DNA of 64,000 nucleotides, from NCBI GenBank assembly GCA_964346985.1, contig CAYFWW010000026.1, positions 690-64,689 of the forward strand, given 5' to 3'. Numbering within the stretch: position 1 is the first letter of the stretch; each line of letters begins with the position of its first letter. Positions 1-64,000 of the stretch are shown piece after piece. The notes under the pieces were generated by a model that saw nothing but the letters and a program-made list of their open reading frames with translations, had not been told where the DNA came from and ran no database searches. This stretch comes from an uncultured Actinomycetota bacterium (lineage in GTDB: Bacteria > Actinomycetota > Aquicultoria > CAYFWW01). Position numbers and translations under genes: made by a program.

Positions 1-474
1 ATTGCCCAAGTAGATAGTAGTAACTATCCCCCAATAGTTCAAAAGTTAGTAGAAAGATTCAACTTAGATGCTGATGAAGTTATGGAAGTCTTTGATGAAG
101 CCCGAGAAGAAAGGTATGAAGAGATGCAGGAACGCATTGATGAGAGGTTGGATCAAGCAGTAGAAAACGGGAGGATTAGCGAAGCGCAAAAAGATGCAAT
201 CTTAGATAAACTGGATGAAATGCATGACAAAGGCCAGGAATTAAAAGGCCTTTCGGTAGAAGAAAGGCGTAAGGCAATAATCGAGTTCCGTAAGGAACTA
301 AGAGATTGGGCAGAAGAAAATGACATCGACTTGGATTTATTGCCCAGGTTTGGCCCAGGTAATGGTGGCCGCGGTGGGATTGGAGCCGGTGGTTGTTTCG
401 GACCTGGAGGTCATGGCCCAAATAGTTCACCTGGAGGTCATGGCTCAATGATGAATTCAGGAATTCAAGGATAA
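1..474 (+). CDS. hypothetical protein, 5'-truncated at window edge; charged helical region with Gly-rich C-terminal tail
   Basis: Frame 1 is open from base 1 with no stop before the ATG at 82 used by the ORF track. Stop TAA 472-474. Tail GPGNGGRGGIGAGGCFGPGGHGPNSSPGGHG. Followed by a clean terminator. Confidence 0.5.
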   Translation: MAQVDSSNYPPIVQKLVERFNLDADEVMEVFDEAREERYEEMQERIDERLDQAVENGRISEAQKDAILDKLDEMHDKGQELKGLSVEERRKAIIEFRKELRDWAEENDIDLDLLPRFGPGNGGRGGIGAGGCFGPGGHGPNSSPGGHGSMMNSGIQG

Positions 475-498
475 TTATATCTATCAACCCCCATAATT

Positions 499-541
499 GA
501 GAAACACTCCATTTATATATAAAGGGAGTGTTTCTCTTTTT
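499..541 (+). terminator. rho-independent terminator
   Basis: GAGAAACACTCC (499-510) pairs perfectly with GGAGTGTTTCTC (525-536), followed by a T-run. Confidence 0.8.
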
Positions 542-671
542 ATATATCAAAGCAATTAATTAGATTGCTGCTAAACTATTGCCTGGTTTACTCCGCTTCT
601 GTTTAACTTAATGAGAATATCTTGGAAAAGATGTTTTTTGAGGATAAGTTTTTGGAATATATATAAAAAAT

Positions 672-700
672 TTGACATTACTGAATAATCAGAATATACT
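672..700 (+). promoter_or_regulatory. sigma70-type promoter (TTGACA-17 nt-TATACT)
   Basis: TTGACA at 672-677, 17-nt spacer, TATACT at 695-700, about 35 nt upstream of the ATG at 734. Confidence 0.6.
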
Positions 701-714
701 GAAATTACAGAATA
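679..714 (+). repeat. two tandem 18-nt direct repeats overlapping the -10/TSS region (candidate operator)
   Basis: TACTGAATAATCAGAATA (679-696) and TACTGAAATTACAGAATA (697-714) share 14/18 identity. The first contains CTGA-N4-TCAG dyad symmetry. Confidence 0.4.
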
Positions 715-733
715 ATAAAAAGGAGATATAATA

Positions 734-1012
734 ATGGTCAAAACAGATAATAAAAATTCAACTGGCCTGACGAGTAATTTTATGGATTGTTGTCAAGTTG
801 AATCAGTTATAGGAGTTGATGAAAGAGGACAGATGGTAATGCCTAAAGAGCTAAGAGAGAAAGCAGGCATAAATGCCGGAGATAAGCTGGCTGTCGTGAC
901 CAGTCGAAAAGGAGACGATGTATGCTGCATAATGCTTATAAAGACCGAATATCTATCCGACATGGTTAAAAATTTCTTAGGCCCGGCCCTTGGAGATATT
1001 AATAGCAAATAG
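734..1012 (+). CDS. AbrB/MazE/SpoVT-family DNA-binding protein
   Basis: Looped-hinge-helix signature ERGQMVMPKELREKAGINAGDKLAV. AAGGAG RBS upstream of the ATG. Two CC pairs (DCCQ, VCCI). Confidence 0.7.
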   Translation: MVKTDNKNSTGLTSNFMDCCQVESVIGVDERGQMVMPKELREKAGINAGDKLAVVTSRKGDDVCCIMLIKTEYLSDMVKNFLGPALGDINSK

Positions 1013-1040
1013 TATAAGTCTATAAGGATTGGAAGGATTG

Positions 1041-1874
1041 ATGATGGAAGAAGAAAAAGTCAAGAAGCTAGTTCGCCAAAATTACGGCGCAATCGCCAAA
1101 AACAACAGAAGCTGTTGTAACAGTATAGATACCTCTTCTTGTCAGGAAGAGGCACAGGAGAAAATTAGTAAAGAAATTGGATACTCAGAAGAAGAGATTA
1201 ATAAAGTACCCGAAGGATCAAACCTTGGCCTGGGTTGCGGTAATCCGGTAGCCTTAGCTTCATTAAAAGAAGGAGAGACAGTACTGGATCTGGGTTCTGG
1301 TGCAGGGTTTGATTGCTTTCTAGCTGCGGAAAGAGTTGGACAGAATGGAAAAGTAATTGGTATTGATATGACTGCAGAGATGATTGAAAAGGCTAGGGAA
1401 AATGCCAATAAAGGTAATTACGGAAATGTGGAATTCAGGTTAGGGGAGATAGAAGCTATGCCGGTTGCCGATAGTTCTGTCGACATAATAATTTCAAACT
1501 GTGTAATTAATTTATCTCCTGAAAAAAAGAAGGTTTTTTCTGAAGCATATAGGGTTATTAAACCTGGTGGTAGAATGATGATTTCAGATATTGTACTCTT
1601 AAAGGAATTACCAGCTCAAATTCTTGAATCAGTAGAAGCCTATATTGGGTGTGTCTCCGGAGCTATTTTGAAAGATAACTATTTAAAGATAATAGAAGAG
1701 GCTGGTTTTAAAAACGTAAAAATCATTAAAGAATCAAAAATGGACAAAGATTTAATTTTAAATGATGAAATTACCAAAAAAATTCTTGATGAAATAACTG
1801 AGAATATTTCATTAAAAGAAATTGAAAAAAGCAGCCAAATTATTGCCAGCGTTCAAGTCGAGGCTTTTAAATAA
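1041..1874 (+). CDS. arsM: arsenite S-adenosylmethionine methyltransferase-like (ArsM family)
   Basis: VRQNYGAIAK...SCC, GLGCGNP, SAM motif VLDLGSGAGFD, NCVINLSPEK, PGGRMMISD. The track start at TTG 1029 is possible; ATG 1041/1044 fits the RBS better. Confidence 0.85.
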   Translation: MMEEEKVKKLVRQNYGAIAKNNRSCCNSIDTSSCQEEAQEKISKEIGYSEEEINKVPEGSNLGLGCGNPVALASLKEGETVLDLGSGAGFDCFLAAERVGQNGKVIGIDMTAEMIEKARENANKGNYGNVEFRLGEIEAMPVADSSVDIIISNCVINLSPEKKKVFSEAYRVIKPGGRMMISDIVLLKELPAQILESVEAYIGCVSGAILKDNYLKIIEEAGFKNVKIIKESKMDKDLILNDEITKKILDEITENISLKEIEKSSQIIASVQVEAFK

Positions 1875-2000
1875 ATTTATTGAATTATAATCTTTAATAA
1901 CCGGTTAATCCAAAAACAAATTATATATTAATTTATAAAGAATAGTTTATATAAAATATTTCAGCTTCTATCCTCATATAATATTTTTAAGTTTCTTTTA

Positions 2001-2798
2001 ATGCATACCGAAAAAAAACAAATGACCGTAAGATACCTAAAAATATTGAACAGGATAATCTTGTCAGTCTTGCTTTTATTGTCAATTTGGATGTATTTTT
2101 CGAGAAACAATTATAAAAGTGTTGATAATATTCATCTGGAAGTAATCAAGGAGCCAATCCAAACTGAAGTTAAATCAAAAGAGCCTATTCGGTTTATTAA
2201 AGACGAATATCAATACGAATTAAAGCCATTATTTGATTATGAAGTCAGTGCCATGATTGTCCACAAGATGGACTACCGGTGGTTCAGTATTTATAAGATG
2301 GATAGTGTTTTTCCGGTAGATTTAATTCTATTATGGGGTGATAATGTCAAGAATAGAGTCTATCAGGATAAAAGTGTCAAGTTTTCTCAGGATGGACGTT
2401 TCGGATACTGGCGATGGGGCAATGGAATTAAGTTTAACAATGATGAAGTCGCCAACACTCATTTGATTGTCAAAGATTCTGAACTTGAGAGAAAAGTCAA
2501 GACTTTAATAAATGGTGATCAAATAAGAATCAAAGGCCAGCTGGTTGAAGTGAATGCTAAGAATTCAGGAAAACCCGGAAAATATGATCCAGCCTCTTTT
2601 TCATTAAAGTCAAGTATAGTTAGAAATGATACTGGAGCCGGGGCATGCGAGATAATAAATGTCGACAGCTTGGAAATATTAGAAAAAGCCAATATTATAC
2701 CTGATTCAATTTTTAAGATAAGTTTTACTCTTCTAATTATTATGGTTTTTTTGAATATTTTATTCTTTTTCCTTGATATCTTTCGGGGGCAAAATTAA
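2001..2798 (+). CDS. hypothetical membrane-anchored protein (N- and C-terminal TM helices)
   Basis: Long ORF with hydrophobic segments ILSVLLLLSIWMYF and FTLLIIMVFLNILFFFL. No family recognised. Confidence 0.5.
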   Translation: MHTEKKQMTVRYLKILNRIILSVLLLLSIWMYFSRNNYKSVDNIHLEVIKEPIQTEVKSKEPIRFIKDEYQYELKPLFDYEVSAMIVHKMDYRWFSIYKMDSVFPVDLILLWGDNVKNRVYQDKSVKFSQDGRFGYWRWGNGIKFNNDEVANTHLIVKDSELERKVKTLINGDQIRIKGQLVEVNAKNSGKPGKYDPASFSLKSSIVRNDTGAGACEIINVDSLEILEKANIIPDSIFKISFTLLIIMVFLNILFFFLDIFRGQN

Positions 2799-2915
2799 AT
2801 CTTATTCTGACAGTATTGGTGATGTTTATCATATTATATTTTAAAAATGAAATAATATTATCTATAATTCAATACTATCTCCATCTAAATTTACTGATTC
2901 TGGATTAAGGCCACT

Positions 2916-3374
2916 CTAGAGAAATGATATTATTCCAAGAGAGACTAAGGTCACTATTATACCGGCAATTATTAAACCCAATGTTATTAAAGGGATTGAG
3001 TTTTTAGGGGGGACCCCGAAGACAAAAGCGGCTAAAGCCCCGCTCCATCCTCCTGTTACAGGTAGGGGTATAGCTACAAATATTACCAAAGCCATGTCTT
3101 TAAATACTTCGAATTTTTTTGAATGTTTACGGCGTGTTCTTTCGAAAAGCCAGTCAAAGAATTTTTTAAAGAGCCTGGATCTTTGAGAAAGAAAGCTTGA
3201 GATACTCTCCAGCATAAAAACTATTAATATTACTGGGATAATATTTCCAATCAGAGACCAGGTAAAAGCTTCCAATCCTGACATTTGATATTTACTTATA
3301 GCCAAAGGAATAGTAAGCCTTAGTTCCGTAAACGGAAACATGGATAAAATGAGTACTATTAATTCTTTTGGCAT
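2916..3374 (-). CDS. small multidrug export protein family (COG2426-like) membrane protein
   Basis: 152 aa, about 4 TM helices, N-terminus MFPFTELRLTIPLAI typical of this family. Confidence 0.55.
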   Translation of the reverse strand: MPKELIVLILSMFPFTELRLTIPLAISKYQMSGLEAFTWSLIGNIIPVILIVFMLESISSFLSQRSRLFKKFFDWLFERTRRKHSKKFEVFKDMALVIFVAIPLPVTGGWSGALAAFVFGVPPKNSIPLITLGLIIAGIIVTLVSLGIISFL

Positions 3375-3671
3375 ATCCGTTTATCCTATTTATGGCTTAA
3401 TTAGATTATGCTAATTATACTTAATATATTGCTGGTTGGTAGATGTTATTATTGAAATATTTTTTCTGAATATCTTTAATCGACCTTCAAAAAATTTCTA
3501 TCCAAATATTATTCATTAAAGACTATTATTCTAAAGACCTAAATTATAAAGTTTTATTTTGCTAGAATTGGAAATATAGATTAATTTTTTAATTAATATT
3601 TTTTCCAAGATTTAAATAAATTAGTTAGTTAATATTATTTTACTTTTCTGGAAGTTTAGAATTAGTGAGGA

Positions 3672-4370
3672 TTGGATTTGGAATATAAAAGATTTTATCT
3701 AGGCGTCAAGCAAGCGATACCAATAGTAATTGGATATCTACCTATTGGCATAGCATATGGGTTAATTGCTAAACAATACGGGCTGAGCTTAACTGAAGGA
3801 ATTCTTATGTCTGTCTTAGTTTTTGCTGGAGCCAGCCAATTTATGGGCGTCGGAATGTTGGCTGCAGGTGCAGGTTTTGTTGAAATAGTTCTGGCTACCT
3901 TTTTTCTAAACTCGAGACATATTTTGATGAGTTCTTCCTTGGCCCAATTTTTTAAAAAGACTAGATTTTTCCATCTATCTATTCTTGCTTTTGGAGTAAC
4001 TGACGAGACGTATGCCTTATCCATAAATGAATTTAAACAAGGCCAAGCTGATATGTGGTCAACGATTGGAATAAACTATACAGCTTACCTGGCCTGGGTT
4101 ACAGGTTCAGTAATCGGTGTCTTTATGGGTGCTGACTTACCTTCATTTTTAAAATCTGGTTTTGATTTTGCTTTATTAGCTATGTTTGTCGGGCTATTGG
4201 CTCTTCAGGCCAAGGGTGAAAAGGATTTCCTAGTTATCCTGGTAGCATCTGTATCTTCATATATAGTCTACTTTAACCTGGCTGGAGTCTGGAATGTGCT
4301 TATAGCCACTATTATCGGGGCAACAACTGGAGTGATATTGGATATATGGACCAAAGAATTGTTTTCATAA
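3672..4370 (+). CDS. azlC: AzlC-family branched-chain amino acid permease
   Basis: GIAYGLIAKQYGLS, VFAGASQFM motif, polytopic, followed by an overlapping azlD. Confidence 0.85.
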   Translation: MDLEYKRFYLGVKQAIPIVIGYLPIGIAYGLIAKQYGLSLTEGILMSVLVFAGASQFMGVGMLAAGAGFVEIVLATFFLNSRHILMSSSLAQFFKKTRFFHLSILAFGVTDETYALSINEFKQGQADMWSTIGINYTAYLAWVTGSVIGVFMGADLPSFLKSGFDFALLAMFVGLLALQAKGEKDFLVILVASVSSYIVYFNLAGVWNVLIATIIGATTGVILDIWTKELFS

Positions 4371-4669
4371 TAATCGGAATGGCAGTTGTTACTTATCTTC
4401 CGAGATTAATTCCTTTGATTGCTCTGTCAAATATGAAGATGCCTAAATTGATAGAGAAGTGGCTTAACTATATCCCGGTTTCAGTTTTTTCAGCATTAAT
4501 TTTTCCAGCCATACTTATTCAAAATGGAAAGTTATCTCTTAGTTTAAGTAACTCCCAGATCTGGGCCAGCTTGATTTGTTTAATTATTATTCTTAAATCA
4601 AAGAATCTAGCTTTGACCGTTTTAACCGGGATTATGATAATTTTAATATTTGAAAATATAATTTTATAA
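4346..4669 (+). CDS. azlD: AzlD-family branched-chain amino acid transport protein
   Basis: 107 aa, hydrophobic, VTYLPRLIPL motif, overlaps azlC by 25 nt. Confidence 0.8.
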   Translation: MDQRIVFIIIGMAVVTYLPRLIPLIALSNMKMPKLIEKWLNYIPVSVFSALIFPAILIQNGKLSLSLSNSQIWASLICLIIILKSKNLALTVLTGIMIILIFENIIL

Positions 4670-4681
4670 TAATAACCAAGA

Positions 4682-5296
4682 ATGTTACCTATTAATATTA
4701 GGCTGAAAAACAGGAAAGTAATAGTAATTGGCGGAGGAAAAATTGCCGAAAAAAGGGCTATTTCCTTACATGAAGCAGGGGCCAATGTAGTTTTGATTTC
4801 TCCTGAGGTAACTACCTTGCTGAAAAAGCATATTGAAGCAGACAAAATATTATGGGTTCGTAGGAAGTATTGTCGAGGGGATTTAAAAGGCGCATTTATT
4901 GGAGTAATTGCAATAAATAACCCGGAAGTTGAGAGCATCTTTATTGAAGAGGCGGCTGAAGAAGGTGTCTTAATAAATCTTTCTTCCAGCTCAAAAAAAA
5001 GCGATATTATCTTTCCAGCTACCGTTAGGAGAGGAAGATTAGAGATTAGTGTCAGTACATCTGGAGCTTTTCCTATGCTTTCAGCTGAGATAGCCCGAGA
5101 TATTGGTCTATATTACGGTGATGATTTTCAGGGTTTTATTGATTTTTTATCCGAATTAAGAGAGATTGTAATAGATAGATATCCCCAAGAAGAGAGAAAA
5201 AAAATATTAAAAAATATACTACAAAAGAAAGAATATATTCTACAGCAAATCAAAGAGGGCAGAAAACCCGAGCTAGATGAGATTTTAGCGAAATAG
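4682..5296 (+). CDS. sirC: precorrin-2 dehydrogenase / sirohydrochlorin ferrochelatase (siroheme synthase N-domain type)
   Basis: Rossmann motif KVIVIGGGKIAEKR and about 200 aa, as for SirC/Met8/CysG-N. Confidence 0.8.
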   Translation: MLPINIRLKNRKVIVIGGGKIAEKRAISLHEAGANVVLISPEVTTLLKKHIEADKILWVRRKYCRGDLKGAFIGVIAINNPEVESIFIEEAAEEGVLINLSSSSKKSDIIFPATVRRGRLEISVSTSGAFPMLSAEIARDIGLYYGDDFQGFIDFLSELREIVIDRYPQEERKKILKNILQKKEYILQQIKEGRKPELDEILAK

Positions 5297-5406
5297 TATC
5301 ATCAAGTAAGTAATTCCTATTATTCCTATCGGAAATCTTGACTATATTATGATAATAATATATCCTATTAAAACAATCGATTTAGTATATTATTCAGGTG
5401 TTTTTA

Positions 5407-6276
5407 ATGGATGTTAATCGTCTTAAAGAAGGCGGAATAATTAAACAAAGACAAGCAGATTATTTCTTTGCACGAATTAAAGTATTAGCCGGTGATATTA
5501 ATTCAAGCCAGTTGAGAAAAGTTGCTGAACTGGCAGAAAAATACGGGCAAGGCTGGGTTCACTTAAGTGTGCGGCAAGGTATTGAGATACCTTTCATTGA
5601 ATACGAAAATTTTGAATCATTAATCTCAGAGTTAGAAGAATCCGGTCTATCAATGGGAGCTTGCGGCCCAAGAGTCAGGGTTGTGGTATCTTGCCCTGGT
5701 TCTGCCATTTGTACTTATGGACTTGTTGATACTAAAAATATGGTAAAAAAGATAGATGAATCTCTATATGGCCGTGAAGGCCTGCCCCATAAATTCAAAG
5801 TTGGTATTTCAGGATGTCCAAGTTCCTGCGCAAAACCACAGGAGAATGACTTAGGCTACTTAGGAATTGTCAAGCCAGTCTTTGATGAAGTTAAAGGGGA
5901 ATGTATTAATTGCAGAATTTGTGCTGAAACATGCCCGACTGGAGCAATAACTCTTGACAGTGAACAAAAACCAGTTATTGACCATTCCAAATGCAGTCTT
6001 GACGGCAGGTGTGTCTCTATTTGCCCGACAGAAGCGATTCAAGCCGAAAGAAAAGGGTGGCGCATATATGTGGGCGGTAAGTTTGGCCGCAAACCTTGCT
6101 TGGGTCTCCCGCTTATTGATTTTGTTGATGATGCAGAAGCTTTAAAAATAGGTGAAAAGGTTTTACAAGCCTACATAGACCTAGGAGAGAAAGGCGAAAG
6201 GTTAAGAGAGGTTATTGATCGTGTGGGATTTGAGAATTTTAAGAAAGAGGTACTGGCTCTTGAAAAACTTTCTTGA
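5407..6276 (+). CDS. small siroheme-[4Fe-4S] sulfite reductase (AsrC/Dsr-like) with embedded 2x[4Fe-4S] ferredoxin domain
   Basis: Siroheme-cluster Cys motif CPGSAIC ... GCPSSC. Ferredoxin motifs CINCRICAETCP and CSLDGRCVSICP. Track start GTG 5398 is an alternative. Confidence 0.8.
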   Translation: MDVNRLKEGGIIKQRQADYFFARIKVLAGDINSSQLRKVAELAEKYGQGWVHLSVRQGIEIPFIEYENFESLISELEESGLSMGACGPRVRVVVSCPGSAICTYGLVDTKNMVKKIDESLYGREGLPHKFKVGISGCPSSCAKPQENDLGYLGIVKPVFDEVKGECINCRICAETCPTGAITLDSEQKPVIDHSKCSLDGRCVSICPTEAIQAERKGWRIYVGGKFGRKPCLGLPLIDFVDDAEALKIGEKVLQAYIDLGEKGERLREVIDRVGFENFKKEVLALEKLS

Positions 6277-6490
6277 TTTACGGGGAGTTATCTGTCCGAT
6301 GAATTTCGTCAAAGCCAAATTAAAGATAGAAGAAGCAAGAGATGGAGAGCAAGTTGAATTCTGGTTGGACGATGGTGAACCAGTTGCTAATGTTCCAAGG
6401 AGCTTGAAGGAAGAAGGACATAAAATCATTGACTTAAAACGTGTTTCTAATTATTTCTGCTTAATTGTAAAAAAGAAAGGAGAAAATTGA
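6260..6490 (+). CDS. tusA: TusA/SirA-family sulfur carrier protein
   Basis: LDLRGVICPMNFVKAKLKIEE is a TusA-type active-site Cys motif. TTG 6260 with AGAGG 9 nt upstream gives about 76 aa. The track ATG 6215 would overlap the sulfite reductase by 62 nt. Confidence 0.7.
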   Translation: MKNFLDLRGVICPMNFVKAKLKIEEARDGEQVEFWLDDGEPVANVPRSLKEEGHKIIDLKRVSNYFCLIVKKKGEN

Positions 6491-7183
6491 ATGGATGATT
6501 TAAGAGAATTAGAAGCTTTAAGCACAGAGGATATAATCAAATGGGCTTATGAACTTCACGGTGACAAGATAGCTATCGCTTCAAGCTTTGGAGCTGAAGA
6601 TGTTGTCTTAATTGATATTGCTCAACGGATAATTGATAAACCGAGAGTATTCACTCTTGATACCGGGCGTCTTCATCAAGAAACATATAAATTAATCGAT
6701 AAGGTTAGAAAAGACTATCAAATCGATATTGAAGTATTTTTTCCAAATTATAAAGATGTTGAAGAAATGGTCAAGGACAATGGTCTTGATCTTTTTTATA
6801 AAGGAATCGAGTATAGAAAACTGTGCTGTAAAGTGAGAAAGATTGATCCCTTAAAAAGGGCCTTGACTGGTCTGAAGGGATGGATTTGCGGTCTTAGGAA
6901 AGAACAGTCGCAAAGCAGGACAGATTTAAAAAAAATTGAAATAGATGAAGCTAACAATGGAATTATCAAGATTAATCCCCTTATTGACTGGTCAATCGAT
7001 GAAATTTGGAATTATATACAAGAAAATAAAGTACCCTATAATCCTCTTCACGATGAAGGTTATCCCAGTATAGGTTGTGAACCATGCACTCGAGCTATTC
7101 AACCCGGTGAAGATGTCCGGGCCGGCCGCTGGTGGTGGGAGAATCCGGAGCAAAAAGAATGCGGAATACACGTCACGAGGTAA
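6491..7183 (+). CDS. cysH: adenylylsulfate (APS)/PAPS reductase, Fe-S-cluster type, thioredoxin-dependent
   Basis: SFGAEDVVLID, LDTGRLHQETY, Cys pair CC (KLCCKVRK) plus CEPC, and C-terminal ECGIH catalytic motif. Confidence 0.9.
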   Translation: MDDLRELEALSTEDIIKWAYELHGDKIAIASSFGAEDVVLIDIAQRIIDKPRVFTLDTGRLHQETYKLIDKVRKDYQIDIEVFFPNYKDVEEMVKDNGLDLFYKGIEYRKLCCKVRKIDPLKRALTGLKGWICGLRKEQSQSRTDLKKIEIDEANNGIIKINPLIDWSIDEIWNYIQENKVPYNPLHDEGYPSIGCEPCTRAIQPGEDVRAGRWWWENPEQKECGIHVTR

Positions 7184-7294
7184 CCATGCATAGAGAAAAC
7201 AAATCTAATTATTCTTATATGGATTTTAATATTTACGACGGCAAATTATTCAGAATTTTAAGATTAAATTTAGCTCGAGATTTTAAATTGACGG

Positions 7295-8062
7295 GTGAGA
7301 CAGTTGGGTTTTGAATTATCCATAATTGGTTTATTTGTCGGCATATTGATAGGTGTTTCCGGTATTGGCGGAGGAGCCATTATGGCACCGATTCTTATTT
7401 TTTTAGGCATTGGCCCGTCATATGTAGTTGGAGCTGATTTGTTCTATTCATTCTTGACAAAATTTGTTGGTGGATTTTATCACTGGAAAAACAATAAAGT
7501 CGATCTGGGCATAACCAAAGATTTGTTATTAGGCAGTATTCCATTTTCTTTGCTAGGTGTTTTGGTTCATAAGTATTTTCAGATTGCCTTTGGTGAAGTG
7601 ACTATCCGTAATATTATAGGTGTCGTGCTTTTATTTGTATCTGTATTTATTCTTGTCAGGGCATTTTGGAAGGTTTCCCCTTGCGAAACAAGATTCAGTC
7701 GGGTAAGAAGATGCCGGAAGAAGGTTCTCTTTATTATTGGCAGTATTGTTGGTTTTTTAGTTGGTTTGACCTCAGTAGGAAGCGGAACTTTAATACTAAG
7801 CAGTTTATTTTTGATTTTTCCCAAATTATCACTGAGTAAGATAGTAAGTACTGATATCTTTCATGGATTTCTTATGGTAAGCGGAGCTGCTTTTCTCCAT
7901 CTTTTTTTAGGAAATGTTAATTTTTTTATTGTTGGTTATATATTACTAGGCTCAATCCCTGGTGTAATACTAGGAAGCAATTTAGCTTTTAAATTGAACG
8001 AAGGGTTTCTTGCCATTTTGCTAGCGTCGCTGCTAGCTTTATCTGGAGTAAAAATGCTATGA
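7295..8062 (+). CDS. TauE/SafE (TSUP) family sulfite/sulfur-compound permease
   Basis: 255 aa, about 8 TM helices, duplicated G-rich motifs (GVSGIGGGAIM, GLTSVGSGTL). Confidence 0.75.
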   Translation: MRQLGFELSIIGLFVGILIGVSGIGGGAIMAPILIFLGIGPSYVVGADLFYSFLTKFVGGFYHWKNNKVDLGITKDLLLGSIPFSLLGVLVHKYFQIAFGEVTIRNIIGVVLLFVSVFILVRAFWKVSPCETRFSRVRRCRKKVLFIIGSIVGFLVGLTSVGSGTLILSSLFLIFPKLSLSKIVSTDIFHGFLMVSGAAFLHLFLGNVNFFIVGYILLGSIPGVILGSNLAFKLNEGFLAILLASLLALSGVKML

Positions 8063-8490
8063 GATTATTTTTTTCAAAAGATACTTATCAGAAAATTATA
8101 GAACACGCTAAAAAGGAGTTTCCTAAGGAAGCCTGTGGGATTATTGGCGGAGTTGAAAACAAAGGGCTAAATGTCTTTCCATTGACCAATACCGATAAGA
8201 GCCCTATTTCATATTTTGCGTCTCCTGAAGAACAATTTAAAGTATTTAAAAAGATTAGAAAAAAAGGTTTGAGCCTAGTAGCAATATATCATTCGCATCC
8301 TCATTCAATCGCTAAGCCTTCTCAGAAAGATGTCGAGTTGGCTTTTTACCCTGATGCATTTTATATTATTATCTCCCTGGCAAATAGGGCTTTGCCTGAT
8401 TTAAAAGCTTTTAAGATTAATCAAAAGAAAGTAGAGGAAGCGGAGATTATTATAAAGGAGGAAGAAGATGCCTATTCAAATTTATATTAA
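8059..8490 (+). CDS. JAMM/MPN+ metalloprotease (Mec/HcyD-like)
   Basis: EACG ... [14 protein letters not shown] is a complete E / HxH-x7-S-xx-D JAMM motif. ATGA overlap with the upstream gene. Confidence 0.85.
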
Positions 8491-9586
8491 TGGAAAATCC
8501 GAGCTTGTAAATGAAAAATTCAATCTTTTGGATTTTCTTTCCAAGAAGGAAATTAGGCCGGAAGTAGTCAGCGTTGAACTCAATGGCCAATTATTAAAAC
8601 GGGAGAACTTTAAAGATGCAATTATTCAAGATAACGATCAAGTTGAAATTATCTTTCATTTAAGCGGAGGGCAAAGATTTACGGATGTAGCAGAATTAAT
8701 TGGCAATACTCCTTTGATACAAGTAAATTCTGAAGGAGCAAAGATGGCTGAGATCTGGGCCAAACTTGAATCATATAATCCCGGAGGGAGTGTCAAAGAC
8801 AGAATTGCCTTGAGTATGATTGACGATGCTGAAAAGAAAGGACTGCTCAAACCAGGAGGTACTATTGTCGAACCAACTTCAGGAAATACAGGAATTGGCC
8901 TGGCCTTGATTGCTTCTGCTAGAGGGTATCGTTTGATACTTACCATGCCCGAAAGTATGAGCAAAGAGCGAATTGGAATTTTAGAAACTTTTGGAGCTGA
9001 AGTGATCCTGACTCCGGCAGCTGAGGGAATGAATGGAGCAGTGAAAGAAGCGGAGAAAGTAGCAAAACAACATAATGCTTATATTCCCCAACAATTTGAT
9101 AATCCTGCTAATCCAGAAATACACCGTAAGACAACTGCCGAAGAAATATGGAGTGATACTGAGGGGCAAATCGATGCCTTTGTGGCTGGAGTTGGGACAG
9201 GAGGAACTATAACCGGGGTAGGCGAGATTTTAAAGTCGAGGAATGACTCTATATATATTGTGGCAGTAGAGCCAGATAAATCTCCTGTTTTGTCGGGAGG
9301 AAAACCAGGCTCACACCGGATTCAAGGTATTGGAGCAGGTTTTATTCCAAGCGTGCTAAATATGGATTTGGTAGATGAAGTATTAAAGGTAAAAGATGAA
9401 GAAGCTTATAGCACTAAGATGGAGCTGGCTAAAAAAGAGGGTCTATTGGTTGGAATTTCATCAGGTGCAGCCTGTTTTGCGGCAAGGATAATTGCCAAGA
9501 AGTTAGGTTTAGGCAAGAGAGTGGTTACTATTTTTCCTGATACAGGAGAACGCTACCTTAGCCTTGCTCCTTATTTTAGATATTGA
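8468..9586 (+). CDS. ThiS/CysO-like ubiquitin-fold sulfur carrier fused N-terminally to cysteine synthase (CysM/CysK)
   Basis: Residues 1-68 resemble ThiS and end ...[11 protein letters not shown] canonical CysK N-terminus follows immediately ([14 protein letters not shown]), with PLP-Lys motif SVKDR and [10 protein letters not shown]. Confidence 0.85.
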
Positions 9587-9625
9587 AAGTGTGCAAATAG
9601 AAATGAATCTTTTATTTGATAGTAG

Positions 9626-10882
9626 GTGGCAAATGTGAGCTTTATAAAGGGCTTAAAATGCCGGGAGTGCGGACATAGATATGAAAGTGGAGCACTTTAT
9701 GTGTGTGAATATTGCTTTGGTTCTCTTGAAGTTGAGTATGATTATCTGGGCATTACAAAAGTGCTTTCCCGGGATATTATTGAAGGAAGAGAAAAAAATA
9801 TGTGGCGTTATAAAGAGCTCTTGCCTTTGGAGGGTGAAGCTACTGACGGTATCGGTACCGGTTATACACCTTTCTTTAAAGCAGAAAAACTTGGAGAGAA
9901 AATTGGAATCAAAGAGTTATATATAAAAGATGATTCAGTTAATCATCCCACTCTTTCATTTAAAGATAGGGTAGTTGCAGTAGCACTTTCACGTGCTAAA
10001 GAGCTGGGCTTTACCGTTACCGCTTGTGCATCAACAGGAAATCTGGCTAATTCTGTTGCTGCGCAGTCAGCAAAGACCGGGCTTAATGTTTTTATTTTTA
10101 TTCCGGCTGATTTAGAGAGTGGAAAGATTGTCTCTACTCTTGTTTACGGAGCGACTCTTATTGCTGTTAAGGGTAATTATGATGAGGTAAACCGCCTCTG
10201 TAGTGAAATAGCAGCTGAAAAAGATTGGGCTTTCGTGAATATTAATATTAGGCCTTATTATGCTGAAGGATCAAAAACTTTTGGATACGAGATAATCGAA
10301 CAACTTGGCTGGGAGCCACCTGATCATATAGTGGTACCTGTTGCCGGCGGTTCTTTAATAACCAAGATATGGAAATCAATCAATGAGTTTAAAAAAGTTG
10401 GAATTATTAAAAACAACAAGACCAAGATACATGCTGCTCAAGCAGAAGGATGCAGCCCAGTTATTACTGCCCTTAAAGAAAAAAGTGATGTTATAAAACC
10501 AGTTAAACCAAAGACAATTGTAAAGTCTTTAGCAATTGGAAACCCGGCTGATGGATATTATGCGGTTCAAACAGTTAATAAAAGCGGGGGAAGCGGTGAA
10601 AGCGTCACTGACCATGAAGTAATAGAGGGTATTAAACTATTAGCTCAAACTGAGGGTGTATTTTCGGAAACTGCAGGTGGAGTGACTGTAGCTACTGCCA
10701 AGAAACTTTCTCAAAAGGGTTTATTTAATAAAGATGAGATAGTGGTTTTAGCCATAACTGGCAATGGGTTGAAGACTAAGGAAGTGCTATCAGGAAAACT
10801 TGAGGAACCAATATATATTAAACCAAGCTTAAGTTCATTTGAAGAAGCAACAAAGGGGGTGAGCTTAGTTGGCAACAGTTAG
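9626..10882 (+). CDS. threonine synthase-family PLP enzyme with N-terminal zinc ribbon
   Basis: CRECGH...CEYC zinc ribbon, PLP-Lys motif LSFKDR, ASTGNLANS. GTG 9635 is an alternative start. Confidence 0.8.
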   Translation: MANVSFIKGLKCRECGHRYESGALYVCEYCFGSLEVEYDYLGITKVLSRDIIEGREKNMWRYKELLPLEGEATDGIGTGYTPFFKAEKLGEKIGIKELYIKDDSVNHPTLSFKDRVVAVALSRAKELGFTVTACASTGNLANSVAAQSAKTGLNVFIFIPADLESGKIVSTLVYGATLIAVKGNYDEVNRLCSEIAAEKDWAFVNINIRPYYAEGSKTFGYEIIEQLGWEPPDHIVVPVAGGSLITKIWKSINEFKKVGIIKNNKTKIHAAQAEGCSPVITALKEKSDVIKPVKPKTIVKSLAIGNPADGYYAVQTVNKSGGSGESVTDHEVIEGIKLLAQTEGVFSETAGGVTVATAKKLSQKGLFNKDEIVVLAITGNGLKTKEVLSGKLEEPIYIKPSLSSFEEATKGVSLVGNS

Positions 10883-11936
10883 AATTCCAACACCAATACA
10901 AAAGCTTACTAAAGGACAAGCAATAGTCGAGGCTGAAGGCAATAACCTCTCTGACCTTATCGAAGATTTGGACAAGAAGTTTCCTGGCTTCAAAGAAAGA
11001 TTATGCGAAGAAGACGGAGAAGTAAAAAGATTTATTAATATATATATAAACGAAGAAGATATTCGCTTTCTTGACGGACTTTATACTGAGATCAAAGATG
11101 AGGATAAAGTCTCAATTATCCCGGCAATTGCCGGAGGCTCTTTAAGCGAAGATGAAGTTGAAAGGTACAGCCGCCAGATTATTTTATCTGAGATAGGAGG
11201 AAAAGGCCAAGAAAAATTACTTAATTCCTCTGTTCTGGTAGTCGGCTCAGGCGGCTTAGGTTCGCCAGTCCTTCTTTATCTGGCAGCAGCAGGCATTGGC
11301 AGAATAGGAGTAGTCGATAGTGATGTGGTTGAATTAAACAATCTTCAAAGACAGATTATTCATGATACTCAAGATGTTGGAAAAGCTAAAGTGATTTCCG
11401 CTAAAGAGACAATGTCTAAAATTAATCCTGATACTATTATTGATGTTTACGAATTAAGGCTTAATTCAGGTAATGCTTTTGAATTAATTTCAGAATATGA
11501 CCTGGTAATTGATGGCAGTGATAACTTTGCGACCAGATATCTTCTTAATGATGCTTGTGTCATGCTAAAAAAACCTTTGATTGAAGCGGCTATTTTAAAA
11601 TTTGAAGGACAAATTATGTCGGTTATACCTGAAGATGGCCCATGTTACCGTTGCCTTTTTCCCGAACCACCTCCTGCTGGATCAGTGCCAAACTGCCAAC
11701 AAGCTGGAATTCTTGGACCGGTAGCCGGCTTGTTAGGTTCACTCCAAGCTATCGAAGCTTTAAAAGTTATTTTGGGAAAAGGAGATATTTTGAAGGGGAA
11801 ATTGCTGGTTATAGATAGCTTAAGTATGAATTTTCATCTGGTTAAATTAAGGAAGAATCCTGATTGTGAAGTATGCTCAGATCAGCCGCGAATAGAAAAA
11901 CTTATTGATTATGAAGAGTGGTGCGCAAGGAGGTAA
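10869..11936 (+). CDS. MoaD/ThiS-like ubiquitin-fold domain fused N-terminally to ThiF/MoeB-type E1 adenylyltransferase
   Basis: Residues 1-90 are MoaD-like and end IIPAIAGG. A canonical MoeB N-terminus follows directly (ERYSRQIIL, VVGSGGLGSP). Zn motifs CYRC and CEVC. No rhodanese domain. Confidence 0.85.
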   Translation: MATVRIPTPIQKLTKGQAIVEAEGNNLSDLIEDLDKKFPGFKERLCEEDGEVKRFINIYINEEDIRFLDGLYTEIKDEDKVSIIPAIAGGSLSEDEVERYSRQIILSEIGGKGQEKLLNSSVLVVGSGGLGSPVLLYLAAAGIGRIGVVDSDVVELNNLQRQIIHDTQDVGKAKVISAKETMSKINPDTIIDVYELRLNSGNAFELISEYDLVIDGSDNFATRYLLNDACVMLKKPLIEAAILKFEGQIMSVIPEDGPCYRCLFPEPPPAGSVPNCQQAGILGPVAGLLGSLQAIEALKVILGKGDILKGKLLVIDSLSMNFHLVKLRKNPDCEVCSDQPRIEKLIDYEEWCARR

Positions 11937-11942
11937 AGAGAA

Positions 11943-12185
11943 ATGGCTAAAAGAATAGTCAGATTGACTTTTCCAGAGGACCTGGTTAATAAACCTATTA
12001 TCTTTCAGATGGCCAAGAAATTTGATTTGATACCGAATATTAAAAGGGCCAAGGTCAGTGAGACAGCCGGCGAGGTTGTTCTGGAGATTACCGGAGATAA
12101 AGAAAAACTCAAAGATGGCCTAGCCTATATATCCGAACTTGGAGTTATTGTAGAAAATATCCCAGGTGATATTGTAGAGGGATAA
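11943..12185 (+). CDS. NIL-domain protein
   Basis: 80 aa; RLTFPEDLVNKPIIFQMAKKFDLIPNIKRAKV...GEVVLEITGD matches the NIL (MetN C-terminal-like) domain pattern. Confidence 0.6.
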   Translation: MAKRIVRLTFPEDLVNKPIIFQMAKKFDLIPNIKRAKVSETAGEVVLEITGDKEKLKDGLAYISELGVIVENIPGDIVEG

Positions 12186-12190
12186 AAATC

Positions 12191-13621
12191 ATGGGAAAAG
12201 TTTTTCTGGTCGGAGCTGGCCCCGGGGCTCCCGGGCTTATAACAGTTAAAGGTAGGGAAGTTTTAAACCAGGCAGATGTTATCTTGTTTGATAGGTTAGT
12301 TCAACCCTATCTATTAGAGTATGCTCCACAAGCTAAAAAAATATACTGCGGTAAAAAGACAGAGCGACATACCTGGAACCAAAATGAAATAAACCATATT
12401 TTAATAAAAGAAGCGAAAGCAGGAAAGACTGTTGTTAGATTAAAGGGGGGAGACCCTTTCATCTTTGGTCGTGGCGGTGAAGAAGCTTTAGCTCTTTCCA
12501 TGGCTAAAATCCCTTTTGAAATAATTCCGGGGGTCTCATCTTCAATCGGCGGTCCGGCTTTTTGTGGAGTGCCGCTTACCCATAGGGGAATATCATCAAA
12601 CCTGGTAATCGTCACCGGCCGTCAGGATCCAAGTGGGCCGTCTAATATAATCGACTGGAAGAAGATTGCTGCCCTGGATACTATAGTTATCTTGATGGGC
12701 GTTAAAGAGTTGCCCCACATTGTTGAAAATATTAGAAAGATAAGATCTATTAAAACTCCGGTTAAAATTATCTCTTGGGGGACTTATGCAAAACAAAAGA
12801 TAATTAAAGGAACACTAAAGGATATTGTTTTTAAGAGCCAGAAAAGTAACATTAAGCCTCCGTCTGTCATCATAATTGGGGATGTTGTAAATGTACCCGA
12901 GAGATATGAATCATTTCAAAATTTTCAAAGCCAGGGAATAAGAACTCTCTTGATTGATTCACAAAATTCTTCCAGTGAGATTGGTAGAAAACTTTTGGAT
13001 TTGGGCTTTTACATTGAAGAATTTTTTTACAAAAAAGAGATTTCCAAGCGTTTGCTTTTAATAATAGATAATCTAAAGAATTACAGATGGATAGTTTTTT
13101 CAGACAATGAAGCAATTGTAGGATTTACCGATGCCTTAAGATTAAAAGGTATAGATATAAGAGATATTAATAAAATAAATCTGGGTGTTATAGGTGAAAA
13201 AACTAGAAATAGCTTGCTGGAAAAAGGAATGTTTGCCAAGAGAATATTTAATAATAGAACAAAACTCCCTGATCGATCTTTGCTTGTCAACTCTGATTCA
13301 AGCAAAATATCTGAAAATGTTGTAAATAATGTTTGTGCTTTTAATATTGAGCCGGTATGCGCATCTGATTATCAAAAACTTCAAAATGTATATGGCGCTA
13401 CATTTATTCTCTCTCCTTCCGGGATGAAATGGCTATCTAGTGTAAAAAAACTTGAAGATCTTGGTTTGATATATGCTGTATCCGATTGTGAATATAATAA
13501 TTGGAAGATATATCGAGAAAAAATTATTTACTTTGAATCAATTGAAGAAATTGAAAAAATAATAGACTCTACTTTTACCAGAACTGGATTTGAAAACAAT
13601 ATTATAGATAGGGTAATTTAA
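12191..13621 (+). CDS. cobA: uroporphyrinogen-III C-methyltransferase fused to a divergent uroporphyrinogen-III synthase (CobA/HemD)
   Basis: VFLVGAGPGAPGLITVKG, VVRLKGGDPFIFGRGGEE, GVSS. The C-terminal 230 aa has a HemD-like pattern (IVFSDNEAIVGF, LGVIGEKT). Confidence 0.8.
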   Translation: MGKVFLVGAGPGAPGLITVKGREVLNQADVILFDRLVQPYLLEYAPQAKKIYCGKKTERHTWNQNEINHILIKEAKAGKTVVRLKGGDPFIFGRGGEEALALSMAKIPFEIIPGVSSSIGGPAFCGVPLTHRGISSNLVIVTGRQDPSGPSNIIDWKKIAALDTIVILMGVKELPHIVENIRKIRSIKTPVKIISWGTYAKQKIIKGTLKDIVFKSQKSNIKPPSVIIIGDVVNVPERYESFQNFQSQGIRTLLIDSQNSSSEIGRKLLDLGFYIEEFFYKKEISKRLLLIIDNLKNYRWIVFSDNEAIVGFTDALRLKGIDIRDINKINLGVIGEKTRNSLLEKGMFAKRIFNNRTKLPDRSLLVNSDSSKISENVVNNVCAFNIEPVCASDYQKLQNVYGATFILSPSGMKWLSSVKKLEDLGLIYAVSDCEYNNWKIYREKIIYFESIEEIEKIIDSTFTRTGFENNIIDRVI

Positions 13622-13814
13622 CTTGGCTCCTCTTTTTAAATAATTCTTTATTAATCCGAATCTCCTCAAGTATTTATAAGTTATTTATATTCAGATATAA
13701 TAATCGAAATATTTATATCTTATTCTATTTATGATAATCGTCAATGAAATTAAATAGTTAACAAATATTTTTTAAAAAATATTGTATAAGTTTTTAATTT
13801 TTGGGAGTGTATAT

Positions 13815-14978
13815 ATGCGAACATTAAGAAATATATTTAGAAGAAAGATAAGGGCTTTTTTAACAATTTTTGGTATTATTATCGGAGTTTTTGCACTGGT
13901 GGTAATGGGCGCAATGGCCGAAAAATTAAATCTTCTTGTGGCTGGTGGAACAAAGTTTTACCGTGACAAAGTTGTGGTTAACGCCCCTGGTGGAATAGCT
14001 GGTTTTGCTGCCTCTCCGTTATCAAAGGATAAGATAAAAGAAATAGAAAAAGTTGAAGGAGTTGAAGTAGCTTCGGCCTCAATCGGTATGACCATAGATG
14101 AAGATATTGGAGCTGTGAATATGGGGCCGCCACCTTCGATTGAAGGTACGGATTTGCGGGGGGATGATTATGAGTCCTTTGAAATAAATATTGCTGAAGG
14201 GCGAGATCTTGAACCGGGAGATAGCGGCAAGGTAGTTGTAGGTGCTGACCTGTTAAAAAAGTTAGATGTTGAAGTTGGTAAAGATGTAAAAATACGAGGT
14301 AAGAATTTTGAAGTTATTGGTATTTATGATAAAACGTTAACTGCTCCCGATGCAGTAGTTGTTATGTCTCTCATTGATGCCCAGAAGATTTACCATAAAA
14401 GTTTACCTAAGGCAATCAGATCGGATGTTAATCCATATAATTTGGCGACAGGAATAACTGTTTATATAAAAGGTGATGAAAACCCTGATAAAATGGCTAA
14501 GAAGATTGAAAAGGAAGTAAAAGATATTGAAGCTACCGGGCCAAAGCAATTTGAAGAAGAGGTAGCAAATCAACTGGCAATATTTACTTCAATAATTTTT
14601 GGTATTGCTTTAATTTCTTTACTTGTTGGCGGTCTTTCAGTTATAAATACCATGACAATGTCTGTTTCGGAAAGGACTCGAGAGATTGGTATTAGGAAGG
14701 CAATTGGAGCTACTGATGGGGCTATTGTTAGGCAGTTTCTAGCAGAATCTGCGGTAATTGGTTTTATTGGCGGTGTAATTGGCTTGGTATTGGGAGTAGG
14801 TGTAACTATACTTTTAAATTCAGCCGGAAATGAAGCTGGAACACCCCTGTTTCTAGTTACTGCCAGGTTAGCAATTGGGTCGGTAGTTTTTGCTCTTTTT
14901 CTTGGCGTAATAAGTGGTTTATTTCCTGCATTTCATGCGGCTAGATTAAATCCAGTGGAGGCGTTGCGATATGAATAA
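13815..14978 (+). CDS. ABC transporter permease, FtsX/MacB family
   Basis: N-terminal TM helix, large extracytoplasmic loop, C-terminal FtsX domain (ERTREIGIRKAIGA). GGGAGTG RBS before ATG 13815. Confidence 0.8.
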   Translation: MRTLRNIFRRKIRAFLTIFGIIIGVFALVVMGAMAEKLNLLVAGGTKFYRDKVVVNAPGGIAGFAASPLSKDKIKEIEKVEGVEVASASIGMTIDEDIGAVNMGPPPSIEGTDLRGDDYESFEINIAEGRDLEPGDSGKVVVGADLLKKLDVEVGKDVKIRGKNFEVIGIYDKTLTAPDAVVVMSLIDAQKIYHKSLPKAIRSDVNPYNLATGITVYIKGDENPDKMAKKIEKEVKDIEATGPKQFEEEVANQLAIFTSIIFGIALISLLVGGLSVINTMTMSVSERTREIGIRKAIGATDGAIVRQFLAESAVIGFIGGVIGLVLGVGVTILLNSAGNEAGTPLFLVTARLAIGSVVFALFLGVISGLFPAFHAARLNPVEALRYE

Positions 14979-15672
14979 TTCATCAAAGAACAATGATAAA
15001 GTTATCAGTACAGTAGATGTTCATAAAAGCTATAAGCTGGGTAAGAATAATTTTGTATATGCCCTAAGAGGAGCTTCACTCGAGATAAATAGTAATGAAA
15101 TGACAGCAATCATGGGCCCTTCCGGTTCAGGAAAATCTACTATTATGCATATAATGGGTTGTTTAGATCGGCCTGATAAAGGCCAAGTCTTTTTAAATGG
15201 AAGTAGGGTGGATAATCTAAGAAGACGTGCTTTAAATACTATTCGTAGCCATGAAATAGGTTTTATCTTTCAAGGATTTAATCTGGTCACTACTTTCACA
15301 GCTATTGAAAATGTTTCTTTGGCAGCCGAATATGCTGGTGCTTCTCGAAGAGAAGCTAAGAGAAAAGCAATAGAAGCGCTAAAGCTAGTCGGACTTGGAG
15401 AAAGATTAAGCCATAAACCAAATGAACTTTCTGGAGGCCAGCAGCAGAGAGTAGCTATTGCTAGATCATTAATTAATAATCCAAAAGTTGTTTTGGGTGA
15501 TGAACCTACCGGTGATCTTGATACGGCAACTTCTGTTGATATTATTAATATTATGAGAAATATATGCAATGAAACCGGGACTACATTTGTTTTGGTCACC
15601 CATGACCCAGAAGTTGCTCAAGCCTGTAATCGCATTATCAATATGCGGGATGGAATAGTAACAAACGGTTAG
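14971..15672 (+). CDS. ABC transporter ATP-binding protein (MacB/LolD-like)
   Basis: Walker A GPSGSGKST, signature LSGGQQQR, Walker B VVLGDEPTG. Confidence 0.9.
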   Translation: MNNSSKNNDKVISTVDVHKSYKLGKNNFVYALRGASLEINSNEMTAIMGPSGSGKSTIMHIMGCLDRPDKGQVFLNGSRVDNLRRRALNTIRSHEIGFIFQGFNLVTTFTAIENVSLAAEYAGASRREAKRKAIEALKLVGLGERLSHKPNELSGGQQQRVAIARSLINNPKVVLGDEPTGDLDTATSVDIINIMRNICNETGTTFVLVTHDPEVAQACNRIINMRDGIVTNG

Positions 15673-15688
15673 GAGTTTTTAAAACTAT

Positions 15689-16054
15689 ATGAAGAATAAT
15701 TTATATAGCAATAATCAAAAAGTTGAAGAATATATAGAAAGTTTGAGTTCACCTCAACGGGAAATAGCTAGAAATATTAGAAAGATAATCAAAGAAACTT
15801 TTCCTGCCATAAAAGAAAATTTTAAATGGAATCAACCCAGTTATGATTATAATGGTAGCATCTGTTATATAGCTGCTTTTGAGGACCATGTGGATGTTGG
15901 TTTTTTCCGTGGAGCTCATATGGATGACCCAAATCATATTCTTAAGGGGACAGGTAAACAATTAAGGCACTTAAAGGTAAGAAAACTGGAAGACATTAAC
16001 AGGGTTGTCATAAAGGAGTTTGTCAAAGAAGCAGTAAAACTAAATAGCAAGTAG
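15689..16054 (+). CDS. DUF1801 (YdhG-like) domain protein
   Basis: KENFKWNQPSYDYNGSICYIAAFEDHVDVGFFRG pattern and about 120 aa. Confidence 0.55.
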   Translation: MKNNLYSNNQKVEEYIESLSSPQREIARNIRKIIKETFPAIKENFKWNQPSYDYNGSICYIAAFEDHVDVGFFRGAHMDDPNHILKGTGKQLRHLKVRKLEDINRVVIKEFVKEAVKLNSK

Positions 16055-16084
16055 GATATATTTACTATTTGGAGTTTTTAAATT

Positions 16085-16876
16085 TTGGAAATTCCTTCAG
16101 ATAGATGGTATAAGGCAGTAAAAGATCGAAGGTCACAAAGGCTTTATCATCCCCAAAAAATAGATCAAAAAAAACTGGATAAAATAAAATCTGTCTGTAA
16201 TAAGTTCAAACCATTCAATGATGCCAGGGCAGTTTTAATTACGGATTCTCCAGAAAAAGTATTTAAAGGTATAGTTGGTAGCTATGGGAAGATCAAAGGC
16301 GCCCCAGCTTTTATAGCTTTTGTCGGTAATATGAGCAATCCTAATATTCAAGAGATGATAGGCTATATAGGTGAGGGAATAATTCTTGAAGTTACCTCTA
16401 TAGGTCTGGCAACTTGCTGGGTGGGAGGTTTTTTCCGCCCCGAAGTTGTTTCTTCTTTGATCAATATTAAAAGCGGGGAAAAAGTAATAGCTGTTACCCC
16501 ATTTGGTTACCCCCAGGAAAGGCCAAATCTTGAAGAAAGAATAATGGCTGGATTTGGGCGGCATTACCAGCGGAAGCCTCTTTCGCAGCTTGCTATAGGC
16601 CAAGAGATTAATAATTGGCCAAATTGGATTAAGGATTCTCTCGAAACGGCTCGGCTAGCTCCATCTGCGGTTAACCGCCAACCCTGGCTTTTTAGGGTTG
16701 AGGGTGAAAGCATTACAGTATTGGAAAATAAAAAATTAAGTATATCCAGGATATCAAAGCGTCTTGATTGCGGAATAGCCATGATTCATATTGAAATAGC
16801 AGCCTTGCACTCAAAAATAAAAGTAAAATGGGAGTTTTTACAATCTCCAGAGGTTGCCCGTTTCTATAGAGTTTAG
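16085..16876 (+). CDS. nitroreductase-family protein
   Basis: RRSQRLY, APSAVNRQPW motifs, 263 aa. Confidence 0.7.
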   Translation: MEIPSDRWYKAVKDRRSQRLYHPQKIDQKKLDKIKSVCNKFKPFNDARAVLITDSPEKVFKGIVGSYGKIKGAPAFIAFVGNMSNPNIQEMIGYIGEGIILEVTSIGLATCWVGGFFRPEVVSSLINIKSGEKVIAVTPFGYPQERPNLEERIMAGFGRHYQRKPLSQLAIGQEINNWPNWIKDSLETARLAPSAVNRQPWLFRVEGESITVLENKKLSISRISKRLDCGIAMIHIEIAALHSKIKVKWEFLQSPEVARFYRV

Positions 16877-16891
16877 AAATTATTGATATTT

Positions 16892-17131
16892 TTATTGTTC
16901 CTTTTCTAGATAAGATTTTATATCTTCGTGAGAAGGAACTTTACCTGAAAATAAAACCTTTTCATTCACTACTAAAGCGGGAGTTATTAAAATTGGGTAT
17001 TCCATGATTTCATTTAAATCTTTGACTTTTGTTATCATTGCATTGATTCCTAGTTCTTGGCAAGCTTTTTCTGTGTTTTTATATAAAGTCTGGCATTTTG
17101 AGCAACCCGGTCCAAGAATTTTTATCTCCAT
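16892..17131 (-). CDS. thioredoxin-family small redox-active disulfide protein (redox_disulf_2 type)
   Basis: 79 aa, KILGPGCSKCQ CxxC motif, last gene of the arsR-permease operon. Confidence 0.8.
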   Translation of the reverse strand: MEIKILGPGCSKCQTLYKNTEKACQELGINAMITKVKDLNEIMEYPILITPALVVNEKVLFSGKVPSHEDIKSYLEKEQ

Positions 17132-17147
17132 CTCGATACCCCCTTTA

Positions 17148-18197
17148 TCATGTTATTGATCCAAATAATAAACCAACAAATGTCGAGAAGAATACGACTA
17201 ATAAAAGGTAGGATAACGTTTTTTTTGTACCGACTATTCTTTGTATGGCAAGTATTGAAGGTATAGATAAAGCCGGTCCCGCCAGTAGAAGAGCCAGAAC
17301 TGGACCTTTACCCATTCCTAAAGCTATCAAAGATTTAATTATGGGGACTTCAGTCAGAGTAGCAAAGTACATCAGAGCTCCGGAAAATGAGGCAATAAAA
17401 TTACCTATTAGAGTATTGCCCCCGACATAACTGCTTACCCAATTAGGAGGCATAATGACTTTAATTATGCCTGCTGCAAAAACGCCGATTATTAAAACGG
17501 GTGTTATTAGCTTGATTAAATTCCAAGTCTCGGCAAGCCACAATTTAACCTCATTTTGCTCAAAACGCAATAGACAAAAATAAATGATTAAGATGATTTC
17601 AATGATTACTGATGGCCATTTAATAAAAATCGGTATTTTTGCAGTTGCTGTCAGAAGTATACTGATTAATACTAGCAAGAATAACAAACGTTGAAAGTCT
17701 GTCCCCTTGCTGCCATCAGTTGTGAAAATTATAGCTTGCCTATCTTTTTTAGCTTGCTCTTCTTTAATAAAGATTAAAGACATAATGATGCCGATAGTTG
17801 CAGCGAATATGACAGCAAATATTGCTCGGGCTAAACCCAGTTCAAAACCGAGCAAGCGGGCAGTATAAACTATAGCTAAAATATTTATGGCCGGGCCCGA
17901 ATATAGAAAAGCGAAAGCTGGGCCAAGGCCGGCTCCTCTTCGGTAAATTCCGGCAAACAGAGGAAGGACTGTACATGAGCATACAGCCAGTATTGCTCCT
18001 GAAATTGAGGCAACAGTATATGAAATAATTTTATTGGCCTGAGGGCCGAAATATTTTAAAATCGATTCTTTAGATACAAAAGTAGCTATGGCACCTGCAA
18101 TAAAAAAGGCCGGGAGCAAACAGGTAAAAGTATGGTTCCAAATATAATCGACAAGTGCCTGCCATCCTCCAAGAAGTATCGACTGCCAAGTTATCAT
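17148..18197 (-). CDS. COG0701-type permease (ArsP-like putative organoarsenical/metalloid efflux)
   Basis: 349 aa, polytopic, with conserved CSCTVLPLF and YSGPAIN motifs. 4-nt overlap with arsR. Confidence 0.7.
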   Translation of the reverse strand: MITWQSILLGGWQALVDYIWNHTFTCLLPAFFIAGAIATFVSKESILKYFGPQANKIISYTVASISGAILAVCSCTVLPLFAGIYRRGAGLGPAFAFLYSGPAINILAIVYTARLLGFELGLARAIFAVIFAATIGIIMSLIFIKEEQAKKDRQAIIFTTDGSKGTDFQRLLFLLVLISILLTATAKIPIFIKWPSVIIEIILIIYFCLLRFEQNEVKLWLAETWNLIKLITPVLIIGVFAAGIIKVIMPPNWVSSYVGGNTLIGNFIASFSGALMYFATLTEVPIIKSLIALGMGKGPVLALLLAGPALSIPSILAIQRIVGTKKTLSYLLLVVFFSTFVGLLFGSIT

Positions 18198-18514
18198 TTA
18201 TTTTTCCTTATCTCGGCTAGCACTTTTTGATTTTCGGATAGTTCCTCGGAGATGATTTCATCTAGAATTGTCAATAACTTATTTAATTTCTTATTTTTAA
18301 TCCGGTAAAAGACAGATAGACCGCGTTTTTCGTTTTCTACGATTCCTTCTTGCCGTAGTATGTTAAGGTGCTGCGATATATTAGGCTGCTCCAGCTTTAA
18401 TAAAGGAATCATCTCACAGACACACTTCTCTCCGTCAGCCAGAAAATCAACGATTTTTAAGCGGGTAGGGTGGGCTAAAGATTTAAATATCCTTGCTTTG
18501 ATTTCATTTAACAT
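18194..18514 (-). CDS. arsR: ArsR/SmtB-family metalloregulator
   Basis: FKSLAHPTRLKIVDFL, CVCEM metal-site motif, wHTH, 106 aa. Confidence 0.85.
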   Translation of the reverse strand: MLNEIKARIFKSLAHPTRLKIVDFLADGEKCVCEMIPLLKLEQPNISQHLNILRQEGIVENEKRGLSVFYRIKNKKLNKLLTILDEIISEELSENQKVLAEIRKNK

Positions 18515-19047
18515 ATTATCACCTATTTATATTAGTATATTAGTATATTATATAATAATTAATTACTTATCAAATAATTAATTAAAAAATTATATTTGGG
18601 GACAATAGCTTCTCTTTAGAGGAGCAATTAAAAGGAGAAACTATAATATTTAACATTACCTTTATCTCCATCTACCTTGGCTAATTGGCCTGTTTTAATA
18701 ATTTTAGTGGACGGGTCAATATTGACAACAGCCGGAAATACGTATTCCCTGGCGGTAAGCATTTCCGGAGATGTAAAGAAAAGGAGTAACATTAAGGTTA
18801 TATTTATCCATTTTAAACAAGTTAAATGCCTTGTAACCTATTTCACTTCTTTTTGCTCTAGCTGAATTCACAAGCAAGATTATAAATCTTTGTTGAGTAA
18901 TGACTTCCAGAAGTTTTTTAGCCATAGTTATTATGTGCTTTAAGCATTAACCTTTTAAATTATTATTGTCAGAAATAGGAAAAGACATGAAGATATTTTA
19001 TAATAATTGAAAGAGAGATTATTGTTTAAAATAATAATTCTTATTTT

Positions 19048-19254
19048 ATGGAGAGTCAAAATATCTGGGAGATAATTAAATTAATTTGGCCATTGATTAT
19101 TCTTCAGTATGGATTAGCGATTTGGGCCATTGTTGATATTGCTAAAACAAATAGGACTAAAAACCTTTCTCCCGTAGTATGGATTATTATCTGCCTGTTT
19201 ATCAATATAATCGGCCCGGTTCTTTACTTTTTAATTGGAAGAAGCGAGGAATAG
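19048..19254 (+). CDS. PLD nuclease N-terminal (PLDc_N) small membrane protein
   Basis: 68 aa, 2 TM helices, AIWAIVDI ... WIIICLFINIIGPVLYFLIGR. Confidence 0.6.
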   Translation: MESQNIWEIIKLIWPLIILQYGLAIWAIVDIAKTNRTKNLSPVVWIIICLFINIIGPVLYFLIGRSEE

Positions 19255-20181
19255 TTGAGCACCATAAAAGTGAGTAATTTAACAAAATCCTTTAACGGGT
19301 TTTTGGCTGTAAACGACCTGAGCTTTGAAGTCCAAAAGAATAAAGTCTTTGGATTTTTAGGGCCTAATGGGGCAGGTAAGACGACAACTATCCGAATGAT
19401 AGCTGGATTATTAAAGCCGGATAAAGGCCAAATAAAATTATCAGGTAAAGAGATTCTTTTCGGGCAATCGAGAAACCTGAATCTGTTCGGTTATCTGTCT
19501 GAGCAGCCTTCTTTTTATAACTGGATGACAGGTTGGGAATACTTGAATTTTATGGCTGATCTTTTTCAGATAGATAAGCAAATAAAGAAAAAGCGCCTTG
19601 GCGGCCTGTTAAAAATTACTGGAATTGAAAATTTCAAGAATAGAAAAATCGGAACATACTCCGGTGGCATGCGCCAAAGATTAGGAATTGCACAAGCTTT
19701 GATTAATCAGCCGGAGATATTAATTTTAGATGAACCGGTATCTTCTTTAGACCCGATAGGCCGAAAGGATGTTTTAAGAGTTATTGAACAGCTTAAAGAA
19801 GATAAGACTATTTTTATGTCAACCCATATACTAGCTGATGTTGATAGGGTCTGTGATGATGTAGCAATTATAAATGAAGGCGAGTTAGTAATTCAGTCAC
19901 CCCTGGCGGTTTTAAAAGAAAAATATGCCAAGCCGCTTCTTGAAGTCGAGTTTATCCGCGATCCTTCTGAGATAATTAAATCATTATCTATAGAGAAGTG
20001 GCAGCACAGAATAGAAAAAAATGGAAACAAGCTCAGGATTTGGTTGAGTGATGAAAAATTAATCAATAAAAATGACCCGATTAAATTTCTAACCCAATTT
20101 AATATAGGTATTTTAAGATATGGGCTTACTCTTCCGGAGACGGAAGACCTCTTTATGGAACTGGTGAAAAAGAAAGAATGA
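19255..20181 (+). CDS. ABC-2-type transporter ATP-binding protein
   Basis: GPNGAGKTT, YSGGMRQR, ILILDEP. TTG start directly after the upstream stop. Confidence 0.9.
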   Translation: MSTIKVSNLTKSFNGFLAVNDLSFEVQKNKVFGFLGPNGAGKTTTIRMIAGLLKPDKGQIKLSGKEILFGQSRNLNLFGYLSEQPSFYNWMTGWEYLNFMADLFQIDKQIKKKRLGGLLKITGIENFKNRKIGTYSGGMRQRLGIAQALINQPEILILDEPVSSLDPIGRKDVLRVIEQLKEDKTIFMSTHILADVDRVCDDVAIINEGELVIQSPLAVLKEKYAKPLLEVEFIRDPSEIIKSLSIEKWQHRIEKNGNKLRIWLSDEKLINKNDPIKFLTQFNIGILRYGLTLPETEDLFMELVKKKE

Positions 20182-20948
20182 AGGTTTTTCTTGTCTTGTT
20201 AAAGAAAGAGTTTTTGGAACAAATACGCTTGAAAAAACTCTTAATAATCGTAGTGTTATTTCTTTTTGCTGCTATCGGTTCACCAATCTTTGCCAAGTTG
20301 ATGCCAGAAATCTTAAGATCAATGGAGTCCAGCAATCTGGCAATTGATATATCCGATCCAACCTACCTGGATTCGGTCGATCAGTTTATTAAAAATCTTA
20401 GCCAGATTGTTATCTTTGTCTTGATTCTTGTCTCTGCGGGTACAATAGCTGATGAGAAGACGAAAAAAACACTTGAATTATTATTGGTCAAACCTGTTTC
20501 CAAAATTAAATTTATTCTGGCCAAATATGTAAGTTTTTATCTTTCTATTATAGTAACTTACATTATTTCTTCTCTGATTTTTTATTTTTATACGGTCTCA
20601 GTTTTTAGAGGATTTAATTTTAACAATTTTATCTATATTGATTTCATTGTTCTCCTTTATATTCTATTAATCGTCTCTATCACAATATGCGCAAGCGCTT
20701 TTTTTAGAAGTAGTTTACTGGCCAGTGCGGTTGGTTTTCTAGGATTAATATTTTTTAGTACTTTTTCAAATATTTTTACTGATTTAAATGACTACGCACC
20801 AAATTATATTATTTATCACTACAAAGAAATTCTTGTCTCCGGCTGGCAAAATGATTTCATTCTGTCGATTGTTATTTCTCTAATTTTAATTATTTTCTTA
20901 GTTATAATGGCTGCCTTTATCTTTAAAAGGCAAGAGATTTTAAACTAA
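20178..20948 (+). CDS. ABC-2 family transporter permease
   Basis: 256 aa, 6 TM helices, 4-nt overlap with the ATPase gene. Confidence 0.75.
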   Translation: MKVFLVLLKKEFLEQIRLKKLLIIVVLFLFAAIGSPIFAKLMPEILRSMESSNLAIDISDPTYLDSVDQFIKNLSQIVIFVLILVSAGTIADEKTKKTLELLLVKPVSKIKFILAKYVSFYLSIIVTYIISSLIFYFYTVSVFRGFNFNNFIYIDFIVLLYILLIVSITICASAFFRSSLLASAVGFLGLIFFSTFSNIFTDLNDYAPNYIIYHYKEILVSGWQNDFILSIVISLILIIFLVIMAAFIFKRQEILN

Positions 20949-21016
20949 TTGAAACTTGTCAATTTAGCCGAAGCTATTCAAGGAATATCAAGATTTTAAA
21001 TCTGTTGTTTCTAAAT

Positions 21017-23008
21017 ATGGATAAAAACAAGCATAAAGAAAGCAAAATGGCTGGAAAAAGCCACCATGAACATATGATAGCTGATTATAAAAAAAGGTTC
21101 TGGGTAAGTTTGATTTTAACTTTTCCGGTTCTGCTTCTTTCTCCGATGATTCAAGAATTTATCGGTATTGAAGAGGCATTAAGGTTTCCAGGCTACCAAT
21201 TCCTTCTGTTTGTCTTTTCTACAATAGTCTTTTTTTACGGAGGTTACCCATTTTTAAAAGGTATATTAAATGAACTGAAATCTTTAAGACCAGGTATGAT
21301 GACTCTTATTGCCTTAGCAATTTCTGTAGCATATCTTTACAGCAGCAGTGTCGTTTTTGGATTGAAGGGGAAATTTTTCTATTGGGAGCTAGCAACCCTT
21401 ATTGATGTAATGCTTCTTGGCCATTGGATTGAGATGAAATCAGTAATGGGGGCATCAATGGCCTTACAGGCTCTGGCTAGGCTAATGCCTTCTGAAGCTC
21501 ATTTAGTCAAAGATGATGGAAGCAGCCTCGATGTGCCACTTGAGAAACTGAAGAAGGAAGATAAAGTATTGATAAAACCGGGAGAGAAGATACCAGCCGA
21601 TGGGAAAGTTATAGAAGGCCAGACCTCAGTCAATGAAGCTATGTTAACCGGTGAATCCAAACCTTTATTTAAAGAAAAGGAAAGCCAAGTTATAGGTGGT
21701 TCTATTAACGGCGAAGGTTCAATTATTGTTGAGATAAAGAAGACAGGAAAAGACTCTTATCTTTCTCAGGTCATAGAATTAGTTAAAGAAGCTCAAGCTA
21801 GTAAGTCAAAAACACAGGATCTTGCCAACCGGGCAGCACTCTGGTTGACATTGATTGCTATTGGCGGGGGCAGCTTGACTCTTTTTATCTGGTTTTTTGT
21901 TGTTGGCAAGGATTTTACTTTTGCGCTTGAAAGATCAGTTACAGTTATGGTAATTACCTGCCCTCATGCCTTGGGTTTAGCTGTACCTTTGGTAGTCGCA
22001 GTGTCAACTGCAATATCTGCCAGCAATGGCCTGTTAATTAGAAACAGAGTCTCTTTCGAACAGGCTAGAAAAATTCAGGCAGTAGTCTTTGATAAAACCG
22101 GAACTCTCACTAAGGGTGAATTTGGAGTTACTGATATAGTATCTTTTGACAAAGATTTTAATGATAGGGAACTTCTAAAATTAGCAGCTTCTGTTGAAAA
22201 TAATTCTGAACACCCGATTGCCAGGGGTATTGTATCTTCAGCCGAAGATTTTTATCCTGTCCGGGATTTTAGAGCAATTACCGGGCAAGGAGCAGAAGGG
22301 AAAGTCCAAGGATTTGATGTAAAAATAGTCAGCTCGGGTTATTTAAGAAAGAAAAATATTGAGTTTAATAAAAATAAGTTGGAAAATTTATCGACTGAAG
22401 GCAAAACGATAGTCTTTGTTTTGGTTGATAATAAAATAAAAGGAGCTATTGCCTTAGCTGATATTATCAGGCCGGAATCAAGAAAAGCAATTTCTGAACT
22501 CAAAGGGATGGGAATTAAATGTATGATGTTGACCGGAGACAATGAAAAAGTTGCCAAATGGGTTTCTGAACAACTAAAGCTTGATGAGTATTTTGCTGAA
22601 ATATTGCCACCAGAAAAATCAGATAAAGTGAAAGATGTTCAGTCCAGAGATTTAATCGTGGCTATGGTCGGAGATGGCGTCAATGATGCACCTGCCTTAG
22701 CTCAAGCAGATGTTGGTATTGCTATTGGAACAGGAACAGATGTAGCCGTTGAAACTGCTGATATTATCTTGGTTAGAAGTAATCCGCTTGATGCGCTGGC
22801 CATTATCGGACTGGCCAAAGCAACTTACGCCAAGATGGTACAGAACCTAGCCTGGGCAACTGGTTATAATGCAGTGGCTATTCCTGTTGCTGCCGGAGTT
22901 CTTTATAGTTACGGCATAATTTTAAATCCGGCCATAGGGGCTGCTCTTATGTCATTAAGCACAGTTATCGTTGCTATAAATGCCAGATTTTTAAAGATGG
23001 TTAAATAA
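21017..23008 (+). CDS. copB: heavy-metal P1B-type ATPase, CopB-like (CPH motif, His-rich N-terminus)
   Basis: KSHHEHM N-terminus, TGES, CPH in VITCPHALGLAVP, DKTGTLT, GDGVNDAP. Confidence 0.9.
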   Translation: MDKNKHKESKMAGKSHHEHMIADYKKRFWVSLILTFPVLLLSPMIQEFIGIEEALRFPGYQFLLFVFSTIVFFYGGYPFLKGILNELKSLRPGMMTLIALAISVAYLYSSSVVFGLKGKFFYWELATLIDVMLLGHWIEMKSVMGASMALQALARLMPSEAHLVKDDGSSLDVPLEKLKKEDKVLIKPGEKIPADGKVIEGQTSVNEAMLTGESKPLFKEKESQVIGGSINGEGSIIVEIKKTGKDSYLSQVIELVKEAQASKSKTQDLANRAALWLTLIAIGGGSLTLFIWFFVVGKDFTFALERSVTVMVITCPHALGLAVPLVVAVSTAISASNGLLIRNRVSFEQARKIQAVVFDKTGTLTKGEFGVTDIVSFDKDFNDRELLKLAASVENNSEHPIARGIVSSAEDFYPVRDFRAITGQGAEGKVQGFDVKIVSSGYLRKKNIEFNKNKLENLSTEGKTIVFVLVDNKIKGAIALADIIRPESRKAISELKGMGIKCMMLTGDNEKVAKWVSEQLKLDEYFAEILPPEKSDKVKDVQSRDLIVAMVGDGVNDAPALAQADVGIAIGTGTDVAVETADIILVRSNPLDALAIIGLAKATYAKMVQNLAWATGYNAVAIPVAAGVLYSYGIILNPAIGAALMSLSTVIVAINARFLKMVK

Positions 23009-23044
23009 ATTATATTAATAATTAAGATGAATTTTAATTGCCTT

Positions 23045-23389
23045 CTATCTTAATACCAACTGATGGACTAAGGCTCCTAGAAACCAAACAGCGAAACTCA
23101 GAAGAAGTGCAGTTGAAAGCCATGTGCCTTTATTAAAACTAAAGAAAGCGGCTATAAAAAATAAAAGGCTTGGCAGGAGGTTATATACTGCATCTAATGT
23201 ATAATCAACCATAATTTTTCTGCTTCCCTTATTTTCAAAGTAAATCAAGACCAAAACAATAAAAGCAGTAAGAGGCATGGTGGCTATCAAACCGGTTAGA
23301 GTAGGTATTTTTCGGGCAAAAAGGTGGCTATTAAAGTTATAAATAAGGAAATAATTATCTTTATTATCAAGTCCATAATTAATTCTCAT
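23045..23389 (-). CDS. hypothetical membrane protein
   Basis: 114 aa with 3 hydrophobic helices. No family recognised. Confidence 0.4.
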   Translation of the reverse strand: MRINYGLDNKDNYFLIYNFNSHLFARKIPTLTGLIATMPLTAFIVLVLIYFENKGSRKIMVDYTLDAVYNLLPSLLFFIAAFFSFNKGTWLSTALLLSFAVWFLGALVHQLVLR

Positions 23390-23569
23390 TTTGCAGATAT
23401 CGTTATAATGATTTAAAGAATACTAAAAATAGTTGAGTAATGTTATTAATAATGAATATCTATTGTTTTATGAATAAATTGGGCTATTTATTGTTTGAAA
23501 ATATAAAATAAATCTGCTTCGTTTTGAATATAATTATGACTTCTCAAATTTTAAATTGGGGGATGTTTA

Positions 23570-25237
23570 ATGGAAAAGAATAAAGAATTGAAAAGCGAGG
23601 CTTCAATAGTATTAAAAAGGATATTGAGGAAAGACGCCTCTTTATGGGTAAAAGGTAAAAGAGAGCAGCAAGATGTAAAAAATAGGCTTGGCTGGTTGAA
23701 TGTGATTGAATTTATGCAAACAAAAGTTGATCCGCTTCATAAGTTTTCTTTAAAGATTAAAAGTCAAGGTTTTACCGATATAGTTCTCTTAGGAATGGGT
23801 GGCTCTAGCCTTGCTCCCTACCTTTTTTATAAAGTTTTTGGCTCAAAAAAAGGATATCCAGCTCTCCATGTATTGGATACCACTGATCCAGAGGTAGTCG
23901 AGGCTTATCACAAAAAATTAAAATTGGAGAGGACTCTTTTTATAGTTGCATCTAAATCTGGCACTACCATTGAATCCATTTCACTTTATAAATATTTCTT
24001 TCAAAAAGTTTCTGAATTGAAGGAAAAACCTGGACAAAATTTTATTTCTATTACTGATAGAAATACATCTCTGGAAAAGATAGCCAAAAAAAATAATTTC
24101 AGGAGGAATTTTACAAATCCCTCTGATATAGGCGGGCGCTATTCGGCACTTTCTTATTTTGGATTAGTTCCAGCAGTACTTATTGGAATCGATATTAAAA
24201 AGATTCTGGATTCAGCCAGGATGATGAAGAATAGATGCCAGCCGAAGGTAGAAAATCACCCGATAGCGGCCTGGGTCCTCGGCTCTTTTCTAAGTAAAAA
24301 TGTTAAAGAAAAAAAGAATAAATTAACAATAATCTGTGATCCGGAAATGAAAACTTTTAGCATGTGGCTTGAGCAGTTGTTAGCAGAGAGTACCGGCAAA
24401 AAGCAAACAGGCGTAATTCCAGTAGTTTTAGAACCGAGAATTAACCTGGCTGATTACAAAAATGATAGATTTTTTTGTTTAATAGGTTTATCCGGTAATA
24501 GAAGCAAGAGATTAAAAGATAAAGCAGAAAAATTAAAGAATTATGGATTCCCGGTCATGGAATTCTATCTTAAGGGCAAATATTCATTAGGTGGAGAATT
24601 TTTCCGCTGGGAGATGGCTACTGCAATATGCGGTTATCATCTGGGAATTAATCCGTTTGATGAACCAAATGTCACAGAGAGCAAGAATAAGACCAAAGAG
24701 ATACTTAAGAGATTTAATAAAACTGGAAGATTGATCAGCGGCCAACCTAGGGTTAAGAAGAAAGGCATTAATATATATGCTTCCCCAAATATTTCCCAAA
24801 AATTGGGTAAAAATCCCAGGCCAGAGACGGTTCTTAAAAGCTTATTGCAAAAGATTCCTAGCCAGGGTTATCTGGCTATTCTTGCCTACCTACCTTATAC
24901 ATCAAGGGCCGAAAACTTGTTATATAGTTTGAGGGTCGCACTTTCGAAACAGACCAAAAAACCTGTTCTCTTTGGTTTTGGGCCGAGGTATCTTCACTCA
25001 ATTGGCCAGGAATACAAGGGAGGCCCAGAGGAAGGAGCTTTTCTAATTATTTCCCGCAAGAAAAAGGATAGCCCGCTAGTCCCTGGTGAAAAATATTCAT
25101 TTTGGCAACTTCAGATTGCTCAAGCCCTTGGTGACTATCAAGTATTAAAGGAGAATAAAAGACCGGTTCTCCATCTACATTATGTAGAGAATTATTTATT
25201 TTCCCTAGAAGAGATGGTTAAAAAAATTAGGCTATAG
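23570..25237 (+). CDS. pgi: glucose-6-phosphate isomerase
   Basis: LGMGGSSLAP, ASKSGTTIES, SDIGGRYSALS, NPFDEPNVTESK. Confidence 0.85.
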   Translation: MEKNKELKSEASIVLKRILRKDASLWVKGKREQQDVKNRLGWLNVIEFMQTKVDPLHKFSLKIKSQGFTDIVLLGMGGSSLAPYLFYKVFGSKKGYPALHVLDTTDPEVVEAYHKKLKLERTLFIVASKSGTTIESISLYKYFFQKVSELKEKPGQNFISITDRNTSLEKIAKKNNFRRNFTNPSDIGGRYSALSYFGLVPAVLIGIDIKKILDSARMMKNRCQPKVENHPIAAWVLGSFLSKNVKEKKNKLTIICDPEMKTFSMWLEQLLAESTGKKQTGVIPVVLEPRINLADYKNDRFFCLIGLSGNRSKRLKDKAEKLKNYGFPVMEFYLKGKYSLGGEFFRWEMATAICGYHLGINPFDEPNVTESKNKTKEILKRFNKTGRLISGQPRVKKKGINIYASPNISQKLGKNPRPETVLKSLLQKIPSQGYLAILAYLPYTSRAENLLYSLRVALSKQTKKPVLFGFGPRYLHSIGQEYKGGPEEGAFLIISRKKKDSPLVPGEKYSFWQLQIAQALGDYQVLKENKRPVLHLHYVENYLFSLEEMVKKIRL

Positions 25238-25251
25238 CTAGTCAAGAGGGA

Positions 25252-25761
25252 CTAAGACAACTCGATTGGTTTTGTTTTTAATTTTTTACCATTTAGATTT
25301 ATAAAAAGTTGATTACTTTTATGGTAGTAGGTCAACCAGTTCTGCCTAGTAAGATTGTTTGAAATCAAGTTGACAAAGTTATTTTCAAAAGCAATCAATT
25401 TGATTCTTTTCGAACGCACAAACCTTTTTTTAAGTTCTTTTTGCAAGGCTAATATTTTTTTCTTGTTTTTTTTAAGAATATAAATATTTCTATGGGAATT
25501 GCTTCTAAGTATCTTTTCAATCTTATCCAAGCTGGTCTTTCCACACTCAATCCAGATCTGAACTTTACTTTTATTGTCCCAACCCAATAGATCTGGCTTA
25601 TATTTTTCATCAACTCTCTTTTCAATGGCCATATTTTTATCAAATTGCGAAAACATAATATAGGCCAATATTTTTAAAGTTATGTGGTCAATTGATTCTT
25701 TATCGCCTTTGGTTAATATTATTTTTTTATCATTAAACTTAAAAGTTAATTTTGTTTTCAT
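25252..25761 (-). CDS. YaeQ-family (PD-(D/E)xK-like) protein
   Basis: HITLKILAYIMF and KPDLLGWDNKSKVQIWIECGKTSLDKIEKILR parallel the E. coli YaeQ EPDLW...IRLWIELGQPDERRIRKA region, quoted from memory. Confidence 0.45.
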   Translation of the reverse strand: MKTKLTFKFNDKKIILTKGDKESIDHITLKILAYIMFSQFDKNMAIEKRVDEKYKPDLLGWDNKSKVQIWIECGKTSLDKIEKILRSNSHRNIYILKKNKKKILALQKELKKRFVRSKRIKLIAFENNFVNLISNNLTRQNWLTYYHKSNQLFINLNGKKLKTKPIELS

Positions 25762-25890
25762 ATTTTTAATTTTAACTTTATTATATGTTTAAGGATTGAC
25801 AGATCTTTTTTTATTATACTTAAAAATAATCATCGGAAAGAACTAAAATCAAAAGTAGGCTAAAATAGTTTTTAAGCGATTGGACAAACG

Positions 25891-26397
25891 ATGGATATTA
25901 TAGAGTTAATCAAATCAAGAAGAAGCATCAGAAGATTTTCAAAAACAAAAGTCAAAGAGGAAGTAATAGATAAACTTATTGAAGCAGGACGTTGGGCGCC
26001 GTCAGGTTTAAACAATCAACCTTGGAAATTTATTATTGTCAAAAATTCCAGCATAAAACAAGAATTGGCTAAACTCACTAAGTATGGAAATGTAATTAAC
26101 AAGGCTGATCTATTGATCGTTGTATTCCTTGACCATGGTGCAACTTATAATAGGACGAAAGACCTACAAGCTATCGGTGCCTGTATTCAAAATATATTAT
26201 TAGAGGCCTACTCGCTTAGCGTAGGTTCTTGCTGGTTAGGCGAGATACTGAAAAACAAGGAAAAAGTGGAAAAGATACTTGATGTTACAGAAAACATGGA
26301 ATTGATGGCTGTAATAGCTATTGGCTATCCAGAACAGGCAATCAATGAAGGTTACCGTAAGCCTAAAGAAAAGTTTATTATTTCCAGGATAGATTGA
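25891..26397 (+). CDS. nitroreductase-family protein
   Basis: IKSRRSIRRF, APSGLNNQPW, CWLGE. Confidence 0.85.
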   Translation: MDIIELIKSRRSIRRFSKTKVKEEVIDKLIEAGRWAPSGLNNQPWKFIIVKNSSIKQELAKLTKYGNVINKADLLIVVFLDHGATYNRTKDLQAIGACIQNILLEAYSLSVGSCWLGEILKNKEKVEKILDVTENMELMAVIAIGYPEQAINEGYRKPKEKFIISRID

Positions 26398-26456
26398 TAA
26401 AAAATTTGATTGGCAATATATTACACCAGTTTAATTAATTCAATAATTGTAAGATT

Positions 26457-27143
26457 ATGAATATAAATCAAGAACTAAAGAAAGTCTCATATTTTTCCAG
26501 CTTGACCCCGTCTGCTTTAAGTGAGCTTAATTCGATTGTAAATTTAAAAACATATCAACCAGGAGAAATAATCTTTCTTGAGGAGGATTCGCCTTCCGGC
26601 CTTTATATCATCAAGAAGGGAAAAGTAAAAATTTATAAACTATCGGCAGATGGCCGTAGTATTTTACTAGAAATAATTCATCCCGGGACGTCATTTGGTG
26701 AAGTAGCCGTTTTTGATGGGAAAAATTTTCCGGCAAATGCCGAGGCTATGACTCAAGCAGAAGTGATTTTTATTCAAAGAAGTGATTTTCTAAATTTTTT
26801 AAAGAATAATCCTGACGTTGCCCTGCAGGTAATTAAGGATTTGGGCGCTAGGTTAAGATATGCTCAAAACAGAGTAAGAAGTTTGATTACCAGAAAAGCC
26901 GAGGAGAGAATGGCCTCAATCATTTTGAAGCTTACGCAAAAACTTGGCCAAGAAAAAGAAGGCGGATTTGTCGTTGACTTGCCTTTAACCAGACAGGATA
27001 TTGCTGAGATGACTGGAACAACTCAAGAAACAGCTATTAGAATTCTTAGTAAATGGCAGAAAGAGAATTTAATAATATTCAAAAACAAGAAACTGGTTGT
27101 AATTGACCAGCAAAGAATAGAAGAAAGAACCGGGCTTCATTAA
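26457..27143 (+). CDS. Crp/Fnr-family transcriptional regulator
   Basis: cNMP-binding beta-roll (GEIIFLEEDSPSGLYIIKKGKVKIY, FGEVAVF) and C-terminal HTH (RQDIAEMTGTTQETAIRIL). Confidence 0.85.
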   Translation: MNINQELKKVSYFSSLTPSALSELNSIVNLKTYQPGEIIFLEEDSPSGLYIIKKGKVKIYKLSADGRSILLEIIHPGTSFGEVAVFDGKNFPANAEAMTQAEVIFIQRSDFLNFLKNNPDVALQVIKDLGARLRYAQNRVRSLITRKAEERMASIILKLTQKLGQEKEGGFVVDLPLTRQDIAEMTGTTQETAIRILSKWQKENLIIFKNKKLVVIDQQRIEERTGLH

Positions 27144-27146
27144 ATT

Positions 27147-27560
27147 TTACTCTCCTATTATCTTGATGATTAAACGTTTTGGCCTTTGGCCGTCGAATTC
27201 AGCATAATAGATTTGTTGCCAGGGACCAAGGTCTAGGCCTCCTTGTGTAATAGGAATAATTACTTGATGGCCGATTATAAGATTTTTTAAATGAGCATCT
27301 CCGTTTACTTCACCTGTTCTGTGGTGGTGATAATCAGGCCCCTCGGGAGCAAGGTTTTGTAACCATTCTTCTATATCCTGGATTATCCCTTGTTCAGCAT
27401 CATTAATATAAACACCGGCAGTGATGTGCATGGCCGAAACAAGTACAAAGCCTTCAACAACCTGGCTTTCGCTGACAGCATGATCAACATTATTGGTAAT
27501 ATTAAGATATTCTCTTTTTTTGTTTGTATTGAATGTTTTATATACAGTGTGGCTTTTCAC
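27147..27560 (-). CDS. yjbQ: YjbQ/UPF0047 family protein (secondary thiamine-phosphate synthase-like)
   Basis: [50 protein letters not shown]. Confidence 0.8.
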
Positions 27561-27803
27561 TTTTATCCCTCCTATTTAGAATATGGATAAATTAATCAAG
27601 TTTATATTACAACATTAAGCATAATTTTAATTATTGAGCAATTCCATTTCTTCATAGAGTCGATTTTCTGGTGAATTTATTTATGTTGATATTGATAAAT
27701 AATTTTAGATGTTATTTTGGATAGAACTTATTTTAATGGTCTGGTAATATAAGAAATTAACAGTTATTTATAAGAAGATTAAAATATATTTAAGGGAGAA
27801 AAA

Positions 27804-28181
27804 TTGCTCGATACTCAAAAGATAGTTATGGATTATATTAAAGATCTAAATGAAGGAATGAAGAGCAACGATTTTAGCAAAGCTATTGCTAGATTCAGTG
27901 ATGAGTCAAAGATAACAGTTGATTCTAGAAGTCAGGGCAGATATTATTTTCGGGAGCCAGAACAAATAGAAAAATTTCATTCAATTTTTCTGAAACACCC
28001 GGCTGGTTCGAAAATCATCCCTGAAGAGATTGAGATACGCGATGAGGGCCAAGTTGTTATAGTAGATTATGTAATTAGAACCGAAGACAGTAAACCTTTT
28101 GAGGTCGAGCCGGTTGGAAAAATTTCTTTCGATTTTAATAAAGAAGGAAGAATCACATCTTTAATGCTTGTATTAGACTAA
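27804..28181 (+). CDS. hypothetical protein (possibly NTF2/SnoaL-like fold)
   Basis: 125-aa ORF with GGGAG RBS. No motif recognised. Confidence 0.4.
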   Translation: MLDTQKIVMDYIKDLNEGMKSNDFSKAIARFSDESKITVDSRSQGRYYFREPEQIEKFHSIFLKHPAGSKIIPEEIEIRDEGQVVIVDYVIRTEDSKPFEVEPVGKISFDFNKEGRITSLMLVLD

Positions 28182-28198
28182 TTTAATGTTTTTGGAAT

Positions 28199-29407
28199 AT
28201 GAATATTAACTCAAATCAGCTCAGGTATTATTTATTAAAAAAACAAAACCTATTTCTCAAATCTCCTCAGAAAGAAATAATTGATGTATTAAGTAGAATT
28301 GGTGGAATTTATAGTTCGGCCCCTACTTGCCATTTATCTCTGATGAACAGGATCACTGATTACAATTCTAAAAAGCTCAATGATTTACTCGGTAAAAATA
28401 AAAAAATAGGCCGCATGGCTCTGATGCGGGGGACAATTTATATCTTGCCGATAAATATATTGCCTTTAGCTTTTATTGCTACCAAGAGTTTAAATGAACT
28501 ACTATATGCATCATTACTTCTAAGGTTAGGTATTGACGAGGATGAATACAAAAAAGCTAAGAGGAGAATCAATAAAGCTTTGAAAGGCAAGCAATTATCA
28601 GCTCGGGAGATAGGGGAGGAAATTAAACCATGGAAAGAGCCGGCTAGAGGAGCCCTTAGCTATATAATTAAATCACTCTGTGCTGAAGGTCATTTAATTA
28701 GAACAGTCTATGAAGGAAGCTGGTTAAGCAATAAAACTAAATATGCTTTGTTTAAAGAATGGTTTCCTGGATTAAGCCTCAAAAGCTCTAAACTTTTAAA
28801 AGCACAAACTGAGCTAGCCAGGTTCTATTTTAAAGCTTTTGGCCCTGCACTTTGGGATGATTTCCAATGGTGGACAGGCTTAAATCAAGCTGAAGTGGAT
28901 AAAATTAAACCTCAACTTGAGGGTGAGATAAATAAAATCAAGATTGATGATTTGCCGGAGGCTAGATTTTATTATTATGACGAGGAGCCAACACTGAAAC
29001 AAGTCAAGATCCCAAGAAGAAAAGCTGTAAACTTTTTGCCCTATTGGGATGCCTATTTAATGGGTTATAAAAACAGAGACCATTTCGTAGATCCCGCCTG
29101 GCAAAATTATATCTACGACCAAGATGGTAACTCTACCTATACTATATTGATTAACGGTAAAGCTGAAGGAATATGGGATCTTTTTAGAAATGGAAATGAT
29201 TACCATATTAAAATAGCTCTTTTTGACTCAAAGAATGAAGAATTTTTCATGAATAAAAAAAGCCTTTATAGGATATTCAAGAGTTTTCTAGATAGTCATG
29301 ATTTATTAATCGAATTATGTCCACTTCCTAAAGAAAACACCTTTTCCGGTAGCGGTAAATTTTTATCACCATTAAAAGATGTTTCTGGAAAAGTTTTTAG
29401 TGTTTGA
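28199..29407 (+). CDS. winged-helix DNA-binding domain protein (YcaQ/AlkZ-like, DUF1006)
   Basis: About 400 aa. The N-terminal LRYYLLKKQNL opening and overall architecture are typical of this family. Assigned from memory only. Confidence 0.5.
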   Translation: MNINSNQLRYYLLKKQNLFLKSPQKEIIDVLSRIGGIYSSAPTCHLSLMNRITDYNSKKLNDLLGKNKKIGRMALMRGTIYILPINILPLAFIATKSLNELLYASLLLRLGIDEDEYKKAKRRINKALKGKQLSAREIGEEIKPWKEPARGALSYIIKSLCAEGHLIRTVYEGSWLSNKTKYALFKEWFPGLSLKSSKLLKAQTELARFYFKAFGPALWDDFQWWTGLNQAEVDKIKPQLEGEINKIKIDDLPEARFYYYDEEPTLKQVKIPRRKAVNFLPYWDAYLMGYKNRDHFVDPAWQNYIYDQDGNSTYTILINGKAEGIWDLFRNGNDYHIKIALFDSKNEEFFMNKKSLYRIFKSFLDSHDLLIELCPLPKENTFSGSGKFLSPLKDVSGKVFSV

Positions 29408-29409
29408 GA

Positions 29410-30267
29410 TTATGTCAGCTCTTCAATCAATTCAGATATATCGATGCTGTCCAACTTTTGCTTAAAAAGCGGTTTATCAACATAGGAATATAACTCATCT
29501 GCATAAGTAGGACGTTTTTCACGGTAAAAAATGCCAATCGGCAGTTTATCATCCTCTTCCAGAGCTTTTTCAAATGCCTTTTTTCTATTATCAGTTTTGT
29601 AATCAGTTTCCTCAAGTTTATATATTCTTTCCCTGAACCACTGATAGGTGTTCTTTTTATTAAAAGTGATGCAGGGTTGAAAGACATCTACAAGAGAAAA
29701 CCCTCGGTGGTTTATTGCTTCTTTTATCAAGCCGGTTAGATGATTTATATCTCCGGCGAATCCTCGAGCGACGAAGCTCCCATTAGAAGAAAGGGCTAAA
29801 GCAATAGGATTTACAGGTTTTTCAATTACGCCATGTGGTGTTGACTTGGTTTTAAAACCTTTATCGCTGGTCGGAGAAGTCTGGCCAGTTGTTAAACCAT
29901 AGACTTGATTATTATGAACAATGAAAGTGATATCTATATTACGGCGGACAGAGTGTATAAAATGGCTCAGGCCAATACCATAACCGTCTCCGTCACCAGC
30001 AAAGGTAACAACTGTCAGTTCCGGATTGGATAGTTCAGCTCCTGTTGCAACCGGAAGTGTCCTTCCATGTAAAGCGTGAAAAGCATAAGTCTTTGTAAAG
30101 TCTGCCCCGTTACCTGAACAACCAATTCCGTAAACAGCCAGAACTTTATCTATATCCAGATTCAGATCAGATATTGCTTTTTTCCAAGCTCCCCATATTC
30201 CGAAATTTCCGCACCCGGGGCACCAGGTGGGGAAAATTTCAGTTCCCAGGTCTGCAGGTTTAAGCAT
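29410..30267 (-). CDS. korB: 2-oxoacid:ferredoxin oxidoreductase beta (TPP-binding) subunit
   Basis: WCPGCGNFGI and GDGDGYGIG TPP motif. Confidence 0.9.
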   Translation of the reverse strand: MLKPADLGTEIFPTWCPGCGNFGIWGAWKKAISDLNLDIDKVLAVYGIGCSGNGADFTKTYAFHALHGRTLPVATGAELSNPELTVVTFAGDGDGYGIGLSHFIHSVRRNIDITFIVHNNQVYGLTTGQTSPTSDKGFKTKSTPHGVIEKPVNPIALALSSNGSFVARGFAGDINHLTGLIKEAINHRGFSLVDVFQPCITFNKKNTYQWFRERIYKLEETDYKTDNRKKAFEKALEEDDKLPIGIFYREKRPTYADELYSYVDKPLFKQKLDSIDISELIEELT

Positions 30268-32036
30268 TATATTACCTCCATAATTTCACTGAAAATATCA
30301 TCTCCTGAAAACGGCCTTCCGTCATTTTTTAAGTAGTTAAATTCAAGGGCCTGGCCTGTTTTCTCCCGGATAACTTGGGCTAGTTGGCCAGTACCGTTGT
30401 TTTCAACACAAATGGTTTTTAAAGATTTATTTATAAATCTGGATACAGGCTCAGAAGGGAAAGGCCGGATAAAAGTAACCTGTAAATAATTTGCTTTGAC
30501 TCCTTCATCACTTAATAATTGTAAGCTATCTAAAATTGCTCCTTTGGTTGATCCCCAACCGATGATTGAAATGTCGGCTTCTTCTGGACCATAAATTGCT
30601 GGCTCGGGAACCTCTTTTCCGGCAACCTTTTCTTTCCTCAATCTCTTTGAAACCTGCCTGACTCTTTCTTCTGCATCTTCAGAAGAGTAACCATATTTAT
30701 CATGTTCGTAGCTGTTGGCAATATGCATCCCATTTGGCTGACCGGGGACTGCCCTGGGTGATATACCATCTTTGCTTGGTGCATACCGGTAATAGTTTTG
30801 AATCTTTTGCAGTTCTTCATCAGACAATCTTTTCCCTCTGTCTATTTTTATTTTTAAAAGATCGAATTTTTTACTTGACCAATGGCTTTCGGCCAGGTGT
30901 TTATCAGTGACTATAATAACCGGAGTCTGAAATCTTTCAGCCAGGTTAAATGCTTCTGCGGTCAAATAAAAGCATTCTTTAACGTCGCCCGGGGCAATTA
31001 TAAAACGAAAAAATTCACCCTGGGCAGCATTGATTAAGAACTTTAGGTCTCCTTGTTCTGTCCAGGTAGGCATTCCAGTGGCCGGGCCGGGCCTCTGCGC
31101 TTCAATGGCAACAAGTGGGGTTTCACTAATACCAGCCAGACCAAGCCCCTCAGTCATTAAGGAAAAACCTCCACCGGAGGTAGCCAGCATTGCCCTGACT
31201 CCCACTAAACTGGCTCCGATAGCCATGTTAATTACGGCAATCTCATCTTCAGCATGTTTGACTGCTATCTGGAAACGTTCTTCATTAGCAGCCATAAAGT
31301 GAAGTATTGATGATGCAGGGGTCATTGGGTAGGCAACATAAAACTTACATCCGGCTTGTATTGCGCCAAGGCATATTGCTTCATTGCCTGTTAAAACCAT
31401 ATGCTTATCTCTATCTATTTTTTTTATTTGAAAGAAAGCATCTTTGTAATTTTCTTTAAAGTAGTTATAACCACCTCTGGCAGCTTTAACATTCATGTCA
31501 ACCACTTTTTTGCTTTTTGTCGCGAAAGCATCGGATATTGAATTTGACAGGATTTCAAAATCAAGGCCTATTATTGCCGAAGTTGCTCCCAGGGCAACTG
31601 AATTCTTAGTAAGTTCATTTCCCCCTTTCTCTCTGGCCATTTTTAAAAGTGGAATTGAGATAAGATTGATATCTTTCCTATGAAAAAATTCAGTCATTCT
31701 ATTATTGCTTTCACCGTCATATATCAAAATACCTCCTGGAAGTAAATGTGAAAGATGGAGATTAATTGATTCTTGATTCAAGGCGACCAAGATATTGATG
31801 TAATCTTTATGGGAATATATTTTCTTTGTGGATACTCGCAGATTATAGACGTTATGTCCGCCTCTAATTAGAGAAGGATATTCAATAAAGTCAAATATAT
31901 TATAACCATAGCGCAAGAGAGCTTTAGAAAAGATTTGCCCGGTAACCATAATTCCAAAGCCGGCTTCTCCCCCGATTTTTATGCTTATATCAAGATTATT
32001 TTGTTTCTGCATTTTTTTGTTAAATAAATGATCCAA
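30267..32036 (-). CDS. korA: 2-oxoacid:ferredoxin oxidoreductase alpha subunit (fused gamma-alpha)
   Basis: Gamma-like N-domain IGGEAGFGIM. Alpha domain LTGNEAICLGAIQAGCKFYVAYPMTPAS. 1-nt overlap with korB. Confidence 0.9.
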   Translation of the reverse strand: MDHLFNKKMQKQNNLDISIKIGGEAGFGIMVTGQIFSKALLRYGYNIFDFIEYPSLIRGGHNVYNLRVSTKKIYSHKDYINILVALNQESINLHLSHLLPGGILIYDGESNNRMTEFFHRKDINLISIPLLKMAREKGGNELTKNSVALGATSAIIGLDFEILSNSISDAFATKSKKVVDMNVKAARGGYNYFKENYKDAFFQIKKIDRDKHMVLTGNEAICLGAIQAGCKFYVAYPMTPASSILHFMAANEERFQIAVKHAEDEIAVINMAIGASLVGVRAMLATSGGGFSLMTEGLGLAGISETPLVAIEAQRPGPATGMPTWTEQGDLKFLINAAQGEFFRFIIAPGDVKECFYLTAEAFNLAERFQTPVIIVTDKHLAESHWSSKKFDLLKIKIDRGKRLSDEELQKIQNYYRYAPSKDGISPRAVPGQPNGMHIANSYEHDKYGYSSEDAEERVRQVSKRLRKEKVAGKEVPEPAIYGPEEADISIIGWGSTKGAILDSLQLLSDEGVKANYLQVTFIRPFPSEPVSRFINKSLKTICVENNGTGQLAQVIREKTGQALEFNYLKNDGRPFSGDDIFSEIMEVI

Positions 32037-32155
32037 GTACCAATTAAATAGATCTTTAATATTTTTAACATCTCTAACATCATAATATTTCTAAGTTGGA
32101 AAATAAATTTTTTTTATGCTTATAATAAGCTGACATTTCTTAAGGAGTGATAACC

Positions 32156-32371
32156 ATGAAAATTGAGGTTGATAGGGATAAATGCATAGGAGCTGCCAGC
32201 TGTATAGGTGTTGCTTCCAATGTTTTTGAGCTTGACGATGAAAATAAGGCTGTAGTTATTGATGCTTACGGAGATGATGATGAGACTATCTTAAGAGCTG
32301 CCAAGTCATGTCCGGTAAAAGCCATCATCATAAAAGATGAAGAAACAGGAGAAATTTTATTTCCAGATTAG
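32156..32371 (+). CDS. small ferredoxin
   Basis: DRDKCIGAASC ... SCPVKAI. AAGGAG RBS. An extended -10 element TGCTATAAT lies at 32118-32126. Confidence 0.8.
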   Translation: MKIEVDRDKCIGAASCIGVASNVFELDDENKAVVIDAYGDDDETILRAAKSCPVKAIIIKDEETGEILFPD

Positions 32372-32530
32372 TACATATTTCTTATCGTTTTGGACTTGAA
32401 CATATTTTCTTAATCTAACTCACCGGAATATAAGCAGATTCTCATAACTAAAATTCCTAACGGAATACTATTCAAGGCAAAAGGTTTTTAATAATTGTTA
32501 AATAGTAAAAATATTAAAAGATTTGAAAGG

Positions 32531-32902
32531 ATGGAATTTATGGAAACTATTAATCTTTTTGCCGGGATAAACAGAGTTACTGATCTTGCTAATATAAGCG
32601 ATCTGGAAAATAAACATCACCCGACCATTGAATGCCCGGATAAAGCAGAAGCTGGAGAATATTTTAAGGTCAAGATTACAGTCGGCAAGGAACTGGCTCA
32701 TCCAGATGAAAACGATCATTATATTCAATGGCTTGAACTATATGCCGGTGATTTATTTGTAAGTAGAGTTGATTTTACTCCTAAATTATCTAAAAGCCCA
32801 GTTACTCTAGGAGTAAAATTAGAAAAAACAGATGAGCTTCGAGCTATAATTCGTTGTAATCTTCATGGGCTTTGGGAAAGTACTAAAAAGGTAGCAGTTT
32901 AA
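32531..32902 (+). CDS. superoxide reductase (1Fe-SOR / neelaredoxin-type)
   Basis: NKHHPTIECP, HPDENDHYIQWLELY, CNLHGLWES (His4Cys iron ligands). ATG 32540 is an alternative start. Confidence 0.8.
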   Translation: MEFMETINLFAGINRVTDLANISDLENKHHPTIECPDKAEAGEYFKVKITVGKELAHPDENDHYIQWLELYAGDLFVSRVDFTPKLSKSPVTLGVKLEKTDELRAIIRCNLHGLWESTKKVAV

Positions 32903-32939
32903 AAGCCTTCTTTTTTATTTAGGTCTTTATGATTGATAA

Positions 32940-33443
32940 TTATAGATCTATCTTATTAAAATTTTCCTTAGGATTATTGCATATAGGGCAGACTTTTGGC
33001 GGTTCATCGAAGACTGTATTTCCACATATCTGACAGACAAAGATTTCTGATTCTTCAAAGTCTTCACCATTCTCCAAGAACTCTAGAGCTGCTTTGAAAA
33101 GTTCTTCGTGTATTTGTTCTACTGCATTTGCATTTCGAAAAGATAAGACAGCGTTTCTATTTTTTTCAAATTCTGCTTCTCCGATATAACCGGGATACAT
33201 CTTGGTATGTTCAAAATTTTCACCACTGATAGCTTCTTTTAGATTTTCTCCAGTTGTCTTAATAGCTTTAAGTACTCTTAAATGAGATCTTGCGTGCACT
33301 GCCTCTGCATTAGCAGCAGCTTTGAAAAGCTTTGCTATCTGGGGATAACCTTCAAATTTTGCTTTATCGGAAAATGAAAGATAACGTCTATTGGCCTGTG
33401 ATTCACCTGAAAATGCTTTTTTTAGGTTTTCTTCTGTCGGCAT
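32940..33443 (-). CDS. rbr: rubrerythrin
   Basis: Di-iron helices (GESQANRRY, EAVHA, FEHTKMYP) and C-terminal rubredoxin CQICG...CPIC. Confidence 0.9.
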   Translation of the reverse strand: MPTEENLKKAFSGESQANRRYLSFSDKAKFEGYPQIAKLFKAAANAEAVHARSHLRVLKAIKTTGENLKEAISGENFEHTKMYPGYIGEAEFEKNRNAVLSFRNANAVEQIHEELFKAALEFLENGEDFEESEIFVCQICGNTVFDEPPKVCPICNNPKENFNKIDL

Positions 33444-33586
33444 AGCCTGATCACTCCTTGGAATATATTTTAATTTATTAAATTTATCAAAATAAATTGT
33501 TCATCTCAAGAATAATTTTTTATCGTTTGACTAACTAATAACTTAAAGCTTAACAGTTTATTGTACAAATATGCTAATATTAGGCT

Positions 33587-34378
33587 ATGTTTTTTATGGT
33601 AAAAGGTGGAAAAATACAAGCTTTTTTATTATTCGTACTTTTATTTTTTTCATTTATTTTTTTAGGTTGCAATAGATTCACAGATTCGGGCAGCAAAAAA
33701 TATCAAAAAGACATAGATGAAATAATTGAAAAAGTTAGTAGTGATTTTGAAAGTTTATCTAAAGATTTTTCTTTATTGGACGGAACAAGAGAATCGTCCA
33801 ATAAACTGCTTACTAAATTCAAATTAGCAAGAGAGGATTTAATCGATGCCCGGAATGAATTAAAAGAAATTAAACCACCCGAAGATGAAAAAGCTTTTCA
33901 TAATGATTTCTTAGATCTTCTGGATGACGGGACTCGTATATACTCTGAATTATCTGGAATTGCTGAGTATATTATCAAATCAAATCTGGCAATAGAGAAC
34001 CATCTGGAAGATAGTGAGGCATTTAAAATGGCTTATGGCAATGCGGTAAATACAGAGCAAAAAGTTACGGTTGTTAAGTCTTTTAGTGATGAGACAAAGT
34101 ATACAGTTGAAAAATTGGAAAATTTGAAAGGCCCAAAAAAATTTTCGGAATTAAAAAAGGAGAGAATCAGTTTTTTCAAAGAACTTATTAATGTATCCGA
34201 AAAGCAGGAGAAACTTCTGAAAAAAAATAAAGATACTGAGGCAGATAAGATTATTTTAGAATTAGACAGCAAGTTAAGAATTGACAAAGTTATTGAAGAT
34301 AATGCGGATATTATTAATAATATGAAGGATAGAATTGAAGAGTTAATAAGCAACTGGGAAGTTTTAAACAAAGAATAA
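33587..34378 (+). CDS. hypothetical lipoprotein, coiled-coil rich
   Basis: Signal peptide with lipobox FLGC. The rest is K/E-rich and helical. Confidence 0.55.
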   Translation: MFFMVKGGKIQAFLLFVLLFFSFIFLGCNRFTDSGSKKYQKDIDEIIEKVSSDFESLSKDFSLLDGTRESSNKLLTKFKLAREDLIDARNELKEIKPPEDEKAFHNDFLDLLDDGTRIYSELSGIAEYIIKSNLAIENHLEDSEAFKMAYGNAVNTEQKVTVVKSFSDETKYTVEKLENLKGPKKFSELKKERISFFKELINVSEKQEKLLKKNKDTEADKIILELDSKLRIDKVIEDNADIINNMKDRIEELISNWEVLNKE

Positions 34379-34400
34379 GAAGAGAGCAATTAATTGTTTT

Positions 34401-36179
34401 CTATTCAATATTCAATTGATCTTTTATTTTAATGGGTAGGTCAGCTTTCTGGACAAGCAAAACGAACTCTGTTTTTTTTGGGCTCATCGAAGTAATCTTT
34501 AGAACCTTACCTAGGAAGGATGTCTTATAGGTTTTAGTCACTGTTTCTTGGTGAGCTGTATTGCTGACATAAGGAATCATAGAAGTATATTCGAAAAGTG
34601 TAACTACTTCGACTTTGTCAGAGTCAGAATGGATACGCCAGGAATCAGGGCGTACCTTTCCGTTAACAGTTATAAATGCTTGTAATTCTATCCAGCAATT
34701 AAGTTCAAGTGCCTGTTCAACAAAGACATCTTCTCCGAAAAGAGTTATTGTATTTCGCCCGAGATTTTTTGAGATGTAAAGTGCTTGATCGGCGAATCCG
34801 ATTAGTTCTTCTTTGTCTGTTGTATGTATGGGAAATTCGGATATTCCAATTGAAAGTGTAGGCCTGAGCACATGTTCAAGATTTTTAAAGTTATGCTTAG
34901 CCAAGGTATTGGATGTATTATTCATGATTTCTTTTGCTTTATTGGCTTTGACATCCGGAAAGATTATACAAAATTCATCACCTGCATAACGGACTACTTT
35001 TCCGTTGCTATCAACAGTATTTTCCAATATTTTGGCTACATCGACTAAAACCGAATCACCGACCTGGTGGCCTTTAGTGTCATTTATTTGTTTAAATCTG
35101 TCTATGTCAATCATGACGAAAGATAATGGACTGCTACTTTTCTTAGCATCCTCAATAATTTTATCGAAGCGGTCTTCCAAGAATTCTCTAGTAAATAGAT
35201 TTGTTAGTGTATCCCGCAGGGGAATTTTCTCTTTTGATCTGTTTTTTTCAAGGATTTTATCAATAACCTTGGTCTTTTCGTCAAATTTTATTGTCAGTTT
35301 GACGTAACTAGTAGCCAGAACATAGGAGAGAATGGCGGAGACAAAAATACTAAAAAATCCTTGTATAGTAATTCCGAAATATATTTGGATGAAAAAATAA
35401 ATTGCTGTAAGCGAACCTATTCCTAAGGCGAAAACAGCAAGAATATTTTTAAAATTCCATCTTGAAAATTTGGAAACAAGTATTCCTATACCACCCCAAA
35501 AAAGAGGAAGGATAAGCAGAACAGGATTATTAATAAAAGATTTAAACAGATTACCGTAGAAGGTTAAAAACGAACTATCTGAAAATTTTTGTGGAATCCA
35601 TGAAAAATCATTAATCGGAGGAAGATTGGCTATGCTAGGCCAGATAGGTGTAGTGCCACCTATATAAATGCCACCTAAAGAAGAGATGCCAAACATTAGT
35701 CCAAATATCTCTAAAGACAGGCAGCCAATTAAGCTAAACCAGAAAGCTTCAGCCGGGCTGAGGTATAATGCAGCTAACATAAGTACTCCAAAAGGAAGGT
35801 AAAATCTCGACAGGGCAATAAATAAAGTAAAAAGGAGAAGGGTCTGCATAGAAATTTCTTTTCTCATGGCAATTAGGATAAAAAAAGCTATTAGATACAA
35901 GATGCCAAATTCAACTGAACTGTAAAAGATAGGTATTATTAGGACGATAAGGGTGAAAAAAATCCCGGCTTCCAGGCTTAAAATTGTTAGCAAACCACAG
36001 ATTATTGGTAGAAGTATAAATATGCCGGTTTGATATTGAGGTAAGTTAAAAAGAATTAATAAAAAAGCTAGCGCAAGGCCAATTGCCCTTAAGGAAATAT
36101 TGATATTAATTTTGTTTCTGATTAAGTAAGTTTCAAAAATTTGCATTCCTAGATTTCTTTTATTTTTTTTTATCGTCAA
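34401..36179 (-). CDS. membrane-bound diguanylate cyclase (GGDEF domain, AGDEF variant) with about 120-aa C-terminal extension
   Basis: About 9 N-terminal TM helices. GGDEF domain (DIDRFKQINDTKGHQVGD, RYAGDEFCIIF). Confidence 0.75.
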   Translation of the reverse strand: MTIKKNKRNLGMQIFETYLIRNKININISLRAIGLALAFLLILFNLPQYQTGIFILLPIICGLLTILSLEAGIFFTLIVLIIPIFYSSVEFGILYLIAFFILIAMRKEISMQTLLLFTLFIALSRFYLPFGVLMLAALYLSPAEAFWFSLIGCLSLEIFGLMFGISSLGGIYIGGTTPIWPSIANLPPINDFSWIPQKFSDSSFLTFYGNLFKSFINNPVLLILPLFWGGIGILVSKFSRWNFKNILAVFALGIGSLTAIYFFIQIYFGITIQGFFSIFVSAILSYVLATSYVKLTIKFDEKTKVIDKILEKNRSKEKIPLRDTLTNLFTREFLEDRFDKIIEDAKKSSSPLSFVMIDIDRFKQINDTKGHQVGDSVLVDVAKILENTVDSNGKVVRYAGDEFCIIFPDVKANKAKEIMNNTSNTLAKHNFKNLEHVLRPTLSIGISEFPIHTTDKEELIGFADQALYISKNLGRNTITLFGEDVFVEQALELNCWIELQAFITVNGKVRPDSWRIHSDSDKVEVVTLFEYTSMIPYVSNTAHQETVTKTYKTSFLGKVLKITSMSPKKTEFVLLVQKADLPIKIKDQLNIE

Positions 36180-36532
36180 AGCAGAATAAAACTTTATTTT
36201 CTGTACAATTTATTAAAGCCGTACAAATTTTTAAATAGAGCTTTAATAGCTCAATAATTAAATTCCCGGATAAATTTTTTTTAATTAACCGGTCAGCTGG
36301 TTTCATATCTTAGAAATAATGTTGCTATTTATGTAGATATTTAATTGTAATATATGAATTTAGCTATTAAATTTTTTTATAATTTATAATTTAAATAATT
36401 GATATTTTATATTAAAAATTAGTGATAGTATTGCTTTCTTATCATAGAAAAATTTTATATAGTAAATTTTATTGACTAAAATTTAATTTATATATATTAT
36501 AGAAAAAACTAATTATTTATTACAGGTATATT

Positions 36533-37450
36533 ATGAGACCGTGTACCCATAGCTACATAACCTTTAAAGCAATTGAGTATCTAAAAGTATTTAAGCCCGA
36601 TTCATGTTTGCTAAAGATTCTTATCCCAAACCAAAAAGATATTTTTAAGTATTCTGGAATCTTACCTGATATGCTCGGTGATTGTAGGCGCGGACACGTT
36701 TTTAAAATGGATCATAAACCAGAATTGCTAGGGTTGCCTTATATAAAAGATAAGTATAAAGTTGGTCATGATTTGTTGGCAGGCTACTTTAAGGATAAGA
36801 AATACACTCTTGCTTTGATTAAAGATTCAAATGTGCTAAATCTTCCTTATAAATCAAATGATAAGAACGGAGGCAAATTACCCGACAGAGTTGAGGCTAT
36901 AGCCAGTAATTTAATTTATGGATTTCGAAATGGTTATTATAATGACGTAAAAAGTATAGCCAGGTTTTTATTTATACTCAGCCATTATATTGCTGACGCC
37001 CATATGCCCCTCCATTGTGATTTGCGGGATAAAGAAATTGATGGAAGGCGAAGATTAAACAGGGATATCCATCTGTTTATTGAAAACTTCTGGGAATCTC
37101 ATATTCCTAATATTGATGATTTGGCTGGCCATAATTTAACGAGTAATAATATATGGCTTGAAAAACCATATTTTAACCTTAATAAATTAAAACCTTTAGG
37201 ATTGAATGATACGGAAAATATCCGAAGAGAGATGATCTATATTTCAAGGATTTCATATGCTGTTTCAAGGGAATATATCAAGAATGACTATCGGAATATA
37301 GATGAACTTTTTGATGATATTGGCCGGGAAAATTTTTCAATACTCACCGATTATTTATTTACCGATGCTATCCAAGAAGTAGCCTCAATATGGAATAATA
37401 CCGCTCAGCATTTTTTAGCTCCAACTAAAACCCCCTTCCAGATTCATTAG
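36533..37450 (+). CDS. zinc-dependent phospholipase C / S1-P1 nuclease-fold protein (hypothetical)
   Basis: N-terminal THSYITFKAIEYL and LSHYIADAHMPLHCD resemble Zn-ligand motifs of that superfamily. No signal peptide. Confidence 0.4.
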   Translation: MRPCTHSYITFKAIEYLKVFKPDSCLLKILIPNQKDIFKYSGILPDMLGDCRRGHVFKMDHKPELLGLPYIKDKYKVGHDLLAGYFKDKKYTLALIKDSNVLNLPYKSNDKNGGKLPDRVEAIASNLIYGFRNGYYNDVKSIARFLFILSHYIADAHMPLHCDLRDKEIDGRRRLNRDIHLFIENFWESHIPNIDDLAGHNLTSNNIWLEKPYFNLNKLKPLGLNDTENIRREMIYISRISYAVSREYIKNDYRNIDELFDDIGRENFSILTDYLFTDAIQEVASIWNNTAQHFLAPTKTPFQIH

Positions 37451-37530
37451 TTAAATATTCCTTCATAAATATCTTTAATATTATATTTTGTATAATGGAA
37501 TAAGTGAGATATAGGTATGTTTGTATAAAT

Positions 37531-38340
37531 ATGGAAGAACAGAGCTTAAAAGAAAAAGAGGCGATTTTAAGAAGAATTATTGCTGATTTTGAGAGTGTTG
37601 CCCTGGCATTCTCTGGAGGCACAGACAGCTCTCTGCTTTTGAAGTATTGCCTGGAAATATTAGGCAAAGACAGAGTCGCTGCTTTTATTTCATCATCGCC
37701 TATCCATCCACAAATTGAAATCAAGGAAGCTGTTGCTATTGCTAAAGACATGGGAGCAAGCTTAAATATTATTCAAACTCAGGAACTTAAAATAGAAGAA
37801 TTTTATCTAAATAAGAATAATTATCGCTGCTATATATGCAAAAAAGAATTATTCACTAATATTAAAAAACTTTCTAAACAAAAAGGCCTAGCAGCAGTTT
37901 GCGACGGAACAAATTTTAATGACTCCATTCATATACGGCCTTCTTTTGAAGCTCATCGCCAGCTAGGAATTTATAGTCCTTTGGCTGATGCTCGTTTATA
38001 TAAGCATGAGATTAGAAAGCTATCAAAACTTCAGAAGCTTTCTACCTGGGATAAAAAGCCTTACTCCTGTTATGCCCAAAAGATTAATTACGGACAGGCG
38101 ATAACCATTGAAAAGATAAATCGATTAGCCAAAGCCGAAGAAAAAATTAAGATGGTCAATACTGACCAAATAGAAGTAATAGAGCCAACAGATCATACCA
38201 TATGCATAAGGGCTGATGAGAATAGTATTAGGAAGCTATTGAATACTGAATTAAAAAATGAGCTGGTTAATGAGCTTAAGGAAATTGGATATCATTATAT
38301 TTCAATAGATTTAAATCCTTACGAACCTAAGGACTATTAA
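37531..38340 (+). CDS. PP-loop ATP pyrophosphatase, LarE/TIGR00268-like
   Basis: PP-loop AFSGGTDSS. PYSCYAQKINYG resembles the LarE Cys-containing motif. Track start GTG 37504 is an alternative. Confidence 0.65.
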   Translation: MEEQSLKEKEAILRRIIADFESVALAFSGGTDSSLLLKYCLEILGKDRVAAFISSSPIHPQIEIKEAVAIAKDMGASLNIIQTQELKIEEFYLNKNNYRCYICKKELFTNIKKLSKQKGLAAVCDGTNFNDSIHIRPSFEAHRQLGIYSPLADARLYKHEIRKLSKLQKLSTWDKKPYSCYAQKINYGQAITIEKINRLAKAEEKIKMVNTDQIEVIEPTDHTICIRADENSIRKLLNTELKNELVNELKEIGYHYISIDLNPYEPKDY

Positions 38341-38355
38341 AAAGATTGGGCTTTT

Positions 38356-38982
38356 ATGTATTACGATATAACATTGACCATTAACGAAAGGATGCCTGTC
38401 TATCCAGGCGATGATGGCTATAGTCGACACCGCCTTAAGGATATGAGCAATGGTGATGAATTAAATCTTTCAGTTATTAAAATGGGTGCTCATACAGGCA
38501 CGCATATTGATGCACCGTTTCATTTTTTGAATGATGGAATTAGCGTTGATAAACTAGACCTCGATTCTCTTATCGGCCCTGTTAAGGTTATTAAGGTCCA
38601 GGCGATTAAAGAGATCATGCTGAAAGATATAATCCACCCTTTATCTAATTTTCCTAAAAGAGTTATTTTTAAAACTGTTAACTCTAAACTATGGAATAAG
38701 CCTTTTTTTGAAAAGGAATTTGTACATCTCTCTCAAGAAGTTACAGAATATCTTATCTCGGAAGAGGTAAGATTGGTTGGGATCGATTATCTATCTATTG
38801 AAAAGTTTCACTCGCCAGACCATATTGTTCACAAGAAATTACTGGACAACAATATAATTATTTTAGAAGGTCTGGATTTGAGAAAAGTTAAACCAGGTGA
38901 TTATGAATTGATTTGCTTACCTTTGAAATTTGAGGGTAGTGATGGTTCCCCGGCCAGGGTTATATTAAGAGATTTACAATAG
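38356..38982 (+). CDS. cyclase-family protein (kynurenine formamidase-like)
   Basis: HTGTHIDAPFHF motif, 208 aa. Confidence 0.8.
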   Translation: MYYDITLTINERMPVYPGDDGYSRHRLKDMSNGDELNLSVIKMGAHTGTHIDAPFHFLNDGISVDKLDLDSLIGPVKVIKVQAIKEIMLKDIIHPLSNFPKRVIFKTVNSKLWNKPFFEKEFVHLSQEVTEYLISEEVRLVGIDYLSIEKFHSPDHIVHKKLLDNNIIILEGLDLRKVKPGDYELICLPLKFEGSDGSPARVILRDLQ

Positions 38983-39003
38983 TGTATAAGTGATTTTTTA
39001 AGT

Positions 39004-40182
39004 TTATTCTGAAAAAAGTTCGATTAATTTATCTGCTTCTTTATTAATATTGAAATCCTCCATAACTTTTTTTCTACCTGCAAGGCCTATTTTATGCCGC
39101 TCTTCAGGCTCCATATTTATGAATTGTTCTATCTCCCAAGCAAGTCTGCGATAATCCTTAGGTCTGATTAAGGTACCGCTTTCCTCGGTGACTAGCTCAG
39201 GTATTCCTACTATATCAGAGGAAATAACAGGTAGCTCCAAGGACATAGCTTCCATTAATACAACCGGAATTGAATCCCTATCCCCTTGCTTGGTGATTAT
39301 ACTTGGCAAGATAAATAGATGAGCTTGATTTAAAAATTCTCTAACTTCATCTTTTGTTTTTTCTCCGACAAAATCGACCTCAAGGGGTATTTCAAATTCC
39401 TTGCGTAATTTTTTAAGAATCTTTAACTGAGGGCCTTTCCCGATGATATTACATTGAAATTTTAATCCTCTATCTTTGACTAATGATAATGCAGCCAGAA
39501 GATAGCGGAAGCCTTTCTTAGAAATAAACTGGCCCACCGAAACTATAGTAAAAATCTCACTTTTTTCGGTTTTTTTCGATTTAAAGAATTCAGGTTCAAT
39601 TCCTGCATGGACTATCTTAATCTTTTTCTGAAATTTTTTGCCGCATACTTCATTTATAAACTCACGATTATATTTACTCACTGTAATGATGAATTTTGAC
39701 TTGGCGACTTTCTCGCACAAGCCCTTTTGGTTAATGAAAATATCAAATGCATGAGCTGTAAAGCTGAAAGGTCTTTTGCTGAGGGCTGAAACAAGAGCGG
39801 TAATAGTTGTCGGATAATCGGCAAAGTGAGCATGAAGATGAGAAATTCTATTCTTTCTAACGAGCCTGGCAATAGCTGCTGCTTTTAGAAAATTTTTGAT
39901 GCTTAATTTTCCAACGTACTTGAAATAGTTTTTTAGAAAACTTATAGGATGAAAAATAAAGAATAAAAAACTTCCAGCAATATTTTTCCAATTTTTGTCA
40001 AAGAAGTAAGCTTCCTTTTCCAAATCTTCAACACCGGGATGTCTAATCTTATCAGTTGGAGTTGCCAGTGAGAAAATCATTAAATCCAGGCCTTTATCTT
40101 TCAAGCTTTTAATTTCATCCTGAATAAAAGTTTCTGAAATTTTTGGAAACATTCTCAAAATATAACCGACTTTTTTCATCAA
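39004..40182 (-). CDS. glycosyltransferase family 4 (GT-B)
   Basis: C-terminal domain with PSIITKQGDRDSIPVVLMEAMSLELPVISSDIVGIPELV (the E-x7-E region). Confidence 0.8.
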   Translation of the reverse strand: MMKKVGYILRMFPKISETFIQDEIKSLKDKGLDLMIFSLATPTDKIRHPGVEDLEKEAYFFDKNWKNIAGSFLFFIFHPISFLKNYFKYVGKLSIKNFLKAAAIARLVRKNRISHLHAHFADYPTTITALVSALSKRPFSFTAHAFDIFINQKGLCEKVAKSKFIITVSKYNREFINEVCGKKFQKKIKIVHAGIEPEFFKSKKTEKSEIFTIVSVGQFISKKGFRYLLAALSLVKDRGLKFQCNIIGKGPQLKILKKLRKEFEIPLEVDFVGEKTKDEVREFLNQAHLFILPSIITKQGDRDSIPVVLMEAMSLELPVISSDIVGIPELVTEESGTLIRPKDYRRLAWEIEQFINMEPEERHKIGLAGRKKVMEDFNINKEADKLIELFSE

Positions 40183-40369
40183 GCACTCTTCCTTTATATT
40201 TCAATTTGAAAGTGATGATATTAGAGTTTATAGGTTTTACATTGATTAAATCAAATGAAATTTATTTTTATTTATAAGTAATCATGATTTTATTATTTTA
40301 TTTATAATCTTGATTTTGAGAATACCATTCTTTTAATAAATAATATATATTTTGTTAAACTATTATATT

Positions 40370-40792
40370 ATGAAATTTAAAAAATCATGCGGTCTTATTA
40401 TCTTTAAAAATTCAAATAATAGGGAATATCTTATCTTGCTTTATCCTGGTGGGCATTGGGACTTTGTCAAGGGCAATGTGGAAGAAGGGGAAGATGAGCT
40501 TGAGACAGCTTTCAGGGAAACAAAAGAAGAGACTGACCTGGAAAAAATTGAATTTATCAAAGGATTTAAAGAAACAATTTCTTATTTTTACAGGAACAGA
40601 AAAGATTTAATTAAAAAAGATGTCATCTTCTTTTTAGGAGAGGCAAAAGAAAGCAATGTCAAGCTATCTCCTGAGCATAAAGGATTTGCTTGGTTGCCCT
40701 ATAATAAAGCTATAAAAAGATTAACATTCAAGAATACAAAAAAAATTTTGGCTAAAGCTGAATTATTCATAATAGAAGAATTCTTACTCTAG
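40370..40792 (+). CDS. NUDIX hydrolase
   Basis: Nudix box GNVEEGEDELETAFRETKEETDL. Confidence 0.85.
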   Translation: MKFKKSCGLIIFKNSNNREYLILLYPGGHWDFVKGNVEEGEDELETAFRETKEETDLEKIEFIKGFKETISYFYRNRKDLIKKDVIFFLGEAKESNVKLSPEHKGFAWLPYNKAIKRLTFKNTKKILAKAELFIIEEFLL

Positions 40793-41545
40793 CTTTCTTT
40801 GAATTAGAGGGATCGAAAGCAAAGAAGCCAGTTCTTTGGCATTTTCAACAGCATAGCCAAAGGCATCATTGTTAAAATAGATGTAAAAATCAACCCCATT
40901 ATTTGACTCTTTGTCTATATAATTTTTCCAGTTTGATAATTCTTCCGGGCTGTACTTTGAACCATAGAGTTTTCGGCCTCCATGAAATCTAATATATGAA
41001 TATCTGGCCGTGGTAATTCTTTTAACTGGGAAACGAGATGAATCAGCAATAACCAAAGCGGCGTTGTATTTTTCAAGCATTTTATATACTGCTGTTCTAA
41101 ACCAGCTTTCATGACGGAATTCAAAAGCAACCTTTTGGTATGATGGCAATATCTTTAAGAGATTATCAAGCTTTTTTAAATTTTGATGTAAGTTTGGAGG
41201 AAATTGAAATAAGATAGGGCCCGTTTTTTCTTTAAGGTGTTTAAAATTCTCAAGGAATGTATTTAAAGGTTCTTCAATGTCTTTTAATTTTTTTAAATGA
41301 GTGATAAAGCGAGAAGCTTTTATGGCAAAGATAAAATAATCTGGGACTGATTTATACCAGTTTTTAATATTACTTATACTTGGTAATCGGTAGAAGGAAT
41401 AGTTGATTTCAACTGTTGAGAAATTATCGGCAAAATAATTCAGCCATTCTTTTTGACTGATATTATTTGGGTAAAATATATCTTTCCAGTGTTTATAATT
41501 CCAACCTGAAGTTCCTATTAAGATAGAAGCCATAATATTAAGCAC
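40784..41545 (-). CDS. DUF72 (UPF0759) family protein
   Basis: IGTSGWNYKHWKDIFYP N-terminus and 253 aa. Confidence 0.8.
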   Translation of the reverse strand: MLNIMASILIGTSGWNYKHWKDIFYPNNISQKEWLNYFADNFSTVEINYSFYRLPSISNIKNWYKSVPDYFIFAIKASRFITHLKKLKDIEEPLNTFLENFKHLKEKTGPILFQFPPNLHQNLKKLDNLLKILPSYQKVAFEFRHESWFRTAVYKMLEKYNAALVIADSSRFPVKRITTARYSYIRFHGGRKLYGSKYSPEELSNWKNYIDKESNNGVDFYIYFNNDAFGYAVENAKELASLLSIPLIQRKLE

Positions 41546-41636
41546 CCATGATAATTTTAGCTTTAAACAAGAAAATTTGCCTACATTTTAATTTTTAGCT
41601 TAAAATGCAAGTATATATTCTTTTTAAGATCTAAAT

Positions 41637-42056
41637 ATGATATATAAAAACATAAAAATAATTATATTTATATCTATTTTGGTTCTAGCTGCAATTTTTT
41701 CTTTTTCTTGTGCAGGCGGAGGCTCGGAAACTGATTCAAAAGGTGCTCATGATAGGTATCTGGATGCTCCACCCAAGAAAGGAATACCGACCGTTATAGA
41801 GTTTTACGCTGATTGGTGAGAAACTTGCCGCAAGATGATACCTGTCGTGAACAGTGCGATAGAAAAATATGAGAATGAAGTCCATTTTCGAATAGTTGAT
41901 ATAGATAACTCAAAAAACAAAGCTGAGATGGATCAATATCAAGTTTCAGTCATACCTTATTTTATATTTATTGATAAAGACGGAGAGATAATTGATAAAA
42001 GAATCGGGTATATAGCACAGCAAGAATTTTTTAAATTAATTGATCAGATAAAGTAA
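41637..42056 (+). CDS. thioredoxin-fold lipoprotein, selenocysteine-containing (UxxC; Sec codon TGA 41817-41819)
   Basis: Track ORFs 41637-41819 and 41835-42056 are in the same frame. The TGA sits exactly at the first Cys position of the redox motif FYADW-U-ETC. Lipobox FSFSC. cis-Pro IPYF. Confidence 0.8.
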
Positions 42057-42186
42057 TCTTCGAATAGCAACCACTCTTAAATTTGATTTAAAGGCTTTAT
42101 TTTGCTGCTTACATATATTGAGGCGGAATAAATTCAGAAGGATGAAAATTATATAAATAAAGAATTATTTGGAGGTGAGAATAACA

Positions 42187-42438
42187 TTGGGAAAAGATGT
42201 TTTAATCTATACAACTCCATCATGACCTTACTGTCATATGGCCAAGGAATGGTTTCAGCAAAACAATGTTGAATATCAGGAAAAAGATGTCTCTGTCGAT
42301 GAGGAAGCCAGAGACGAGCTAATCCGGGAAAGCAATCAAATGGGTGTACCTGTAATTAAGGTAGACTCTGAAATAGTTGTCGGATTTGACAAAAATAGAT
42401 TGGCATCGCTTTTAGAAGTAGGGTCTGAGCAATATTAA
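42187..42438 (+). CDS. glutaredoxin, selenocysteine-containing (UPYC; Sec codon TGA 42223-42225)
   Basis: GGAGGTG RBS (42171-42177) and TTG 42187. Reading through the TGA gives MGKDVLIYTTPS-U-PYC-HMAKEWF..., a canonical Grx CPYC context. VPVIKVD and VGFD motifs lie downstream. Confidence 0.8.
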
Positions 42439-42477
42439 TCGATTCAATATTAAACGCTAAGAGAAGATATTAATAAG

Positions 42478-43095
42478 ATGAAATTAGTTATCAGCGAGGG
42501 TACTGCTTTTTATATCGGAAATGAGTATGCTGATATCATTCCCGGTAAAGAAAACGGCTTATACTATAAGGATACCAGGTATGTCAGCAAATATATATTA
42601 AAACTAAAAAATAAAAAGCCTGATTTATTAAGCGCAAAACAGATTGATTATTATTCATCATTACATTATCTGACAAACTCAGGTAAAGGTTTACCAAAAG
42701 ATTCAATTGGAATTGTAAGAAGCAGGTATGTTGGAAAAGGTCTTCATGAGGATATTGATATTACTTCCTATAGTGACAATAAACTTGAATTAGATCTTTC
42801 TCTGGAAATTGACTGTGATTTTGCAGATATATTTGAAGTCAAAAGTGAAGAGATTTTTAAAAAAGGTAGTATTGAAAAGAATTCTTCTGAAGAAGAAAGA
42901 AAGATTGAATATGTTTATAAGAGGGGAAACTTCCTTCGAAAAACCAGTATAGAATTTGTTACCAGCCAGCCTATTCAAATTAGGAATAATATAGTATCTT
43001 TTCATTTTTCAATTGAGCCTAAGCAAAGTTGGCATCTATGTATTATTTTTACATTAGGTACAGAAGAAGGAACCGAACCCACAAAATATACCTGA
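42478..43095 (+). CDS. amylo-alpha-1,6-glucosidase family, N-terminal (GDE_N-like) segment ending at an in-frame TGA
   Basis: Same frame as 43108-44577. Only TGA plus 4 codons separate them. No RBS before the ATG at 43108. Confidence 0.6.
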   Translation: MKLVISEGTAFYIGNEYADIIPGKENGLYYKDTRYVSKYILKLKNKKPDLLSAKQIDYYSSLHYLTNSGKGLPKDSIGIVRSRYVGKGLHEDIDITSYSDNKLELDLSLEIDCDFADIFEVKSEEIFKKGSIEKNSSEEERKIEYVYKRGNFLRKTSIEFVTSQPIQIRNNIVSFHFSIEPKQSWHLCIIFTLGTEEGTEPTKYT

Positions 43096-43107
43096 TATAA
43101 CTTCAAT

Positions 43108-44577
43108 ATGGGATCTGGTTTGGATTCTAAAGAGATTGAAGAATGGAAAGATAATACGCCTAAAATTAAGAGTGATTTTGATTATTTTGATCATTCTTAT
43201 AATCAATCAATTAAAGATATAGCAGCTCTTAGAATATATGGTTTGGAATTATCGAAGGAGAAAACTATTCCTGCAGCTGGAATCCCTTGGTTTGTTACTA
43301 TATTTGGAAGAGATAGCTTGATAACTGCTTTTCAAACATTAATTCTGGGGACAGAATTATGCCGGGGGGTCCTGGAAACATTAGCTGCTTATCAGGGAAA
43401 AAAAATTGATAACTACCGTGAGGAAGAGCCTGGTAAGATACTTCATGAGATGCGATTTGGCGAGTTAGCAATTTTGCAGGAGATTCCACATACTCCATAT
43501 TATGGAACTATTGATGCCACACCATTGTTTATAATTCTTTTAGGTGAATATTTTGATTGGACCGGAGATTTAAATTTTATTGAAAAGTTGTTAGAGACAG
43601 CAGAGAAGGCACTTAATTGGATGGATAATTATGGAGATATGGATGGAGACGGCTACCTAGAATATCAAAGGAAGACAGATAAAGGCTTAATTAATCAAGG
43701 CTGGAAAGATTCAGGAAACGCTTTGGTGTACGCGGACGGCAAATTAGCTGAACCTCCTATTGCTCTGTGTGAAGTTCAGGGCTATGTTTATCTGGCTAAG
43801 AAAAAATTAGCTCGAATCTACGACAGTTTGAACCGGTCAGAAGAGGCCAAAAAACTAAGGGATGAAGCTGAAAAATTAAAGCTAAGGTTTAACCATGATT
43901 TTTTCCTTGAAGATGAGCAATTCTTTGCTATGGCCTTAGATGGGAATAAGAAAAGAGTTGACGCAATCACTTCAAATGCCGGCCAGTTATTATTTTCTGG
44001 CATAGTTACAGAAAAAAAAGCTGAAAAAATCAAGGATAGATTATTTAAGGAAGATATATATTCCGGTTGGGGCATAAGGACAATGAGTATGTTAAATAAG
44101 GGGTATAATCCAATCAGTTATCATAACGGTTCAGTCTGGCCTCATGATAATTCAATCATCGCCGCTGGCTTAAGGTTATATGGGTTTTATCATGAAGCAG
44201 CTGAGATTTGCCAAAATATGCTTGAAGCATCCTCTTTTTTTAATAATTTTCGCCTACCTGAATTATTCTGTGGATTTGAGAAAGGCAATTATGTTTTCCC
44301 TGTCGAATATCCAACAAGTTCAAGCCCTCAGGCTTGGGCTTCAGGTTCGATCTCTCTTTTTTTAACTACTATACTGGGTTTAAAACCCAGGCTTTCAGAG
44401 AATAAGGTTTTCCTCAAACCGTATTTGCCGGCAAATATGAAAAACCTGTTTTTAAGAAATTTAAAAATAGGGCCAAATATTTTGGATATAGAAACCTCCA
44501 GGATAGGGGAAGAGACTGATATAAGTGTTGATGTGGTAAGTGGTGATGTTGAAGTCATTGCTGAACCTGGAAGTTAG
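43108..44577 (+). CDS. amylo-alpha-1,6-glucosidase / glycogen debranching (alpha/alpha)6-barrel catalytic segment
   Basis: WFVTIFGRDSLITA, GKILHEMRFGE, YYGTIDATPLF, NQGWKDS, HNGSVWPHDN. The joined 42478-44577 product would be 699 aa. Confidence 0.75.
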   Translation: MGSGLDSKEIEEWKDNTPKIKSDFDYFDHSYNQSIKDIAALRIYGLELSKEKTIPAAGIPWFVTIFGRDSLITAFQTLILGTELCRGVLETLAAYQGKKIDNYREEEPGKILHEMRFGELAILQEIPHTPYYGTIDATPLFIILLGEYFDWTGDLNFIEKLLETAEKALNWMDNYGDMDGDGYLEYQRKTDKGLINQGWKDSGNALVYADGKLAEPPIALCEVQGYVYLAKKKLARIYDSLNRSEEAKKLRDEAEKLKLRFNHDFFLEDEQFFAMALDGNKKRVDAITSNAGQLLFSGIVTEKKAEKIKDRLFKEDIYSGWGIRTMSMLNKGYNPISYHNGSVWPHDNSIIAAGLRLYGFYHEAAEICQNMLEASSFFNNFRLPELFCGFEKGNYVFPVEYPTSSSPQAWASGSISLFLTTILGLKPRLSENKVFLKPYLPANMKNLFLRNLKIGPNILDIETSRIGEETDISVDVVSGDVEVIAEPGS

Positions 44578-44680
44578 TATTTTACAATAGTTGAGATATT
44601 TGCAGATTGATCTAAGCAGTTTATTAGGGAAAATTGACATATTCAACTTCTTCTCTAAAATTGAGTATTGGTGATTTTTC

Positions 44681-44962
44681 ATGGTGAAAAATAAAAAACT
44701 GAAAATATTTATAGCCAATGATTCGCCGGAAAGTATATTGGCCTTGGATATAGCCTCAAAATTAAATACTTACTTTCCGGAGATGGAGCTTGAAGTAATA
44801 AATATAAGTAATGATTCCCGGCATGAGATCAAAGAATCATCTCTTGTTCCTTTATTTTTATTAGATGGTCAAGTTATCCACGCCGGATATCCTGGAGAAG
44901 AAATCTACAATAAAATTATTCAGCTATCTTTAAATCAATATTTACAGAAACATCTTAATTAG
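44681..44962 (+). CDS. hypothetical small protein, thioredoxin/glutaredoxin-like pattern but without any Cys
   Basis: 93 aa. KIFIANDSPES occupies the place of a CxxC motif, and LVPLFLLDGQVI resembles the cis-Pro strand. Weak assignment. Confidence 0.35.
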   Translation: MVKNKKLKIFIANDSPESILALDIASKLNTYFPEMELEVINISNDSRHEIKESSLVPLFLLDGQVIHAGYPGEEIYNKIIQLSLNQYLQKHLN

Positions 44963-45039
44963 CGTAAAAATTTGAACAAAGTTATATTTAGGCCAAATTA
45001 TACAATCTTTCACTAATATTCAGTTTTTGCTGTATAATG

Positions 45040-45056
45040 TATTACATAATGTAGTA
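45040..45056 (+). promoter_or_regulatory. TACTAY-N5-GTAGTA palindromic operator, copy 1 (TATTAC ATAAT GTAGTA)
   Basis: Immediately downstream of TATAAT (45033-45038) and 15 nt before the ATG at 45071. One of five related 17-mers in intergenic DNA. Confidence 0.55.
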
Positions 45057-45070
45057 TTTTAATTGAAAGG

Positions 45071-46222
45071 ATGGAAAGTTCAGCTTTGGAAAGATTTAAA
45101 TTTGAGTTAATTCCTAGAATTTCAATAACTCTTGTTCTGGCCTTATTGATTATTTTCTCAATTTTATCGTCGATTGATGCTCAAGAAAATACTTCTACTG
45201 CTACTTCACAAGCACCTTCAACTGATTCAGGTATATATATTGAGAAATATGAGATTGATGTTAGAACTCAGAATGGCAGTTATATTTTTTCTGAGGTTGT
45301 TGATTTAATTAATAATTCAGGAAAAGAATCTTCTGATGGTATCGAATTCAAGCTTCCTGAAGGAGCCCAAAATATTCAACCGATGTCAAATCTAACTCAA
45401 AAGGATATTGAGGTAAGCGGCCAGACCCTAAGAATTAAAGTACCTTTTAAAACGGGAACAACTAACTTTTCATACAGTTATATAGTCCAGTCAGACAAAG
45501 TTTCATTTGAAAGGACAGTCCCATTTGAAATTCGTAATATGGATATATTTGTGGTTGACAGCATATCAGCACAAATTTCACCTTTACAATTTGAGGAAGC
45601 CAAAACTTTTGAAAACATTAATTATAATATTTATGGGCAACACGGACCTCCTATAGCTAAAAATACCAAAGTCAAAATTCAACTTTCTCCTCAAAGCGGC
45701 GGAATTTTAGGAGTGGGAGGATTCAAGTTAGAAAAAGTTCTACCTTACTTGATTGGTTTTTTGTTTTTTGGCGGTGTCGCCCTGTTATTAATTACCAGAA
45801 GAAGAAGATCCGATTATTATGAAGATTATGAGGATGACAACTTTGACCAGGAATACCTAGATGAAGATGACTATATGGATGATGAATACGATGAAGAATT
45901 AGAAGATGAGGATGACGACTTTGACCAGGAATACATAGATGAAGATGATTATATGGATGATGAATACGATGAAGAATTAGAAGATGAGGAAGACGATTCT
46001 GACGATGAGTATAAAGATGAAGAAGATTATATGGAAGATGAATATGAAGAAGAAGAATTAGAAGAAGCTGAGAAGGATTCAGTAGATGATCGGTTTGAAA
46101 ACGAAGAAGATGTCTATTATGAGCTTATTGATTATCTTAGTGAACTACATGATATAGGCTCAATAGATCGGAAAATTTACGAGCGCATAAGGAGAAATCT
46201 TTCAAAACTGGCTGAAGATTAA
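45071..46222 (+). CDS. bitopic membrane protein with ectodomain and poly-acidic D/E/Y repeat cytoplasmic tail
   Basis: Signal/TM helix, about 190-aa ectodomain, TM helix followed by RRRR, then 3 x 26-aa repeats (EDDxFDQEYxDEDDYMDDEYDEELED). Confidence 0.65.
   Translation: MESSALERFKFELIPRISITLVLALLIIFSILSSIDAQENTSTATSQAPSTDSGIYIEKYEIDVRTQNGSYIFSEVVDLINNSGKESSDGIEFKLPEGAQNIQPMSNLTQKDIEVSGQTLRIKVPFKTGTTNFSYSYIVQSDKVSFERTVPFEIRNMDIFVVDSISAQISPLQFEEAKTFENINYNIYGQHGPPIAKNTKVKIQLSPQSGGILGVGGFKLEKVLPYLIGFLFFGGVALLLITRRRRSDYYEDYEDDNFDQEYLDEDDYMDDEYDEELEDEDDDFDQEYIDEDDYMDDEYDEELEDEEDDSDDEYKDEEDYMEDEYEEEELEEAEKDSVDDRFENEEDVYYELIDYLSELHDIGSIDRKIYERIRRNLSKLAED
45830..46063 (+). repeat. three tandem 78-bp coding repeats
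   Basis: Units start at 45830, 45908 and 45986. Units 1 and 2 are nearly identical; unit 3 is diverged. Confidence 0.85.
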
Positions 46223-46275
46223 AAAAAATAAATGTTTTTTTAAATTTAATTTAAAGGCGAAAAACCATTTACCGA

Positions 46276-46292
46276 TACTACTATGTGTAGTA
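46276..46292 (+). promoter_or_regulatory. TACTAY-N5-GTAGTA operator, copy 2 (TACTAC TATGT GTAGTA)
   Basis: Perfect 6-bp arms. Overlaps a TATAAT at 46291-46296, just upstream of the blaI-like gene. Confidence 0.6.
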
Positions 46293-46302
46293 TAATTAAA
46301 TA

Positions 46303-46755
46303 TTGAAATTTTTTTCAGAGTGGAGGGTGAATGAAATAGTAGATTTTTCTGAAACAAGCAAGATTAAAAAGGGTATAAAAAACTTTCTCGGAGATCTTGA
46401 AGCTGAGGTCATGGATGTGATATGGGATCTTGAAAGTTGCTCAGTTCGTGATGTTCATGAGCATTTATGCCAGAAGAAAGAGATTGCTTATACCACAGTT
46501 ATGACAATTATGGCTCGATTAGCCGATAAGAAAATCTTGAAAAAGAAAATGGTTAAGAAGGCTTATTACTATCAACCTAAATATGACCGCGAAAAGTTTG
46601 TGGAAGTTTGTTTAGGGGGCATAATTGAAGGCGTAGCTGGAAAATATACCCAGCCTGTCTTGACTTGCTTTGTCGATAAAATAGCTGAATTAGATCCGGA
46701 CTCTCTGGAAGAGTTGGAAAGACTTATCGACAAGAAAAAATCAGATAATAAATAA
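46303..46755 (+). CDS. BlaI/MecI/CopY-family transcriptional repressor
   Basis: LGDLEAEVMDVIWD ... VRDVHEHL ... AYTTVMTIMARLADKKIL wHTH pattern. No C-terminal Cys hook. Exact start uncertain (TTG 46303 or GTG 46327). Confidence 0.8.
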   Translation: MKFFSEWRVNEIVDFSETSKIKKGIKNFLGDLEAEVMDVIWDLESCSVRDVHEHLCQKKEIAYTTVMTIMARLADKKILKKKMVKKAYYYQPKYDREKFVEVCLGGIIEGVAGKYTQPVLTCFVDKIAELDPDSLEELERLIDKKKSDNK

Positions 46756-47835
46756 ATGGAAAATTATTTATTTTTTACAATTTTAGCAGTTACTATATTG
46801 ATATTTTGTGCTGTGTTATATCGGCACTTTTTAAATAATTTTTCAAATAAATCTGCCTGGCTCTTCTTACTTTTTATTATTCCAATATTTATTATTGTTA
46901 CATTTTCAATTATTAAAGGTTATTCAATCATTGCTAGCCTTAGCACTAGTTTTTCGATAATGATTAGTCAGTCTTGTCGCGATTTAATTGCTTACTGTTC
47001 AAAAAATTTACTGATGTTCAGTGATCCTATTGATGGAATGAGTAAAATTAGTTTGATTATGATTATTTTTTCATTTATTGCTGCTCTAGGAATGAATCTC
47101 GGAAGATATTTCTCAACCCTAAGGTTCATCCGTCTTATTTCAGCCAGAAAAGTTGAACCTGATGCCAAAACTACTAGGCTATTCAACGATTTAATAGCAA
47201 AACTTGATATCAAAAATGTTAGCTTAAGCATGATTAACAGTTCGAATCCGCTAGCTTTTAATGTCGGTGTGTTTAAACCGATTGTTTATTTAAGTAGAAA
47301 TCTTATGGAAATCTTAGAGATAGACGAACTTAAATCTGTTATCTTGCATGAGCTTGTTCATATAAAAAGAAGGGATAATATCAAACAGTGGATTGGTATG
47401 TTTTTAAAGGAATCTACCTGGTTTCTCCCGACTTCAAATTTTTGTTGGAAACATTTTATAAAAGAAAGAGAAGAATCCGCTGATAAAAAAGTGGTTGATA
47501 TAACTGGCCAACCATTGGATATGGCTTCAGCCTTACTGAAATACATTAAGAGTTTTCAGAAAAAACCTATATGGGTAGCAGGTCTTGCCAACCATTATGG
47601 AGTTAAGGACAGAATCGATAAACTAGCAGGTAAAAAAGATTATAATGATAAAACAATAGGCTTAAAATCTTTGGTTATAATGGTCGGTTTAACGCTTGTG
47701 ATTTTAAGCACCTTGATCCTTCCACCTGCCAAATCAGCTTTGGCAGATAAACAATCAATCCAATTACCTGCTTGCTGTTTACAACATAATCATATATCTT
47801 GCTCTACTTCAAATTGTGGATTCTTTTCAAATTAG
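46756..47835 (+). CDS. BlaR1-like M56 membrane metalloprotease without penicillin-binding sensor domain
   Basis: HELVHIKRRD (HExxH). Multiple TM helices. Short Cys/His-rich C-terminal tail PACCLQHNHISCSTSNC. Confidence 0.8.
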   Translation: MENYLFFTILAVTILIFCAVLYRHFLNNFSNKSAWLFLLFIIPIFIIVTFSIIKGYSIIASLSTSFSIMISQSCRDLIAYCSKNLLMFSDPIDGMSKISLIMIIFSFIAALGMNLGRYFSTLRFIRLISARKVEPDAKTTRLFNDLIAKLDIKNVSLSMINSSNPLAFNVGVFKPIVYLSRNLMEILEIDELKSVILHELVHIKRRDNIKQWIGMFLKESTWFLPTSNFCWKHFIKEREESADKKVVDITGQPLDMASALLKYIKSFQKKPIWVAGLANHYGVKDRIDKLAGKKDYNDKTIGLKSLVIMVGLTLVILSTLILPPAKSALADKQSIQLPACCLQHNHISCSTSNCGFFSN

Positions 47836-47884
47836 TTTATAAATTTCTTAAAAATAGATCTGTTGGGATAGGAGAATAATAAAT

Positions 47885-48499
47885 ATGTCGAACCCTAAAA
47901 AAAGGAAGAAAAAATACAGCGGTAAAAGGCATAGCATAGAACAAAAACGCAGAAGGATTGCTGAGCAAAAAAGAGCAAAAAAAAATACGACCTTAATGAT
48001 AGTTGCTATTGGAATGATAATAGTTGCTGCTATTGCTTTTGGTATAAATTATTCTCAGAGCAAGAAGAATCAGGTTGGTGGAACGGAAGTTGGACCTACT
48101 CAAAATTATTCTCAAGCTGAAAAGGTCGAAATGACCGATATCGATTCGGTTGTTGAAAATGGGAAAATAACAACTTCTCTAAAGGCTATTAAAGATAATA
48201 CAATAGTGGGTTTTCAATACAAGGGAGAGCAGGAATTTCCTCTATTAGCTTATATATCTCCTTCTGGCAAGCTGGTTACAGCTGTTAGTATGTGTGAACC
48301 ATGTAAATCTACACGTTTCCATATCGAAGGAGATCAATTGGTCTGTAATGCCTGTGGCACCCGATGGATTTTAAATACATTAAAAGGTATTTCCGGTGGG
48401 TGTGTAGATTATCCTCCTGATGAAGTCAGTAATGATGTTCAAGGGGATAAAGTCTTAATCGATGAAAAAATTATTAAAGAGTGGAAACCTCGAGCCTAA
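47885..48499 (+). CDS. DUF2318-like membrane-anchored Cys-rich (putative Fe-S/metal-binding) protein
   Basis: Basic N-terminus, one TM helix, MCEPCKSTRFHIEGDQLVCNACGTRW ... GGCVDYPP. Confidence 0.6.
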   Translation: MSNPKKRKKKYSGKRHSIEQKRRRIAEQKRAKKNTTLMIVAIGMIIVAAIAFGINYSQSKKNQVGGTEVGPTQNYSQAEKVEMTDIDSVVENGKITTSLKAIKDNTIVGFQYKGEQEFPLLAYISPSGKLVTAVSMCEPCKSTRFHIEGDQLVCNACGTRWILNTLKGISGGCVDYPPDEVSNDVQGDKVLIDEKIIKEWKPRA

Positions 48500-48524
48500 T
48501 CAAGATAAGTACTATTAAATATTT

Positions 48525-49685
48525 ATGAGACCAATTGATATATCCATCAATAATTTAAAAAGGCGCAAATCAAGAGTCATCTTCCTTCTACTTGGCTTAT
48601 TAATTGGTGTTGGAACAATTGTGGCTTTGACATTGATTAGCCAGACTATGAGGATGGATATTGATAGAAAAATTGATGAATTTGGGGCGAATATATTGAT
48701 TGTCCCAAAATCAGATCAGCTGGCTTTAGCTTACGGTGGCATTACAGTTTCTGGAATTTCATTTGATGTCAAAGAGCTTACGACTGATGATGTTTCAAAG
48801 ATTAAGACCATAAAAAATTACGACAATATCAGCACAGTTTCTCCTAAATTATTGGGAGCAGTTAAGATCAAGAACAAACAAGTTCTTTTAGTCGGTGTAA
48901 ACTTTGATGATGAGCTGAGGATAAAAAAATGGTGGGAAATCGAGGGCACTTCTCCAGAGAAAAAGAACAATCTATTAATCGGTAGTGATGTTGCTCAGAA
49001 ATTAAAATTGATGAAAGGTTCTAAGGCAGAGATTAACAAGGATACTTATGAAGTTTCTGGCATTTTAAAAGAGACGGGCGGCCAAGAAGATTCACTGATT
49101 TATATCGATCTTATAGAAGCCCAAAAAATTATGAGCAAAGCTGGAAAAATAAGCTTGATAGAGATAAGTGCTCTCTGCCAGACCTGCCCGATTGAGGAGA
49201 TAGTGCGCCAGTTGTCGGAAAAGATGCCTCAAGCTAAAGTCTCTGCCTTAAAGCAGACTGTTGCTTCAAAAGAAGAAACATTAAATCAATTTACTACTTT
49301 TTCTACAATCATCTCTTTGGTAGTTGCTTTGATAGGATCGATTATTGTTTTCACTACTACCATGTCTTCAGTTAATGAAAGGACTAGAGAGATAGGTATT
49401 TTTAGAGCTATCGGTTACCGCCGCACTCATGTTGCCAGGATTATCCTAACCGAGATTATTATCGTAAGTATTTCTGGAGGTATTGGTGGTTATCTTTTAG
49501 GTGCTTTAGGTTCAGTTATTACTACAACTTACATGTCAGAACTATCCATTAATGCAGCTTTTTGGAATCCGGTCATGGCTATATTGGCCATATTGATAGC
49601 TTTACTTATTGGTATAGCTGGTGGGATTTATCCGGCTGTTAAAGCTTCGAACAAAGATCCGGCAACAGCTTTGAGGACTCTTTAA
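48525..49685 (+). CDS. ABC transporter permease, FtsX family
   Basis: N-terminal TM helix, large loop, ERTREIGIFRAIGYRR, 3 C-terminal TM helices. Confidence 0.8.
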   Translation: MRPIDISINNLKRRKSRVIFLLLGLLIGVGTIVALTLISQTMRMDIDRKIDEFGANILIVPKSDQLALAYGGITVSGISFDVKELTTDDVSKIKTIKNYDNISTVSPKLLGAVKIKNKQVLLVGVNFDDELRIKKWWEIEGTSPEKKNNLLIGSDVAQKLKLMKGSKAEINKDTYEVSGILKETGGQEDSLIYIDLIEAQKIMSKAGKISLIEISALCQTCPIEEIVRQLSEKMPQAKVSALKQTVASKEETLNQFTTFSTIISLVVALIGSIIVFTTTMSSVNERTREIGIFRAIGYRRTHVARIILTEIIIVSISGGIGGYLLGALGSVITTTYMSELSINAAFWNPVMAILAILIALLIGIAGGIYPAVKASNKDPATALRTL

Positions 49686-49700
49686 GAACGGTGATATTTT

Positions 49701-50408
49701 ATGAGCCTTATAAGAATTAAAGATTTAAGCAAAAAATACAATCATACACAATTAGTTAAAGCCTTAGATGGTATAAGTTTTGAGATTGAAGAAGCAGAAA
49801 TAGTTTCAATTATTGGTCCTTCGGGCGCCGGCAAAAGCACTCTGCTTTCAGTGGTAGGCGGTTTAAATCCACCCTCGAGTGGGAAAGTTGTAGTCGATGA
49901 CTTTGATATTTATAATTTATCTATAGAAAAATTAGCTGACTTCCGCCGTGAATATTATGGTTTTGTCTTTCAAGAGTTTCAACTTGTTCCATATCTTACG
50001 GCTATAGAGAATACAATGCTTCCGTTAGTTTTCACAGATTTTAATCAGTCTGAACAGACGGAAATGGCTAAGGCAGTTCTCGATCAGGTTGGACTGGCTT
50101 CCAAATATGACCGGTTGCCTACCCAGTTATCTGGCGGAGAGCAAGAAAGAGTAGCTATCGCCAGGGCTCTTGTAAATGAACCCCCAATTGTATTTGCTGA
50201 CGAACCAACTGGAAGTCTTGACAGCAGGACCGGCCAGGAAATAATGAACTTGTTTCAGAATTTAAACTATGATTTAGGCCTAACTGTTTTAGTAGTTACT
50301 CACAATCCAGAGAATATTAAATATACTGAGAGGGTTATAAGCTTAAAAGACGGTAAAATTGAAGACAATAACCATAAAAAAGTAAACAAGACAACCGTCA
50401 CTGAATAA
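49701..50408 (+). CDS. ABC transporter ATP-binding protein
   Basis: GPSGAGKST, LSGGEQER, IVFADEPTG. Confidence 0.9.
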   Translation: MSLIRIKDLSKKYNHTQLVKALDGISFEIEEAEIVSIIGPSGAGKSTLLSVVGGLNPPSSGKVVVDDFDIYNLSIEKLADFRREYYGFVFQEFQLVPYLTAIENTMLPLVFTDFNQSEQTEMAKAVLDQVGLASKYDRLPTQLSGGEQERVAIARALVNEPPIVFADEPTGSLDSRTGQEIMNLFQNLNYDLGLTVLVVTHNPENIKYTERVISLKDGKIEDNNHKKVNKTTVTE

Positions 50409-50490
50409 AAACTTTTCCCTTCGTCTAACTTTCTGTTTATAATCTGTATATCTTAAAGTAAATATGCTTTAGGAAAAGGGAAGTTTAAAT

Positions 50491-51189
50491 ATGCTGAATA
50501 AAATTATTAACTTTATCGGGTATGGAGTATGTCATCAATTACCGGAGAGATCATTTCATTATGGTGGTGTTCAACTACCAATTTGCGCCCGCGATACAGG
50601 AATCTATTTCGGGTTTTTACTATCATTCATATATTTAAGCTTGACTCATAAAAAAAGGGAGAATTCAATGGCCAGGCCTTGGATCCTGATTTTAGCTGGT
50701 CTAGGAATTGGAGTAATGGCTTTTGATGGATTGAGTTCATATCTTGGATTTAGGGAGACTAATAATTCTATCCGCCTTATTACCGGATTGTTGACTGGTT
50801 TTGCCTTGCCGGTTTTTCTAGTACCGATATTTAATTATCAAATATGGAAGAAATCATCTAATAAGCGAATTCTTGAAAATACAAAAACCCGTATTGGATT
50901 AGTCTTTTTAATTATTGGTGCCTATTTCTTTTTTATAATTAATATCCCGGCTTACCGATATTTTTTACCCTACCTGGCTGCCTTAGTAGTTTTTCTTACT
51001 TTCGCCTTGATTAATATTTTTATATTGACTATTATCCCATTCTGGTTTCAAGCAGCCTCTAAATGGAAAGATTTAACCCTACCTATTATTCTCTCACTTA
51101 TCTTGGCCGGGCTAGAAATATTTTTTGCTGCAGCTTTTCATAGCAGAATGCAGTCTATTGCCTTATGGATTATTAATTTAATATATTAG
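50491..51189 (+). CDS. DUF2085 membrane protein
   Basis: GVCHQLPERSFHYGG...ICARDTGIYFGF N-terminal signature. Polytopic. Confidence 0.7.
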   Translation: MLNKIINFIGYGVCHQLPERSFHYGGVQLPICARDTGIYFGFLLSFIYLSLTHKKRENSMARPWILILAGLGIGVMAFDGLSSYLGFRETNNSIRLITGLLTGFALPVFLVPIFNYQIWKKSSNKRILENTKTRIGLVFLIIGAYFFFIINIPAYRYFLPYLAALVVFLTFALINIFILTIIPFWFQAASKWKDLTLPIILSLILAGLEIFFAAAFHSRMQSIALWIINLIY

Positions 51190-51246
51190 TTTTATTTTTT
51201 AAAAAGACATTAAATAATTATACTTTAGGTATTGGAAGTTAAGATT

Positions 51247-51966
51247 ATGGGAAATGACGTATCTATTTTTATAGCTTTTGGCGGAGGATTGATATCATTT
51301 TTTTCAGCATGTGTCTTACCACTTATCCCGGCTTATATCTCTTTTATAACCGGCCTTTCTCTAGAAGAAATAACTTCTGATGAGCATAAGATAGCAAAGA
51401 CTGGCAAAATTATTATAAGTGTTCTTCTTTTTATACTTGGCTTCTCCCTTATCTTTACTATTTTGGGTGCTTCGGCCAGCATTGCCGGAAAGTTAATATT
51501 CAGTTATCGTTACATTTTAGTAAAGGTTGCCGGTCTAATAATCATAATCTTTGGGCTCCACCTGACTGGCTTATTTAGAATAAGTTTCCTGAATTTTGAA
51601 AAGAGGATTGATTTTTCAAAAGGAAGAAAGATATCTTATATTACCTCCTTCTTGGTCGGGTTGGGATTTGCAATCGGCTGGACACCTTGCGTAGGCCCAA
51701 TATTAGCTTCTGTTTTACTTCTGGCAAGCACAACCGAGTCAGTTTCACAGGGAATGTTCTTGTTGTTTATCTACTCTATGGGCCTGGGGCTCCCTTTTCT
51801 TGTTGTCGGTTTGATGGTAAATAAATTCTTGGCTTATTTTAAAAAGATTAAGAAATATCTTGGAGCAATTGAGTTAATCAGCGGTCTTTTCTTAATAATT
51901 ATTGGATTATTGATTTTCTTTGATAAATTAAACTTGATAAGCAATTATTTAACCAGGATTCTTTAG
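51247..51966 (+). CDS. ccdA: cytochrome c biogenesis/thiol-disulfide transporter CcdA (DsbD-family TM domain)
   Basis: FSACVLPLIPAY and WTPCVGPILASV, the two conserved Cys-Pro helices. Track start TTG 51232 is an alternative. Confidence 0.85.
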   Translation: MGNDVSIFIAFGGGLISFFSACVLPLIPAYISFITGLSLEEITSDEHKIAKTGKIIISVLLFILGFSLIFTILGASASIAGKLIFSYRYILVKVAGLIIIIFGLHLTGLFRISFLNFEKRIDFSKGRKISYITSFLVGLGFAIGWTPCVGPILASVLLLASTTESVSQGMFLLFIYSMGLGLPFLVVGLMVNKFLAYFKKIKKYLGAIELISGLFLIIIGLLIFFDKLNLISNYLTRIL

Positions 51967-51967
51967 A

Positions 51968-52822
51968 TTGGAAATCACTGTATATACCAGGAAAAACTGC
52001 AAACTTTGTCAGGAAGCAATTAGCAAGATAAAAAACTTAAACATTCAATTTGATTTTGACTTAATATTAATTGATATTGATAATTTGGGAAATGCCAAAG
52101 GGGAATACCTTGACAAGATTCCCCTGATCTATATAAATGGACAAGAAGTATTTCGCTACCATTTGGATGATAGAAAGTTGTTGCAGATTCTAATGAATAA
52201 ACCCTTAAATCCTAGAACAAGAATTATTGAAAAGCGCTACTCTCGTTTTGCGCCTTTTTATGACCTATCCGAGTTTATTGTTGAAGAAATTTACTTTAAA
52301 AAATGGCGGGAGAAAATACTTGGCAATCTTAAGGGCGTAAAGATATTAGAAGTAGGAGCCGGGACTGGCAAAAATTTTCCCTACTATCCAGCGGATAAAG
52401 AAGTGACAGCGATCGATATCAGCCTGCCTATGCTGAGAAGAGCTGAAAATAGAATTAGAAGCTCTAAAGCTGTGATAAATTTGGCTATTATGGATGCAGA
52501 GAATCTTGCCTTACCCGATAATTCTTTTGATGCTATTATCACTACCTATGTCTTCTGTTCTGTTCCTGATCCCGTAAGAGGCTTAAAAGAACTTAAACGG
52601 GTTTGTCGGCCAGATGGAAAGATTTACCTTCTGGAGCATGTATTAAGCACCAAGCTATTTATGAAGACCTTTATGAACTGGCTTAATCCTCTTACAGTAA
52701 GCCTGTTTGGATATAATATTAACCGCCGGACGGTTGATAACATTAAAAAAGCTGGCCTTACCATAATTGAAGAAAAAAATCTTAGGTCGGACATATTTAA
52801 GTTTATTATTGCTAAACCATAA
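51968..52822 (+). CDS. glutaredoxin-like (DUF836-type CxxC) domain fused to class I SAM-dependent methyltransferase
   Basis: N-terminus ITVYTRKNCKLCQEA ... IPLIYINGQE. C-terminus ILEVGAGTGKN, DISLPML, FDAIITTYVFCSV, PDGKIYLLEH. Confidence 0.75.
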   Translation: MEITVYTRKNCKLCQEAISKIKNLNIQFDFDLILIDIDNLGNAKGEYLDKIPLIYINGQEVFRYHLDDRKLLQILMNKPLNPRTRIIEKRYSRFAPFYDLSEFIVEEIYFKKWREKILGNLKGVKILEVGAGTGKNFPYYPADKEVTAIDISLPMLRRAENRIRSSKAVINLAIMDAENLALPDNSFDAIITTYVFCSVPDPVRGLKELKRVCRPDGKIYLLEHVLSTKLFMKTFMNWLNPLTVSLFGYNINRRTVDNIKKAGLTIIEEKNLRSDIFKFIIAKP

Positions 52823-52996
52823 TCGTATATCGTGAATCATAATTTTATTGTGATTAGTGAATGGTGATTAGTAAGTTATTAAATCCCCCGGACAGCTATG
52901 TCAATCAATTCTTGGTTTGATATGAATTAATATATGATGTCCTTTTTCTCAGTTGAAAGTTCATGAGTAAATAGTGGAATAATATGTAAAGATTAC

Positions 52997-53013
52997 TACT
53001 ATTGACTGTAGTA
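52997..53013 (+). promoter_or_regulatory. TACTAY-N5-GTAGTA operator, copy 3 (TACTAT TGACT GTAGTA)
   Basis: Overlaps the -35 hexamer of the promoter at 53002-53030. Confidence 0.5.
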
Positions 53014-53030
53014 TTTAATGATGGCATAAT
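53002..53030 (+). promoter_or_regulatory. sigma70-type promoter (TTGACT-17 nt-CATAAT)
   Basis: TTGACT 53002-53007, 17-nt spacer, CATAAT 53025-53030. Confidence 0.55.
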
Positions 53031-53042
53031 ATAAAGATAAAA

Positions 53043-53059
53043 ATACCATATAGGGGTAT
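53043..53059 (+). promoter_or_regulatory. CsoR-type operator box (ATACCATATAGGGGTAT)
   Basis: 15/17 identical to the reverse complement of the box in the csoR promoter (54650-54666). Lies just downstream of the predicted TSS. Confidence 0.55.
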
Positions 53060-53060
53060 G

Positions 53061-53225
53061 ATGAAAATGTTAAAAAGAATCATAGAAAGATGGAAAAAGT
53101 TTCTAAAAAGAATTGAAGAAGTCAGCAAAGAGGAATATGGCGAGAAATCATTGAGCTGTTGCGATGTTAATAAAGATGTTGAATATCAAAGAAGAAATCT
53201 TAAGAAAAAAATTAAACAAGTTTAA
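53061..53225 (+). CDS. small basic hypothetical protein (54 aa, SCC motif); below ORF-track size cutoff
   Basis: ATG 53061 (or 53067) to TAA 53223-53225: MKMLKRIIERWKKFLKRIEEVSKEEYGEKSLSCCDVNKDVEYQRRNLKKKIKQV. It is the first ORF after the promoter. Confidence 0.3.
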   Translation: MKMLKRIIERWKKFLKRIEEVSKEEYGEKSLSCCDVNKDVEYQRRNLKKKIKQV

Positions 53226-53233
53226 TAAAAAAA

Positions 53234-53731
53234 ATGAAAAAAAGTTTGACCAAGGCTATCACAAAAGGAACATTAAAACGTAAGGATTTTCTATTATGGA
53301 TGATTGGAGTTTCATTATCATCTTCTGTAATTACAACTTTTTTAACTTTATATAAGAATATTATTCCACCAAAAAGGAGTTTAGAAGGCAAGCTCCAACT
53401 TTCATGGGAGGATGTTGGTCATAAAAATGATTTTAATGAAATTCCAAAGATGGTTTATTATGGGGAAGAACCTATATATGTATATATGCTGGAAGGAAAG
53501 ACTGTAGCCTTTTCAGGTATATGTCCTCATGTTCGTTGTATTGTTCCGTGGAACCCAACTGGCAAACCGAATCCCCGAAATGGTGAATATACATATGATT
53601 GCCCCTGTCATGCAAGTTCCTTTGATATATACGGCCGAAGACTATGGGGGCCGGCACCTCGCGGTTTATTTGAACAGAAATTAAAAATAGAAAAGGGCAG
53701 AGTCTTGCTTGGAGGCGGGACTCCAGGTTAG
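53234..53731 (+). CDS. Rieske [2Fe-2S] domain protein with N-terminal membrane anchor/Tat-like signal
   Basis: CPHVRC ... CPCHASSF Rieske motifs. N-terminus KRKDFLLWMIGVSL. Confidence 0.8.
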   Translation: MKKSLTKAITKGTLKRKDFLLWMIGVSLSSSVITTFLTLYKNIIPPKRSLEGKLQLSWEDVGHKNDFNEIPKMVYYGEEPIYVYMLEGKTVAFSGICPHVRCIVPWNPTGKPNPRNGEYTYDCPCHASSFDIYGRRLWGPAPRGLFEQKLKIEKGRVLLGGGTPG

Positions 53732-53779
53732 TATATATCTTTGTTATAATAAGGAAAGTTTTATAGTTAAGGTGATTTT

Positions 53780-54529
53780 TTGTATCCTGTTTTAATAGAA
53801 ATAGGGTCAATAACAATATATTCCTGGGGTTTTATGTTAGCCGTGGCAATAATAATGGCCTTTATTGTTGCCCGTAATGAAGCTTCTAGATATGGCATCC
53901 AAAAAGATAAAATGCTGGATTTATTTTTTTACCTTTTCTTTTTCGGATTGGCCGGTGCTCGCCTGGTATTTATAATATTCGAAGCTGGATATTATCTAAG
54001 GCATCCATTAAGTATATTTAATATCAGCGGTGGTGGTCTTGCTATTCACGGTGCTATCCTGGGTGGATTCTTTGGGGGATATATCTTTAGCAGAAGGCAT
54101 GATATTAGGCTTGCTTTATTAGCAGATATAATTGCCCCTGCTTTGATTTTAGGTCAAGCCATAGGTAGAATTGGATGTTTCTTAAACGGAGATAGTTTTG
54201 GTAAACTGACATCGGTTTCTTGGGCAGTAGTATTTGAAGGTGTGCCTGGGCTTAGGCATCCTACTCAACTATATGAGGCTTTTTTTAATCTGGGTTTATT
54301 TATCTTGATTATCTTAATAAGAGACAAGAAACCATTTACCGGCTCCCTCTTTATTATTTATTTAATCGGTTATTCAATAATAAGAATATTTGTTGAAATT
54401 TTTCGGGAAAGCCAGATCTTCTTTGGACCGGTGACTTATGCTCAGGCTGCTAGTGTAATTATTATTTTGGTTTCAGTCTATCTACTTTTTAACCAGAGAA
54501 AAAAAATAAATAGCAACCCTAATAATTAA
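53780..54529 (+). CDS. lgt: prolipoprotein diacylglyceryl transferase
   Basis: IGSITIYSWGFMLA, HGAILGG, GQAIGRIGCFLNGD, HPTQLYEA. Confidence 0.9.
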   Translation: MYPVLIEIGSITIYSWGFMLAVAIIMAFIVARNEASRYGIQKDKMLDLFFYLFFFGLAGARLVFIIFEAGYYLRHPLSIFNISGGGLAIHGAILGGFFGGYIFSRRHDIRLALLADIIAPALILGQAIGRIGCFLNGDSFGKLTSVSWAVVFEGVPGLRHPTQLYEAFFNLGLFILIILIRDKKPFTGSLFIIYLIGYSIIRIFVEIFRESQIFFGPVTYAQAASVIIILVSVYLLFNQRKKINSNPNN

Positions 54530-54622
54530 GAAGAGAATCTCTTTTTATTAAATTTCCATATCAATCAACTTACATATCCCAATTTTATGCTTAGAAAAAA
54601 AATTTTAATATAAATAGAAGCA

Positions 54623-54651
54623 TTGACAGATTAAGTATTATTTGTTAATAT
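54623..54651 (+). promoter_or_regulatory. sigma70-type promoter of csoR-copZ-copA (TTGACA-17 nt-TAATAT)
   Basis: TTGACA 54623-54628, 17-nt spacer, TAATAT 54646-54651. Confidence 0.65.
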
Positions 54652-54666
54652 ACCCCCGTATGGTAT
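54650..54666 (+). promoter_or_regulatory. CsoR-type operator box (ATACCCCCGTATGGTAT)
   Basis: ATACC-N7-GGTAT pseudo-palindrome with a C/G tract. Overlaps the -10/TSS of the csoR promoter. Confidence 0.65.
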
Positions 54667-54679
54667 ATAGGAGGTTAAA

Positions 54680-54946
54680 ATGTTGCCAAATGTAAAAGAA
54701 GAATCACGAAAAAGATTAAATAGAATCGAAGGCCAGATTAGGGGTATTAATAAAATGGTCGAAGAGGAAAAATACTGTATTGAAATCTTGACTCAAATTG
54801 CTGCGGCCAGGGCAGCTTTAGACAAAACCGGACTGGTGATATTAAAAGGCCACATGGAGACTTGTTTGACTGACGCAATCAAGAAAAAACAAGGCCAAGA
54901 ACTTATTAATGAAATTAATACGACCATCACTAGATTTTTAAGATAA
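54680..54946 (+). CDS. csoR: CsoR-family copper-sensing repressor
   Basis: RLNRIEGQIRGI, with the C-H-C ligand set (YCIEIL, KGHMETC). Confidence 0.9.
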   Translation: MLPNVKEESRKRLNRIEGQIRGINKMVEEEKYCIEILTQIAAARAALDKTGLVILKGHMETCLTDAIKKKQGQELINEINTTITRFLR

Positions 54947-54995
54947 TTATATATTTTTGAGTTTAGATAAATTAAAAATTTTAGGAGTGATTAAA

Positions 54996-55235
54996 ATGTC
55001 TAAGGTAGAAAAAGAATTTCCCATTATAGGTATGAGTTGTGGAGGTTGTGCAGCTAACATTGAAAGGAGTCTTCTAAAGGAGGATTATGTTGAAAAAGCC
55101 AGTGTTAGCATTTCCACAGAAAAAGCTATTGTTGAATATGAAGATTCAAAACACGGGGAGAAAGATATTGTAGCCCTTATTGAGAATCTTGGTTATAAGG
55201 TTCCAGGTAGTATTAGGAGTGAGAAGAATGCCTAA
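54996..55235 (+). CDS. copZ: copper chaperone CopZ (HMA domain)
   Basis: [22 protein letters not shown] before ATG 54996. The track start TTG 54957 is less likely. Confidence 0.85.
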
Positions 55236-57615
55236 GAAAAAAATTGAAATTCCTATTCTAGGAATGAGCTGCGCTAGTTGTGCATCTAAGATAGAAAAAA
55301 AATTGAATAGCCAGGATTTTGTAGTCAATGCCACTGTTAATTTCGCTACCGAAAAAGCTGTTGTCGAATATGATGACTCTAAAGGTGGAGAAGCGGATAT
55401 TATTAATATAATAAAGGACCTGGGATACAACGTTTATACTGAAAATATAGAGCTGTTGATTTCCGGTATTTCATGTGCTTCATGTGTTCAGAAAATTGAA
55501 AAAGCACTTAATAGCTTGTCGGGAGTTATTAATGTTAGTGTCAATCTAGCAAATAATAAAGCCAAAGTTGATTTCGTACCAGGCGTAATTACCCAAGATG
55601 ACATAAAGAAAAAAATTAGAGATGTCGGCTATCAGGTTGTTGAGGAAGAAATCCAAGATTCAGATACAGATCAGGATATTGAGACTAAAGCACGCCTAAA
55701 AGAAATTGGACGGCAAAAAAGATTAGTTATTATTGGGGCATTGCTTAGCATCCCTATTATGATTATTAGTTTTTGGCCTGAATTTTTCTGGCAAAATTAC
55801 GTTTTATTCGGATTGGCAACGCCGGTTCAGTTTTTTTTAGGTTGGCAATATTATCGCAATTCTTATAAATCACTTCGCCATGGTAGTGCTAATATGGATG
55901 TCTTAATTGCTATGGGTACATCTGCTGCTTATATTTACAGTTTAGCAACAACTTTTATTATTTCTGGCGATGTCTATTATGATACCGCTGTTGTTATTTT
56001 AACTTTGATAACTTTGGGAAAATACCTGGAAGCATCAGCTAAAGGACGCGCTTCAGAGGCAATCAAGAAATTACTTGGACTGGCTCCAAAAACAGCCCGT
56101 ATTATTAGAGATGGTGTGGAAGAGGATATCCCGGTTGAAGAAGTCAGGATCGGAGACCTAATTATAGTAAGACCCGGTGAAAAATTTCCGGTTGATGGTA
56201 TCGTTAGAGAGGGCAGCTCTTTTGTAGATGAATCGATGCTTACAGGAGAAAGCATTCCTGTTGAGAAGAATGTCGATAACGAAGTGGTTGGAGCAACTCT
56301 AAATAAGAATGGATTAATAAAATTCGAAGCAACAAAAGTTGGCAAAGATACAGTTCTGGCTCAGATAGTTAGGATGGTTCAAGAAGCACAAGGCTCAAAA
56401 GCTCCTATTCAAAGGCTGGCAGATACTGTCTCTGGTATTTTTGTACCTATAGTTATAGTTATCGCACTTCTGACATTTGTAGGTTGGAATTTTTTTGCAA
56501 CAGGAGAAAATGCCTTTACGCATGCTCTTTTAAATATGGTTGCAGTATTAGTTATTGCCTGCCCCTGTGCTTTGGGACTGGCAACACCAACAGCCATCAT
56601 GGTGGGAACAGGAAAAGGAGCAGAGTTAGGTATTTTGATTAAAGGCGGGGAAATTCTAGAGAAGGCGCATAAGGTAAACACAATTATTTTTGATAAAACC
56701 GGCACTTTGACCAAAGGCCTGCCGGCAGTAACAAATATATTATCCATAAATGGTCAAACCGAAGACGAAATTTTGCGTTTGGCAGCTTCAGCAGAAAAGG
56801 GTTCAGAGCATCCAATAGGAGAAGCAATAGTATTTGAAGCCGATAAACGAAAACTATCATTAATCGAGTTAAAGGATTTTAAAGCCGTAGCAGGACATGG
56901 TATTAAGGCTAGTCTGAATGGCCAGAGGATTCTGATTGGAAATAAAAAATTAATGATTGATCAAGGCATAGACATTGAGAATTTAAGGCGAGCAGCAGGT
57001 CAGTTGGAGGATCAAGGCAAAACAGCTGTTTATACAGCTGTTAATAATGCTGTTGAAGGATTAATCGGAGTAGCCGACACCTTAAAGAAGGACTCTAAGG
57101 ATGCTATTGACCAGATAAAAAAACTCTATATTGAACCTATCATGATAACTGGTGACAACCAACGCACTGCCAAAGCTATTGCTTCACAAGTAGGAATTGA
57201 AGATGTTTTAGCTGAAGTTCTTCCTGAGGACAAAGCTAACCAAATAAAAAAATACCAGAGTGATCAAAAAGTAGTGGCCATGGTAGGTGATGGCATTAAT
57301 GATGCTCCGGCTCTGGCTCAAGCTGATATCGGGATTGCGATTGGCACTGGAACAGATGTAGCCATAGAAGCCTCTGACATAACTCTTATCGGTGAAGACT
57401 TGAAGGGAGTCTCTACAGCTGTTCAGTTAAGCAAAAGTACAATGAGAACGATTAAACAAAACCTGTTTTGGGCATTTTTCTACAACACAGTTCTCATACC
57501 TTTAGCAGTTATAGGCTTGATTAATCCGATGCTGGCTGCAGCAGCCATGGCTTTCAGCTCAGTCTCTGTTGTCACCAATTCACTTCGCTTGAAGCGTTTT
57601 AAACTTCAGCTTTAG
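55228..57615 (+). CDS. copA: copper-translocating P1B-1 ATPase CopA (two N-terminal HMA domains)
   Basis: GMSCASC and GISCASC, TGES, CPC ([11 protein letters not shown]), [18 protein letters not shown] 55228 overlaps the copZ stop. Confidence 0.9.
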
Positions 57616-57640
57616 ATTAAAAATGTTTTACAAATAGGAA

Positions 57641-57680
57641 AGGAGAGGATTGATCATAAGATCAATCCTCTCCTTTTCTG
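57641..57680 (+). terminator. rho-independent terminator after copA
   Basis: AGGAGAGGATTGATC (57641-57655), loop ATAA, GATCAATCCTCTCCT (57660-57674), then TTTCT. Confidence 0.85.
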
Positions 57681-57726
57681 ATAACTCTCCTTATTTATTA
57701 AGGTTTTTTTATTAAATCCCGATATT

Positions 57727-57743
57727 TACTATTGTATGTAGTA
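57727..57743 (+). promoter_or_regulatory. TACTAY-N5-GTAGTA operator, copy 4 (TACTAT TGTAT GTAGTA)
   Basis: 18 nt upstream of the ATG at 57761. Confidence 0.5.
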
Positions 57744-57760
57744 GCCTATTCTTAAAAACT

Positions 57761-58348
57761 ATGGAAGAAAATTATTTAGATAAGACTATAAAGATTTCAA
57801 AAAGAGATAGAATTATTGTACTTCTGGTTACAACTTTTCTATCCTTTGTCATTCTAAGGCCATATATATCTGATTTAAATGTCTGGCGTGGTGATACTTT
57901 TATGTTAGTTAATGATGCCAAGCAGGGTATAAGATCTTACAAGAAAGCAGTTCTAGTTTATCAAAGAAACGGGGAAGCTTGGGACGGCCTTGGATACTTT
58001 TATTTATTTCAGAAAAAGTTGAATCTTGCAGAAGAAGCTTACTTAAAGGCTATAAAGTATAATCCTGATGAACCGATGAATTATTACTTTCTAAGTTTTA
58101 TCTATTATAAACAAGAAAAATACAGACTGGCTATAAAGTATGCTGAAAAATCAATCAAAAGAGATTCTGAAAATCTTTTACCATACAATGTATTGGCTAA
58201 TTCTTTTGAAAGAACTGGCCATTATGAGGAAGCCATCAAATCCTGGAAGAAGATTAAAAAAATATCACCTAAATCAGAGGGTGCTGATTCAAGGATAAAA
58301 GAACTGGAAAATAAATTAAGTATTTCTGAGGAGGTAAAAGAAAATTGA
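57761..58348 (+). CDS. tetratricopeptide-repeat protein with N-terminal TM helix
   Basis: TM helix IIVLLVTTFLSFVIL. TPR-like AWDGLGYFYL.../AEEAYLKAIKYNPD/ YEEAIKSWKK. Confidence 0.65.
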   Translation: MEENYLDKTIKISKRDRIIVLLVTTFLSFVILRPYISDLNVWRGDTFMLVNDAKQGIRSYKKAVLVYQRNGEAWDGLGYFYLFQKKLNLAEEAYLKAIKYNPDEPMNYYFLSFIYYKQEKYRLAIKYAEKSIKRDSENLLPYNVLANSFERTGHYEEAIKSWKKIKKISPKSEGADSRIKELENKLSISEEVKEN

Positions 58349-58671
58349 AATTTAAAAATTCACAGCTTTACATAACTAAGGTTCATTGCCCTGATTGTGT
58401 AGAAGATTTGATAAATGGTGTCCTGCTTAAGGAAAAAGGAATTATAAAAGCTGTTTTTGAAGATAGAAAATCTCTATTATCTATTGACTATGATTCAGAA
58501 CTGATTGGAGAAAAAAGGATGAAGGAGATAATTGCCGATATGGGGTACGGCTTTATTGAAGACAAAGGCGAAATTAAAAATATTGAAAAAAATTATTGGT
58601 TAAATTGGATTGTCATCGTAATAGTAATGGCTTTTTTAATTTTCCTAATAATTTGGTCGAATAATCTTTAA
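58345..58671 (+). CDS. HMA-like (CxxC) metal-binding domain protein with C-terminal TM anchor
   Basis: YITKVHCPDCVEDLINGV...IADMGYG (beta-alpha-beta-beta-alpha-beta pattern). TM helix WIVIVIVMAFLIFLII. TTGA overlap and GAGGAGG RBS. Confidence 0.6.
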   Translation: MKFKNSQLYITKVHCPDCVEDLINGVLLKEKGIIKAVFEDRKSLLSIDYDSELIGEKRMKEIIADMGYGFIEDKGEIKNIEKNYWLNWIVIVIVMAFLIFLIIWSNNL

Positions 58672-58682
58672 GGTTGGTTATT

Positions 58683-59372
58683 ATGTCTGTTACCGATTTT
58701 GCAAGTTCATTTCAGTCAAATCCGCTATATGCGATTGTTGCAGCTTTTGTAGCTGGTTTAATTACTAGCCTTGGGCCATGTACTTTTTCCAGGGCGATTG
58801 TATTAATTGGACATATAGCCAGGGAAAAAAATGTAAGTAGGAATAGAGGATTTTTTATATCATTTATTTTTTTAATCGGTTTATTAATTGCCTATGTTCT
58901 TTATGGATTATTCGGTTATTTAGCCAAAAATGTCAATTTGATCAGCACAAATATCTTTTATTTGGCTGGAGTGATTGCTGTATTGATGGGGTTGCATTTT
59001 GCAGAGATAATTAAAATGAGGCTACCGTTAAGTAGCACAAAACTTTTAAAAGCAAGAAATATCTATTCAAAATATCAGGGAACTGGCGGAGGATTGATAA
59101 TGGGCTTTAGCTTTGGGCTAATGCTCTGTCCATGTTGCTTGCCGGGTTTACTGTTTATTATAAGTTTTACTTTTATCCAGGGTAATTTTATCTATGGTTT
59201 ACTGCTTTTATTTGTCTATGTAATCGGACATGGCCTTCCATTACTTGGGATTGGAACATTCAGCGGAGCAATTACCGGACTTAAATCAGTACAGAAATAT
59301 AGTGTTTATGTTAACTTGATAGTTGGAATTTTAATATTCATTATTGGGCTTCTTTTCTTATGGACAGTCTAA
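58683..59372 (+). CDS. CcdA/DsbD-family thiol-disulfide transporter paralogue
   Basis: LGPCTFSRAIVL and LCPCCLPGLLF conserved Cys helices, 6 TM helices. Track start TTG 58674 is an alternative. Confidence 0.7.
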   Translation: MSVTDFASSFQSNPLYAIVAAFVAGLITSLGPCTFSRAIVLIGHIAREKNVSRNRGFFISFIFLIGLLIAYVLYGLFGYLAKNVNLISTNIFYLAGVIAVLMGLHFAEIIKMRLPLSSTKLLKARNIYSKYQGTGGGLIMGFSFGLMLCPCCLPGLLFIISFTFIQGNFIYGLLLLFVYVIGHGLPLLGIGTFSGAITGLKSVQKYSVYVNLIVGILIFIIGLLFLWTV

Positions 59373-59378
59373 AAATCA

Positions 59379-59407
59379 TTGACAATTACTACATTTCGTA
59401 GTAAGAT
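59379..59407 (+). promoter_or_regulatory. sigma70-type promoter (TTGACA-17 nt-TAAGAT)
   Basis: TTGACA 59379-59384, 17-nt spacer, TAAGAT 59402-59407. Confidence 0.6.
59387..59403 (+). promoter_or_regulatory. TACTAY-N5-GTAGTA operator, copy 5 (TACTAC ATTTC GTAGTA)
   Basis: Perfect 6-bp arms, located in the spacer of the promoter at 59379-59407. Confidence 0.6.
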
Positions 59408-59420
59408 AATTTTTATATTT

Positions 59421-59535
59421 AGCGGTGGGCACAAAATGCTTTCACCTCCCTTGAAATAGTGCCCAGATTATAGTTTAAATAGGATTTTCCAAAAATCCTA
59501 AATAAAAGCCCCTTAAATTTAAAGTGTCCACCGCT
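59421..59535 (+). promoter_or_regulatory. structured 5' leader / candidate cis-regulatory RNA
   Basis: AGCGGTGGGCAC (59421-59432) pairs with GTGTCCACCGCT (59524-59535), 12 bp with one G-U. Alternative GGGCAC/GTGCCC pairing (59427-59432 with 59459-59464). Internal hairpin AGGATTTT-CCA-AAAATCCT (59481-59499). Confidence 0.35.
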
Positions 59536-59572
59536 TAATAAAAAAAGGAAGAGAAGAATTATTTAGTGCGAA

Positions 59573-60439
59573 ATGAATAACAAGAATAAAGAATATAATA
59601 TTAATAAACCAATATACATCTTTATTTTAATCATATTTATGCTTTTACTTTTTCAGGTTAATATTGCTTTTGCCCAAGAAGTATTAGAAGTGAAAGAATG
59701 GAATGTTGATCTTAAGCCTGAATATGATGATCCACGCTTATTAGTAGTTCATGAAATTGAAATGAAGGAAAGTGTCAAGTTTCCTTTTGAAATGAAATTT
59801 CTTATTCCTAAAGATGCTGAAATCGGGATGGCTTGCGAAATAATGGAAAATGGAGGCCATAGCTGTAAGCCGTTTGACATTAATGATGTGGGGGAATTTT
59901 CTGAGTTAAGTTACCAGGTAAGTTCTAGGCCAACCCTGTTTTTTGAATATTACACAAATGCAATTGAGGGCGATCCTGATAAAAAGTTTGATTATCTCTT
60001 TAAGCCTTTTCAAAACATCGAAAGCTTTAAAATAAATATTCAGCAACCTAAGGTAGCAAAAGATTTCAAGGTAAACCCAGTCCCTATGGAGTCTTTTTCT
60101 GACGGCGAAGGGTTCAAATATAGTATTCTAAATTATGCGAACTTAAATCCTGATAAAGAATTATCTTTTAAAGTCAATTATAATAAGCCTGGAAATGACA
60201 CCTCGGTGGCTAAACAAGAAGGCCTGGGGCAATCTGCTCAACAGCAGAACAGCGGGTCTGGTATTACAAGCCAAGGTGACAACAATCAGTTAATATTGTT
60301 GCTCTTTTTTATCGGTGGTATTATTTTCTTTTCTTTTGGTGCAATGACTTTTTTTAATAACAATAAAAAATATAGAAAAAAATATTACAAGGGTAAATCC
60401 AAATACCGTAAAAAGAAGAAGAAGAAAAGAAACCGCTAA
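59573..60439 (+). CDS. bitopic membrane protein with ectodomain and poly-basic K/R/Y cytoplasmic tail
   Basis: Signal/TM helix, about 200-aa ectodomain, Q/S/G linker, TM helix, tail NNNKKYRKKYYKGKSKYRKKKKKKRNR. Confidence 0.6.
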   Translation: MNNKNKEYNINKPIYIFILIIFMLLLFQVNIAFAQEVLEVKEWNVDLKPEYDDPRLLVVHEIEMKESVKFPFEMKFLIPKDAEIGMACEIMENGGHSCKPFDINDVGEFSELSYQVSSRPTLFFEYYTNAIEGDPDKKFDYLFKPFQNIESFKINIQQPKVAKDFKVNPVPMESFSDGEGFKYSILNYANLNPDKELSFKVNYNKPGNDTSVAKQEGLGQSAQQQNSGSGITSQGDNNQLILLLFFIGGIIFFSFGAMTFFNNNKKYRKKYYKGKSKYRKKKKKKRNR

Positions 60440-60587
60440 GATATTTTAATTTGGATTAAATAGCCAATTATTATTTTCACTCTCCTTAATTTTAACTTTA
60501 TTGGAAATTGATTTAAAACAATTGACGGTTAAAAATAATATTTATAAAATTTAACGGGCTGAAAGCTATAAAAGATTAATTTATTCG

Positions 60588-61604
60588 GTGATTATATTGG
60601 TAATTAAGGCAGTTGGACTTTTATCCGGCGGATTAGACAGCAGATTAGCAGTTAAAGTTATGATTGATCAAGGGATAGAAGTTTTTGCTTTGCATAATGT
60701 AACTATATTTTGTACTTGCACCTCTAAGAATAGCTGTAAATATGAAGCACTAAAAGCTGCAGAGGAATATAATATTGACTTGAAGACTATTAATACGACC
60801 AAGGAATTCCTTCAGATTATTGAAAATCCCAGGTTTGGATATGGCCGTAATATGAACCCTTGCCTTGATTGCCGGGTACATTTATTCATAAAGGCTGAAG
60901 AATACATGAAAGAGTTAGGGGCAAAGTTTATTTTTACCGGTGAAGTCCTTGGCGAAAGACCTATGTCTCAGAGGAAAGAGGCAATGAAGTTAATTGAAAA
61001 AGAGACAGGCCTTTCAGGATTGATTCTCAGGCCATTAAGTGCCCGATTGCTTGAACCGACAATTCCTGAGATTAAAGGATGGGTCGACCGGCAAAGATTG
61101 CTTGATATTTCAGGGCGTTCAAGAAAGCCTCAGATTAAATTAGCTAAGAAATATAATTTAAAGGATTATCCCTGTCCAGCAGGAGGATGTCTTCTAACAG
61201 ATAAGATGTTTGCCGGCAAATTAAAAGATTTAATAGATAAAGAAATTAAACTTAATCTTGAAGAAATAAAATTACTCAAGCTAGGCAGGCATTTTCGCCT
61301 TTCCCAAAATTGTAGATTCATTGTTGGCCGAGATGAAACAGAAAATACACATATTGAGAAACTTGCTACCGGCAATGATTGGCTGGTCGTTGCTTGTGAC
61401 TATAAAGGGCCAATCGGGCTACTTCGTGGTGAAATAAATGATATGAATAAAGAATTGGCTGCAAAAATTACTGCAATCTATGGTCAAGGTAGAGATAATA
61501 CAAATTTAAAAATATACTTGACCAATTCTCAAAATATCAGGGAAATTATAAGCGTACAACTTGATATTGATATAGATTTCCTTGATTCATACAGGATTTC
61601 ATAA
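60588..61604 (+). CDS. PP-loop ATPase superfamily protein (tRNA-thiolation ThiI/MnmA-like)
   Basis: PP-loop LLSGGLDS, NPCLDCRVHLF, TGEVLGERPMSQ. Confidence 0.6.
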   Translation: MIILVIKAVGLLSGGLDSRLAVKVMIDQGIEVFALHNVTIFCTCTSKNSCKYEALKAAEEYNIDLKTINTTKEFLQIIENPRFGYGRNMNPCLDCRVHLFIKAEEYMKELGAKFIFTGEVLGERPMSQRKEAMKLIEKETGLSGLILRPLSARLLEPTIPEIKGWVDRQRLLDISGRSRKPQIKLAKKYNLKDYPCPAGGCLLTDKMFAGKLKDLIDKEIKLNLEEIKLLKLGRHFRLSQNCRFIVGRDETENTHIEKLATGNDWLVVACDYKGPIGLLRGEINDMNKELAAKITAIYGQGRDNTNLKIYLTNSQNIREIISVQLDIDIDFLDSYRIS

Positions 61605-61774
61605 AAAAAGAGATATTGCAATTAATTCTTTTCAAAGTGAAAAACTCAATGATTATATTTAAATATTTAATTGGGAAATAAATTTTTTTATAGGAATATT
61701 TAACAATAAAATCAAGTTATTTATAATATTATTAGTTATATAGGTGTAATTGCATATTTTGGGAGGTGTATAAA

Positions 61775-62854
61775 TTGAATGAGTATTTTATTTCTCTATT
61801 AGAAAGTCGCGGAGTCAGCAGGCGCGATTTTCTTAAATTTTGTGCTAGTATGGCAGCTTTGTGGGGAATCAGCGATACATTTATACCCCAGATTGCAGCT
61901 GCTGTAGAGAAAGCGGTAAAAAAACCGTCGGTAGTCTATCTTGAATTTGCCCGATGCACTGGTTGTACTGAATCGATTATTAAGATTTCAAATCCTTCTA
62001 TAAATCAGCTGGTATTAGATATTCTTTCTTTTGATTATTATGAAACTATAATGGCTCCTGCTGGTGACCAGGCAGAGAAAAGCTTGGAAGACACAATGAA
62101 AGAAGGAGGTTTTGTCTGTTTAATCGACGGGTCAATACCGACTGGCGAAGACGGTATTTTTTACCAACAAAGAGGAAAATCAGCAGAAGAAAAAGTAAGA
62201 GAGGTAACCGATAAAGCTAAAGCTGTCATTGCTGTAGGTACTTGTGCCACTTATGGCGGTATACCTGCAGCTGCTCCTGATCCGACAGAAGCAAAAGGAG
62301 TAGATCAGGTGGTTGATAAGGCAGTTATTAATGTATCTGGATGCCCACCTAATCCGGAATGGGTTGTAGGAACTGTAATTTATTATTTGACTTATAATGA
62401 GATTCCTGAGCTGGATAAATATGGCCGGCCAAAATTCATTTATGGACAAACTATTCATGAAAGATGCCCGCGGCGTTCTTTTTTTGATGAAGGCAAGTTT
62501 GTCGAGGTTCTAGGTTCAAAAGAAGAAGAATTAGGTTATTGTCTGTATAAGTTGGGATGCAAGGGACCAGATACCTTTGCCAACTGTCCAACACAACGTT
62601 GGAATGACAAAATTAACTGGTGTATTGGTTCTGGTCAGTGCATAGGTTGCACAGAACCGGATTTCTGGGACAGATTTGCCGGTTTTTATAAACCCCTGGA
62701 TGAAGTTAATGTGGCAGGAGTAAGGACAAACTCTGACACCATTGGGAAAGTTCTTGGTGGAGCTGCGGCAGTAGGCATAGGAGCCCATTTTATTGGGCAG
62801 GCGGCAACAGGCAGGCTTGGAAAAGGTGGTCCGAAAAAGGGAGGTGAAGAATAA
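61775..62854 (+). CDS. [NiFe] hydrogenase small subunit, Tat-exported (group 1-like)
   Basis: Twin-arginine SRRDFLKF. Cluster motifs CTGCTES, GTCATYGG, GCPPNP, HERCPR, CLYKLGCKGPDTFANCP, NWCIGSGQCIGCTEPDFWD. GGGAGGTG RBS then TTG 61775. The track start GTG 61766 lies inside the RBS. Confidence 0.9.
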   Translation: MNEYFISLLESRGVSRRDFLKFCASMAALWGISDTFIPQIAAAVEKAVKKPSVVYLEFARCTGCTESIIKISNPSINQLVLDILSFDYYETIMAPAGDQAEKSLEDTMKEGGFVCLIDGSIPTGEDGIFYQQRGKSAEEKVREVTDKAKAVIAVGTCATYGGIPAAAPDPTEAKGVDQVVDKAVINVSGCPPNPEWVVGTVIYYLTYNEIPELDKYGRPKFIYGQTIHERCPRRSFFDEGKFVEVLGSKEEELGYCLYKLGCKGPDTFANCPTQRWNDKINWCIGSGQCIGCTEPDFWDRFAGFYKPLDEVNVAGVRTNSDTIGKVLGGAAAVGIGAHFIGQAATGRLGKGGPKKGGEE

Positions 62855-64000
62855 TGGCTGAGAGAGTAGTTGTTGATCCTGTAACCCGGATTGAAGGAAG
62901 TCTAAAAATTGAAGTTGAGATAGAAAATGGAAAGGTCAAAGAGGCATGGTCATCATGTCAGCTTTTTCGAGGTATTGAGATTATTTTAAAAGGAAGAGAT
63001 CCTCGTGATGCCTGGCATATAACCCAGAGAATATGCGGCGTCTGTCCTGAACCGCATGGAACAGCCTCGATTCTAAGCATGGAAGATTCTTTTGATGTAA
63101 GGCCGCCTGAAGCCGGACGAATTATCCGAAATCTATTACTGGGAAGCAATTATCTACATTCGCACATTCTTCACTTCTATCATTTAACGGCTCTTGATTT
63201 TGTAGATGTGGTTGATGCTTTAAATGCCAAACCGACTGATTCATATCTTAAAGAGGTTCATGCCAAATTGAATTCTTATGTGGAGGCAGGCCAGTTAGGG
63301 CCATTTGCCAATGGTTATTGGGGCCATCCGCAATATAAGTTGCCATCTGAAGTAAATTTACTTGCAGTAGCTCATTATCTTGAGGCTCTTCAGATGCAGG
63401 CTAAAGCTTCCAATATGGAAGCAATCTTCGGTGGAATACAACCTCATCAAAAAGGAATGGTTGCGGGGGGAGTAGCCGGAAGGCCTACCCTAAACGATTT
63501 GAAAGAGTTCAAGTACCGCCTCCATGAAGTTGCTGATTGGATAGAAAATGTATATTTGCAAGATGTTCTAGCGGTTGCTCCTTTCTATCTTGATTGGGCA
63601 GCAATTGGAGGAGGTTATGCTAATTTCCATTCTTTTGGAGTCTTTCCTGATAAATCATGGGATCCGGTCAAGCAATTATTGCCCCGTGGTGCTATCCTCG
63701 ATGGCAAGATTACAGAAGTTATGGACAACAAACCGGAAGAGATTACTGAATATGTAAAATATGCCTGGTTTACAGATGAATCAGGAGGCATGAATCCTAA
63801 AGATGGCAAGACTGAACCTGATTATACCGGTTATGATGTCAAAGATAAGTACACCTGGTCTAAAGCGCCTCGATGGAAAGACAAACCAGTAGAAGCTGGC
63901 CCCTTAGCCCGTATGGCTGTTGCCTATGGCCGGGGGGATAAAGTTGCTGTTGAACTAATTGACTCTACCTTAAAAGCCCTTGGCGTCGAAGGTAAACCTG
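62854..64000 (+). CDS. [NiFe] hydrogenase large subunit, 3'-truncated at window edge (absent from ORF track)
   Basis: ATG 62854 overlaps the small-subunit TAA (TAATG). Frame is open to base 64000. VDPVTRIEG, RICGVCPEPH (N-terminal Ni-ligand motif), HFYHL, GGV. Confidence 0.9.
   Translation, partial: MAERVVVDPVTRIEGSLKIEVEIENGKVKEAWSSCQLFRGIEIILKGRDPRDAWHITQRICGVCPEPHGTASILSMEDSFDVRPPEAGRIIRNLLLGSNYLHSHILHFYHLTALDFVDVVDALNAKPTDSYLKEVHAKLNSYVEAGQLGPFANGYWGHPQYKLPSEVNLLAVAHYLEALQMQAKASNMEAIFGGIQPHQKGMVAGGVAGRPTLNDLKEFKYRLHEVADWIENVYLQDVLAVAPFYLDWAAIGGGYANFHSFGVFPDKSWDPVKQLLPRGAILDGKITEVMDNKPEEITEYVKYAWFTDESGGMNPKDGKTEPDYTGYDVKDKYTWSKAPRWKDKPVEAGPLARMAVAYGRGDKVAVELIDSTLKALGVEGKP

What the first reader, a model, noticed from the sequence alone, without database searches (positions are those of the whole stretch)
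42187..42438. Selenocysteine glutaredoxin (UPYC) whose N-terminus is missed by the ORF track
The track starts this gene at ATG 42238. A strong GGAGGTG RBS (42171-42177) precedes an in-frame TTG at 42187. Reading from there gives MGKDVLIYTTPS-[TGA 42223-42225]-PYC-HMAKEWF...

This is the beta1 strand plus a glutaredoxin CPYC active site, with the first Cys replaced by a TGA codon. The ATG-initiated product would be a glutaredoxin with no active site.

A candidate SECIS hairpin lies at 42240-42254: GGCCA/UGGUU stem including two G-U pairs, loop AGGAA. The loop starts 22 nt after the first base of the UGA.

The gene sits immediately downstream of the Sec-thioredoxin gene.
Basis: partly seen in the sequence, partly recalled or inferred. 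Interest (0 to 1): 0.75.

Follow-up and report, generated by a model that had tools for sequence, protein, structure and literature searches.

The report
Selenocysteine glutaredoxin-like gene, start miscalled
This is a small glutaredoxin-like redox protein whose catalytic cysteine is replaced by a UGA-encoded selenocysteine, so gene callers cut off its first 17 residues; the same kind of protein has already been characterised in Clostridium oremlandii, so it is a new member of a known kind.

Summary
A GGAGGTG ribosome-binding site (42171-42177) lies 9 nt before TTG 42187. The frame then reads MGKDVLIYTTPS-TGA(42223)-PYCHMAKEWF and runs to TAA 42436-42438.

Read through, the 83-residue product covers the whole Pfam Glutaredoxin domain and passes the NCBIfam YruB-family cut-off. 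The ATG-42238 product lacks strand beta1 and the active site.

In all 76 homologous loci retrieved from other lineages the aligned codon is TGT or TGC. A related genome (82% protein identity) keeps the RBS, the start position (as ATG), the N-terminal peptide (7 synonymous, 0 non-synonymous changes in codons 5-12) and the TGA.

TGA is an ordinary stop elsewhere in the window. A same-species contig carries a [NiFeSe] hydrogenase with the canonical DP-UGA-xxCxxH site.

The closest solved structure, C. oremlandii cGrx1 (46% identity), is a native selenoprotein with Sec at the same residue 13 (UPHC).

Weak points: the proposed SECIS hairpin fits the published geometry but is only -3.0 kcal/mol and is not distinctive. 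selA, selB, selC and selD could not be reached.

Verdict: interpretation supported; new member of a known kind.

Side finding: the next gene, a GDE-like glucosidase, has an in-frame TGA aligned to a subfamily-conserved Cys and followed by a good SECIS-like hairpin. It may be a new selenoprotein.

The parts
42171..42177 (+). Shine-Dalgarno site GGAGGTG, 9 nt upstream of the start codon
   Evidence: Read directly from the sequence. The same GGAGGTG with a 9-nt spacer precedes the ATG start in the related genome L002. No purine-rich SD precedes ATG 42238.
42187..42189 (+). True start codon (TTG)
   Evidence: In L002 the aligned codon is ATG, directly preceded by an in-frame TAA, so the start position is fixed by homology.
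42187..42222 (+). N-terminal coding segment MGKDVLIYTTPS (strand beta1), missed by ORF callers
   Evidence: It aligns to the xxVxIYTTP[ST] segment of Cys-form homologues. Between the window and L002, codons 5-12 carry 7 synonymous and 0 non-synonymous changes. The Pfam Glutaredoxin match extends to model position 1 only when this segment is included.
42223..42225 (+). In-frame UGA, inferred selenocysteine codon (residue 13, motif U-P-Y-C)
   Evidence: It aligns to TGT/TGC (Cys) in all 76 motif matches from other lineages. It is conserved in L001-L004. The same residue is Sec in the native selenoprotein cGrx1, PDB 7C10.
42232..42261 (+). 30-nt block identical between the window and the related genome (codons 16-25, CHMAKEWFQQ); likely SelB-binding/SECIS region
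   Evidence: All 8 degenerate codons in this block are unchanged, against 33 of 62 changed over the whole gene. Hypergeometric p = 0.0013; permutation p for the longest unchanged run = 0.043.
42240..42254 (+). Candidate SECIS upper hairpin GGCCA / AGGAA / UGGUU
   Evidence: It has a 5-bp stem, a 5-nt loop with G at loop position 2, and 19 nt between the UGA and the loop, which fits criteria i-iii of the bSECIS model. It is only -3.0 kcal/mol, so criterion iv is not met, and it is not distinctive. The UGG (Trp) codon that supplies two of the pairs occurs only in the Sec forms: 2 of 69 distinct sequences, with F or Y in the rest.
42226..42438 (+). Rest of the glutaredoxin-like coding sequence, through TAA 42436-42438
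   Evidence: Gene callers report this part alone as a 66-residue product starting at ATG 42238 (P0001).
41637..42056 (+). Upstream neighbour: predicted exported lipoprotein thioredoxin with W-UGA(41817-41819)-E-T-C
   Evidence: The TGA is conserved in L002.
42478..44577 (+). Downstream neighbour: GDE-like amylo-alpha-1,6-glucosidase in one frame, interrupted by TGA 43093-43095 (candidate Sec codon)
   Evidence: see the noticed-in-passing item.

Best explanation
The gene at 42187-42438 encodes an 83-residue cytoplasmic thioredoxin-fold oxidoreductase of the YruB/glutaredoxin-like family. Its active site is U13-P-Y-C16.

Shown from the sequence and comparisons:
- Translation starts at TTG 42187, behind a strong SD.
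- The UGA at codon 13 lies on the catalytic Cys column.

Inferred:
- The UGA is decoded as selenocysteine by Sec-tRNA(Sec) and SelB.
- SelB is recruited by an mRNA element in the roughly 30 nt that begin 9 nt after the UGA. This element includes the small hairpin at 42240-42254.
- The selenolate attacks substrate disulfides or selenylsulfides, and C16 resolves the mixed intermediate. This is the mechanism described for the homologous native selenoprotein cGrx1 of C. oremlandii, which reduces the selenoprotein MsrA.

Unknown: the reductant (glutathione or a thioredoxin reductase) and the substrate.
For: - Reading through the TGA gives a full Pfam Glutaredoxin match (residues 5-64 to model positions 1-60 of 60, 72.5 bits). 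The ATG-42238 product matches only positions 14-60 (41.9 bits).
- NCBIfam TIGR02196 (YruB family) scores 95.7 bits against a cut-off of 88.55.
- Cys-form homologues read IYTTP[ST]CxYC[HK]MAK across the TGA. The aligned codon is TGY in 76 of 76 motif matches from other lineages.
- The related genome L002 (82% identity over the read-through protein) keeps the SD, the spacing, the start, the N-terminal peptide and the TGA. Codons 5-12 carry only synonymous changes.
- Same-species contigs keep the TGA, and L003 has a synonymous TCA-to-TCC change directly before it.
- TGA ends 9 of 53 long ORFs. For example, the TauE Pfam match runs to the end of its model one residue before a TGA stop. Codes 4 and 25 are therefore excluded.
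- The 30 nt downstream of the UGA are invariant at all 8 degenerate codons (p = 0.0013).
- Same-species contig L015 (99% identical over the window's hydrogenase fragment) reads VVHGFDP-TGA-IACAVHV, the canonical [NiFeSe] Sec site.
- The adjacent thioredoxin also has TGA at its first CxxC Cys, and this too is conserved in L002.
- PDB 7C10 (cGrx1) is the best solved match (E = 1.2e-20, 46% identity) and is a native selenoprotein with a UPxC motif.
- Sec-Grx (PF00462, UxxC) is on the list of verified prokaryotic selenoproteins.
Against: - No selA, selB or selD among the 30 ORFs scanned, which include every ORF of 281 residues or more except two (a 305-aa ORF without a Pfam hit and a GGDEF protein, by the annotation of the syntenic locus L003).
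- No tRNA gene, including tRNA-Sec, in the window or in the same-lineage loci.
- The candidate SECIS is weak: -3.0 kcal/mol for the hairpin and -5.2 for the 45-nt MFE, against the model's threshold of -7.5 or lower.
- In the 60-nt MFE the hairpin is replaced by other pairings, and the z-score is only -1.06.
- Cys-form homologues fold as well or better at the same place. The Sec forms rank 32 and 43 of 67.
- Only two distinct Sec-form sequences exist, so covariation cannot be tested.
- There is no expression or selenium-incorporation data.
Confidence: 0.85

Rival explanations
1. The TGA is a true stop (nonsense mutation or decaying gene). Either nothing functional is made, or a truncated 66-residue protein is translated from ATG 42238.
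For: Gene callers produce exactly this 66-residue product (P0001, P0002, P0007). The truncated product still matches Pfam positions 14-60. The SECIS candidate is weak.
Against: The truncated product lacks strand beta1 and both active-site residues. No SD precedes ATG 42238, whereas a strong conserved SD precedes TTG 42187. The 'untranslated' N-terminal peptide is under purifying selection (7 synonymous, 0 non-synonymous changes), and the TGA is kept across species that differ at about half of the synonymous sites. Two further genes in the same species show the same TGA-for-catalytic-Cys pattern: the thioredoxin and the [NiFeSe] hydrogenase.
Confidence: 0.05
2. The UGA is read through, but not as selenocysteine. 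It could be read by near-cognate insertion of Trp or Cys, or under a reassigned genetic code (UGA = Trp or Gly).
For: The Sec machinery was not found in the sequence available. The SECIS criteria are only partly met.
Against: TGA terminates 9 of 53 long ORFs at positions where family models end, so the code is not reassigned. The aligned residue is Cys in every homologue, never Trp or Gly. The same species has UGA at the hallmark Sec position of a [NiFeSe] hydrogenase. The closest characterised homologue uses Sec at this residue.
Confidence: 0.08
3. The TGA is a sequencing or assembly error for TGT or TGC.
For: A single base separates TGA from TGT/TGC.
Against: The TGA is seen in the window and in four other assemblies from different runs and projects: Logan ERR2564001, ERR14940462 and ERR14940463, and NCBI GCA_964346885.1.
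Confidence: 0.01

Closest known systems
Clostridium (Alkaliphilus) oremlandii glutaredoxin-1, cGrx1 (PDB 7C10/7C12/7C13): a native selenoprotein and the reductant of the selenoprotein MsrA
   Same: It is the best solved match: E = 1.2e-20, 46% identity over 76 residues, with the same length class. Sec lies at the same residue 13 in a U-P-x-C16 motif, following a beta1 strand xxVxxYT. Both come from low-GC anaerobes.
   Different: The motif is UPYC here and UPHC there. No MsrA gene is nearby. The neighbours here are a Sec-thioredoxin lipoprotein and a GDE-like glucosidase. The source is an unidentified, uncultured lineage. No biochemical data exist for this protein.
YruB-family glutaredoxin-like proteins (NCBIfam TIGR02196), Cys forms, mostly from Patescibacteria/CPR and other uncultured groups
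   Same: The score is above the family cut-off (95.7 against 88.55). Identity is 57-66% with conserved IYTTPxCxYCxMAK and GQMGVPVI motifs.
   Different: All family members retrieved from outside this lineage have TGT/TGC (Cys) at the first active-site position. This lineage has UGA, plus a Trp codon nine codons downstream that the others lack.
Sec-glutaredoxin entry of the prokaryotic selenoprotein catalogue (PF00462, UxxC, example WP_010943784.1)
   Same: Same Pfam family and the same UxxC motif class.
   Different: The example sequence was not retrieved here, so the degree of relatedness is untested.
NrdH-redoxin
   Same: It is a small CxxC thioredoxin-fold protein. PDB NrdH chains match at E of about 1e-7 to 1e-8.
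   Different: TIGR02194 scores 53.2 against a cut-off of 85.75. No ribonucleotide reductase genes are nearby.
Uxx-star family glutaredoxin-like (seleno)proteins (NF041212 and families 1-3)
   Same: There is a borderline HMM score of 66.7 against a cut-off of 66. A 60%-identical Cys-form homologue is named this way by NCBI (P0016).
   Different: The YruB model scores better. The gene ends ...GSEQY-TAA with no second TGA near the C-terminus. If, as the name suggests, the family is defined by a C-terminal U-x-x-stop, that feature is absent. The definition is my inference, not something I checked.

Membership tests
Glutaredoxin fold (PF00462) / YruB-family glutaredoxin-like protein (TIGR02196) | Profile score above the curated cut-off over the whole domain | tested here: met
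   PF00462 scores 72.5 bits (cut-off 22.9), model positions 1-60 of 60. TIGR02196 scores 95.7 bits (cut-off 88.55), positions 2-74 of 74, with U modelled as C.
Glutaredoxin fold (PF00462) / YruB-family glutaredoxin-like protein (TIGR02196) | C-x-x-C type active site directly after strand beta1, and the conserved cis-Pro motif (V-P) | tested here: met
   U13-P-Y-C16 aligns to the CPYC/CxYC of homologues, and GVPVI (residues 53-57) is conserved.
Glutaredoxin fold (PF00462) / YruB-family glutaredoxin-like protein (TIGR02196) | Glutathione-dependent disulfide reductase activity | not testable with these tools
The reductant of the YruB family is unknown, according to my recollection of the family description.
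Bacterial selenoprotein (UGA decoded as Sec via SelB and a SECIS element) | In-frame UGA aligned to Cys in homologues, with coding conservation on both sides | tested here: met
   76 of 76 motif matches from other lineages have TGY at the aligned codon. The upstream peptide shows 7 synonymous and 0 non-synonymous changes between two species.
Bacterial selenoprotein (UGA decoded as Sec via SelB and a SECIS element) | bSECIS model: 3-9 nt apical loop, 4-16 bp upper stem, G in the first two loop positions, 16-37 nt from the UGA, MFE of -7.5 kcal/mol or lower (PMC13188914, Fig. 2A) | tested here: inconclusive
   The geometric criteria are met: 5-nt loop AGGAA, 5-bp stem, 19-nt spacing. The energy criterion is not met: -3.0 kcal/mol for the hairpin, -5.2 for the 45-nt MFE in the window and -7.0 in L002. 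The hairpin is not distinctive, but the region is invariant at synonymous sites.
Bacterial selenoprotein (UGA decoded as Sec via SelB and a SECIS element) | selA, selB, selC (tRNA-Sec) and selD present in the genome | not testable with these tools
   They are not in the 64-kb window or in the same-lineage loci. The species is absent from the genome collection that was scanned. Indirect support comes from a canonical [NiFeSe] hydrogenase Sec codon in the same species.
Bacterial selenoprotein (UGA decoded as Sec via SelB and a SECIS element) | Selenium demonstrated in the protein | not testable with these tools
   This needs 75Se labelling or mass spectrometry.
Uxx-star glutaredoxin-like (seleno)protein (NF041212) | HMM score above the cut-off | tested here: inconclusive
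   66.7 bits against a cut-off of 66, outscored by TIGR02196.
Uxx-star glutaredoxin-like (seleno)protein (NF041212) | Sec three residues before the stop codon (U-x-x-stop); definition inferred from the name, not verified | tested here: not met
   The C-terminus is ...EVGSEQY followed by TAA, with no TGA nearby.

The most novel reading that the evidence does not exclude
The Sec-glutaredoxin is the middle gene of a run of three consecutive UGA-recoded genes: Sec-thioredoxin lipoprotein, Sec-glutaredoxin and a GDE-like amylo-alpha-1,6-glucosidase.

The third would be a selenoprotein family absent from the 2026 catalogue. Its TGA (43093) replaces the second Cys of a subfamily-specific, co-occurring Cys pair (WHxC ... 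Y[RT]CxxF), and a hairpin that fits the bSECIS model follows it.

The glutaredoxin, 40 nt upstream and syntenic in the related genome, would be the dedicated reductant of that Cys-Sec redox switch on a glycogen-degrading enzyme.
Probability: 0.25. Interest if true: 0.65.

Novelty: new member of a known kind. Interest (0 to 1): 0.3.

Why it matters
For annotation, the gene is systematically miscalled. Three database entries for this lineage hold only the 64-66-residue fragment without an active site, so the organism's redox toolkit and selenoproteome are under-counted. The same holds for the neighbouring thioredoxin and for the hydrogenase.

For biology, it adds a Sec form to the YruB branch of glutaredoxin-like proteins, in an uncultured low-GC anaerobe whose closest Cys-form relatives are mostly from CPR bacteria. 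It also gives a natural Sec/Cys pair for that branch.

The concept is not new. Sec at this residue of a glutaredoxin is already characterised biochemically and structurally.

The more consequential lead is the neighbouring GDE-like gene. If it is confirmed, it would be a new selenoprotein family, and a link between selenium and thiol redox control and glycogen metabolism.

Tried and rejected
**Searches that found nothing useful**
- Rfam found nothing at gathering thresholds over the window. Around the locus at E up to 10 it gave only two chance sRNA hits.
- ARAGORN found no tRNA or tRNA-Sec in the window or in same-lineage loci.
- Pfam scans of 30 ORFs, which include every ORF of 281 residues or more except two (a 305-aa ORF without a Pfam hit and a GGDEF protein, by the annotation of the syntenic locus L003), found no SelA, SelB or SelD.

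**Organism identification failed**
- Cluster look-ups gave no names.
- The genome-contig scan returned only distant Cys forms at 59% identity or less.
- A literature search for the accession numbers gave nothing.

**Wasted or biased searches**
- Two exact-sequence look-ups of the hydrogenase small subunit failed, probably because the called start differs.
- The metagenome scan used a pattern containing Cys (CPYCHMA), so it was biased against finding further Sec forms.
- The last homologue search, with the GDE N-domain, returned only 2 hits because of the word index.

**Structures considered and rejected**
- The strong 11-bp hairpin at +28 to +56 could not be the SECIS. Its loop has no G, it lies at the far edge of the allowed spacing, and it is not conserved in L002.

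**Other negatives**
- The promoter and terminator scan found nothing above shuffled expectation between the thioredoxin and glutaredoxin genes.
- Synteny of the glutaredoxin with Cys-pair GDE genes in distant genomes: 1 of 4 contexts has a YruB-type glutaredoxin two genes away (L097). This is too few to conclude anything.

Full report
**1. The observation**

- GGAGGTG lies at 42171-42177 and TTG at 42187, 9 nt downstream.
- The frame reads M/L-GKDVLIYTTPS, then TGA at 42223-42225, then PYCHMAKEWF... and ends at TAA 42436-42438.
- Mechanical ORF listing reports only the 66-residue piece that starts at ATG 42238.
- The proposed hairpin is GGCCA (42240-42244), AGGAA (42245-42249) and UGGUU (42250-42254), with two G-U pairs.
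- The upstream gene (41637-42056) reads ...EFYADW-TGA-ETCRK, a thioredoxin WCxxC site with TGA for the first Cys. It follows a signal peptide that ends in a lipobox-like FSFSC.

**2. Is the N-terminal extension coding, and what does the TGA stand for?**

With the TGA modelled as Cys, the 83-residue product matches the whole Pfam Glutaredoxin domain (residues 5-64 to model positions 1-60 of 60, 72.5 bits). The ATG-42238 product matches only positions 14-60 (41.9 bits) and lacks strand beta1 and the active site.

NCBIfam places the protein in the YruB family of glutaredoxin-like proteins (TIGR02196, 95.7 bits, cut-off 88.55). It is borderline for NF041212 'Uxx-star' (66.7 against 66) and well below the cut-offs for Grx3 and NrdH.

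Database homologues at 57-66% identity read, for example, KVIIYTTPSCVYCKMTKAFF and KVFSTPSCPYCHMAKEYF. The 12 residues before the TGA and the four-residue motif around it align column for column.

In the loci fetched from genome and metagenome collections, the aligned codon is TGC (41) or TGT (35) in all 76 motif matches from other lineages. It is TGA only in the four contigs of this lineage. One of the two metagenome scan patterns contained Cys, so that scan was biased against finding other Sec forms.

**3. Comparative evidence within the lineage**

Three same-species contigs from other sequencing runs (L001, L003, L004) carry the TGA. L003 has a synonymous TCA-to-TCC change in the codon directly before it.

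A related genome (L002, NCBI assembly GCA_964346885.1; 82% identity over the read-through protein) has the same gene order: NUDIX, DUF72, thioredoxin, glutaredoxin, GDE.
- Its glutaredoxin gene has AAAGGAGGTGG, a 9-nt spacer and ATG. The ATG is preceded by an in-frame TAA, which fixes the start position.
- It then reads MDKNVLIYTTPS-TGA-PYCHMAKEWFQQ.
- Codons 5-12 differ at 7 synonymous sites and at no non-synonymous site. The peptide upstream of the TGA is therefore translated and under purifying selection.
- The thioredoxin TGA is conserved as well.

**4. Genetic code and Sec decoding in this organism**

The window has 35% G+C. TGA ends 9 of its 53 ORFs of 150 residues or more. For the TauE-family gene, the Pfam match reaches the last model position one residue before the TGA. 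TGA is therefore a normal stop, and code 4 or code 25 is excluded.

No tRNA and no Rfam family is found in the window. None of the 30 ORFs scanned is SelA, SelB or SelD. Those 30 include every ORF of 281 residues or more except two, a 305-aa ORF without a Pfam hit and a GGDEF protein.

I could not reach other contigs of the organism. The species is not in the genome collection that was scanned, and no source names it.

There is indirect evidence. The window ends inside a NiFe hydrogenase large-subunit gene that starts at 62854. In a same-species contig (L015, 99% identical) that gene reads ...VVHGFDP-TGA-IACAVHVIEPK..., whereas Cys forms read ...VHSFDPCLACTVHVIHPE.... This is the canonical DPUxxCxxH site of [NiFeSe] hydrogenases. 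The species thus carries UGA at the catalytic Cys position of at least three unrelated redox proteins.

**5. The SECIS candidate**

The published bacterial model requires four things: a 3-9 nt apical loop on a 4-16 bp stem; a G in the first two loop positions; 16-37 nt between the UGA and the loop; and an MFE of -7.5 kcal/mol or lower (PMC13188914).

However:
- It is worth only -3.0 kcal/mol.
- The 45-nt MFE, which contains it, is -5.2 in the window and -7.0 in L002.
- In the 60-nt MFE it is replaced by other pairings, and the z-score against shuffles is -1.06.
- Hairpins of this geometry at -3.0 or better follow 13.5% of random positions in the window.
- The same region of the 67 distinct Cys-form sequences folds on average to -4.7 kcal/mol. 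The two Sec forms rank 32 and 43 of 67.

On structure alone, then, the hairpin proves nothing. Two observations still point to an RNA-level constraint there.
- Codons 16-25 (42232-42261) are identical between the two species. All 8 degenerate codons are unchanged, while 33 of 62 are changed across the gene (hypergeometric p = 0.0013; longest-run permutation p = 0.043).
- The UGG (Trp) codon that pairs with the CC of GCC is found only in the Sec forms. The other 67 distinct sequences have Phe or Tyr at that position.

For comparison, the hairpins after the other UGAs of this species are stronger:

| Gene | Stem / loop / stem | Energy (kcal/mol) |
|---|---|---|
| Hydrogenase | GGUUCA / CGUGAU / UGAACC | -6.8 |
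| Thioredoxin | CUGUCGU / GAACAGU / GCGAUAG | -7.6 |
| GDE-like | UGGGAUCU / GGUUU / GGAUUCUA | -6.4 |

All have G within the first two loop positions.

**6. Comparison with what is known**

Sec-glutaredoxin (PF00462, UxxC) and Sec-thioredoxin are on the list of experimentally verified prokaryotic selenoproteins (PMC13188914).

The best match among solved structures is 7C10, C. oremlandii cGrx1 (E = 1.2e-20, 46% identity over 76 residues). The depositors state that cGrx1 is a native selenoprotein with a U(or C)PXC motif. Its catalytic Sec was replaced by Cys for the structural work, and it is proposed to reduce the selenoprotein MsrA (PMC7642778).

Sec is residue 13 in both proteins. The window's gene is therefore a new member, in a different and unidentified lineage, of a kind that is already characterised.

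**7. Verdict on the finding**

The rivals are unlikely for the reasons given above: a pseudogene or truncated product, read-through as something other than Sec, and an assembly error. What remains open is direct evidence for the Sec machinery and for the SECIS.

**8. Side finding**

The gene 40 nt downstream is a GDE-like amylo-alpha-1,6-glucosidase. It is called as two ORFs: GDE_N_bis at 42478-43095 and GDE_C at 43108-44577. These are one reading frame, interrupted only by TGA 43093-43095 (...TEPTKYT-TGA-YNFNMGSG...). The TGA is present in L003 (checked in the DNA). L001 and L004 have the same split into two ORFs, so the interruption is there too.

- In L002 the aligned codon is TGC (...NPKYT-C-NSFGAP...).
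- In an alignment with 137 representative homologues, all of them single polypeptides of more than 600 residues, that column is Cys in L002 and in nine of the closest representatives (ten sequences). The motif is Y[RT]-C-x-x-F-[GS].
- All ten also carry an upstream WHxC cysteine. Sixteen sequences have only that one, and 112 have neither.
- After the TGA lies a two-tier stem-loop: lower stem CUUCAAU/AUUGAAG, upper stem of 8 bp, loop GGUUU, 21 nt from the UGA. Its energy is -10.9 kcal/mol, and 2% of shuffles fold as well. It meets all four bSECIS criteria.
- L003 has a G-to-A change that turns a U-G pair into U-A.
- The Cys-form sequence of L002 lacks this structure.
- No glycoside hydrolase or debranching enzyme appears in the 2026 selenoprotein catalogue.

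The gene could be a new selenoprotein, or it could be a nonsense-split gene. It deserves its own evaluation.

Noticed in passing
window 42478-44577 (TGA at 43093-43095; hairpin 43101-43141): A GDE-like amylo-alpha-1,6-glucosidase is called as two ORFs but is one frame broken by a single TGA. The TGA aligns to Cys in the related genome L002 and in nine of the nearest representatives, inside a subfamily-specific, co-occurring Cys pair (WHxC ... Y[RT]CxxF). A stem-loop that meets all four bSECIS criteria follows it (-10.9 kcal/mol, loop GGUUU), and a pair-preserving change occurs in L003. This is a candidate new selenoprotein family; the alternative is a nonsense-split gene.
   Followed up: partly
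window 62854-64000 (runs off the end); L015 10001-11596: The NiFe hydrogenase large subunit is a [NiFeSe] type. The same-species contig reads ...VVHGFDP-TGA-IACAVHVIEPKTNEILKFQLR*, with the hairpin GGUUCA/CGUGAU/UGAACC 17 nt after the UGA. Many database homologues of 509-510 residues end at ...FDP and are probably truncated at the same Sec codon.
   Followed up: yes
window 41637-42056 (TGA 41817-41819): The upstream thioredoxin has a signal peptide with a lipobox-like ...FSFSC and a W-UGA-E-T-C active site, so it is a predicted exported Sec-thioredoxin lipoprotein. The TGA is conserved in L002. The window also holds a DsbD/CcdA-type membrane protein (58674-59372), and Ccm cytochrome c maturation genes follow in L015.
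   Followed up: partly
L097 2062-5630: In a distant genome, a Cys-pair GDE homologue (P0372) is followed, after an M50 peptidase gene, by a 79-residue YruB-type glutaredoxin (CPYC). Three other distant contexts show no glutaredoxin. This is a possible but unproven functional link between this glutaredoxin type and the GDE subfamily.
   Followed up: partly
window 51968-52822: A fusion of a Glrx-like (DUF836) domain with a class I methyltransferase. Its redox motif is an ordinary CKLC with no TGA.
   Followed up: yes
L005 382-614 (P0115): A 61-residue 'truncated' glutaredoxin in the protein database is a Cys form (TGT) whose start was simply miscalled. Short length alone therefore does not identify Sec forms.
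   Followed up: yes
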